From an uncultured Gammaproteobacteria bacterium (lineage in GTDB: Bacteria > Patescibacteriota > Patescibacteriia > 2-12-FULL-60-25), in assembly GCA_964541725.1 (NCBI GenBank), contig CAZIQG010000001.1, positions 1 to 33,368 on the forward strand: a stretch of 33,368 nucleotides of DNA, written 5' to 3'. Position 1 is the first letter of the stretch. Every line of letters starts with the position of its first letter. Shown one piece after another: positions 1-33,368 of the stretch. The position numbers and the translations under genes were made by a program. The notes under the pieces are model-generated. The model was given only the letters and a program-made list of their open reading frames with translations. It made no database searches and was not told the origin of the DNA.

Positions 1-2
1 CG

Positions 3-596
3 CGTGGTCAGGTGCAGATCCGCTGCGATTGCGAGCGAGCGAAGCCGGAAGGCTCCAAGCTCCTGCAAGAGATCAGGGCGATCCGCGACGCTACGCTCTC
101 CACCGTCGCACCCCCGACCAGTCCCTGGTATGAGGTCGTCGAGGTCTCCATCGGAAGAGCGGTAGCGGTACGCATGTCCGTCCACGGCCCCTCAGAACGG
201 GTTGTCCTCCTCTTTTTTCGCGATAACTTCCGTGCAGGAGACTCCTCCGTGTCCCATGTCTGGCAGCGCCGCAAGGCAGCCATCCTGGGACGCCAAGAAG
301 ACGCCTGCAAAAAGAAGTGCGGGCAACCTGGAGTGAACCTCCTCAGGCTCAAGCTTAAACTCCATCCGATACGACGCACTTGGGAGTGTCAGAGCCCGCT
401 CAACGAGCGAGTGACATGTGTCATCGCCCCCGGTTACCCTATCAAGGGCGAAGGCTGGTATTACTGCCAACCGCTCACCAATCAAAGCGGTGGGAGCGAG
501 TGGAGGATCCTGGTCGAGCCGATCCATCCGGTTCCTTCCCGTCATCAGCCTCGTCAAGGTTCCGCCCCCGGAAAGACCCCCTATCGTCTGTTCTGA
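3..596 (+). CDS. hypothetical protein, 5' end outside the window (coding strand uncertain)
   Basis: This is the longest frame in 1-600: GTG at 12, open back to base 3, TGA at 594-596. Third codon positions are visibly G/C-rich, which favours this strand over the antisense ORFs 8-379 and 192-557. No recognisable motif. Confidence 0.3.
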   Translation, partial: RGQVQIRCDCERAKPEGSKLLQEIRAIRDATLSTVAPPTSPWYEVVEVSIGRAVAVRMSVHGPSERVVLLFFRDNFRAGDSSVSHVWQRRKAAILGRQEDACKKKCGQPGVNLLRLKLKLHPIRRTWECQSPLNERVTCVIAPGYPIKGEGWYYCQPLTNQSGGSEWRILVEPIHPVPSRHQPRQGSAPGKTPYRLF

Positions 597-721
597 AACG
601 CTAGTAAAAATCTTTTCAACTTCTTTTTTATCTCCGGCGACTCCCTAGGTTTCGCCCGTATCCCTAAATTTCTTTCTCCCTCTCAAGGAGATTTAGTCGA
701 TGCGCTTTCCTCTCACCCCCC

Positions 722-750
722 TTGATTTTTCCCTCATTTTCTGCTAAGGT
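722..750 (+). promoter_or_regulatory. candidate sigma70-type promoter of rnpB
   Basis: TTGATT (722-727), 17-nt spacer, TAAGGT (745-750). The predicted start at about 757-758 coincides with the first paired base of rnpB P1. Confidence 0.35.
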
Positions 751-757
751 TCGATTA

Positions 758-1222
758 GGTAAGGCAGATGACCGCGCTGACGCAAGTCGGTGAGGAAAGT
801 CCGAGCCCCCTTTGTTCCGCAAGGAACATCGTCGTGAGAGCAGTTAACGGCTGCCGGGTATACTCAGAACGAACGGACACGTGCCGAACGTTCTGATAAG
901 CCTAGGGAAAGTGCCACAGAGACAATACTAATCGGGCGTAAGCTCGGTGAAAGGTGAAAAGTACTTCGAGGTCACTATCTCCTTCGGGAGCAATGGTTCG
1001 GCCACGTCGTTCCTCCGTTGGTAACAGCGGAGTGTGGTAAACCCTCTCTGGTGCAAGAGCAAGTCCGCGAGAAGGCAGTTGCTATGAAGTAATTCAGCAC
1101 AACCGTTTTTTCAAGGAATGGTCGCTCGCTAGAGCGTCGCAGCGATGCGGCGTCGAGAGAGATGGTCGTCAATTCTGGCTTCGGTCAGGAAAACAAAACT
1201 CGGCTTATAGCCTTGCCTACCC
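758..1222 (+). ncRNA. rnpB: RNase P RNA, bacterial type A
   Basis: GAGGAAAGTCCGAGC at 792-806 is the P4 5' strand and ACAAAACTCGGCTTAT at 1193-1208 is the P4 3' strand (CCGAG pairs with CTCGG). Other type-A blocks are present: GGGAAAGTGCCACAGAGACAA, GGTGAAAGGTGAAAAG, and GGTAACAGC...GGTAAACCC...GCAAG. P1 closes 758-766 with 1214-1221. Confidence 0.88.
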
Positions 1223-1226
1223 ATAC

Positions 1227-1253
1227 AAAAACATCCCTAATCGGGATGTTTTT
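1227..1253. terminator. bidirectional hairpin terminator between rnpB and trpS
   Basis: AAAAACATCCC / loop TAATC / GGGATGTTTTT. An A-run and a T-run flank the stem, so it can serve both convergent units. Confidence 0.6.
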
Positions 1254-1256
1254 GTT

Positions 1257-2285
1257 CTATCTCCCCAACCCCACCCGATCCCTCACTAATTTCATCTTTT
1301 GACTGGCTATCTCATGTGCGCGGTTCCGTCCCGTATTCAATACGCGCGTAAGTTCTGCTGGATCTTGTAAGTAGGAATGGATCTTCTTGGAAATCGGTTC
1401 AATTTCTGACACGACGAGTTCTGCAAGCGCTTTCTTAAAATCCCCATACCCTTTCCCCGCAAACTCCGTTTCAATTTCCTCCAGTGTCTTTCCAGATAAT
1501 TGATGATAGATCGTCACTAAGTTCGCCACCGCCGGTTTCTTCTCAATATCAAAGGTGACACCAGGTTCTGTATCCGTCACCGCCTTCATAATCTTTTTGC
1601 GAATCGTATCCGCATTATCCGTGAGCGTAATCTTGCTCAGCTCAGACACATCGCTCTTACTCATCTTCTTACTCGCGTCCTGCAAACTCATGATGCGCGC
1701 GCCATGTTTCTGGACGTAGATCTCCGGCAGCGTAAACGTAGGTCCGAAGTGATGGTTAAAGCGATCTGCCAAATCCCGTGCCAATTCAATGTGTTGCATT
1801 TGGTCATCGCCAACGGGCACCACCGTCGTGTCGTATAAGAGAATATCCGCCGCCATCAGTACTGGATAGCTAAACAATCCAAGTCCTACCTTGTCGCCAT
1901 ACTTCTGCGACTTGTCTTTGTATTGCGTCATCCGCTCCATCTGCCCAATCTTGGCGATTGTACTCAAGATCCAAGATAGCTCCGTATGCTCCGGCACCTC
2001 ACTTTGTACATAGATCGTCGATCGCTCCGGGTTCACCCCAATCGCCAGATACGTCGCCGCTGCTTCCAAGATATTCTTGCGCAGCTCCGCTGGTTCCTGC
2101 GGCACCGTAATCGCATGCAAATCCACAATACAAAACAAACATGGATAACGATGCTGCAGCTCAATCCACTGCTTCAACGCCCCAATATAGTTACCAATAT
2201 GGAGTCCACTCGTCGGCTGCACCCCAGAAAAGACAAGATCTTGCATATGCTCCGAATGGTAGCGAGACAGTTCAATTTCGTCCAC
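1257..2285 (-). CDS. trpS: tryptophan--tRNA ligase
   Basis: HIGN (HIGH-type) motif in GLHIGNYIGAL and a KMSKS motif; the length is typical of a class I TrpRS. The start is GTG at 2285, with an alternative ATG at 2246 (MQDLVFSG...). Confidence 0.95.
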   Translation of the reverse strand: MDEIELSRYHSEHMQDLVFSGVQPTSGLHIGNYIGALKQWIELQHRYPCLFCIVDLHAITVPQEPAELRKNILEAAATYLAIGVNPERSTIYVQSEVPEHTELSWILSTIAKIGQMERMTQYKDKSQKYGDKVGLGLFSYPVLMAADILLYDTTVVPVGDDQMQHIELARDLADRFNHHFGPTFTLPEIYVQKHGARIMSLQDASKKMSKSDVSELSKITLTDNADTIRKKIMKAVTDTEPGVTFDIEKKPAVANLVTIYHQLSGKTLEEIETEFAGKGYGDFKKALAELVVSEIEPISKKIHSYLQDPAELTRVLNTGRNRAHEIASQKMKLVRDRVGLGR

Positions 2286-2327
2286 CGAACCTTGACAAAG
2301 CGGATATTATGTGGAACGGGGTAGAGA

Positions 2328-2770
2328 ATGGAAAAAGATTTTGATCTTTGGAGCGGTAAGAAAAAGCGCCTGCATAATTCGCCGCGTGTAGGGGATTATT
2401 CTATTATCAGCGAGAGATATGGTGGTGCTCAATAGGGGTCAATATTGGCGTAGAAAGTGATGGGAAAAACAGCTCTTTTGAGCGGCCTGTTTTGATCATA
2501 AAGAAGTTTAACAAAGAGATGTTTCGGGGCGTTCCTATGACGTCAAAGTCCAGGCCCAGCAGCCCTTTTTTCTTTGAGATTAACGAAGGGGGAATTAATT
2601 CATGGGCGATCCTTTCCCAGCTAAAAACGTATAGTTCAAGAAGACTGCTTCGCAAGATTAGTACGATTCAGCGAGCTGCGTTCTCAGAGGTTTTAAAAAG
2701 GCTATGCTTGCTTATAACAATCGAACCTCCTTCCCAGGGGAAAGAGGTTCTCGGAGGCCGAAGCCCTTAA
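2328..2770 (+). pseudogene. MazF/PemK-like toxin gene interrupted by a 1-nt frameshift (or homopolymer sequencing error)
   Basis: Frame A starts at ATG 2328 (MEKDFDLWSGKKKRLHNSPRVG...) and stops at 2433-2435. Frame B is open from 2378 and continues GLFYYQREIWWCSIGVNIGVESDGKNSSFERPVLIIKKFNKEMFRGVPMTSK...WAILSQLKTYSSRRLLRKI to TAA 2768-2770. The two parts join only with a 1-nt shift at or near the GGGG run at 2391-2394. Confidence 0.65.
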
Positions 2771-2897
2771 TAATTCATTAATAGCATGAGCTATTGATAA
2801 GGGTCAAGTCACAGGTATTTTTGCAAAAAATACATTCCTTTTTAATGCACCAATTTGCCATTGATGCGTTCAAGAGGATCCCCGTCTGGACTGAGTA

Positions 2898-3464
2898 TCA
2901 GTCTTTGGACAGGGGAAAGGGAGGGGGTGGAGAAGACGGGGTGGGAGGCGTGTAGGTTCGCCATTCGAGAAGACCGGGGATTTGAGGTCTCCTGCAGCCA
3001 TGGGAGACTTCGGCTACCTGTTCCGGAGTGTAGCAGATCCTAAAGCGCTCCGGTTCCGTCTGCGGATTAGAATCACCTGTAATCAGGATAACCACACGTA
3101 CCACACCGCGCATATCGAGACATCGACGCAGCAATTCCATGCTTCGCCCAGCATCACCCGACCACGTCCAGGAACTGCAGAAACACATACAGGGAACTTT
3201 ATTCGGTGGATTGCTAAGAATGTACAGAACCTCATTTTCTACGTACATAGGAATGTTCTTATCCCTCTTGAGACGGAAGAGGTCGTACACAGCCATGAAG
3301 ACATCTTTCACGGCCTTCGCCTCCTTCGCTACCGTTTCCGCCTTCTTCAAATCAGCTCGAGCCTGGTCGCACACCGCCCTCGCTGCGGCAACGATCTCGT
3401 TCGACGCCATGATCCGCGCGTCGATCTCGGCCATCGTATAGATCTTCTTCGCGTTCGTGTCCAT
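2898..3464 (-). CDS. hypothetical protein (orphan X)
   Basis: ATG at 3464 is preceded by GAGGAG with a 7-nt spacer. The 188-aa product has an A/K/E-rich, coiled-coil-like N-terminus and a Pro-rich C-terminal tail. No domain recognised. Confidence 0.6.
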   Translation of the reverse strand: MDTNAKKIYTMAEIDARIMASNEIVAAARAVCDQARADLKKAETVAKEAKAVKDVFMAVYDLFRLKRDKNIPMYVENEVLYILSNPPNKVPCMCFCSSWTWSGDAGRSMELLRRCLDMRGVVRVVILITGDSNPQTEPERFRICYTPEQVAEVSHGCRRPQIPGLLEWRTYTPPTPSSPPPPFPLSKD

Positions 3465-3643
3465 GATCGATCTCCTCGCGACTGTCCTTGCTGGCGATGG
3501 AACCCATTCCCATCATCCAACGTTCAAGAATACCACAAAAAACCCATATTGTCAGTTATAAATGCCAAATTAATATTGATATTTATCTTAAATTATGCTA
3601 ATATTAGATATATAAATATATTGACGATAATTTTTGACAACAT

Positions 3644-4414
3644 ATGAATGTCGAACAGCGTTTGCAAGATATGGGTCTTTCCGAGCAGGAAGCAGCCATC
3701 TATCTCGTTCTTTTAAAGACTGGTGGCTTGCCTGCCAGTCTCGCCGCAAAAGAGGTGGGTCTACGTCGCACCACCGCCTATGCCATCCTAAAATGCCTCG
3801 CCCAAAAAGGCTTTGTCGAAGTGTTTATAAAGCGCGGACGACAAATCTTCATCGCCGAAAAACCGCAGCAGATCGCGGGCTATTTTGAAAAGAAGCTCAA
3901 AGCCTTTACCGAGGGCATCCCTCTCTTTGAATCTCTTGAGAAAAAACACATCCAAACCACCGGCGTCCGTTTTATCGAAACCGTCGACGAATTAAAACGC
4001 TTCTACACCGGCATCCTTCGCGAATATCGCAATAAATCCTACGCCGCCATGGGCAACAGCAACGCCTGGCAGGGGTTAGATCCAACTTTCTTTATCCAAT
4101 TCCGCAAAGACCGCGCTGCCGCTGGCATCCATACACGCATCCTTCTCTCCAGTGATTCGCATGAGACAAACCCAAAAGAACACAATCTCTTACGCGAAGT
4201 AAAATTCCTCCCTGCCAAGTATCTCTTCAGAAGCACCATCGATATTTTCGACGACAAAGTCCTGATCATAAGTCCCGACCAAAGCTCCTTGGCCATCGTC
4301 ATCGCCGTACCAGCGATGGTAGACATCTTCCGTTCAACGTTTGATATGATTTGGGATGTTACTTTAACGTCACAATCTTCCCGCTCCCCCACACAACTTC
4401 AAAAATCTGCTTAA
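3644..4414 (+). CDS. TrmB-family transcriptional regulator
   Basis: N-terminal TrmB-type winged HTH (GLSEQEAAIYLVLLKTGGLPASLAAKEVGLRRTTAYAILKCLAQKGFV) and a family-typical length of about 250 aa. No SD. Confidence 0.85.
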   Translation: MNVEQRLQDMGLSEQEAAIYLVLLKTGGLPASLAAKEVGLRRTTAYAILKCLAQKGFVEVFIKRGRQIFIAEKPQQIAGYFEKKLKAFTEGIPLFESLEKKHIQTTGVRFIETVDELKRFYTGILREYRNKSYAAMGNSNAWQGLDPTFFIQFRKDRAAAGIHTRILLSSDSHETNPKEHNLLREVKFLPAKYLFRSTIDIFDDKVLIISPDQSSLAIVIAVPAMVDIFRSTFDMIWDVTLTSQSSRSPTQLQKSA

Positions 4415-5099
4415 GCACACTCGTAATATCGCGCGACTCAATCTCCATGCCGAACACCTGTCGAAAATCCACAATATATACGCGATTACCGTACAGTCCA
4501 ATCTCAACATTTGAATGGTACAGATCCTGCGGAAGTAAGCGTGTCTCACGCAATTCGCCTTTATCACGTTTTTGTAGCATGACATTCTCCGGCGAAACCT
4601 CCGCAATCATCCGTAAAAAATTCCCACGAGCTACACGCTGAGGCACATGCTCTTTTAATAGGTTTAGCTGTTCCTTCGAAACGAAGCTTGGCGTAGTGAA
4701 TAATTCAATATTTCCTTTGTGTAGCAACATATGCTCGTACACCTGCTTCACCCCACTGACTCCCTCATAATAAAACACACTCGGTTTTTCCGTCGGAGTG
4801 TTCGTAATCGCCTTAAAGCGGGGGAGGGCCTGCTTCAATTGTTCGAGGCGTCGCTCTTGGATTTTCAAAAGTTCATCGGGATCCAAAGCAAGAAAGAGTT
4901 GTTTTCGTCCTCGTTTCACTTGCTTGATGAGTTCCAGCTCCAACAACTTTGGCAGCACGTCATAAAAATTCGTCCGCTGAATCCCAGCTTTTGAAGCAAT
5001 TTCTTGTGCGGAGGCTTCCCCTAGCTCAAGCATCGCTAAATAGATGTGCGCTTCTTTGGTTTTGAGGCCGAAGGATTCGAGGACATGGGTGAGTTCCAT
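4359..5099 (-). CDS. TrmB-family transcriptional regulator (paralog)
   Basis: N-terminal wHTH (GLKTKEAHIYLAMLELGEASAQEIASKAGIQRTNFYDVLPKLLELELI). Its 3' end overlaps the convergent TrmB gene by 56 nt (4359-4414). Confidence 0.85.
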   Translation of the reverse strand: MELTHVLESFGLKTKEAHIYLAMLELGEASAQEIASKAGIQRTNFYDVLPKLLELELIKQVKRGRKQLFLALDPDELLKIQERRLEQLKQALPRFKAITNTPTEKPSVFYYEGVSGVKQVYEHMLLHKGNIELFTTPSFVSKEQLNLLKEHVPQRVARGNFLRMIAEVSPENVMLQKRDKGELRETRLLPQDLYHSNVEIGLYGNRVYIVDFRQVFGMEIESRDITSVLKQIFEVVWGSGKIVTLK

Positions 5100-5344
5100 A
5101 GGGTACTTTTATTTCGTGATCCCTCACTCTATCGAATTGCGTTCGGAGTGACGGGTAGCGGGGAAGAAGAAAAATAATGTAGGAAAATTTCTACAACAGA
5201 ATAATAGTATATTTTGCTAAAATAAGCAAATAGTAGGACTTATATTATATTTCGTAAAGTAAATACTACACAAGTAAGTCATTTTAATATATTTTAGTAT
5301 GTCGACCAATCAAAAACGGTCGATAACAAAAGAAGGAGAACGAC

Positions 5345-6175
5345 ATGCGTATTCCATCGATGGAAGTAAGCAAGCGTGAGATGACAGCATTTTACGAGAG
5401 GTTTCTTCGATTCGGGGGCAGCGCTGCCAGGTTCAAGAAGCTCATGAGCGATGATGAGCTCATGAAGTGGTGGATGGAACGGTTTACGGAACGTTTTATC
5501 GTCCATGACGTATTCTCGAGGGTCGATACCGTACTCGCCTCTTTCAAGGAGCGGTGCGCCATGAAGGGGATCGATTTGAATCAATTCGTCTGGTGTAGCT
5601 CTGAAACGCCTCCGGAATTTGATCCGGACGATGATCAGATGGTAGTGGTTTTGGAGGCTACCCTCGATACTCTACAGCACACCTTCGACTTCTCATTCGA
5701 GTGGCTCGTGGATCAACATCCCGACTGGCGAGGTATGCTGAGCATGAACAGCGATTCTCGCCACCTCTCCCTCGTAAATCCGGAGCCTTACCGCTCGCCT
5801 TCTCATCACCGCGCCAAGGAACCCCCCGCGATCATTCGGCCGGTGAGTAAATTCAGCCCGTATACGTTGCGTTGGGTACGTATGCAACTTAACGCGAACG
5901 CAGGGAAACTGATCTCTCGTATGCCCTCTCGTGAACATGCTCCTGGTTGTGCGGTGCTTTTTATGGCGGCTGAGCACCCGACGTGGGTGAGAGATGTCGC
6001 GCACCCGAAGCGTCTGGGGCTCTGGCTCCCTGGTCTGCACGGCTACGGTCAGAGCAGAAGTAGTTCAGATGTTCCGTGTCTGCGCTTCGCGTATGGACAG
6101 GCGGACATTAAGCTTTACCTTAAGTCTCCCGTGACCCGTCACCCGAATCTGCTCATTCCAGCCTTTCTTCCCTAA
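5345..6175 (+). CDS. hypothetical protein (orphan Y)
   Basis: ATG at 5345 has AAGGAG (5333-5338) 6 nt upstream. 276 aa, no motif recognised. Confidence 0.6.
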   Translation: MRIPSMEVSKREMTAFYERFLRFGGSAARFKKLMSDDELMKWWMERFTERFIVHDVFSRVDTVLASFKERCAMKGIDLNQFVWCSSETPPEFDPDDDQMVVVLEATLDTLQHTFDFSFEWLVDQHPDWRGMLSMNSDSRHLSLVNPEPYRSPSHHRAKEPPAIIRPVSKFSPYTLRWVRMQLNANAGKLISRMPSREHAPGCAVLFMAAEHPTWVRDVAHPKRLGLWLPGLHGYGQSRSSSDVPCLRFAYGQADIKLYLKSPVTRHPNLLIPAFLP

Positions 6176-6322
6176 ATAAGAGGGAATGTGACCTCAGCGT
6201 CGCGTGCTCTCGAAATCTTATTTTCAGGAGTCAGCATCATCTGATAGCTCCTTCCGCTTCTGCTCGTTTAGTCTTTAAACGAGCATCTCCCCGAGGACAT
6301 AAGGTGTCTTCAGGAGGATATG

Positions 6323-6348
6323 AAAAACGAGCCATCAGGCTCGTTTTT
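6323..6348. terminator. bidirectional hairpin terminator (orphan Y / rnj)
   Basis: AAAAACGAGCC / loop ATCA / GGCTCGTTTTT, lying between the convergent stops at 6175 and 6353. Confidence 0.65.
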
Positions 6349-6352
6349 CTCT

Positions 6353-8461
6353 TTACACCTCTATGATGACAGGAATCACCATCGGCCGCTGTTCCGTCTT
6401 GATGAAGAGGAATTCACCTAATTCATCACGCAACTTGTCTTTGAGGTACGTTCCATTTGGAGACGAGACCTTCGGGTCAGGCGACGCGCTCTTCAAGATC
6501 GCATTGGCTTTCTGACGTGCCTGCATGATGAGTTCTTGGTGCTCCTTCATGTAGACGAAGCCGCGAGAGATGACGTCTGGCAAGGCTTGTGGGACACCCG
6601 TTTTGCCATCGATGACAGCCACCGCGATCACCACACCTTCACTAGAAAGTTGTTGACGATCACGTAGAACAATCTGATTCGTGTTACCGACACCGAGACC
6701 ATCCACGAACACATAGTCCGTTGAGATCTTCTTGTTGGTCAACATGCCGTTGCCATGGATATCAAATTCCATGATCTGGCCGTTGTCGGCGATGAAGATA
6801 TTCTTTTCATTAAAGCCATTCTCGACCGCCGTTTTGGCATGGTCACACAAGAACGAGTAATGTCCTTCAATCGGAATCAAATACTTCGGCTTAATCATGT
6901 CATGCATCTCTTTCAAATCTTCCTGCTGCGCATGACCACCCGCGTGCACGTCCATCATCTTGTAATGGATGACTTCTGCGCCTTCGCGGTAAAGCGTGTC
7001 TTTCACGCGTTGCACCGAACGTTCGTTGCCAGGAATGACGGAGGATGAGAACACGACCGTATCTCCAGGTTCAATCGAGATAATTGGATGTTCGCGGTTT
7101 GCGATGCGCATGAGCGCTGCACGTTCTTCGCCTTGGGCACCCGTACAAATGACAGCCGTTTTTTCACGGTCATATTTATGGATGTCTTTAGTTTCGATCA
7201 GTGTGCCTTTTTGGATATCCATGTAGCCCAATTGTTGAGCGATCATGATGTTGGAACGCATCGAGAACCCTTCAATAGCGACCTTACGGTGCTGGCGTTC
7301 ACAGGCTTTGATAATTTGTTGAACGCGCGCGATCATAGACGCAAACGTCCCGATAATTACGCGACCTTTGGAGTTGGCAATGATCTCATCAATGTTATTT
7401 TGAATGTCGATTTCTGGTAATTGTTTTCCGGGTTTAGACGCATTCGTCGAGTCACACATGAGCGCCAAGACATTGCGGTTGGCCAGGTTCTTAATCTTTT
7501 CCGTTTCCTGGATCGATTGCGAGCCAGGCCCAGGATCAAGTTTAAAGTCACCCGTGTGCACAATGATTCCACAAGGTGTGTTAATAATCACACCCATGGA
7601 AGAGGGGACAGAGTGGGCGACGCCAAAGAATTCGACTTTGAAGGCGCCGAGTTGCAACACGTCATCGTACGTTACCGAGTACAAATTCAACGCGGGTGCA
7701 TTGCGATGGTCTTCCTGACGTTTTTGGATAATGCCGCAGGTAAGATCCGTGCCGAAGACAGGCGGATTGCCTAATTGAGGGATAAGATGAGGGACGCCAC
7801 CGATGTGATCGTAGTGGGCATGCGTAATAATCACGCCACGGATGTTCTTTTCTTTACCTTTCAAGCAAGAAATATTTGGAACGATATAATCAACGCCCGG
7901 CATGTCATCATCTGGAAATTGGAGACCCATGTCGATGAGCAAAATATCATTGCCGAATTCGAGCATGGTCATGTTGCGGCCAACTTCTTCGTTGCCACCT
8001 AAGACCGTAATCTTAAGGCGCTGACTTTCCTTGTGGAGCATATCTTCATCCACACCCGTTTTGCGAAAGGGTTTGTGTTTGAAGGTACTCATACGAGGGG
8101 CAGAGGCAAAGGCACCTCCCATCGAAGGACCGCGTTTAGCGTGCGCTGGAGCGCGACGATTCACTTCGTGTGAATCGCTTGTGCCACGCTCTTCTTTGGC
8201 GAAGCCTTGTTTGAGCGAGCCGCGTGTATCAAAATTCGCGCCACGTGGAGCGGTTGGAGTGGGCGTCGTCGGACGTGGACGAAAATCACCGGCCGGTTTG
8301 GCAAACACGACACCCGTTTTTACAGGCGCGTCAATGCGTGGACGTTTTGGCCCATGGCTACGCATTGGACGTCGGAATGAGGAAGAAGGAGGGCGGGAAG
8401 GCGGAGTGCTGCCACCGCGAAAGCCACCAGATGGAGCTGGGGTAGGATGTGCAGGGGTCAT
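6353..8461 (-). CDS. rnj: ribonuclease J with an Arg/Pro/Gly-rich N-terminal extension
   Basis: Metallo-beta-lactamase motif THAHYDHIGG and a body of beta-CASP length. The catalytic core starts at LKITVLGGNEEVGRNM (about aa 149). An alternative start at ATG 8041 (MLHKESQRLKITVLGG) would remove the extension. Confidence 0.9.
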   Translation of the reverse strand: MTPAHPTPAPSGGFRGGSTPPSRPPSSSFRRPMRSHGPKRPRIDAPVKTGVVFAKPAGDFRPRPTTPTPTAPRGANFDTRGSLKQGFAKEERGTSDSHEVNRRAPAHAKRGPSMGGAFASAPRMSTFKHKPFRKTGVDEDMLHKESQRLKITVLGGNEEVGRNMTMLEFGNDILLIDMGLQFPDDDMPGVDYIVPNISCLKGKEKNIRGVIITHAHYDHIGGVPHLIPQLGNPPVFGTDLTCGIIQKRQEDHRNAPALNLYSVTYDDVLQLGAFKVEFFGVAHSVPSSMGVIINTPCGIIVHTGDFKLDPGPGSQSIQETEKIKNLANRNVLALMCDSTNASKPGKQLPEIDIQNNIDEIIANSKGRVIIGTFASMIARVQQIIKACERQHRKVAIEGFSMRSNIMIAQQLGYMDIQKGTLIETKDIHKYDREKTAVICTGAQGEERAALMRIANREHPIISIEPGDTVVFSSSVIPGNERSVQRVKDTLYREGAEVIHYKMMDVHAGGHAQQEDLKEMHDMIKPKYLIPIEGHYSFLCDHAKTAVENGFNEKNIFIADNGQIMEFDIHGNGMLTNKKISTDYVFVDGLGVGNTNQIVLRDRQQLSSEGVVIAVAVIDGKTGVPQALPDVISRGFVYMKEHQELIMQARQKANAILKSASPDPKVSSPNGTYLKDKLRDELGEFLFIKTEQRPMVIPVIIEV

Positions 8462-8627
8462 AATTTTTTTAGAGAAAGAAGCAATTCATCAATGGCATGA
8501 CAGGAGCGGATCGCGGATTGTCCGATGCAGGCAAAAACACGCACGCAGTCATTGATATGAATGCTAAAGAGAAAACAGAATAGATTTAGCAGAAGATGTT
8601 CCCGTTCGGATCAAGAGGAGACATCAG

Positions 8628-8650
8628 AAAAAGATGAAACGCATCTTTTT
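8628..8650. terminator. weak A/T-flanked hairpin in the rnj upstream region
   Basis: AAAAAGATG / loop AAACG / CATCTTTTT. It is symmetric, so it could act on either strand. The stem has few G:C pairs. Confidence 0.3.
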
Positions 8651-8858
8651 GAGAAACGGATTTGGCGGAGTACCTCCCTCCAAATACGTAACACGGTCTG
8701 TCACGACTTTCGCTCAACCTAGCCAAGAAAGCAAGATCACACGAAAGGCGTCCAACACGAAACTCACATTTATAATAGCATAAATAGCCAAATACGTCAA
8801 CTTCTTGACCCGCCGGGTAGGATACGGCATGATCACACCTGTTCGTGCTGCTAGAGTA

Positions 8859-8979
8859 GAACCTCATAAATTTGGATGAAGACCGAGGCGGAGTCGAGGA
8901 GCAGAATAAGCCGTATCTAAACATACGGCATTGAGCACCGCAGAATCCAACGAAGGTATTCGCCAAATTTATGAGGTTC
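8859..8979 (+). ncRNA. candidate structured RNA / palindromic element, copy A
   Basis: Four nested helices: P1 8859-8875/8963-8979, P2 8878-8884/8955-8961, P3 8890-8895/8943-8948, P4 8910-8916/8923-8929. It aligns end to end with 16666-16787, with compensatory changes in the stems and identical loops. It ends 2 nt before tRNA-Leu. Confidence 0.6.
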
Positions 8980-8981
8980 GT

Positions 8982-9068
8982 GGGCGAGTGGCGGAACTGG
9001 TAGACGCACTGGTTTCAGGTACCAGCGATCGCAAGGTCATGAGGGTTCGAGTCCCTCCTCGCCCACCA
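8982..9068 (+). tRNA. tRNA-Leu (anticodon CAG), class II with long variable arm, CCA encoded
   Basis: Acceptor GGGCGAG/CTCGCCC, anticodon stem CTGGT/ACCAG with loop TTCAGGT (CAG), variable arm GATC-GCAA-GGTC, T arm GAGGG-TTCGAGT-CCCTC, discriminator A followed by CCA. Confidence 0.92.
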
Positions 9069-9072
9069 CGTA

Positions 9073-9102
9073 AAAAGCCCCGCTTCATGGCGGAGGCTTT
9101 TT
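9073..9102 (+). terminator. intrinsic terminator after tRNA-Leu
   Basis: AAAGCCCCGC / loop TTCATG / GCGG(A)GGCTTTTT, a stem with one bulged A followed by a T-run. Confidence 0.55.
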
Positions 9103-9168
9103 ACGTAGCCCAGTGAAATGCCTGCATTTTTTACGGGGCACTATAAAAAGCCCACATCCTTTTTTTAG

Positions 9169-11046
9169 TTATCTCCACTTCCAATCCGTCTCAATATACC
9201 AACTGTTGGCCTGCAATAAACGGTCCGAAGGTTTGCTCAGTCGCATTGGTTGTACCCCCTTCACATCTTGTGAAATAAGATACGCGTACGCAGGGCGCAG
9301 CAAGAATAGCGCCGGTGTCTGTTTTAAAATCGCTTGTGAAAGTGTCTGACGCGCTGATTCTAAGCCAAGCGTCGTCGTGGCGGATTGTATTCCTTCTAAA
9401 GCTTTATCAACCTCGCGATCTGCTAAGTTCGCCAAATTCAATCCTTGATTGGTGATCTGGGTACTTGCCCAAAACGGAGAAATATCTTGTGTAGGAGGAA
9501 GAAGGACGTTCCAAACCAAGACTTGGTAGTCTCGTTTGTCTAACGCTTGCCGCAATAGATCACTTGCGGGATGAACGCGCATCTCAACACGCGCCCCAAT
9601 CAACGACCAGCGACGTTTAAGGAGTTCCGCAACCTTGATGAGGTCGGCTTGGTCAGGTAAATCAATCGTAATCGCAAGTTCTGTTGAACTCGCGGCAGGC
9701 TTAGGAGGAGTAGCGGTCGTCGTCCCACGTGTTGGAGTGGTCGGAGCTTCGTACGAGCGTATAGATCCATTCGCGGGTAAACGCCAGCCTAAACTATTCA
9801 AAAGGACACGCGCACCATCTAGGTCGCCTGCTTGTGTAGAGGTTGCGTCCAAAAAAGGAAATGGTGAGCTTGCGACCTTTGCATTCGAGCCAATCAAGTC
9901 TTGCAGTTCGCGTCGATCAATCGCCATGTCTAATGCCTGACGAATACGCACATCCTTTAATAACGAATCTTTTACGTTAAAAAACGCAATCGTTTCCTGA
10001 GGAAGTTCTACCGTCGAACTTTGAATATTGCCGTGCTTGATGTCCGCCAAATCCTTCCAAGGCACAAACGCCACCGCGTCTACTTGGTTCGTTTGCAACG
10101 CTTCATGCGCCTGAGGACGGTCTCCATAAAAACGGAACTGCCAGGTATCGATATAGGGCGCGTAGCCGTAGTACTGAGGAAAGCGCGTGAGGGTAAAGCT
10201 TAAGACATTGCCTTTGGCATCGCGTTTCAAAGATTCTAAGCGATACGGCCCTGACCCAATTGGTTTAAGATTTGCTTCTGCAAGGGCTGCTGTTGCTCCT
10301 TGCGTTCCTTCCCAGACATGTGTCGGCAAGATGCCAAGCGTGAGCTCCATGAGCAAATTTGGATTCGGTGCTCCCAATTGAAATTGGATCGTCGATTCAT
10401 CAACGCGAATCACTTGTTGCAAGCCCTTAAATCCATTCGTCAGCGGACTGCGCCAGCTTGGATCAAGCACCCGTTGATAGGTAAAAATCACGTCATCTGC
10501 CGTGACAGGAACGCCATCATGAAAGCGTGCATCTTTACGTAAACCTACTTCCAACATCTTCCCGTCTTCGCTCCAGCGATAGGTTTGAACGAGATCGGGC
10601 TCAGGTTCTAGATTTGGATTTACCCGAAATAAGCCAGAATAGATCAGAGCGCACAAATCGCGATCGACGTCGTTCAACGGAGCGTAGAGCGGGTTAATGA
10701 GGCGCGGACTACCAATTAATGCTTCGGTCATGGTTCCTCCGTGGGCCGGGACACGCATAACATGCGGACGGATAAGCAGGGCAGATCCTGCCCCCAAGGC
10801 AACCATCATAACCACAACGCTGACCCAAAAGAGAGTGGCTTCACGTCCTTTTAGGACATGGTGTAGATGCCGTAGCTTGCGCCAATTCGTCGTGTCAGAC
10901 TCTTTTACCGCCAAAACAAGCGCATGGTCATGATGCGCGTGGGGTTGAAACTCTTTGGAACCGGTCTTCGTTTGCTGCCAAAAAAACAGGCGCTGCCACC
11001 ACGTGCGGAGGGTAGAAAGCCAGTTGGACATGGGAAATAAAGTCAA
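9169..11046 (-). CDS. ABC transporter substrate-binding protein, family 5 (peptide/nickel type), N-terminally membrane-anchored
   Basis: SBP_bac_5-like body (FHDGVPVTADDVIFTYQRVLDP, about 530 aa) preceded by the TM helix LFWVSVVVMMVALGAGSALLI. The start is TTG at 11046 or ATG at 11031. Confidence 0.8.
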   Translation of the reverse strand: MTLFPMSNWLSTLRTWWQRLFFWQQTKTGSKEFQPHAHHDHALVLAVKESDTTNWRKLRHLHHVLKGREATLFWVSVVVMMVALGAGSALLIRPHVMRVPAHGGTMTEALIGSPRLINPLYAPLNDVDRDLCALIYSGLFRVNPNLEPEPDLVQTYRWSEDGKMLEVGLRKDARFHDGVPVTADDVIFTYQRVLDPSWRSPLTNGFKGLQQVIRVDESTIQFQLGAPNPNLLMELTLGILPTHVWEGTQGATAALAEANLKPIGSGPYRLESLKRDAKGNVLSFTLTRFPQYYGYAPYIDTWQFRFYGDRPQAHEALQTNQVDAVAFVPWKDLADIKHGNIQSSTVELPQETIAFFNVKDSLLKDVRIRQALDMAIDRRELQDLIGSNAKVASSPFPFLDATSTQAGDLDGARVLLNSLGWRLPANGSIRSYEAPTTPTRGTTTATPPKPAASSTELAITIDLPDQADLIKVAELLKRRWSLIGARVEMRVHPASDLLRQALDKRDYQVLVWNVLLPPTQDISPFWASTQITNQGLNLANLADREVDKALEGIQSATTTLGLESARQTLSQAILKQTPALFLLRPAYAYLISQDVKGVQPMRLSKPSDRLLQANSWYIETDWKWR

Positions 11047-11080
11047 AAGGACGTACCTGACCGCTTGAACCCGGGAATCT

Positions 11081-11302
11081 TTACGCCAATACCAAATTCA
11101 AGATGGCCGTGCCAATGAATAAGCACACGAGCGCGATCGTTGCGTAAAATAAGCCTTTTTCTAAGCCGCGTTTTGTGCGAAAGACATTGCCATCGCCACC
11201 AAAAGCCACCCCTAAGCCAGAGCTACGTTGCTGGAGTAAAATCGCCGCCGACAACAAGACGGAGATCAGGATCATGGCTACCGCCAAAATGGTTTGTCGC
11301 AT
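11081..11302 (-). CDS. secG: preprotein translocase subunit SecG
   Basis: 73 aa with two TM helices and the central LLQQRSSGLGVAFGG...FRTKRGLEK motif typical of SecG. Confidence 0.8.
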   Translation of the reverse strand: MRQTILAVAMILISVLLSAAILLQQRSSGLGVAFGGDGNVFRTKRGLEKGLFYATIALVCLFIGTAILNLVLA

Positions 11303-11342
11303 AACACAGAAACGTTACCCTGAAGAGACGGATAGGTCAATG

Positions 11343-11371
11343 TTCACGTGAGCGTGGGCGGATGCTATACT
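11343..11371 (+). promoter_or_regulatory. candidate promoter of the dsbA-like / Cys-rich protein operon (near-leaderless)
   Basis: TTCACG (11343-11348), 17-nt spacer ending in TGC (extended -10 TG), TATACT (11366-11371). The ATG at 11382 is only about 4-5 nt past the predicted start site. Confidence 0.45.
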
Positions 11372-11381
11372 CAGGGCGATT

Positions 11382-12113
11382 ATGTCCTTTCGTGTGAGCG
11401 GGTGGGGTCTTATGAAATGGGGAGTGGTCGCCCTCTTTGCCCTTTTGGTTACTTGGTTTGGCTATTATCTTGTCCAGTACTATCGAGCGATTCGCTCCGG
11501 CGACTCCAATCCCTTACTAGACCAGCGGTTAGAGGCTTCCCTCAGTTCCGCCATCGCGAACCAGCAGGTAACGGAAGAAGATCTCCTTCGCCTGCAACCA
11601 ACCTCCGCCCCCGCCATTGGAAATCCAGCCGCCAAACTTGTTATCGTAGAATTCGTAGATTTTGGCTGCCCCTATTGCCGCGATTCCTTCCCTGCGGTGC
11701 GTGAACTTATCCAACGCTACCAAGACCAAGTGTATTTTATTGCACGCGATTTCCCTGTCGACTCCCTTCATCCCCGGGCCACCGCCACCGCTCTCGCCGC
11801 TCGTTGTGCACATGAACAAGGGTTATACTGGCCTTATCACGATAAATTATTTACTACTCAAGATAAACAAGAAGACGAAGATCTTCGTCGCTATGCGCAA
11901 GAAGTAGGCGCGAACATTTCTTCCTTCGACCAATGTTACAAAGAAAAACGCTACCAAGACCGTATCCAGGGAGAGATCGCGGATGGCTTGCGCGCAGGCG
12001 TCGAAGGCACACCCACCTTTTTCTTTAACGGCATTCGCATTCAAGGGGCGCTCGATACGAAGACGTTGGAATTTTTGATCAAAAAGTTTTTAGCCGCTTC
12101 ATCTTCTTTATAA
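11382..12113 (+). CDS. DsbA-family thiol:disulfide oxidoreductase, membrane-anchored
   Basis: N-terminal TM helix, the thioredoxin-fold active site FGCPYCRD, and a DsbA-like C-terminus (GTPTFFFNG). Confidence 0.8.
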   Translation: MSFRVSGWGLMKWGVVALFALLVTWFGYYLVQYYRAIRSGDSNPLLDQRLEASLSSAIANQQVTEEDLLRLQPTSAPAIGNPAAKLVIVEFVDFGCPYCRDSFPAVRELIQRYQDQVYFIARDFPVDSLHPRATATALAARCAHEQGLYWPYHDKLFTTQDKQEDEDLRRYAQEVGANISSFDQCYKEKRYQDRIQGEIADGLRAGVEGTPTFFFNGIRIQGALDTKTLEFLIKKFLAASSSL

Positions 12114-12115
12114 TT

Positions 12116-13690
12116 ATGCCGTCTTTTAAGCGCTTCGCTGCCTTGTTTCTCCTGATATTCAGCGTATCGGGCAGTGTACTCCCATCGTTGGCATGGGCTC
12201 GTGGTTGCGCGATTACGTGTGTATCCGGTTCTCGGACGCAGGTGGTCAATAGTACGAGCATGGCGACTGACGCGGATTGTCAGAAGTTATGCACGGGCGC
12301 ACCCGCCCAAGGCACAACACCAGCCGTCGTATCTGCATGTAATAGTCTACGTCCCGCGGGATATACGTGTCGGGGGCCCGCCGTTTTTACCCCTGATGGA
12401 ACCGATCCAAGTTCGCCCGTTTGTTCGTGTACCTGTGTCCCTGCCGCAGGCGCTCAAGGCAGTCCTGTGACCGTACAAACAAACGACCATTGTCCAACGA
12501 TCACCGTAGCCTCACCCGCTTGTGTGCAGAGTTGCGCGGCTCGCTGTGCCAGCCCAACCGCCCCCGTGACCGCAGGCATGCGTCCTGATCCAGCCCGCCA
12601 GCCAAGCTGTGTTGCGCCTACGGGAGCGACAACGCCGACCGTTCCCACCCCACCTGTCAACCAAGTAGACGCTCCAGCCTCGGCTAGCCGTGATGCCGTT
12701 CCGCTCACGCTCGCACAACCAATTGATGGCGTGACAGTCGTAAGTGATCTTGGGGGCTATATCGCCCTGGTGTATCGCTATGTGATTGGTCTCGCAGGCA
12801 CCGCCGCAGTCATTATGATTGTCTACGGGGGCTTCCGGTATCTGCTCGGATCTGCAATGGATGATGTCGCAGCTGGTAAAACCATTATTCAAGATGCGGT
12901 CATCGGTCTTCTCCTCGTTTTAGGTTCGTACTTCATTTTATCAACCGTCAACCCGAACACACTCTCGCTTAAATTACCAAATATCCAACCCATAACTCCT
13001 AAGGCGGTTCCGGTTGCAACCCAGGTAGCGGTGACACGGACAGTTTTTAATCTCCCACAGAACGCCGCCGTGCCGCTCGGAGGCTCGCTGGTGCAGTGCG
13101 CAACCTGTACGGGAGAAGAATGCAGGGGGCGTATGGCGGCGTGTCCGCAAGGAGGACGATGTCTCATTGCACCCACTCAGACAATTCAGGGAGTTTGCCC
13201 ACGTTTTGGTCAGTCATGCATGTACCTCGCCTCAACCCCAGAAGCTCCCAGTACCGGCGAATCGATCTGTGCAAATCCGCATGCGGGTAATTTAAGACCC
13301 TGCGTCATTGATAGCGATTGCGATGGTACCCCATCGAATCCGGCAGCCTGTCTTTACTTTCAACACAATCAAGGAGTCTGTACACGTGGAAGAGTGGGTG
13401 ATTCGTGTCGGTGTGCGGGCAACGGCTGTCGTGTCGCCACAGGAGGGTTGCTTAGTCGACCAACCAATAATGGAGCCACGGATGCATTTCCATGTGTCCA
13501 AGGGCTAACGTGTATATTTCGTAGAGAATTAGTCTCTAGTCGCGACTCAGGTGGGGCGACGGTATATAGAACCAATGGCTCTTGGCACTGTGAAGATATA
13601 GATGCCTTACGCCAAGCTGCCGCTACTACCACACCTGCGGTAGCTCCCGCTCCTGCGCCTACTCCCGCTGCCCCTGCCCCCGCGCGCTAA
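12116..13690 (+). CDS. secreted Cys-rich protein with a central VirB2/TrbC-like (T4SS-pilin-like) two-TM hairpin
   Basis: Signal peptide (FAALFLLIFSVSGSVLPSLAWA). There are 14 Cys before and 18 Cys after the hairpin GGYIALVYRYVIGLAGTAAVIMIVYGGFRYLLGS...GKTIIQDAVIGLLLVLGSYFILSTVNP. The gene starts 2 nt after the dsbA-like stop. Confidence 0.6.
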   Translation: MPSFKRFAALFLLIFSVSGSVLPSLAWARGCAITCVSGSRTQVVNSTSMATDADCQKLCTGAPAQGTTPAVVSACNSLRPAGYTCRGPAVFTPDGTDPSSPVCSCTCVPAAGAQGSPVTVQTNDHCPTITVASPACVQSCAARCASPTAPVTAGMRPDPARQPSCVAPTGATTPTVPTPPVNQVDAPASASRDAVPLTLAQPIDGVTVVSDLGGYIALVYRYVIGLAGTAAVIMIVYGGFRYLLGSAMDDVAAGKTIIQDAVIGLLLVLGSYFILSTVNPNTLSLKLPNIQPITPKAVPVATQVAVTRTVFNLPQNAAVPLGGSLVQCATCTGEECRGRMAACPQGGRCLIAPTQTIQGVCPRFGQSCMYLASTPEAPSTGESICANPHAGNLRPCVIDSDCDGTPSNPAACLYFQHNQGVCTRGRVGDSCRCAGNGCRVATGGLLSRPTNNGATDAFPCVQGLTCIFRRELVSSRDSGGATVYRTNGSWHCEDIDALRQAAATTTPAVAPAPAPTPAAPAPAR

Positions 13691-13789
13691 TAGGTTGTCC
13701 TCTTGCTCATTGTGGCGAAACATGATAGTCTCGCCGCCAACATGCCTAAACGTTCTGCTTCTCCAAGTCACGGCTTCGGAGACCGCTCC

Positions 13790-16660
13790 ATGATTTCCAT
13801 CAAAGGAGCTCGGGTTCATAATCTAAAAAACATCTCGATTGATCTTCCAAAGGGAAAATTCATCGTGGTAACAGGTCTTTCTGGCTCAGGAAAGTCTTCA
13901 TTGGCGTTTGATACCATTCATGCCGAAGGTCAACGCCGTTACATGGAGAGTCTCTCCTCGTATGCGCGGCAATTTTTGGAATTGCAAGATAAGCCGGATG
14001 TTGATGAGATCACCGGTCTCTCACCGACGATCGCCATCGATCAAAAATCAGCTTCCAATAACCCCCGTTCTACGGTTGGAACCGTAACGGAGATTTACGA
14101 TTTTTTACGTATCCTCTTCTCCCGTGCCGGTCGTGCCCACTGTGTGAAATGTCATTCACCCGTCATGGAACAGCCACCACGAGCGATCGCAGAAAAGGTT
14201 TTAAGCCTTACCCACTCATCGGCGATCATTTTACTCGCCCCCATGGTGCGTGAACAAAAAGGCGAGCACAAAGTTGTCTTGCAAGCCGCGCGCAATGCAG
14301 GCTATCGCGAAGTTCGTTTTGACGGCACGCTCGTAGACATCGATGAATTGCTTCGTACGCGCATCGACAAAACAAAAGAGCACACGATTGAGGTCATCAT
14401 CACCAAGCTCGATCAAAACACGAGCATGGTGATTGAGCCCTTGCTCGAAACCGTTAAACAAGCCCTTGAGCTCGGCAACGGTCTTCTCATGGCGCTTGTC
14501 GAAGAAACAGGAGAAGACATGTTGTTTTCGCAGTCCCTCTTTTGTGCTCACTGTAATATTTCCCTCCCAAGTCTTGAACCGCGTCTCTTCTCCTTCAATT
14601 CCCCTCACGGCGCCTGTCCTGCCTGTACCGGTCTTGGCACCAAACTCGTCTTAGAGCCGGATTTAGTGATTCCAAACAAGCGTCTCACGATTGCGCAAGG
14701 AGCCATCAAACCGCTCACGCGCATCGCAGGCAATCAAAACGGCCAATTAAAATTATTAGAACGCGTCGGAGAAAAACATGGATTTTCCGTGCACGAACCG
14801 GTCGCCAGCTTCTCCGCCAAAGCCTTACGTGTCCTCATGGATGGAACCGGTGACACCGCCTACGATATTGAAGGGAAGACCATGCGCTTTGGTGGCCTGG
14901 TCGCCATGTTGGAAGAAAAATACAAAGATACAGATTCTGAATACGTGCAAAAAGAGATAGAGGCTTACATGCGCGTTCTCACCTGTCCAAATTGTGAGGG
15001 CAAACGTCTTCGTCCGGAAGCGCTTGGCGTAACGGTCGCCGATAAGTCGATTGCGGATATCGTCTCTGTTCCATTAGACGATACGATCTCCTTCTTCAAA
15101 GGTTTGGGTCGCGGCCCCGTCAAAGTCCGCCCTTCGAAAATCGCGCGCATCAAGGCAACCAAGGAGGTCGATTCTCAGGGCTTCACCGAACGTGAGCGTC
15201 TCGTGGTTGATCAAATCTCCACCGAAATTTCTCGTCGCTTGCAAAACCTCATCGACGTGGGATTGAACTATCTCACTCTCGATCGTTCCGCGATGTCCCT
15301 CTCCGGTGGAGAAGCGCAACGTGTTCGTTTAGCGGCTCAACTCGGTTCAGAATTATCCGGCGTCATTTATATTTTGGATGAGCCTTCCATCGGACTCCAC
15401 TCCCGCGACAATGATAAACTCATCGCGACCATTAAACGTCTGCGTGATTTAGGTAATACCGTCATCGTTGTCGAACACGACGAAGCCATCATTCAAGCCG
15501 CCGACTATGTCGTTGACGTCGGTCCGGGGGCAGGGGAGTACGGCGGAGAAATTATTGCCGAAGGCACGCTCGCCGACATCAAACGTTCCAAAGAGTCCAC
15601 GACGGGCGCCTATCTGAGTGGCCGCCAATCAATTGCTCGTCCCAAAGTCCGTCGCCGTGGCAATGGGAAAGCGCTCATGATCAAGGGTGCCACCGCCTTC
15701 AATCTCAAAAACGTCGACGTCAGCATTCCGCTTGGTCGCTTCGTATGTGTCACGGGGGTATCTGGTTCTGGAAAATCCACCCTCGTCTTAGATATTTTAG
15801 GTCGCGCCCTCTCCTCGCATTTCTACGGAGCCAAAGATCCAGTTGCCGCCCACAAAACCATCGACGGCATCGACTGCCTCGACAAGATCGTATCTGTCGA
15901 CCAATCTCCAATCGGCCGTACGCCACGCTCCAACCCAGCCACCTACACGGGTCTCTTCACCATTATCCGCGATCTCTTCACCGAAATTCCAGAAGCCAAG
16001 ATGCGCGGCTTTGATGCGGGAAAATTCTCCTTCAACGTCAAAGGTGGCGGACGCTGTGAACCCTGTGGCGGAGATGGTTATGTTCAAATCTCGATGCAGT
16101 TCTTACCTGATGTCTACGTCGAATGCAGTGAGTGCCACGGTCGTCGCTACAATTCCGAAGCCTTAGAAATCCACTGGCGCGGCAAAAACATCGCCGACAT
16201 TCTCGACATGACCGTCGAAGAATCCCGCCGCTTCTTTGTCGATCAACCCCTCATTTACGAAAAGCTTTCGGTCCTCCACGAAGTCGGTCTCGGCTATGTA
16301 AAACTCGGCCAACCTGCCACGACATTATCTGGCGGTGAAGCACAGCGTGTGAAATTAGCGACAGAGCTTTCTCGTCGTGCCACCGGCAAAACCCTCTACA
16401 TCCTTGATGAGCCAACCACCGGTCTGCACTTCGACGATATCAAACGTCTCTTGATCGTCTTGAATGCGCTCGTCGATAAAGGCAACACGGTCCTCGTAAT
16501 TGAGCACAACATGGACATCATCAAATCCGCCGACTGGGTCATTGACGTCGGTCCTGAAGGCGGTGTCTACGGCGGAGAAATCGTGGCACAAGGAGTGCCC
16601 GAAGAAGTCGCCAAAGTGAAGGGCAGTTGGACCGGGAAATACTTAAAAGAAGCATTGTAA
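13790..16660 (+). CDS. uvrA: excinuclease ABC subunit A
   Basis: Two ABC modules (GLSGSGKSS and GVSGSGKST Walker A; LSGGEAQRV signature twice) and zinc-finger Cys clusters ([16 protein letters not shown]). ATG 13790 ([14 protein letters not shown]) has GGAGA 7 nt upstream. The ORF is open from TTG 13703. Confidence 0.93.
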
Positions 16661-16665
16661 TAGAC

Positions 16666-16787
16666 AAGAGCCTACAAATTTGGATGAAGAGCGAGGCGCA
16701 GGTGAGGAGTGGAGTAAACCGTATTAAACATACGGTGTCGAGCACCGCAACCTGCAACGAAGCTATTCGCCGAATTTGTAGGCTCTT
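16666..16787 (+). ncRNA. candidate structured RNA / palindromic element, copy B
   Basis: P1 16666-16683/16770-16787 (18 bp including one T:G wobble at 16681:16772), P2 16686-16692/16762-16768, P3 16698-16703/16750-16755, P4 16718-16724/16730-16736. It begins 6 nt after the uvrA stop. Confidence 0.6.
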
Positions 16788-16796
16788 ATAAAAATA

Positions 16797-16839
16797 ACGA
16801 GCCCCGTGCGAGGTCTTCTGTTTAGGAAGAGGGGCTCGT
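16797..16839 (-). terminator. terminator of the metalloprotease gene
   Basis: ACGAGCCCC...GGGGCTCGT outer stem with an inner TCTTC/GAAGA stem. On the minus strand it is followed by TTATTTTTAT. Confidence 0.55.
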
Positions 16840-16857
16840 ACGGGCGAAAGGAAGAGG

Positions 16858-17925
16858 TTAGTTGTGAAGGGGGACACGTGTCCCCCTTTTAAGTTGATGG
16901 CCAGATGGCGCATCGAGCACCCGCTGCTCGTAGTTGCCGATCCGACCACCGATTCGCCTAACGGACTCAAGTCCGTGCGCGGTCTGTACCGTCGCGACGG
17001 TGTGCATGACTCCACGGTTCCAGAACGACCGACTGCTGACCACCAGGCCGTGTTCCGTCGTTTGCGGCTGCACGCGGGGGTAGCCGAGGACGAGGAGGAG
17101 CGCAGAGGCGGCGTAGAAAGAGGCCGTTGTCGCGGTAGACCGATCTTTTCTAATGAAGAATGCGTAGATAACGAAGATAAGTGCCGTTATACAGATGAAA
17201 AGGCAGACCGATAGCACGACAGTACATGTAAGTGACGCACCCGGCTCACGCGGAGAAGGGGCTGGTCCACTGGCGTATGTCTCTGTAATTGAGGCGATGT
17301 CTGACGGGCCAAGATCTCGCTTGGCGATTTCCCCTGGTTGGGAAGAAGGGAACATCGTAGCGTCTGCGTGGCCAGGGTCCTCTACGAGTCCAAGTGCGTG
17401 GCCAAACTCATGTGTAACCACATTCGGAAAATCATAGAGAGCACCTGGAACCCCCAGCATCGATTCGCCGAGGATGGTAAAGCGGTTACGCTCGCCGTCG
17501 AATATAATGTCTGCGTCCACGACCTCACCCGTTTTAGAATCACGAGTAAGGAGAGTGAGCGCCAGCACCTGACGACCGATGCAGGCACGAGGGAATCCGT
17601 GCCGATAGAATCGGATGCCGTGCTGGTTATTATCACTATCATCATGATAACCGATCGGCCCCGTCTCGCCTGCCTCGATCTGAAAGCGGGGTGCATTTGG
17701 ACTCGCGACTTCCCAGGCATGAGCCGCTTGCGTTACCCATCTCACGGGATCAGATACGGGCGACCCACGAAACGATTCCACATCAACGATGAAGTGGATC
17801 ACATCTGTATTCCAGTGAACGATATTACCACCATCAACCCTGTTCACAGACTGCCCCCATCCAAAGGCGGGGAGAAGGGTGAGACAGAAGAACATGATGC
17901 CTAGGAGGCTGTTTTTGATGCTCAT
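16858..17925 (-). CDS. membrane-anchored zinc metalloprotease (zincin, HEFGHALGLVED)
   Basis: ATG at 17925 is preceded by GGAGAGAG. The product has a signal peptide (MSIKNSLLGIMFFCLTLLPAFGWG), an HExxHxxGxxE/D zincin motif, the TM helix LTCTVVLSVCLFICITALIFVIYAFFI and a cytoplasmic tail. The ORF is open to 17958. Confidence 0.7.
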   Translation of the reverse strand: MSIKNSLLGIMFFCLTLLPAFGWGQSVNRVDGGNIVHWNTDVIHFIVDVESFRGSPVSDPVRWVTQAAHAWEVASPNAPRFQIEAGETGPIGYHDDSDNNQHGIRFYRHGFPRACIGRQVLALTLLTRDSKTGEVVDADIIFDGERNRFTILGESMLGVPGALYDFPNVVTHEFGHALGLVEDPGHADATMFPSSQPGEIAKRDLGPSDIASITETYASGPAPSPREPGASLTCTVVLSVCLFICITALIFVIYAFFIRKDRSTATTASFYAASALLLVLGYPRVQPQTTEHGLVVSSRSFWNRGVMHTVATVQTAHGLESVRRIGGRIGNYEQRVLDAPSGHQLKRGTRVPLHN

Positions 17926-17980
17926 GATGCTCTCTCCGGCTGTTGTTTGAAAGTCCATTGCCCTTTACAGGCAAGAAGGA

Positions 17981-18009
17981 AGCATAGCGCAAAAACCCCC
18001 ATTTGTCAA
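17981..18009 (-). promoter_or_regulatory. near-consensus promoter of the metalloprotease gene
   Basis: On the minus strand: TTGACA (18009-18004), 17-nt spacer, TATGCT (17986-17981). Confidence 0.5.
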
Positions 18010-18127
18010 TCAGAAAAAGCTTAAAAACAGCTAATATTAGCAATAAAAACACCCCACTCAGATGGTCTGCGATACGAAGGTAGGCATCCGAGCGGGGGAA
18101 GGTAGGGAAGAAGGAGCGGAATCGTGT

Positions 18128-19288
18128 CTACGCGGCGAGTGCGACCTGACGGAAGTGCTTCTGGAGGCCTCTGACGCAGCCCGCGTATCGGGGGTGTCGT
18201 TCTTCGATGAGCTCGGTCCGATTCTTGTCCTTGTGGGGGAAGAAGTCACGTCCTGCGAGCGACCAGGGGACGTAGAGGCAGGCGTCGTCATCGCACGGCA
18301 TGAGGATGCCGTACTCGCCGATCTCTGCTTCCTGCACGTCACAGAGGATGAAGCGCTTGTGCACGAGGTCTTTCGCCTTCTCCTTCTTGGCACCCACGCG
18401 CTTGAAGAGCGCTTCGAGGTTCACGAGCCCGTGGATCGGATCTCGCAGTTCCTCTGCGCTCTTGCGAACGAGTCGACTCTCCTCGAGGAGCGTGCTTGCC
18501 GCACTCACCATCCAGCGCCGCTTGATCACTTTGATGCGGAGGTTGCGCGGGTTGTGGACGATCCGCCAGCCAAGACCGTTAGATGCGTCCCGCTTCAGGA
18601 GCTTGGCGCTACAGAAGCGTCCGATGGTCTGCAGAAGCTCCTTCTCATCCGCATCAAGCCCGAGGCGCAGCGCCTCAAGCCTGAGCGCGGGCGAGAGGGA
18701 TGGATCCCATCCGTCGATGGGCTGGTCGTCAGGCGTCTGTCCCACGAAGTAGGCCCACACCCGCTGTTCGGCCGGAGTCATGTACGCTCCCAGCCATCCA
18801 TGCTCCACCCGTCCACGCGCAGGAGGCTCACTAGCGGATCCGACCATGGGCCTCTCGTATGCTCTCGGTCGGGCACACGGGCGTTCGGGAAGCGGAGCCT
18901 GAACCGTTCCTTTCTGCTTGCTTCGCGTCCTTTTCTTCTTGGGAGATGACGCCTTTGCTTTGGGAGTGAACGGCTTCTTCGTCGACTCGAATTCGCTGGG
19001 ATCCTGCACGAGGATGTAGCCGCCCTCGTCACCTTTGACAACCCAGGACTTCATCGTTCGATAGAAGATGGTGCGCGCTTCATCTCCGTTGACGCGCTCC
19101 CAGGAGCGGCACACATCGTTATCGCGTCGAAGACGATCTGCGATCTCGAAGATCAGTTTTACCGGGTTCTCTGCCTTCAGCACGAGCCTTCCTCGTGCAT
19201 CTTCAGTGCCCAGCCTGTGAAGCTCGCGATAGATCGCGATCGCCCACCGGCGTCGAGCGTCTCCTCTTGTTTGTTCTCTTGTCCCCAC
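18128..19288 (-). CDS. hypothetical protein (orphan Z, 386 aa, Lys-rich linker)
   Basis: GTG at 19288 has AGGAGAGA 4 nt upstream and the codon pattern is consistent throughout. Two domains are separated by KKPFTPKAKASSPKKKRTRSKQKG. No domain recognised. The antisense ORF 18062-18949 is taken to be a GC-driven artefact. Confidence 0.6.
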   Translation of the reverse strand: MGTREQTRGDARRRWAIAIYRELHRLGTEDARGRLVLKAENPVKLIFEIADRLRRDNDVCRSWERVNGDEARTIFYRTMKSWVVKGDEGGYILVQDPSEFESTKKPFTPKAKASSPKKKRTRSKQKGTVQAPLPERPCARPRAYERPMVGSASEPPARGRVEHGWLGAYMTPAEQRVWAYFVGQTPDDQPIDGWDPSLSPALRLEALRLGLDADEKELLQTIGRFCSAKLLKRDASNGLGWRIVHNPRNLRIKVIKRRWMVSAASTLLEESRLVRKSAEELRDPIHGLVNLEALFKRVGAKKEKAKDLVHKRFILCDVQEAEIGEYGILMPCDDDACLYVPWSLAGRDFFPHKDKNRTELIEERHPRYAGCVRGLQKHFRQVALAA

Positions 19289-19342
19289 GGGTCTCTCCTG
19301 ATGATGGTGGGTTGTGAGTTGCTGACAGAAAGTCAGCCCTTG

Positions 19343-19371
19343 TTCTTAGCGAAAAAATGGAGGTATGTCAA
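19343..19371 (-). promoter_or_regulatory. candidate promoter of orphan Z
   Basis: On the minus strand: TTGACA (19371-19366), 17-nt spacer, TAAGAA (19348-19343). It lies back to back with the tRNA promoter -35 box (TGTCAA-N8-TTGACA). Confidence 0.3.
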
Positions 19372-19379
19372 CCCTATAC

Positions 19380-19408
19380 TTGACAAAATCCAAGAAAACA
19401 AGTTGAAT
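19380..19408 (+). promoter_or_regulatory. candidate promoter of the tandem tRNA genes
   Basis: TTGACA (19380-19385), 17-nt spacer, TTGAAT (19403-19408). The predicted start is 2-3 nt before the tRNA 5' end at 19418. Confidence 0.45.
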
Positions 19409-19417
19409 TGACGCTTC

Positions 19418-19489
19418 GGGTCGGTAGTGCCAAAGGGAGAACCCAGGTGTGCAACGCCTGAAATACGGGTTCGAATCCCGTCCGATCCA
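19418..19489 (+). tRNA. tRNA with anticodon GCA (Cys by anticodon) but an Ala-type acceptor (G3:U70, A73); no CCA encoded
   Basis: Acceptor GGGTCGG/CCGATCC, anticodon stem CAGGT/GCCTG with loop GTGCAAC, T arm ACGGG-TTCGAAT-CCCGT. The D stem GTGC/GAAC has one mismatch and position 14 is C. Confidence 0.6.
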
Positions 19490-19515
19490 CCCAGATCCTT
19501 AATGTGCGAAGCAAA

Positions 19516-19587
19516 GGGGCCGTAGTTGTAATGGGAGAGTTCTGGGCTAATGACCCGGCGATGCGGGTTCGATCCCCGTCGGCTCCA
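19516..19587 (+). tRNA. tRNA-like gene with anticodon AAT and an Ala-type acceptor (GGGGC..., G3:U70, A73); possibly degenerate
   Basis: Acceptor GGGGCCG/CGGCTCC, anticodon stem CTGGG/CCCGG with loop CTAATGA, T arm GCGGG-TTCGATC-CCCGT. The D stem GTTG/GAGT is weak (two wobbles and one mismatch). Confidence 0.45.
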
Positions 19588-19620
19588 CAGATGTCAAAAC
19601 AGCCCTTTCTTCTCTTCCCG

Positions 19621-19653
19621 GACGGACTCCTCAAAGGTCCGTCTTATCTTTTT
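19621..19653 (+). terminator. intrinsic terminator after the tRNA pair
   Basis: GACGGAC / 9-nt loop / GTCCGTC, followed by TTATCTTTTT. Confidence 0.55.
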
Positions 19654-19749
19654 CCCTAATCTTAGCGAGCTTTCCCTCTTTGGTAGGTAAGTGTTCGCCT
19701 TTGGCCTTTCTGACGCCTAATCCCTGACGCCTGACGCCGATCCCTGCCC

Positions 19750-19778
19750 TTGACGTTTCCCCTAAACATCGCTATCCT
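19750..19778 (+). promoter_or_regulatory. candidate rplS promoter
   Basis: TTGACG (19750-19755), 17-nt spacer, TATCCT (19773-19778). The ATG at 19794 implies a leader of about 9 nt without an SD. Confidence 0.4.
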
Positions 19779-19793
19779 TAGCCCATCATTTCT

Positions 19794-20156
19794 ATGGCCG
19801 ACGCATTAAAGCTCCCAGCCGCTATCCAGCCTGGGCAGGTAGAAACGGGCATGACCGTCCGTATTCACCAGAAAATCAAAGATCTCAACGCCAAAGGCGA
19901 GGAACGCGAACGTATCCAGGTCTTTGAAGGCTTGGTTATGAAGGTTGGCGGCAATGGCGTCAGCAAAACCATGACCATCCGCAAAGTGACGGATGGCATT
20001 GGTGTGGAACGTATCTATCCATTAGCTTCGCCAATCATCTCAAAGATTGAATTGGTAAAAATGGTGAAGGTTCGCCGTAACAACATTTCCTTCGTGCGCG
20101 ATAGCAAGAAGCGCATGAAAGAAGTCAAAAACATCACCCTTCGCGCCACCGCCTAA
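19794..20156 (+). CDS. rplS: 50S ribosomal protein L19
   Basis: 120 aa containing [25 protein letters not shown] and [17 protein letters not shown], which are typical of bL19. Confidence 0.92.
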
Positions 20157-20160
20157 CAAG

Positions 20161-20196
20161 AAAAAAACACCCACGCTAGATCGTGGGTGTTTTTTT
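20161..20196. terminator. bidirectional terminator (rplS / flippase)
   Basis: AAAAAAACACCCACG / loop CTAGAT / CGTGGGTGTTTTTTT. It overlaps the last codons of the minus-strand gene. Confidence 0.65.
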
Positions 20197-21612
20197 CATT
20201 AATTGGAGGATGAGTTCCTTGGGGACAGCCTTAAGAGCCACGAGCAGAGCTCCGTACACAGCTGCCCCTAGGAGGATCAGTACTAAAAGAGGAACCGAGG
20301 GTAATGCCATGAGTACGACCGCCATGATCCCCGCACTCACCCAAGCAACCACCACGGAACGGAGATGGAGTCCCATCGGAATGGAGCGGGCAGCCACGAT
20401 ATAAGAGCCTGCCGTCACGAATACTTCAGAAGCGACGGTTAGCCAAGCCGCTGCCCACATGCCGTAGCGGGGAATAAGGAAGAGGTATCCTGCGCCAATT
20501 CCCAGCGCTGTCGCGATATAGATAGGGAGCATCTGTCGTTGTGCTTGGATCGCCACCACCACATGAGCATAGATGACGTTCATAAAGATGATACCTGTCG
20601 CCACAATCAATACGCGTAAAATTCCCGCTGACGCCGCAAAGTCTGGTCCAGCAACCAGTAACATAATCCGATCCGCGAGGACGAGCGTACCCATCACCAT
20701 TGGCGCGATCAAGAACATGAGCGCACTCGCACTTTCTTTGGTTAAAAACGTCAGGCGCGCCTTGTCTCCCTTGCCCCACGCTTCAGAAAAGAGGGGGAGC
20801 ATGAGGCCCGCCAGCATAAAGGGAATCGTGATCAAAATCTCAAGGACACGGTACGCGGCGCTATAGATCCCGACTTCTGCCTGCGAGCGCGTGAAGGAGA
20901 GTACGAGGGTGTCACCTTTATAGTAAAGGAGATTAAAGAAAATCGAGACTCCAATCGGCCAAGAGCGCATCAAGGTCGTTTTCCAAAACGCGAGATCCCA
21001 ATTCCAACGAAATAACCCGCGTGGACGCGTCAGCCATATATTGAAGAAAAAGTTCGCTGCGCTGCCTAAAGATACGAACCACATGATCGGAATCAACCCC
21101 CATCCCGACGCGCGCGCAATAAAGATACCTGCTAAGAGGATAATCCGTCCTAATACTTCGCCGACCGCTCCGATTTGCGTCTGCAAATGTCGCTGCTGCA
21201 CACCGGTGATTAATTGCGTGAGTCCCGGAAAGAGCAGTGAGCCCGTGAGCGCCATAATCGCGAGCTTGATTTCAAGCGGATACGGAGACAGCCAGCCCAG
21301 CAGGGGAGCAAGAATCGTCAAACAGCCTGCGGAAACTAATCGAAACGTAAAGAGGGCCGATACACATCGTCGCTCATAAACAGGGTCATCCGCATGTTCT
21401 CCAAGCAAGGCAACAAACGTCACGTTAATGCCAAGATCCAAGAAGAGGGTAAAGATCTGTAAAAAGGCATTGGCTGTTGAATACGCGCCAAACCCATCTT
21501 GGCCTAAGTAACGTGTGAGAAGTCCAACGATAATAACCCCAATCGCCGTCGAGGCAACTTTCCCCACGAGTTGCGCCGCCGTATTAAACGCCAACCGACG
21601 AAAGAGAGACAT
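20176..21612 (-). CDS. polysaccharide/lipid-linked oligosaccharide flippase (MOP superfamily, Wzx/MurJ-like)
   Basis: A 478-aa polytopic membrane protein with about 14 hydrophobic segments. The N-terminus (FNTAAQLVGKVASTAIGVIIVGLLTRYLGQDGFGAY) is typical of Wzx-type polysaccharide biosynthesis proteins. Confidence 0.6.
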   Translation of the reverse strand: MSLFRRLAFNTAAQLVGKVASTAIGVIIVGLLTRYLGQDGFGAYSTANAFLQIFTLFLDLGINVTFVALLGEHADDPVYERRCVSALFTFRLVSAGCLTILAPLLGWLSPYPLEIKLAIMALTGSLLFPGLTQLITGVQQRHLQTQIGAVGEVLGRIILLAGIFIARASGWGLIPIMWFVSLGSAANFFFNIWLTRPRGLFRWNWDLAFWKTTLMRSWPIGVSIFFNLLYYKGDTLVLSFTRSQAEVGIYSAAYRVLEILITIPFMLAGLMLPLFSEAWGKGDKARLTFLTKESASALMFLIAPMVMGTLVLADRIMLLVAGPDFAASAGILRVLIVATGIIFMNVIYAHVVVAIQAQRQMLPIYIATALGIGAGYLFLIPRYGMWAAAWLTVASEVFVTAGSYIVAARSIPMGLHLRSVVVAWVSAGIMAVVLMALPSVPLLVLILLGAAVYGALLVALKAVPKELILQLMKKTPTI

Positions 21613-21694
21613 GTGCCAAGTGTACGTGAGAGCAGACCGTCTTACAACCGGTTCCCATTGATTTTTTCGCGCAAAAGTGCTATTCTGTCTTCAT

Positions 21695-22111
21695 ATGCCA
21701 GATGGAAATATACGCTCAGAAGCTTCTGCTTCTAAAGAAAAAGAGGTCGTGACAGAAAAAGAGGTCGTGACCAGCGAACAGGGTTACGAAGTAAAAAAGG
21801 AGCTTCTTGAATTTTGTCACAAGGCCGAGATAGCTTTAAATGAAATTTTGAAATTGGATAAAGACGCCGCAGCTTTAGCAGTAGAAAAATTCAAACAAGA
21901 CTACGCTCTTCCTTTACGCATGACGGTACGGGCTATTAACGATCATCGCATACCGCAGGGAGAATTTTTATCCATGACGCACGCGCAAGCGGGATCACTG
22001 AGTTACTTTATTGAACGTCGTACAAGGGAATTTAGTAAGAGTGATAGCGCAGAAATTACGATCGCTCTCAATCATGTTGTCGGAAGACTCCATGAAATAG
22101 GCGCGATGTAA
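21695..22111 (+). CDS. hypothetical protein
   Basis: Starts at ATG 21695 (the ORF is open from GTG 21677). It contains an 18-nt tandem duplication (21737-21772) encoding EKEVVT twice. No motif recognised. Confidence 0.5.
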   Translation: MPDGNIRSEASASKEKEVVTEKEVVTSEQGYEVKKELLEFCHKAEIALNEILKLDKDAAALAVEKFKQDYALPLRMTVRAINDHRIPQGEFLSMTHAQAGSLSYFIERRTREFSKSDSAEITIALNHVVGRLHEIGAM

Positions 22112-22132
22112 AAAGAGAACAAAGAAAAAGTA

Positions 22133-22159
22133 GAGCCACGTAACAAACGTGGCTCGTTT
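22133..22159 (+). terminator. intrinsic terminator
   Basis: GAGCCACG / loop TAACAAA / CGTGGCTC, followed by GTTTC. Confidence 0.55.
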
Positions 22160-22177
22160 CATGTATACTTAAATAAG

Positions 22178-24667
22178 ATGGATCTTCCTTCCTTTTTAAC
22201 GATCATTCATAAGCAGCGTACCGCCTGGACACAGGTGTGTATTCGCATAATATATGTCGCCCTTTTCTTTTCTTTAACCTTTGGCGGTTCTGTTTCTATT
22301 TTAAACGCCGCTACGATTCCGAATACTGCGTATCAAGCTGCTCTTCTCTCTGTCTCTGCGCCCAGCAAGCTTGCTCCTGGCGAAATCGCCCAGGCTCGTC
22401 TTGAGTTTAAAAACACAGGCTCTACCCCCTGGTTAAAATCTAGTAAAAATTTTGTCTCCCTATATCGTTGGGATCCTGTGAGGAAAGTAGAGCTCGCGAG
22501 CCAATTCATCGCGCCTACCTGGGAGACTCCAACGCGTCCCGTTCGTATCCCCGTCGATCGTGTTGAGGTAGGTCAGACCGTAGGGATGAATGTATTACTC
22601 AAAGCCCCTCTTACGCCTGGTTCTTACACCGAAACCTTTATCCTCACCGCCGAAGACGCCGCCTGGATGAAATACGGCCAAGCCACCTTTAAAATAAACG
22701 TCGTCGCCTCCGCCTCTCCTACCGCTCTCACGCTTCCCACCAGCACCCCCGTCATCTCGTCATCCTCGCCTTCTCTATCTCAGACCTCGGACCTCAAATC
22801 TCTGACCGCATCAAGCGGTTGGTCCGCGGAGCTCGTGGAAAAATCTGGTTCAGAATGGCAGCTTAATCCCGAAGAAACAGTCAATGTAACCTTGAAATTC
22901 CTTAACAATGGAACGACGGTCTGGACGCGCGACAGTCTTAATTTCGTCTCTCTGTACGCCACGGATGGTTCTAAAGAACGAAGTAGTCTATTTAAAACCA
23001 CGACCTGGAACGGAAATGCCGCGGCGCGCCTTAAAGAACCGCAAGTCCGCCCCGGGCAGACTGGAACCATGACGTTTCAAATCAAAGCTCCCGCTACGGC
23101 CGGAACATATAAAGAAACATTCACCCTCGCTGCCGAAAATACGGCCTTCATCTCCGGCGGCTCTGTTACGCTGCCCATCCGTGTCATTCCGAGCGCCACC
23201 TTAGAATTTGTCGAAACACCCTTACCAACTCCAGACGCAAATCCCCTTACCCCTACCACACCTTCTGTTCCAAGTGGCCCGCCACGTACCGCCTTACTCT
23301 TGTTACGTTCCGTGCAATCCATGACGCTTTTGGGAAATGGCCGCCAAGAAATCCAAGTAGGTTTTAAAAACACCGGCCAAACAACCTGGAATTCGCGTTC
23401 CATGCGCTTTAAGTCCCTCAATCCTGCCAGCAATGAACGTTGGGCCTCCTTACGCGACGAATCTTGGTACAACACCAGTGAGCCCGTACGTATTGCAGGA
23501 GATGTAAAACCCGGAGAGATCGGCTTTCTTACCTTTAAAGTCAAAGCTCCCGCGAAACGCGGAACCTATAAAGCGACCTTCACCCTCCACGCCGACGGCC
23601 AACCTGTCACCGGCGGAGACATTGAAATTCCCATCACCGTCACGACAGATGGATACATCGAGCCTGAGCCTGTCCTTCCGCCTGCGCCCGCCTCCACCAA
23701 TCCTCAACCAAACACGCCAACCCCTGCACCGCTCATCACCTTCCCGGCCATTAATCCTGTTCCACTCACGGGAGATGTTTCTACGCTCCCAAATGAGCCC
23801 CGCATTCGCGTCGGGATCTTTCGCACCACCGATGACCAAATGGTAGTGCGTTCCATTCAAGTTCCTGTCATCGTGTCACAAAATGGAACAACGATTTGTC
23901 GCTTGAATCCAGGAGAATCCGCGACTGCACAATTTGATCGCATCAACAAAGTATACAAGCTTTCAGGCGGATCTTGCACAGGTCAATCATCGGGTTTATA
24001 CGTCTTTCGCGCCGAAGATGGGATTGCTCCCTTGGAGATCGCCGACTTCTCGCGCCCCGTGAGCGGCACGCCCGGCGGGAATGACAATTCCTTCCGTTCA
24101 CAGCTTGAGCTCCGCTATACACCCGCCACAGATGGTGTCTGGGTGATAAACGAATTGCCGATTGAATGGTACCTAAAGGGTATTGCCGAAACCTCCAACA
24201 TCAGTCCGCAAGAATTTCAGCGCACCTTGCTTGTCACGGCGCGTACCTACGCCACCTACCACGTACAGCGTGGGACAAAGCATGCCGATGAGTTCTATAC
24301 AGTCGATGCAAAGTACGATCAAGTCTACCGTGGCTATGGCGCCGAACGTCGCAACCCAAATGTCGTAGCCGCGATTGATGCGACCCGTGGACAGATCGTC
24401 ACCTATCAAGGTAAATTGGCCATAACCCCGTACTTCTCTCGTTCCGATGGTCGTACACGCGGCTGGGGAGAGGTTTGGTATGGTGCCTCAAACTATCCAT
24501 GGCTCGTGAGTGTGCCTGTTCCACAAGATCAAGGCAAGACCTTATGGGGACACGGCGTCGGCATGTCCGCCTCGGGTGCTCTTGCGATGGCCAACGAAGG
24601 CAAGCGCTATGACCAAATTCTTACGTATTTCTATCAAGGAACAGAAATAAGAAAGGCGTATAAATAA
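22178..24667 (+). CDS. SpoIID/LytB-domain protein with three N-terminal Ig-like repeats
   Basis: The C-terminus carries SpoIID hallmarks (LLVTARTYATYH, DQVYRGYG, TPYFSRSDGRTRGWGEVW, GHGVGMSASGALAMANEG). Three repeats of about 110 aa end in GSYTETFIL, GTYKETFTL and GTYKATFTL. There is an N-terminal TM/signal segment. Confidence 0.8.
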   Translation: MDLPSFLTIIHKQRTAWTQVCIRIIYVALFFSLTFGGSVSILNAATIPNTAYQAALLSVSAPSKLAPGEIAQARLEFKNTGSTPWLKSSKNFVSLYRWDPVRKVELASQFIAPTWETPTRPVRIPVDRVEVGQTVGMNVLLKAPLTPGSYTETFILTAEDAAWMKYGQATFKINVVASASPTALTLPTSTPVISSSSPSLSQTSDLKSLTASSGWSAELVEKSGSEWQLNPEETVNVTLKFLNNGTTVWTRDSLNFVSLYATDGSKERSSLFKTTTWNGNAAARLKEPQVRPGQTGTMTFQIKAPATAGTYKETFTLAAENTAFISGGSVTLPIRVIPSATLEFVETPLPTPDANPLTPTTPSVPSGPPRTALLLLRSVQSMTLLGNGRQEIQVGFKNTGQTTWNSRSMRFKSLNPASNERWASLRDESWYNTSEPVRIAGDVKPGEIGFLTFKVKAPAKRGTYKATFTLHADGQPVTGGDIEIPITVTTDGYIEPEPVLPPAPASTNPQPNTPTPAPLITFPAINPVPLTGDVSTLPNEPRIRVGIFRTTDDQMVVRSIQVPVIVSQNGTTICRLNPGESATAQFDRINKVYKLSGGSCTGQSSGLYVFRAEDGIAPLEIADFSRPVSGTPGGNDNSFRSQLELRYTPATDGVWVINELPIEWYLKGIAETSNISPQEFQRTLLVTARTYATYHVQRGTKHADEFYTVDAKYDQVYRGYGAERRNPNVVAAIDATRGQIVTYQGKLAITPYFSRSDGRTRGWGEVWYGASNYPWLVSVPVPQDQGKTLWGHGVGMSASGALAMANEGKRYDQILTYFYQGTEIRKAYK

Positions 24668-24675
24668 ATTTTTAT

Positions 24676-25143
24676 ATGGAAAAATTCGAACAAAAGGAAG
24701 AGGTTCCACAAATAAATGATTATTCGGGCCTATCAGATGATTACGTGAGTGAGCACGCGGGTTTTCCGCTCACCTATGACGTGGCCACGAATCGAAACGC
24801 GCTCGATTGGCTTGTAGAAGATTTAGCAAGTACGGGAAAAGATTCATTTGCCACGCGGGGGTATCTTGTCAGAAAATATGCAGAAAAATTCAATCCCGCA
24901 ACATACAGGGATGTTATAAACGAAAAAAATAAAGCCTCGGTGGAAAAGCTTGACGCAGAAGTGGATAAAATCCAACTATTTTTTGCACAGCATGTTCGCC
25001 CACTCTTACCTGCCTGTAAAAAGGGATCGCTTACCCCAGAGGAGAAAAGCATTGTACGGGAACTTGCCTCTCTGCTCGTATCATTTTCAAAAACCACCAC
25101 ACGAGTCATCCAAGGAACCGAGAAGCGAGCACATCAGTCATAA
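24676..25143 (+). CDS. hypothetical protein
   Basis: A 155-aa ORF lying 8 nt after the SpoIID-domain gene. The antisense ORF is shorter. No motif recognised. Confidence 0.5.
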   Translation: MEKFEQKEEVPQINDYSGLSDDYVSEHAGFPLTYDVATNRNALDWLVEDLASTGKDSFATRGYLVRKYAEKFNPATYRDVINEKNKASVEKLDAEVDKIQLFFAQHVRPLLPACKKGSLTPEEKSIVRELASLLVSFSKTTTRVIQGTEKRAHQS

Positions 25144-25176
25144 AACTAAATACCGCCCTGGAGGCGGTATTTAGTT
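25144..25176. terminator. bidirectional hairpin terminator
   Basis: AACTAAATACCGCC / loop CTGGA / GGCGGTATTTAGTT, lying between convergent genes. Confidence 0.65.
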
Positions 25177-25792
25177 AGCTAATCACTTTATCAATCAGTC
25201 CGTACTTAAGCGCTTCATTCGCACTCATAAAGTTATCGCGCTCCGTATCATTCTCGATGGTTTTGAATGGCTGGCCCGTATGTTTCGCCAGAATCTTGTT
25301 GAGTTGATCCTTTGTTTTAAGAATCCGCTCCGCATGGATTTTAATATCCGTCGCCTGGCCCTGCATGCCACCCAGCACTTGATGGATCATGACTTCCGAG
25401 TTTGGTAAGGAGAGACGTTTGCCCTTGGCACCACCTGCGAGCAAGACGGCACCCATAGACGCCGCCATCCCAATACAAATCGTTGAAACATCTGGCTTCA
25501 CATATTGCATCGCGTCATAAATCGCGAGCCCCGCCGTCACCGATCCACCTGGGGAGTTGATATAGAGCTTGATGTCCTGCGTTTTATCCTGGCTCTCAAG
25601 AAAGAGAAGCTGTGCCACCACCACATTCGAGATCTCGTCATTAATCTCCGAACCAAGCATGATGATACGATCCTTCAAAAGACGCGAATAAATATCGTAC
25701 GCGCGTTCGCCCATGTGTGTTTTTTCAATAACCGTAGGAATCAACCAATTTTTCATGGACTCGATATTAGAAAGGGTGTAGGGGTTAGGCAT
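25175..25792 (-). CDS. clpP: ATP-dependent Clp protease proteolytic subunit
   Basis: [29 protein letters not shown] (active-site Ser) and VMIHQVLGG (His). An alternative start is the Met of MKNWLIPTV. Confidence 0.93.
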
Positions 25793-25902
25793 ATTAGGTA
25801 GGAGAGTAGAGGAGTAGTGAAGTAGGAAAGTAGCTTAAAGCCAGATAACGACTGAAACAAAAGCGTACTACGATCTAATTTAGCAGTCAAATGATGAGAG
25901 TG

Positions 25903-26877
25903 CTAGTTCACAATCGAAGGTTTACCCTCCGTATCAACTAGAATTCTTCCGGCCACGGTAAAACCTGCAGCTTTTTTATGGCCACCGCCTCCTAGGAGTT
26001 TTGCTAATTTAGAAATATCTCTTTTTACACTTCGTAGTGACCCCTTAATCATGCGTTGAGGCATCTCGCGTAATACCAGCATCGCATCCGAATTTCCACA
26101 GGTCGCGTTTAAAAAGTTGGAGAGGCCTTCCATCGCTTCCTCGTCCGCATCCGGGACACTCTTGAGATCTTCCTGAAGAAAGTATGTCGAGGTTAAATTG
26201 AGTTCTTCGTTATAGTGTAGCCGCGACAAGGCCAACCCCCATAATTTGAGCGTTGGCATGGATTTATTTTGTACCAACTGCCGCAAGATTTCTGGCTGAC
26301 GAGCTCCTAGCGCGCATAAATGCCCCGCCGCTTCCATGCCTGGTGCCGTCGTCCCCGCATTCGAGAAGCACGACGTATCTGTCAAAATTCCTGTCAAAAG
26401 AGAGGTCGCCATCTTTGAATCTATCTCAATGCCCAGCATCGCAAAAAACTGGTACACCAATTCCGCCGTCGAACAGGCATCCGTCCAAATCGCATTCAGA
26501 TGTCCGTAGCGGGTATTCGTCGCATGATGGTCAATCACAACGAGCCGGTAGGCAACAGGGAGCTGAGGGAGAAGGTTCTCGATCCCCGCATGGCGCACAT
26601 CGCTCGCATCAAAGGTAATCACCAAATCAAACGCTTGTTTAAAAATACCAGGATCACTCGTCAGATCATGCGCTCCATCTAGATAGCGAAGAGTGCTAGG
26701 AATAGGATTCGCGCAGAAAATTTCAACCGGTTTCCCTTCTCGTTTCAACCATGTATAAATGGCCGTCGAAGATCCGATCGAATCCCCATCCGGTTTCCCA
26801 TCCGCCACAAGCAAAACCCGCTCAGCCGCCTGGATGAGTCCAGCAATTTTGCCAAAGGTGACGAGTTTAGGATCCAT
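25903..26877 (-). CDS. nrnA: DHH/DHHA1-family phosphoesterase (NrnA-like oligoribonuclease/pAp phosphatase)
   Basis: The DGDSIGS, VIDHHATN (DHH) and GGGGHKKAAG (DHHA1 GGGH) motifs occur in the canonical order. Confidence 0.8.
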   Translation of the reverse strand: MDPKLVTFGKIAGLIQAAERVLLVADGKPDGDSIGSSTAIYTWLKREGKPVEIFCANPIPSTLRYLDGAHDLTSDPGIFKQAFDLVITFDASDVRHAGIENLLPQLPVAYRLVVIDHHATNTRYGHLNAIWTDACSTAELVYQFFAMLGIEIDSKMATSLLTGILTDTSCFSNAGTTAPGMEAAGHLCALGARQPEILRQLVQNKSMPTLKLWGLALSRLHYNEELNLTSTYFLQEDLKSVPDADEEAMEGLSNFLNATCGNSDAMLVLREMPQRMIKGSLRSVKRDISKLAKLLGGGGHKKAAGFTVAGRILVDTEGKPSIVN

Positions 26878-26881
26878 AACA

Positions 26882-26909
26882 AAGTATCGAGTATTCAGTA
26901 TCGGGTATC
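26882..26909 (-). repeat. GATACYN heptamer array (4 units) in the rbfA-nrnA spacer
   Basis: The minus strand reads GATACCC GATACTG AATACTC GATACTT. It shares the 16-mer CTCGATACCCGATACT with both arrays inside smc. Confidence 0.7.
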
Positions 26910-26923
26910 GAGAATAGAAGAGA

Positions 26924-27271
26924 TTAAATCTCCCCGTTGTCGATCAACCGATTCAGCTCGGCATCAATCACCGCCGCCTCGGCTTCCGTTTCATCAAAGA
27001 CGTAGTGGAGTTTTGGGATAACACGAATGCGCATGCGCTTGGCGAGTCCGTCGTTAATTTCGTGCTTGAACTGCGCGATGATCTCAAGCACTTGTTTTTG
27101 AGCACCCGTCGGAAAGACGGACAAGGTAATTTTGGCAAAGCGTCGATCCTGGGTCATTTTGGCCGCCAAGACTGTGACGAGCATGCCTGGGGGAAATTCA
27201 ACATCACGCGCAAAGATCTCGGCTAAGCCATCTTTAAGCCGTTCAAAGCCCGCTTCCATGGAAATAGACAT
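26924..27271 (-). CDS. rbfA: ribosome-binding factor A
   Basis: 115 aa with an RbfA-like pattern: LVTVLAAKMTQDRRFAKITLSVFP, then IPKLHYVFDETEAEAAVIDAELNRL. Confidence 0.75.
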   Translation of the reverse strand: MSISMEAGFERLKDGLAEIFARDVEFPPGMLVTVLAAKMTQDRRFAKITLSVFPTGAQKQVLEIIAQFKHEINDGLAKRMRIRVIPKLHYVFDETEAEAAVIDAELNRLIDNGEI

Positions 27272-27389
27272 ATAAAGGGAGTGTATAGAAGACGTGTTAT
27301 CTTGCCTAATAAAGCCAGTTTTGGCAAGAGGGAGGGGAGGGATTACCCCCTGGCCTAATTACCCAGAACTCGTTACTCTAAGGGGCGAT

Positions 27390-29678
27390 ATGTACCTGCG
27401 CCGCCTCGAAATCCAAGGATTTAAGACCTTTGCCCAAAAAACCGTCTTAGAATTTCTCCCGGATAGCGCGGGGCGCCGTGGCGTAACGGCTGTCGTTGGT
27501 CCTAACGGCTCGGGAAAATCCAACATTGCGGACTCATTGCGTTGGGTGATGGGCGAGCAAAGCATGAAGCTCTTGCGCGGAAAAAAATCCGAGGACATTA
27601 TTTTCTCAGGCACCGATAAGCGTTCGCGCAGCGGCTTCGCCGAGGTCACCCTCATTATCGAAAATGACAGCAAAACAGACGTTTCCGATTCGCCCTTTGG
27701 CGACATGGCGGAAGTTGCCATCACCCGCCGTCTCTATCGCGATGGAAACTCAGAATACGAAGTCAATCGTCAACCTGCACGCTTACAAGACGTTACCTTG
27801 TTATTGGCGCAATGTGGTGTCGGCCAACGATCATACAGTGTGATTGGGCAAGGTATGATCGACCATGTCTTGGTCGCAAGTCCAACAGAACGCAAAGAAT
27901 TCTTTGATGAAGCCTTTGGTTTGCGACCTTTTCAATTAAAGAAACAGTCCGCCATACAAAAAATCACCGCCGCTCGCGACAATCTCACACAAACCGAAGC
28001 ACTCCTGCGCGAAATCAGCCCCCGCCTCACGATGCTTGAGCGCCAGGCAAAGCGCTTAGAGGAGCGAGAAAAGCTCGAAATCGAATTACGCGATTTGGAA
28101 CGTGCGTATTACGGACATGGCTGGCAAGAAGTAAATGCTGGCCTTACCCGCGTTCGTGGTCAACTCGAACTCGCGCGTGCGGAGCTTGCAACACGTGAAA
28201 TGGCAGCTAAGACGCTTGAAGACCAAATGCGTGGCCTCGAGCAAGCAACGCCCGTCAACGAGGGCTTCCAAGACATCCGTCGCGCGCTCGACAAGCTGGC
28301 CGGTGAGCGCTCGGCCTTGCGTGAGCGTGAATTAAAATTAGAAACCAAGCGCGCGGTGGCAGCCGTACGTGCCGAAAAACCCTGGTCTCCATTGCCTCTT
28401 TCGAAGATCATCGAGACCGTCCAATCACTCTACGCCGAACACGAATCGTTAGAACGCGCCTTGTCACAAAAAGATCTCAATCCCGAAGCGATTCGTGTTG
28501 CCGCTGCCCGCCTTAAGCAGGCCAGCTTAGAGTTATTAAACAAACTTCAACGCCCCGCGCCGGAACCAGAAACGATTGCGACGATCGATCCGGAGGTAGA
28601 ACGTGAAGCAAAAGAAATTCGTGTCGCAATGGAGCAAGTCACGGATCGGATGAAAGAAGCGGAAGCGCGTCTCGAAGCTTGGAATCGTGAAGAACAAGAT
28701 TCACGCAAGCATATTTTTGCCGTGCAGCACGACTTAAATCGTAAACGTCATGAAGCTCAAGCCGCCGAACGCATCGTGAATGAAGCCTCCGTCGAACTCG
28801 CCCGCCTCGAGACAAGAAAAGAATCATTCATCGCCGAACTCCGTCGTTTCGCCCCCCATTTAGAAAGTCGCTTGTCTACTGACCCGATACTCGATACTGG
28901 ATACTCGATACCCGATACTCTCCCCCCCGATGCTCCCGCTCGTCTCCAGCGTCTCCGCTCGCAACTCGAATGGATTGGAGGAATCGACCCAGAAACCATC
29001 AAAGAATACCAAGACACAAAAGACCGCTTTGGCTTTTTAAGTAAACAAGTCGAAGACCTGTGCGAAACGCTTTCCTCACTTGATGAAGTCGTACGCGAGC
29101 TCGATCTTACCATTCGCGAACGGGGGGAAGTCGCGTTTACGCGCTTAAATCAAGAGTTCGGCCTCTATTTCAAAAAACTCTTCGGTGGGGGAGAAGCTTC
29201 GATTATCGAACTGAAACCGGAAGAAGACGTCAAAGATCAAAGCGCAAACGCCAAAGATGAAGAGGAAGAGGATTCAGATATACTCGATACCCGATACTCG
29301 ATACCCGATACTACGGTCATTGGTATCGATATCCAGGCAACTCCTCCAGGGAAACGCTTCAAATCGATCGCCCTTCTCTCTGGCGGCGAACGCGCCCTGA
29401 CTTCCATTGCGCTCATTTGCGCCATTATGGCCACCAACCCTTCGCCTTTCGTCGTTCTCGATGAGGTTGATGCAGCGCTGGATGAGTCTAACTCACGCAA
29501 ATTTGCCGAAATTCTCGGCACCATCTCTGACAAGACGCAATGTATCGTCGTGACGCATAATCGCGCCACGATGACTCAAGCGAATCTTCTTTATGGTGTG
29601 ACTATGGGAGAGGAGGGTACATCGCAGCTTCTCTCTGTAAAATTGGAGGATGTGGAGAAGATGAGGGAAAAGAGGTAA
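27390..29678 (+). CDS. smc: SMC-family chromosome partition ATPase, short form without a recognisable hinge
   Basis: N-terminal head MYLRRLEIQGFKTF...GPNGSGKSNIADSLRWVMGEQS. C-terminal head LSGGERALTSIALICAI...FVVLDEVDAALD...VVTHNRATM...LYGVTM. 762 aa from ATG 27390; the ORF is open from GTG 27294. Confidence 0.85.
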   Translation: MYLRRLEIQGFKTFAQKTVLEFLPDSAGRRGVTAVVGPNGSGKSNIADSLRWVMGEQSMKLLRGKKSEDIIFSGTDKRSRSGFAEVTLIIENDSKTDVSDSPFGDMAEVAITRRLYRDGNSEYEVNRQPARLQDVTLLLAQCGVGQRSYSVIGQGMIDHVLVASPTERKEFFDEAFGLRPFQLKKQSAIQKITAARDNLTQTEALLREISPRLTMLERQAKRLEEREKLEIELRDLERAYYGHGWQEVNAGLTRVRGQLELARAELATREMAAKTLEDQMRGLEQATPVNEGFQDIRRALDKLAGERSALRERELKLETKRAVAAVRAEKPWSPLPLSKIIETVQSLYAEHESLERALSQKDLNPEAIRVAAARLKQASLELLNKLQRPAPEPETIATIDPEVEREAKEIRVAMEQVTDRMKEAEARLEAWNREEQDSRKHIFAVQHDLNRKRHEAQAAERIVNEASVELARLETRKESFIAELRRFAPHLESRLSTDPILDTGYSIPDTLPPDAPARLQRLRSQLEWIGGIDPETIKEYQDTKDRFGFLSKQVEDLCETLSSLDEVVRELDLTIRERGEVAFTRLNQEFGLYFKKLFGGGEASIIELKPEEDVKDQSANAKDEEEEDSDILDTRYSIPDTTVIGIDIQATPPGKRFKSIALLSGGERALTSIALICAIMATNPSPFVVLDEVDAALDESNSRKFAEILGTISDKTQCIVVTHNRATMTQANLLYGVTMGEEGTSQLLSVKLEDVEKMREKR
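28886..28920 (+). repeat. GATACYN heptamer array (5 units) in frame inside smc
   Basis: GATACTC GATACTG GATACTC GATACCC GATACTC, encoding ILDTGYSIPDT. Confidence 0.75.
29277..29313 (+). repeat. GATACYN heptamer array (about 5 units) in frame inside smc
   Basis: GATA(TA)CTC GATACCC GATACTC GATACCC GATACTA, encoding ILDTRYSIPDT. Confidence 0.75.
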
Positions 29679-29687
29679 GCTATCCCC

Positions 29688-30197
29688 ATGTTCCATCCCA
29701 AAGGCGAATTTCTCTGGCCCGTCTTCATCCCGACCGTCATCTTATTTTTGATTGTGGCCGGGTTTATATACCGCAACGTGAGTTTTATCCGCTCGTCTAT
29801 CCGCGTAAAAGGAACGATCATCGGTTACGAAACGGTTTCGGAGAAACGCGGACCATCAACAAGTGCTCCCCTCATTCAATTTACGGATGAAAAAGGCCAG
29901 ACACGAGAATTACTCGCCAAGGTTCGCTCCAACCCACCTCCAGGCCAAGTAGGGGATAAAGTTACGCTCTACTATCAATCCAATGACCCATCGCAGGCAC
30001 GTCTTGGCACGTTTCAAGAGATGTGGCTGCACGTAACCGTTCTCACGATTATATTTGGCATTTTTTTCATCATCTGGTTTGGTATTTGGGTAGGTCCTTC
30101 GCCAACAGCAAGGACAAATTCACAAAAAAACATGGCTGCACAACCAGTTGAATACGATCCTGACGCGGCCGAGTTTGATTCTGTAAAGAAAAAATAA
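29688..30197 (+). CDS. DUF3592-like membrane protein
   Basis: An N-terminal TM helix, a beta-rich middle section (VKGTIIGYE...PLIQFTDEKGQTREL...GDKVTLYYQSNDPSQARL) and a second TM helix, arranged as in DUF3592 proteins. Confidence 0.55.
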   Translation: MFHPKGEFLWPVFIPTVILFLIVAGFIYRNVSFIRSSIRVKGTIIGYETVSEKRGPSTSAPLIQFTDEKGQTRELLAKVRSNPPPGQVGDKVTLYYQSNDPSQARLGTFQEMWLHVTVLTIIFGIFFIIWFGIWVGPSPTARTNSQKNMAAQPVEYDPDAAEFDSVKKK

Positions 30198-30259
30198 AGC
30201 CGAGGTCTTGAATCTAGGTCTCTTGCCCAACCCTTGACCACGCATTAAGGTTGCGACAT

Positions 30260-31249
30260 ATGCCTATGGCACGTGTACGGGGCCCCGGCCATCCAGACCA
30301 AGTCTGTGATTTAGTCGCGGCTGGGATTGTAGAAGAGTATAGCCGTCGCGATCCAGCGGCGCGCTTGCATATTCGCGTTATGGGAGGCCATGGAGCGATG
30401 TTTGTGGCGGGGGAAGTCTCTTCCACGGCCGATTTTGATGTGTCGGCGGTCGTACGGCGTATCCTGGGAGCGAATGGCGTCCAAACGGATATGGAACCAT
30501 TCATTGCTCTTGAGCCTATGACCCCTAACTGGGCGTGTGAACACGGCGCTCGTGAAGGAGCCGTCGTAATCGGGTACGCCACGAATGAAACGGTCACGCG
30601 CCTACCAAAACAGATGGGGTTAGCGCGCAAAGTCGCCCAACTCCTTGAAAAAAAACGTCTAGAAGACGAAGACTGGTTTTGGATGGACGCCGATTATGAA
30701 ATTACGGTCGAACGTGTGCAAGAAAAATACGTCACGATCGTGCGTGTTGGTCATGCAGAAGCGAAGCCTCTCGCCGAAGTTCGCAGCACCATCCAGCAAT
30801 TTTTTAGTGGAGCTGGAATTCCGGGACCAATTCGTATCAATCCCGCCGGAGAAGAAACGCGTACCGGACCCGCGTATCGCGTCGGTTCTTCTGGGAGAAA
30901 TACGTCGGTGCATGGAGCAAGTTCTCTACTGCCGAGCAGTCCTTCCGGCATCGGTCTCCACGCAGCCCATCCGTTAAACGTCGGGAATTGGCTCGCCCGC
31001 GCCGTTGCCCGAGAATGTGTCGGTCGTGAACTTGGTCAAGCCGTGCAAGTTTCTGTATCTTGGCTTCCACTGGAATCGCGTCCGCATCAATTACGCATTC
31101 GCAACGAACGTGGAGATGACCTTAGTCAGGCCGTAGACATCGCTCGCTTTGACCTGCAGCACATCCCGGAGGCCTATCTCAAAGAACCGTATCTCACCCA
31201 GGCGCTACAAGCGAATTATCAACCCGTTGAGCTCCCGTGGGAGAAGTGA
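30260..31249 (+). CDS. S-adenosylmethionine synthetase (MetK) homolog with degenerate catalytic motifs
   Basis: GHPDQVCDLVAAGIVEE, GYATNET, INPAG and a conserved C-terminal helix pattern align with bacterial MetK. The GAGDQG, GDxGLTGRK and GGGAFSGKD blocks are not conserved. The ORF is open from TTG 30251. Confidence 0.65.
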   Translation: MPMARVRGPGHPDQVCDLVAAGIVEEYSRRDPAARLHIRVMGGHGAMFVAGEVSSTADFDVSAVVRRILGANGVQTDMEPFIALEPMTPNWACEHGAREGAVVIGYATNETVTRLPKQMGLARKVAQLLEKKRLEDEDWFWMDADYEITVERVQEKYVTIVRVGHAEAKPLAEVRSTIQQFFSGAGIPGPIRINPAGEETRTGPAYRVGSSGRNTSVHGASSLLPSSPSGIGLHAAHPLNVGNWLARAVARECVGRELGQAVQVSVSWLPLESRPHQLRIRNERGDDLSQAVDIARFDLQHIPEAYLKEPYLTQALQANYQPVELPWEK

Positions 31250-31264
31250 TACCATCAAAAAACT

Positions 31265-32011
31265 ATGCGATCTTTTCTTCCTTCAATGACGGTTCTCGCG
31301 ACCCTTGTGCTCTTGGGTGCGGGCTGCGCCTCCAATCAAACTCAAGTCATGCCGTATCAAGACACCCCAACGAACGATGCCTATTCTGCACCCTCAACTC
31401 CGCCCGTAACGCCACCGGCATCTCCAGAACCATCTACTCCTCCTAAACCTGATTCCGCTATGCAACAACCTTCCAATCTCGCTTTTCCTGGAGTTCTCCC
31501 TGCCGCCGAAGCCAACAAAAAAATCCGCATTAAGACCAATAAAGGAGACATGGTTATCCAAACGAGTGTCGAGATGGGTCCAAATGCGGCCTCAAACTTC
31601 GTGTATCTCGTGAAGCAAGGGTTTTACAACGGTACGATTTTCCATCGCGTCATCCCAGGTTTCATGATCCAAGGCGGAGATCCAACCGGTACGGGGATGG
31701 GCGGCCCAGGCTATCAGTTCCAAAACGATGAGGTCAAAAACATGCCGACCAAGAAAATCACGATCCAAGGCCAAACATTGACGGCGCCCGTCTATGAAGA
31801 CGGCTGGGTCGCCATGGCCAACGCCGGACGCAACACCAACGGTTCCCAATTCTTCATCATGGTAGGTGACTATCCACTTCCAGGAGATTATTCAGTCTTC
31901 GGCAAGGTCGTCGAAGGGTTGGATGTCGCTCACAAAATTGCTGACGTTGCCCGTAACGGCAGCGACCGTCCAAATGAGGAGGTAAAGATGGTAAGTGTCA
32001 CGATTGAATAG
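31265..32011 (+). CDS. cyclophilin-type peptidyl-prolyl cis-trans isomerase, lipoprotein
   Basis: Lipobox LLGAGC, a Pro-rich linker, and the cyclophilin core FHRVIPGFMIQGGDP...NGSQFFI. Confidence 0.88.
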   Translation: MRSFLPSMTVLATLVLLGAGCASNQTQVMPYQDTPTNDAYSAPSTPPVTPPASPEPSTPPKPDSAMQQPSNLAFPGVLPAAEANKKIRIKTNKGDMVIQTSVEMGPNAASNFVYLVKQGFYNGTIFHRVIPGFMIQGGDPTGTGMGGPGYQFQNDEVKNMPTKKITIQGQTLTAPVYEDGWVAMANAGRNTNGSQFFIMVGDYPLPGDYSVFGKVVEGLDVAHKIADVARNGSDRPNEEVKMVSVTIE

Positions 32012-32024
32012 ACGAATCAGATAT

Positions 32025-32051
32025 AAAGAGCGCCAATCCAGGGCGCTCTTT
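32025..32051 (+). terminator. intrinsic terminator after the PPIase gene
   Basis: AAAGAGCGCC / loop AATCCAG / GGCGCTCTTT, followed by TCGTTTC. Confidence 0.6.
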
Positions 32052-32086
32052 TCGTTTCTTCCAATTCCCGCTACGCTATCTTGTAT

Positions 32087-32926
32087 ATGAAACGCACGCC
32101 TTGGTGGATCGCGGGAATTACTCTTGTGGTTATAGGAGCTGCCTGGTCCTCTCGAGGATTTTTGCGGGATTCTTTCGAAGAATGGCGCCGGCCGTCACTT
32201 CCCCCTCCGACATCCTTCGTAGCAGAGGTAGCCACCGCTTCATCCACGGGATCTTTGTGCCAAAAAGGGTTCTGCGTTCCAACCTCAACCCCCTCTCCCG
32301 TTCCTCCTCCTAAAGATTCTCCCGCCCTCCCGCCTCCCGCCCCCTCCCTCCCTACGCAGGTCAACCTCGCTGTCCCATTCCTCTCGCAAGCCCCAAAACA
32401 AAATTGGGACATGCCCTATCAAGAAGCCTGCGAAGAGGCCTCCTTAATCATGGTAAATGCCTACTTTGTTGACAATACAAAAGCCTTCACGCCTGATACG
32501 GGCGATCGCGCTATTCTCGATCTTGTCGCCTTCGAAGAAGCGCAAGGATTATCCGTAGATATAACCGCTGCCGAAGCAGCAACGTTGATCCCGAAATATT
32601 TCTCCAAGCGTAAAGCGCGGGTCATCCAAAATCCAACCATCACCCAAATCCGTGAATATCTCGCCAAAGGCATTCCTGTGATTGCAGCAGCAGACGGCAA
32701 AGCGCTAAAAAACCCAAACTTTCGCAATGGTGGACCACCCTACCACATGCTTGTGATCAAAGGGTATCTGCCCGATGGCCGCTGGATTGCCAATGATCCT
32801 GGCACGCGCAAAGGCGCGGACTACATCTACGACCGTGAAATTCTCTTTAAAGCCATTCGTGATTGGAACGGGGGAGATGTCCCACGCGGGACACCTTCCA
32901 TCATCATCATGGAGCCTGCCGCGTAG
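32087..32926 (+). CDS. membrane-anchored C39-like (papain-fold) peptidase domain protein
   Basis: N-terminal TM helix (WWIAGITLVVIGAAW), a Pro-rich linker, then VPFLSQAPKQNWDMPYQEACEEASLIMV and HMLVIKGY...NDPG, resembling Peptidase_C39_2/YvpB-type domains. The ORF is open from TTG 32081. Confidence 0.5.
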   Translation: MKRTPWWIAGITLVVIGAAWSSRGFLRDSFEEWRRPSLPPPTSFVAEVATASSTGSLCQKGFCVPTSTPSPVPPPKDSPALPPPAPSLPTQVNLAVPFLSQAPKQNWDMPYQEACEEASLIMVNAYFVDNTKAFTPDTGDRAILDLVAFEEAQGLSVDITAAEAATLIPKYFSKRKARVIQNPTITQIREYLAKGIPVIAAADGKALKNPNFRNGGPPYHMLVIKGYLPDGRWIANDPGTRKGADYIYDREILFKAIRDWNGGDVPRGTPSIIIMEPAA

Positions 32927-32946
32927 GAATCAACGGATGCTTTTGT

Positions 32947-33368
32947 ATGTCTTCTCTTCTTTTTGCGGGTGCGTACGCTGGCGGGATCGCTGGCGCGCTC
33001 CTAACACTCATCGCGCATGTAGCGCCACGTTTTGGGGCAGGGAATTTTATCCGCGATCTAGATAATCCGCACATTGTCGGACGCAGGATCTCGCAGCGCG
33101 AAGCGCATTTTCTTGGAATTTTTCTCCATCTCTGCACGAGCATTGCGAGTGGTGTCATCTTTGCCCACGGTGTTGAACGAGGCTGGATTTCCGGTTTTCA
33201 TATCTTGCCCATGTTCGGCTTTGCGACCCTCATGCTCCTCGGCTCTGCTCTCGTGCTGATGCCTCTCGAAGGCCACGGCTTCTTTGGAGTAAAGCATGAT
33301 GCCTGGTTCGTGGTCGACGCGCTCCTCACCAATCTCTTTTGGGGTGGGCTCTACCTTCTCCTGATCCC
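32947..33368 (+). CDS. membrane protein, 3' end outside the window
   Basis: From ATG 32947 the frame stays open for 140 codons to the window edge, which is why it is absent from the ORF track (no stop). The sequence is hydrophobic and helical (MSSLLFAGAYAGGIAGALLTLIAH..., GFATLMLLGSALVLMPL). Confidence 0.55.
   Translation, partial: MSSLLFAGAYAGGIAGALLTLIAHVAPRFGAGNFIRDLDNPHIVGRRISQREAHFLGIFLHLCTSIASGVIFAHGVERGWISGFHILPMFGFATLMLLGSALVLMPLEGHGFFGVKHDAWFVVDALLTNLFWGGLYLLLI

Follow-up and report, generated by a model that had tools for sequence, protein, structure and literature searches.

The stretch of DNA that was analysed (33,368 nt, referred to here as the window) carries two copies of a rod-like element of about 120 nt, and a scan of the window found copies A and B only, with no third. 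Copy A (8858..8980, + strand) is the 5' leader of a tRNA-Leu(CAG) gene (8982..9068, +), and the gap of two nucleotides originally reported between its end at 8979 and the tRNA is correct. Upstream of both lies a sigma-70-like promoter (TTGACC-17-CATGAT, 8805..8833, +), a match to the consensus only, which is conserved in the syntenic relative L121. The copy A/tRNA-Leu transcription unit is closed by an intrinsic-terminator-like hairpin with a T run (9080..9097, +), and, given its place between the conserved promoter-like site and the tRNA, copy A is expected to be transcribed as a tRNA leader. Copy B (16666..16787, +) begins 5 nt past the stop codon of uvrA (13703..16660, +), in the 3' untranslated region of that gene. 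It is followed by a terminator-like hairpin, GGGGGACACGTGTCCCC plus TTTT (16869..16885, +), and by a peptidase gene (16858-17958, - strand) that is convergent with uvrA and copy B; if this hairpin is used, copy B would be co-transcribed with uvrA. The interval from copy B to the peptidase gene contains a second hairpin, AGCCCCGTGCGAGGTCTTCTGTTTAGGAAGAGGGGCTCGTACGGGC (16803-16846), which is conserved in L121 apart from a few changes. Neither full rod has an intrinsic terminator flagged at its 3' end, those on the + strand being the two downstream hairpins just described, and the two minus-strand terminator matches within the rods are on internal hairpins (P4 in copy A, the core region in copy B).

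The Rfam 15 matches within the window are RNase P RNA and three tRNAs. The RNase P RNA (756-1223) is of class A (158.9 bits) and exceeds the Rfam model by about 100 nt, with several large insertions. Beyond the peptidase gene, some 1.8 kb of the window (17958-19794) is absent from L121, where rplS directly follows the peptidase gene. Within this stretch are an ORF of 386 aa with no Pfam match (18128-19288, -) and a tRNA-Cys(GCA)/tRNA-Ile(AAT) pair (19418-19588); bacterial tRNA-Ile rarely has an AAU anticodon.

Copies A and B align end to end at the places originally given, over 123 columns with 87% identity and no internal rearrangement. Each folds as a single rod, with an MFE of -52.7 kcal/mol (z -8.46) for copy A and -59.4 kcal/mol (z -8.85) for copy B, and none of 200 shuffles was as stable in either case. 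In copy A (CM R2, 123.3 bits), the outer helix P1 (8859-8875/8963-8979) is followed by a bulged A (A8876), then by P2 (8877-8884/8955-8962), the junction J2/3 with GAGGC (8885-8889) opposite AACGAA (8949-8954), P3 (8890-8895/8943-8948), a core (8896-8909/8930-8942) whose 5' strand begins GAGGAG and pairs with a 3' strand ending GAGCACCGCA, and P4 (8910-8916/8923-8929) with its loop at 8917-8922. The corresponding parts of copy B (CM R2, 123.5 bits) are P1 (16666-16683/16770-16787), P2 (16685-16692/16762-16769), the J2/3 segments GAGGC (16693-16697) and AACGAA (16756-16761), P3 (16698-16703/16750-16755), the core (16704-16717/16737-16749) and P4 (16718-16724/16730-16736), all on the + strand.

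The four helices of the original prediction pair in 98.6% of their cells, against 30-39% in slid controls. Contrary to the original description, P2 contains a G.A mismatch, and P3 of copy A has another (8893:8945). Their compensatory swaps are confirmed, with 11 double changes between the copies (six in P1, one in P2, three in P3, one in P4; slid controls give 0-1), and the T:G wobble reported at 16681:16772 is present. The segments GAGGC, GAGGAG, GAGCACCGCA and AACGAA had been described as unpaired and identical in both copies; identical they are, but GAGGAG and GAGCACCGCA are not unpaired, since they pair with one another. The unit is the whole rod.

Members and hosts of the family

A scan of reference-genome contigs with GAGCACCGCAN{4,9}AACGAA was too loose, giving at least 120 loci, mostly by chance; among the loci listed, the only real member is L011, a Chloroflexi MAG with several copies, which was picked by a covariance model of the two window copies. 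For metagenomes the pattern required GAGGAG, GAGCACCGCA and AACGAA followed by G, with GAGGC optional. It found 49 loci, 41 of them confirmed by covariance models, while the remaining eight resemble chance matches within ORFs. The viral contigs that were scanned for the family gave no match.

Members range in GC content from 0.36 to 0.72. Flanking proteins or record titles place their hosts among the Patescibacteria, both Uhrbacteria-like (the window) and Paceibacteria-like (L174), and in the Chloroflexota, with the Chloroflexi MAG and Candidatus Limnocylindrales (L138/L181). The family is a possible marker of a relationship between CPR and Chloroflexota. Copy density is 0-3 per 20 kb sampled, L011 having three copies within 8 kb, and hundreds per genome are not apparent in the sampled sequence. 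Tandem arrays with a period of 118-130 nt occur at L127, L142 and L148, one of them with a truncated first unit. Many members are located at contig ends, as is expected of repeats that break assemblies, and the rods probably do break metagenome assemblies.

Rfam 15 (cmscan, gathering threshold) returns only RNase P, tRNA and tmRNA for the window and 20 member loci, in agreement with the earlier view that the family is not a known one, and at E<=10 the matches to copy A, L148 and L170 are at chance level. Full-text literature searches found no published description of the core strings, or of such repeats in CPR or Chloroflexi. The family is an undescribed repeat of about 120 nt in Patescibacteria and Chloroflexota.

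Conserved structure and strand preference

The layout of the rod is constant, with P1 (long, near-perfect and fast-evolving) and P2 enclosing a conserved irregular helix that is capped by a variable hairpin, P4. The irregular helix consists of CGAGGCG opposite CAACGAAG, next P3, and next GAGGAGCGGAG opposite CGAGCACCGCAG. Between P2 and P3 it forms a purine-rich internal loop, GAGGC opposite AACGAA, in which G:A is replaced by U:C in two variants. Inside P3 the core helix runs G-C, A.G, G-C, G-C, A.A, G-C, C-G and leads through a 3x2 loop to P4. Over 48 distinct sequences, 90.6-91.9% of cells are paired (shuffles 57-63%, slid controls about 33%), and 36 of 37 pairs, or 39 of 43 in the refined structure, are changed on both sides.

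Rare variants extend this covariation into the core. G6:C4' becomes C:G in three copies, and G4:C6' becomes both A:U and U:A; at two more positions G:C becomes G:U, and there is an additional pair, G11:C0'. This means that what had been taken for invariant loops is really an irregular helix in which G-C pairs alternate with purine-purine mismatches, and that the rod is continuous. Both the covariation and the conserved core, first noted in two copies, hold across about 50 further ones. The core sequence is almost invariant over the whole GC range and in two phyla, a conservation that is due in part to retrieval, since most copies were fetched with a pattern that demanded the core motifs. Variant cores (GAGGACCGGAGUG) resemble one strand, the 3' one, of the sarcin-ricin loop in 23S rRNA, which we treat as a coincidence because the pairing register differs. 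The cores of kink-turns, loop E, UAA/GAN motifs, hammerheads and hairpin ribozymes do not fit on inspection, and the Rfam result is negative.

Mismatches between the arms differ by strand and by helix. The computed total of G.U against A.C mismatches is 115:39; by a hand tally of the per-copy list, P2-P4 account for about 90:16, with conserved wobble positions, and P1 for about 25:23. The bias in P2-P4 indicates that the inner part is constrained on one strand, which is the + strand of the window, as had been proposed, while P1 is strand-symmetric. This bears on the possibility that the rod is a double-stranded or cruciform DNA site for the host, bound by gyrase or a nucleoid protein, as has been proposed for REP/BIME, or acting as some other chromosome-level signal. 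The P1 mismatches without strand bias would suit such a site, as would intergenic positions and an orientation independent of genes (see below). It would leave the strong single-strand wobble signature of P2-P4 unaccounted for, however; the conserved asymmetric mismatches would be ordinary pairs in a duplex, with no reason to covary, and copies are gained, lost and decay. We consider it very improbable.

Genomic contexts and turnover

The contexts of members are diverse and never coding, and no gene neighbourhood recurs. An enrichment in translation-related operons, hinted at by the first annotated flanks, is not borne out by the diverse later ones. Copies in the sense orientation include tRNA 5' leaders behind promoter-like sites (copy A and L133), one in the rpsT 5' UTR (L128), one that exactly fills the spacer between rsmI and metG (L154), and copy B in the uvrA 3' UTR. 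Antisense copies lie between rpsG and fusA (L144), past rpoC and before its terminator-like hairpin (L139), past gyrB (L179), past secY in a Patescibacterium of GC 0.36 (L174), and past PDT, RNR, ABC and NUDIX genes; L011 has three, one past rpsI, one separating truA from rplQ and one separating secY from adk. The rpsG-fusA, secY-adk, rpoC and rpsI sites are in essential operons. Where the context is unambiguous, about half of the copies run antisense to the genes on either side in tight operons, with no space for a promoter of their own (L144, three copies in L011, L168/L173, L135). The copy at L161 lies between two convergent terminator-like hairpins (identified by eye) and outside both. Relative to GC skew, taken as an indicator of the replication strand, orientations divide 15:11, and no bias is seen. 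At L135 (1743-2255) a member is found 8 nt from the 3' end of a tmRNA gene, in convergent orientation.

At 13 loci (hand count) a gene on the opposite strand has its stop codon overlapped or directly abutted by the 3' end of the element, for example at L170 2707-2709, L174 5609-5612, L181 10841-10843, L139 7633 and L144 1245-1248, and at only two (hand count) is its 5' end at the stop codon of a co-directional gene. Since many termini read TAG/TGA...CTA/TCA, the rod has stop codons at both ends. By creating stop codons, tRNA leaders and intercistronic hairpins, the rods shape gene ends and transcripts.

A gain can be followed at a prephenate dehydratase (PDT) gene of Limnocylindrales. The protein encoded beside the rod ends ..VYHRAE*, its TAG lying within the rod terminus. 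Nearly all other PDT relatives (58 checked) end ..VYHR[AS]AEE or in a close variant, two residues longer, and in an 84% relative the spacer measures 30 nt and contains no rod. Comparison of these endings points clearly to a rod insertion that replaced the last two PDT codons and supplied the stop codon, the sole clear gain event.

Loss is seen in L121, whose UvrA is 98% identical to that of the window, with flanks about 95% identical by eye. At the site of copy B, it has only AAGAGCCTGCA-CACG-TGCAGGCTCTT, which is outer P1 around a tetraloop. At the site of copy A, its element is without the 5' P1 arm, P3 and GAGGAG are replaced by 33 nt, and the 3' half is about 20% diverged (hand count), including compensatory changes in P4. 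As this ortholog lacks the P1 arm and GAGGAG, the rod is dispensable for tRNA-Leu. No members were found at the copy A and B sites in more distant relatives. The L121 hairpin might be read as an empty target, that is, a terminator loop into which a rod had inserted. This is contradicted by the outer P1, which is homologous across loci (CPR subfamily RGGNCTTnnnnnTTTGG, Limnocylindrales subfamily AGCTCGnnnGGCCGnCGG), and insertion into a hairpin loop also fails at L181, where a separate terminator hairpin persists next to the rod. Taken together, the P1 homology and the L181 hairpin indicate that the L121 hairpin is the remnant of an internal deletion.

Decay is also evident at the secY-adk junction of the Paceibacteria clade, where the rod is intact in L174, while L178 (95% SecY identity), L179 and L180 keep P1/P2 with a core that is deleted, interrupted or A/T-rich. 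Another copy in L179 is a perfect rod in which the purine core is replaced by an A-U helix. In two of these Paceibacteria relatives, map is followed by an inserted gene whose product, of about 915 aa, has DUF8128 and DUF87/TrwB-like ATPase domains (L179 13925-16681, L180 5429-8170), and L178 is without it there.

A different rod-like element follows directly after the uvrA stop codon in 93% and 90% relatives (L177 3826-3940, L176 about 7115-7200). It has a long outer stem, GGCTAGGACAGCGGGCTTTTTCT...AGAAAAAGCCTGCCGTCCTAGCC, and the conserved inner strings GAACTCGTCAGC, CGAT, TTGGATT and CAGTCCTCG, and it folds with an MFE of -52.7 kcal/mol (z -4.2). In this clade, structured inserts seem to accumulate at the 3' end of uvrA.

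Another possibility is a hairpin cassette selected by the host to act in cis in either orientation, as an mRNA 3'-end stabiliser, RNase III processing site or transcription barrier. Such a cassette would be spread by duplication and recombination, and its outer stem would be the useful part. Decayed copies do lose the core yet retain the P1/P2 hairpin, and the L179 rod is perfect despite its A-U helix. Both strands fold nearly equally (copy A -52.7 kcal/mol, its complementary strand still -49.5), copies occupy gene ends, the spaces between cistrons, and tRNA leaders, and ERIC-like repeats are reported to modulate mRNA stability (PMC3184786). A cassette of this kind leaves the strand-specific, sequence-invariant core unexplained, however, and close relatives manage without the rod at the same sites. 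The rods, having no T runs (by eye), are not intrinsic terminators, and separate terminator-like hairpins come after them. We therefore regard this explanation as distinctly unlikely.

The original prediction had taken the rods for a functional RNA and not for a repeat in decay. In that case the rods would be a true class of structured RNA made from the + strand, either a self-cleaving ribozyme or an RNA with a protein or ribonucleoprotein partner, with the purine helix as active or binding site and P1 needed only as a long duplex. Hammerhead, twister and hairpin ribozymes are likewise small, with strong covariation and a helical scaffold that contains conserved internal loops, and the occurrence of the rods in several copies, in tandem and in scattered contexts resembles that of hammerhead and twister. 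Every helix covaries strongly, as does the non-canonical core, wobble positions are conserved with G.U bias on one strand, and the core is near-invariant in two phyla over a wide GC range. The tRNA leaders behind promoter-like sites (copy A, L133) and the rpsT 5' UTR copy (L128) would also fit, and as no known family matches, the class would be new. Against this, the rods have no recognisable catalytic core or Rfam match. About half of the unambiguous copies are antisense in tight operons without promoter space, and at L161 the copy falls beyond both convergent terminators. At orthologous loci the core has been lost, as it has in a 98% relative, one insertion truncates a conserved protein, and there is no recurrent gene neighbourhood. 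The family is multicopy, found in either orientation, polymorphic, decaying and gene-truncating, and the host RNA claim is not upheld; we rate a structured RNA class as rather unlikely. A wider caution is that strong covariation and conserved "loops" alone do not identify a host RNA gene.

Known repeat systems and a proposed mode of spread

To our knowledge, most of the small palindromic repeats described are from Proteobacteria, Firmicutes and Cyanobacteria, and the movement of most of them is unexplained; the tiny CPR genomes had been considered poor in mobile DNA. Several named systems share features with the rods. ERIC/IRU (127-bp), Correia/NEMIS, RUP, YPAL and bcr1 are also imperfect palindromes of about 120 nt with a rod fold. 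Like the rods, they occupy intergenic positions, often next to the 3' ends of genes, can face either way and are co-transcribed, with internal deletion and insertion variants and presence or absence between strains, and for compensatory changes in bacterial intergenic repeats there is a precedent in bcr1 (PMC3184786). The rods differ in having variable termini and a conserved centre, without TA or other target-site duplications. No direct repeats were found around 28 copies with stems extended to their ends, nor did these have a conserved flank, a flanking tetranucleotide (the IS200/IS605-type target) or TA flanks. ERIC-type families are restricted to a genus or family, whereas the asymmetric, non-canonical core of the rod spans two phyla. 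The hallmarks of ERIC are a 127-bp consensus, hosts in Enterobacteriaceae and Vibrionaceae, and TA flanks, and the rod presumably has no similarity to that consensus. In DDE-derived MITEs the terminal inverted repeats are conserved among copies, while the P1 inverted repeat is the most variable part of the rod.

REPs are defined as palindromes of 20-40 nt tagged GTAG or CGTC, REPINs as two inverted REPs, and GTAG REPs have been reported in Chloroflexi (PMC3733652). Together with RAYTs (IS200/IS605-type HUH tyrosine transposases), these elements offer the parallel of a non-autonomous element whose single-stranded DNA structure is recognised and which leaves no target-site duplication; REPINs further share a hairpin of about 100 nt, clusters or arrays, and selection on the element population. 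Neither end of the rods, in contrast, is tagged with GTAG or CGTC, the two halves of the core (5' and 3') are unrelated rather than reverse complements of one unit, and no RAYT gene was seen near any copy in the fetched flanks. Integron attC sites (rods of 57-141 nt) likewise depend on structure over sequence, on one folded DNA strand and on conserved unpaired or extrahelical features. The hypervariable stem bases of the rods are without R'' (RYYYAAC) and R' (GTTRRRY) boxes, however, no cassette ORFs lie between tandem rods (118-130 nt apart), no integrase is nearby, and the inner part is conserved in sequence. As all testable hallmarks of ERIC-type or MITE-like elements, REP/REPIN and attC are lacking, the rods fall in no named family and are best described as small structured intergenic repeats. 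What is unusual is their range in CPR and Chloroflexota, the conserved centre with variable ends, and the non-canonical core.

MITE or REP behaviour had been named as evidence against a functional RNA. Most of it is found, namely many copies that behave as such repeats do; target-site duplications are not, and the covariation exceeds simple hairpin symmetry.

Because the core is not preserved per locus, orientation is free of transcription and genes are clipped, a mobile repeat fits better than a host RNA gene. On balance we lean towards reading the rods as non-autonomous mobile repeats of about 120 nt whose spread passes through a single-stranded intermediate and whose core is recognised by an enzyme. 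Their turnover is directly visible in copies that were gained, tandem-duplicated, internally deleted or decayed. If the rods are mobile, a core that is strand-specific, invariant and covarying must serve the element itself, and the folded core would be recognised by a trans-acting enzyme not encoded nearby. By analogy with IS200/IS605, RAYT-REP and attC, the intermediate would be DNA rather than RNA; DNA is also favoured because in many copies the folding strand cannot be transcribed, target-site duplications are lacking and the ends are not conserved. Covariation would then result from selection, among lineages of the element, for the ability to propagate. In quasi-palindromes, one arm can be corrected with the other as template, and this may have aided the covariation of P1. 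After insertion, the host would not maintain the core, which would decay while the outer hairpin persists. A transcribed rod would form a stable hairpin of about 45 bp in either orientation, and would probably have incidental roles at the RNA level: a tRNA leader removed by RNase P, a hairpin between cistrons or in a 5' or 3' UTR, or an RNase III-type site.

Several observations weigh against mobility. The fetched flanks show no transposase, reverse transcriptase or other candidate enzyme beside any copy and no autonomous parent element, and only one gain is clear. Near-invariance of the core in two phyla is atypical of selfish repeats and is seen more often in RNAs that contact conserved machinery, and variable termini with a conserved centre are the opposite of classical MITEs. 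Density is modest, the 15:11 division gives no orientation bias with GC skew, and the tRNA leaders behind promoters (copy A, L133) are compatible with RNA expression. A bolder and tentative proposal, which we think somewhat unlikely, is that the irregular helix (CGAGGCG/CAACGAAG with GAGGAGCGGAG/CGAGCACCGCAG) might be the active site or recognition module of a new class of element specific to Patescibacteria (CPR) and Chloroflexota, and an ancient non-coding link between them. Such a class could be a new small ribozyme, an RNA that forms an RNP, or an element on which a single-strand transposase or reverse transcriptase acts. The family, present in CPR genomes and Chloroflexota, with a conserved asymmetric core and no transposon-like ends, is easily recognised and strongly covarying and offers a tractable case for asking how structure-dependent repeats propagate.

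Tandem units of 59 nt are found between two genes in an Actinomycetota MAG (CAVWCL010000003; L010 5543-5761, also L053 and L086). The units contain GCGC-GAGGAGCGAGC-GGGT-GCGAGCACCGCA-GCGC-GAACGAA and looks like the family core with P4 shrunk to a short loop. The match to the family model is weak and covers the core only (19.6 bits), and a MIRU-like nature of these units was considered and is not established. They may be a miniaturised derivative of the rod, or a case of convergence.

Follow-up and report, generated by a model that had tools for sequence, protein, structure and literature searches.

Analysis of a 33,368-nt stretch of DNA (the window) revealed two tandem tRNA genes, tRNA-1 and tRNA-2 (Table 1), whose acceptor stems carry the alanine determinant G3:U70 together with A73, but whose anticodons are GCA and AAU. 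We tentatively favor an explanation in which a strain-variable cassette of foreign composition carries the pair as accessory tRNA-Ala-like tRNAs, which are not working decoders of Cys or Ile codons.

Table 1. Features of the cassette and its neighbors, in window coordinates.
Feature	Position	Strand	Description
M10 peptidase gene	16858-17958	-	left neighbor of the cassette
Cassette (~1.7 kb)	18051..19746		between the M10 peptidase gene and the rplS promoter; comprises the tRNA operon and its divergent 386-aa gene
386-aa protein gene	18128..19288	-	divergent from the tRNAs; sole ORF of the cassette
Promoter-like site, 386-aa gene	19343..19371	-	-35 TTGACA (19371-19366), 17 nt, TAAGAA (19348-19343); read from sequence
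Promoter-like site, tRNA operon	19380..19408	+	TTGACA (19380-19385), 17-nt spacer, TTGAAT (19403-19408)
tRNA-1	19418..19489	+	72-nt class I cloverleaf, anticodon GCA (ARAGORN, RF00005)
tRNA-2	19516..19587	+	72-nt class I cloverleaf, anticodon AAU (ARAGORN, RF00005)
Intrinsic-terminator-like hairpin and T run	19620..19654	+	GGACGGAC...GTCCGTC; end of the tRNA operon, ahead of the rplS promoter
rplS promoter	19750		TTGACG

Identity elements and anticodon loops of the pair

Two genes were called by ARAGORN, tRNA-Cys(gca) (19418-19491) and tRNA-Ile(aat) (19516-19588). The Rfam tRNA model RF00005 matched both over their full length (model positions 1-71) at the coordinates in Table 1, with 45.2 bits (E=1.1e-6) for tRNA-1 and 43.5 bits (E=3.3e-6) for tRNA-2, each above the gathering score of 29 bits. 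The corresponding alleles of the relative L003 score 46.7 and 40.6 bits, the lower value belonging to tRNA-2. In the covariance-model register, the acceptor stem of tRNA-1 is GGGUCGG/CCGAUCC, which gives G3:U70, G2:C71 and U4:A69, and that of tRNA-2 is GGGGCCG/CGGCUCC, which gives G3:U70, G2:C71 and G4:C69; A73 follows in both. The T loops read UUCGAAU (tRNA-1) and UUCGAUC (tRNA-2), the anticodon loops GUGCAAC and CUAAUGA, and G18, G19 and G20 are present in both tRNAs. A14 is missing, being replaced by C14 in tRNA-1 and U14 in tRNA-2, and a single mismatch interrupts each D stem (G12/A23 and G13/G22, respectively). An initial annotation of this DNA had described two 72-nt cloverleaves with canonical T loops, GG in the D loop, no A14 and D-stem mismatches, all of which hold in this register; the covariance-model check that it had proposed leaves G3:U70 and the anticodons GCA and AAU unchanged. 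CCA is not encoded in either gene, A73 being followed by CCC in tRNA-1 and CAG in tRNA-2, in contrast to the tRNA-Leu of the window, which has an encoded CCA.

The 7-bp acceptor stems of both L003 alleles likewise contain G3:U70. In addition, tRNA-2 carries all of A73, G2:C71, G4:C69 and G20, which we take to be the minor E. coli AlaRS elements and, together with G3:U70, the full E. coli-type identity set; tRNA-1 carries A73, G2:C71 and G20, with U4:A69 in place of G4:C69. The NGC anticodon that defines the Ala isoacceptor, but that AlaRS does without, is absent: the anticodons are GCA in tRNA-1, AAU in tRNA-2 and UUC in the L003 allele of tRNA-2. The collected tRNAs closest to tRNA-2 are tRNA-Ala(UGC), with 56 of 72 positions in common and an identical acceptor stem, and the D loop and T loop are also shared with bacterial tRNA-Ala(UGC). 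That AlaRS identity elements occur here beside non-Ala anticodons, as had been pointed out at the outset, is correct at the level of sequence, and under the best reading of these elements the pair would be AlaRS-chargeable, tRNA-Ala-like accessory RNAs. Profile HMMs for the Ala and Ile isotypes did not discriminate, many non-Ala tRNAs scoring above the pair, and no isotype claim is based on them.

The anticodons GCA and AAU would also suit genuine cognate tRNAs that aid expression of a foreign gene, with tRNA-1 charged with Cys by a SepRS/SepCysS-type route or a relaxed CysRS, and tRNA-2 charged with Ile; we regard this as highly improbable. U73 is the main CysRS determinant, and tRNA-1 has the Cys anticodon but A73 in both of its alleles. 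The E. coli tRNA-Ile set comprises a GAU, LAU or IAU anticodon, A37 (t6A), A73 and C4:G69. A73 is also the tRNA-Ile discriminator, and tRNA-2 fits tRNA-Ile here and at A38 and U12:A23 only; it has AAU, G37 and G4:C69, and it was not matched by a profile of Ile tRNAs built from the collected tRNAs, a profile that does not discriminate between isotypes. G37 in tRNA-2 rules out t6A37. Further points against cognate charging are the strength of G3:U70 as an AlaRS determinant, the UUC anticodon of the strain variant and the lack of a synthetase gene in the cassette. Some Parcubacteria do have SepRS systems (PMC5424206).

The anticodon loops of both tRNAs look poor for decoding. In tRNA-1, G32 stands opposite C38; none of 273 reference tRNAs has G32, and in the RNAfold minimum-energy fold both G32:C38 and U33:A37 are paired, leaving a GCA triloop. 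tRNA-2 has A34, a further irregularity, and its U36 is followed by G37, a combination found in 0 of 99 reference tRNAs with U36, all of which have A37. Bacterial TadA is specific for tRNA-Arg, so formation of I34 in tRNA-2 is unlikely. Judged by A14 with U8, by a pyrimidine at position 32 without Watson-Crick 32-38 pairing, and by A37 after U36, the pair falls short of decoding competence. tRNA-1 does retain U33, A37, a canonical T loop and G18/G19, and could still decode. The G32-C38 pairing option, the G37 beside U36, the unencoded CCA and the strain variability described below had been overlooked in the initial annotation.

A variable cassette with a divergent gene

The cassette is present in the window, L001, L003/L004 and L010-L012 and partially in L014, and is missing from L002, L005-7, L144-148 and L153-162, which are most of the close relatives (L19 88-96% identical to that of the window). 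Conservation in relatives, which had been suggested as a check, is thus patchy, the pair being strain-variable and absent from most of them. Alignment of the flanks with the cassette-free L002 extends as far as ...ATAAAAAC and resumes at CCCTTGACG; the empty site in L002 holds ~72 unrelated nt instead of the cassette, with no clean junction. In one clade the protein gene is kept, but ~200 nt with both tRNAs are gone. Since the tRNA-bearing alleles bracket this tRNA-less clade by protein identity, ancestral presence followed by a single loss is favored.

The cassette gene has a GC content of 60.8% and a GC3 of 71.6%, compared with 51.5% and 53.3% for host genes, and the shift extends beyond the window gene to the cassette gene family. 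It is strongly supported that the pair is cargo of a variable segment of foreign composition. Of the earlier suggestion of mobile-element cargo, presence and absence among near-identical strains and the GC and GC3 shift uphold the variable foreign segment, but the searches gave no integrase, no transposase and no terminal repeats, which falls short of a mobile element in the strict sense. No recombinase or transposase was detected in the cassette, nor were there repeats flanking its ends; scans of viral contigs with either tRNA and with the 386-aa family gave no matches, and phage and plasmid BLAST searches returned nothing beyond a 28-nt T-arm match. An integration-site remnant was likewise ruled out, as there is no integrase, and no tRNA at the site in cassette-free strains. 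Codon usage for Cys and Ile is normal in host genes, and the CxxC motifs of UvrA are intact, consistent with standard decoding in the host. Together with the existence of sister strains that lack the cassette, this indicates that the pair are not the only tRNA-Cys and tRNA-Ile of the organism, a possibility that the initial annotation had named as one that would overturn its interpretation and that the relatives and the codon usage exclude by inference. Canonical tRNA-Cys, tRNA-Ile and tRNA-Ala genes are presumed to lie elsewhere in the genome.

The tRNA operon is preceded by a promoter-like site and closed by a terminator-like hairpin with a T run (called at 19620-19644), both as first described, and the promoter layout is kept in L003 and L014. 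tRNA-1 begins 9 nt past the -10 element. A consensus promoter scan missed the site because its rule demands A as the second base of the -10 hexamer. Promoter and leader are identical at 40 of 40 positions between the window and L003, and L014, whose cassette protein is only 45% identical, has TTGACG-17-TTGAAT with an equal 9-nt leader ending in CTTCG. On the opposite strand, the site at 19343..19371 is the predicted promoter of the 386-aa gene. The two predicted promoters stand back-to-back with their -35 boxes 8 bp apart, and the arrangement TGTCAA-N8-TTGAC(A/G) recurs in L014. The terminator stem is retained in L003 with an altered loop, and the hairpin is decayed in alleles without the tRNAs.

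The N-terminal domain of the 386-aa protein is weakly winged-helix-like and is joined by a basic linker to a C-terminal domain (residues ~155-385). The protein has no Pfam, PHROG, PADLOC or PDB sequence match and only 4 close homologs among 5.8 billion proteins; its C-terminal domain has 15 remote homologs, two of them fused to ECF sigma-70 r2+r4, and the locus of one remote homolog contains no tRNA. The full-length AF2 model (pLDDT 49) gave meaningless Foldseek matches, and only the model of the C-terminal domain (pLDDT 88, pTM 0.87) was used. For this domain Foldseek returned only local winged-helix matches of ~80 aa, all non-significant (E>1e-3). The protein may bind nucleic acid. In the cassette gene, invariant Cys codons are retained, and no codon avoidance linked to the tRNAs is seen. 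None of the 16 Ile codons of the gene is ATT, so an AUU reader would be of no benefit to it; avoidance of ATT on account of the AAU tRNA was considered and rejected, as the tRNA-less allele likewise has 0 ATT among 16 Ile codons.

Comparison of alleles and possible roles

The known alleles comprise two full versions of the pair and one 14-nt fragment, so that structural selection is judged here from a single pairwise comparison. Between the window and L003, tRNA-1 is identical at 70 of 72 positions, the differences being A17C and G39A (U31:G39 to U:A), and the anticodon loop is the same. This identity of 97% lies within the local background of 92-97% in the left half of the cassette, and thus gives no evidence of purifying selection on this gene; stronger constraint on tRNA-1 than on its surroundings was ruled out on the same grounds. 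Past tRNA-1 the identity drops sharply, which indicates a recombination breakpoint. tRNA-2 differs at 18 positions, none of them among the 24 acceptor- and T-stem positions (P=1.8e-4 under uniform change). Its L003 allele has the anticodon UUC and a non-canonical T loop, AGCAAAA, and both changes in its anticodon stem preserve pairing. From this comparison, the acceptor/T minihelix, and not a fixed codon, appears to be under selection.

These data bear directly on whether the pair are hitchhiking relics, that is, copies of tRNA-Ala genes whose anticodons changed by drift in a donor genome and which are now neutral or being disarmed, without function of their own. Relics would account for the irregular D arms and anticodon loops, the loss of A14 and the unencoded CCA, and for the loops of tRNA-2, which are 75% identical between alleles compared with 74-81% in the flanking spacer. 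The identity of tRNA-1, no higher than its background, the deletion of the pair in one clade and the dispensability of the whole cassette would also fit. We nevertheless consider relics unlikely, because none of the 18 differences in tRNA-2 falls in the acceptor or T stems, the anticodon-stem changes keep pairing and all three versions score 40-47 bits against the tRNA model; moreover, the promoter layout is retained at the L014 cassette, where the protein has 45% identity, and the terminator has decayed only where the tRNAs are gone. The decaying pseudogenes suggested in the initial annotation are weakened by the same conserved promoter, intact stems and high covariance-model scores.

A second alternative is that the pair are deliberate mistranslators, which would place Ala at the codons for Cys (UGY) and Ile (AUU), or at Glu (GAR) codons in the strain variant, with a selected function in stress, conflict or diversity. 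The AlaRS identity set joined to non-Ala anticodons argues for this, as do the conserved promoter, the terminator and the intact T loop, G18/G19, U33 and A37 of tRNA-1, whose anticodon loop is the same in both alleles. There are precedents in the G3:U70 allo-tRNAs that insert Ala in E. coli (PMC5389517) and in tRNAProX/ProRSx of Streptomyces (PMC11415595). We find this alternative doubtful all the same, as G32-C38 and U36-G37 occur in no reference tRNA sampled, I34 formation is unlikely given the specificity of TadA, and the anticodon of tRNA-2 is not conserved (AAU or UUC), with its T loop destroyed in one allele. The cassette gene keeps its invariant Cys codons without tRNA-linked avoidance, the allele without the tRNAs avoids ATT just as much, and one clade dropped the tRNAs yet kept the protein gene. 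Deliberate mistranslation, which had been put forward initially, thus draws support from the mismatch of identity and anticodon, but is weakened by the irregular loops, the variable tRNA-2 anticodon and the lack of codon avoidance.

For the accessory tRNA-Ala-like tRNAs that we prefer, the following course is proposed. The pair would be co-transcribed from the sigma-70-type promoter, whose conservation is observed, back-to-back with that of the 386-aa protein. RNase P, whose RNA gene is located within the window, would cut the transcript, the 3' end would be trimmed, and CCA would be added enzymatically because it is not encoded. By established identity rules, AlaRS would then charge both tRNAs with alanine, since it reads G3:U70 and A73 and disregards the anticodon. 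The loops break near-universal rules, and the anticodon and T loop of tRNA-2 vary while the acceptor and T stems stay constant; the minihelix and stem architecture, and not codon reading, therefore appear to be what is kept, on the evidence of one pair of alleles. The products would serve as cassette-specific Ala-tRNA-like RNAs, perhaps as partner, target or regulated product of the 386-aa protein, and insertion of alanine at UGY or AUU codons would be a weak side effect at most.

A bolder proposal, to which we give little credence, is that the cassette is a self-contained recoding module, in which the 386-aa protein controls or works with an AlaRS-charged pair whose anticodons vary by strain (GCA with AAU, or GCA with UUC), so that Ala would be inserted deliberately at different sense codons. 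Such a module, if real, could help a CPR bacterium with a reduced genome to respond to stress in a regulated way, to counter viruses or to take part in conflict between strains.

Relation to known systems

An exact scan of genome contigs with 43 nt of tRNA-1 found 0 matches. A degenerate scan of 185,000 genomes (G1-G3...UGCAA...U70CCA73) found 120, all of them tRNA-Ala(UGC) with A38, a count that reflects a one-base register offset and is no measure of frequency. When metagenomes were scanned for the pattern of promoter and leader, the 8 matches all lay in unrelated coding DNA without tRNAs, and a spurious 86-aa ORF that overlaps the tRNAs had no matches in the protein database. Two regulatory candidates were set aside. 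An 11-nt complementarity between the anticodon arm of tRNA-2 and the 5' UTR of rplS is attributable to chance, as 13 such pairs occur within 2 kb and this one is gone in L003, and T-box regulation was rejected, as Rfam found no T-box or any other riboswitch match in the window.

tRNA-shaped, charged RNAs with a role beyond normal decoding and with weakened decoding or EF-Tu features include the Staphylococcus tRNA-Gly for cell-wall bridges and Bacillus cereus tRNA-Other. Such non-decoding aminoacyl-tRNA donors resemble the pair by analogy only, and the window contains no Fem/MurM-type transferase, MprF or T-box leader. Bacillus cereus tRNA-Other is cited in PMC5389517 as ref. 48.

The closest precedent is that of the allo-tRNAs, which, like the pair, are natural bacterial genes with G3:U70 and non-Ala anticodons in accessory loci. 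They have 8/4 or 9/3 acceptor/T branches, whereas the pair are ordinary 7/5 class I tRNAs of 72 nt in Patescibacteria. Allo-tRNAs also have a long variable arm. Some have toxin-antitoxin genes nearby, whereas the pair neighbors a 386-aa protein and no recognizable toxin-antitoxin system. Mukai et al. (2017 NAR; PMC5389517) described these irregular G3:U70 tRNAs in Acidobacteria and other bacteria, with anticodons such as GCG and UUA, in accessory loci that are in some cases polycistronic and near toxin-antitoxin or transposon genes, and proposed that many may act outside translation, perhaps in regulation.

tRNAProX and ProRSx of Streptomyces and Kitasatospora, in which synthetase identity and anticodon are mismatched, are a candidate for encoded mistranslation (PMC11415595). 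As in the pair, these are accessory bacterial tRNAs whose identity disagrees with the anticodon; unlike the pair, which has Ala identity and no cassette synthetase, they have Pro identity and a dedicated synthetase paralog, their anticodon loops are well formed, and their activity is proven in E. coli. In eukaryotes, human and yeast tRNA-Ala anticodon variants and G3:U70 mutants of tRNA-Cys, tRNA-Pro, tRNA-Thr and tRNA-Gly cause misincorporation of Ala (PMC12084884, PMC10543346, PMC11415595). They share with the pair the principle of an Ala-type acceptor stem joined to a foreign anticodon, but arise by single-nucleotide changes in normal tRNAs, whereas the pair, with divergent bodies and irregular loops, are organized as an operon within an accessory cassette of a bacterium.

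Natural tRNAs whose charging identity runs against their anticodon are rare and bear on the rigidity of the genetic code. If charged and used, the pair would constitute a natural Ala-mistranslation system; if charged but non-decoding, they would represent a new job for Ala-tRNA-like RNAs, perhaps tied to a new protein family. Patescibacteria have minimal genomes with little space for ballast, yet the pair is found on a cassette that comes and goes. The documented bacterial cases that we found are tRNAProX and the allo-tRNAs (PMC11415595, PMC5389517), and the pair would extend this list to Patescibacteria.

tRNA identity and anticodon loops

ARAGORN calls three tRNAs in the window, a tRNA-Leu(CAG) and, in tandem, the genes referred to here as tRNA-1 (called tRNA-Cys(gca)) and tRNA-2 (called tRNA-Ile(aat)). 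The initial annotation of this pair as two tRNAs is borne out by the Rfam tRNA model (gathering score 29), which matches each over its full length and keeps the same register. In this register, the acceptor stems GGGUCGG/CCGAUCC (tRNA-1) and GGGGCCG/CGGCUCC (tRNA-2) both feature the claimed G3:U70 and A73, the anticodon loops read GUGCAAC and CUAAUGA, respectively, and the T loops are canonical. A14 is absent as described (C in tRNA-1, U in tRNA-2), and each D stem has one mismatch. The signals proposed to flank the operon are also present: a promoter-like TTGACA-17-TTGAAT precedes tRNA-1 by 9 nt, although a consensus promoter scanner omits it because the −10 hexamer has no A at position 2, and a scanner detects a terminator-like hairpin and T run downstream. 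A 3′ CCA is encoded by the host tRNA-Leu(CAG), but not by tRNA-1 or tRNA-2, where CCC and CAG follow A73.

Features of the window (nucleotide positions)
Feature	Position	Strand	Detail
RNase P RNA, bacterial class A	756-1223	+	158.9 bits
TrmB-family regulator ORF	3644-4414	+	
TrmB-family regulator ORF	4359-5099	-	
tRNA-Leu(CAG)	8982-9068		ARAGORN
M10 peptidase gene	16858-17958	-	matrixin-like
M10-rplS intergenic site	17959-19793		
Cassette	18051-19746		
386-aa gene	18128-19288	-	
tRNA-1	19418-19489	+	Rfam match, 45.2 bits, E=1.1e-6
ARAGORN call, tRNA-Cys(gca)	19418-19491		
A73 and CCC, tRNA-1	19489-19492		
tRNA-2	19516-19587	+	Rfam match, 43.5 bits, E=3.3e-6
ARAGORN call, tRNA-Ile(aat)	19516-19588		
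tRNA-2 anticodon arm	19543-19553		UGGGCUAAUGA
A73 and CAG, tRNA-2	19587-19590		
Terminator-like hairpin and T run	19620-19644		
rplS 5′ UTR segment	19775-19785		UCCUUAGCCCA

AlaRS of E. coli recognizes G3:U70 as the major identity element, together with A73, G2:C71, G4:C69 and G20. This set is complete in tRNA-2, and only G4:C69 is missing from tRNA-1. The acceptor stem, UGGGAGAG D loop and T loop of tRNA-2 are common to bacterial tRNA-Ala(UGC) (best match 56/72), and the 28-nt T-arm and acceptor block is 82% identical between tRNA-1 and tRNA-2, which is consistent with an origin by tandem duplication. CysRS requires U73, and IleRS depends on t6A37, C4:G69 and further features; neither set of requirements fits the pair. 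Ala and Ile profile HMMs failed to discriminate and play no part in the identity assignment.

The anticodon loops are irregular. Of the 273 unique reference tRNAs gathered in this analysis, 272 have a pyrimidine at position 32 and none has G there, and all 99 with U36 have A37. tRNA-1 has G32 opposite C38, and RNAfold pairs both G32:C38 and U33:A37 to leave a GCA triloop. tRNA-2 has U36-G37, which rules out t6A37 and provides no TrmD context. Bacterial TadA is specific for tRNA-Arg, so the encoded A34 of tRNA-2 is unlikely to become inosine. The anticodon arm of tRNA-2 is complementary at 10 of 11 positions to a segment of the rplS 5′ UTR, but this was judged to be chance, as 2 kb contains 13 similar pairs, this one included, and it is lost in the allele of a related genome (L003), where the UTR is unchanged.

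No codon use tuned to the tRNAs was seen in the neighboring, divergent 386-aa gene, and the invariant Cys residues of its product are kept. ATT makes up 0/16, 0/14, 0/16 and 2/17 of the Ile codons in this gene and its homologs in L011, L013 and L014, respectively, and T-ending codons make up 25–39% in the other two-fold boxes of the family; the ATT shortage extends to a tRNA-less allele and is independent of the presence of an AAU tRNA. Host genes of the window show normal Cys and Ile codon use (TGT 58, TGC 31, ATT 229, ATC 254, ATA 29) and no in-frame TGA, and the CxxC motifs of UvrA are intact. Given A73, G3:U70, G37 and the lack of ATT in the cassette gene, it is very improbable that these are cognate Cys and Ile tRNAs.

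The strain-variable cassette and its protein

By gene content and L19 identity (96% to a ‘Patescibacteria group bacterium’ protein, ~70% to Candidatus Uhrbacteria), the window is a run of housekeeping genes from a Patescibacteria (CPR) chromosome. It also encodes a class I Trp/Tyr-type aaRS, RNase J, UvrA, ClpP, RbfA and SMC. The RNase P RNA gene, at 468 nt versus the 367 positions of the Rfam model, has several large insertions relative to the consensus, and the two TrmB-family ORFs are convergent, with 3′ ends overlapping by ~55 nt.

In many relatives, the M10 peptidase gene lies ~185–250 bp from rplS with neither the tRNAs nor the 386-aa gene: L002 (L19 96% identical to that of the window), L144/145 (95%), L146–148 (93%), L005–7 and ten further contigs of a lineage at 88%. 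Where the empty site has ~72 nt, the window has ~1.7 kb that comprises one ORF and the tRNA operon. The ORF has a GC content of 60.8% and a GC3 of 71.6%, versus 51.5% and 53.3% in host genes, and all members of its family have 57–61% GC. The cargo part of the initial annotation's mobile-element option is therefore strongly supported, in that the pair belongs to a cassette that is present or absent among near-identical strains and is shifted in composition. Because such strains live without the pair, we infer that it cannot be the organism's sole tRNA-Cys or tRNA-Ile. A different ORF of 165 aa, unmatched in Pfam, PHROG and PADLOC, lies at the same spot in another lineage (L008:1–890; L009), and the M10–rplS site, which is empty in most strains, is therefore a hot spot for variable cargo. 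The M10 peptidase itself diverges far faster than the neighboring L19 (80% identity where L19 has 96%; 46–54% where L19 has 88–93%), which suggests diversifying selection or recombination at the locus.

The 386-aa protein has no family match in Pfam, PHROGs, PADLOC or PDB sequences. A profile search revealed 15 remote homologs of its C-terminal domain, two with an N-terminal ECF sigma-70 r2+r4. P0125 and P0126, remote homologs of 800–1000 aa, combine ECF sigma-70 (r2+r4) with the N- and C-terminal domains of the cassette protein, and a long coiled coil comes after these; the domain family is apparently undescribed. There is no tRNA at the locus of one remote homolog. An AlphaFold2 model of residues ~145–386, made with the remote-homolog alignment, is confident (pLDDT 88, pTM 0.87). 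Foldseek found no whole-domain match to it, and local matches of ~80 residues, all with E>1e-3, to winged-helix domains (MarR-type regulators, the cullin WH-B domain, Pol III subunit RPC62, SelB RNA-binding domains and Rep initiators). The N-terminal 100 residues have a weak winged-helix likeness, and the protein could possibly bind nucleic acid, either DNA or RNA.

Alleles of the tRNA operon

Only four full-length members of the 386-aa family exist among 5.8 billion proteins. An 88% identical protein is found in two NCBI MAGs, GCA_018061025.1 and GCA_020049755.1. In GCA_018061025.1, the tRNAs are on a second contig (L003), apart from the protein gene, and the break corresponds to an IS-like insertion at which the 8-bp sequence ACTTGACA is duplicated. 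The insertion parts the two divergent promoters, and both remain intact because the tRNA promoter's −35 box lies within the duplicated sequence. The split ends (L003:1–130, contig JAGOUY010000011; L011:1–125, contig JAGOUY010000009) carry inverted repeats, (C/G)GCACTGTTGCA...TGTGGGTGA.

The clade of P0123/L013, L152 and L149 (52% identity to the window protein, 69–93% among themselves) keeps the protein gene, lacks ~200 nt from just past the −35 box to just past tRNA-2, and has a decayed terminator hairpin. The most distant allele, P0124/L014 (45% protein identity), keeps TGTCAA-N8-TTGACG-17-TTGAAT and a 9-nt leader with CTTCG at its end, followed by the initial 14 nt of a tRNA-like sequence, at which point the contig stops. 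Its tRNA-like start (L014:1–30, minus strand), GAGUCAGGUGGUUC versus GGGUCGGUAGUGCC in the window, has one extra base before U8, which would imply that the acceptor stem has 8 bp or that the 5′ end is shifted, the latter with loss of G3. By protein identity, tRNA-bearing alleles bracket the tRNA-less clade, which suggests that the operon is an old component of the cassette and disappeared a single time.

The window and the L003 genome provide the only two complete alleles of the pair. Their identity is 91.8% in the 386-aa CDS, 96.9% in the 5′ intergenic region, 40/40 in promoter and leader, 70/72 in tRNA-1, 21/26 in the spacer, 54/72 in tRNA-2, 51/69 in the trailer, 57% in the next 90 nt and 47/48 in the rplS promoter. 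The conservation of tRNA-1 thus does not exceed that of the left half of the cassette, and the sharp fall that follows it resembles a recombination breakpoint. The two versions of tRNA-2 are old alleles that have diverged. The L003 tRNA-2 has UUC in place of the AAU anticodon of the window, A in place of G at position 37 and AGCAAAA in place of UUCGAUC as its T loop, and its D arm is likewise altered. All 18 differences lie outside the 24 positions of the acceptor and T stems (P=1.8e-4 under uniform change), and both anticodon-stem changes preserve pairing. The L003 variant scores 40.6 bits with the covariance model, yet is not called by ARAGORN.

Function and known systems

Deliberate mistranslation would account for the mismatch between identity and anticodon and for the promoter, but is unlikely in view of the irregular anticodon loops, a second anticodon that changes between alleles, and the loss of the tRNAs in one clade. 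We are similarly doubtful that the genes are hitchhiking relics: their irregular features and dispensability would fit, but substitutions in tRNA-2 spare the acceptor and T stems, covariance-model scores are high, and the promoter layout is deeply conserved. Our tentative preference is that the pair may represent accessory RNAs of tRNA-Ala type that AlaRS can charge, borne on a foreign cassette; what is kept would be the acceptor/T minihelix and stem architecture, not any one codon. In that case, Ala would be misincorporated at most as a weak by-product. The sequence observation of the initial annotation is thus confirmed, and its interpretation is supported in part.

In a limited literature search, no bacterial class I genes of tRNA-Ala type with Cys, Ile or Glu anticodons came up. 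That the principle works is evident from anticodon variants of human and yeast tRNA-Ala (PMC12084884, PMC10543346), and tRNAProX/ProRSx (PMC11415595) follows an analogous logic, but comes with a dedicated synthetase and Pro identity. The nearest known case is the irregular bacterial tRNAs of Mukai et al. (PMC5389517), which include allo-tRNAs that have G3:U70 and a GCG or UUA anticodon and that insert Ala in E. coli. Irregular tRNAs also form polycistrons near toxin–antitoxin or transposon genes, and the authors suggest that many are not translational. Allo-tRNAs have 8/4 or 9/3 branches, whereas the pair has the ordinary 7/5 class I shape and resides in a CPR genome beside a different neighbor gene.
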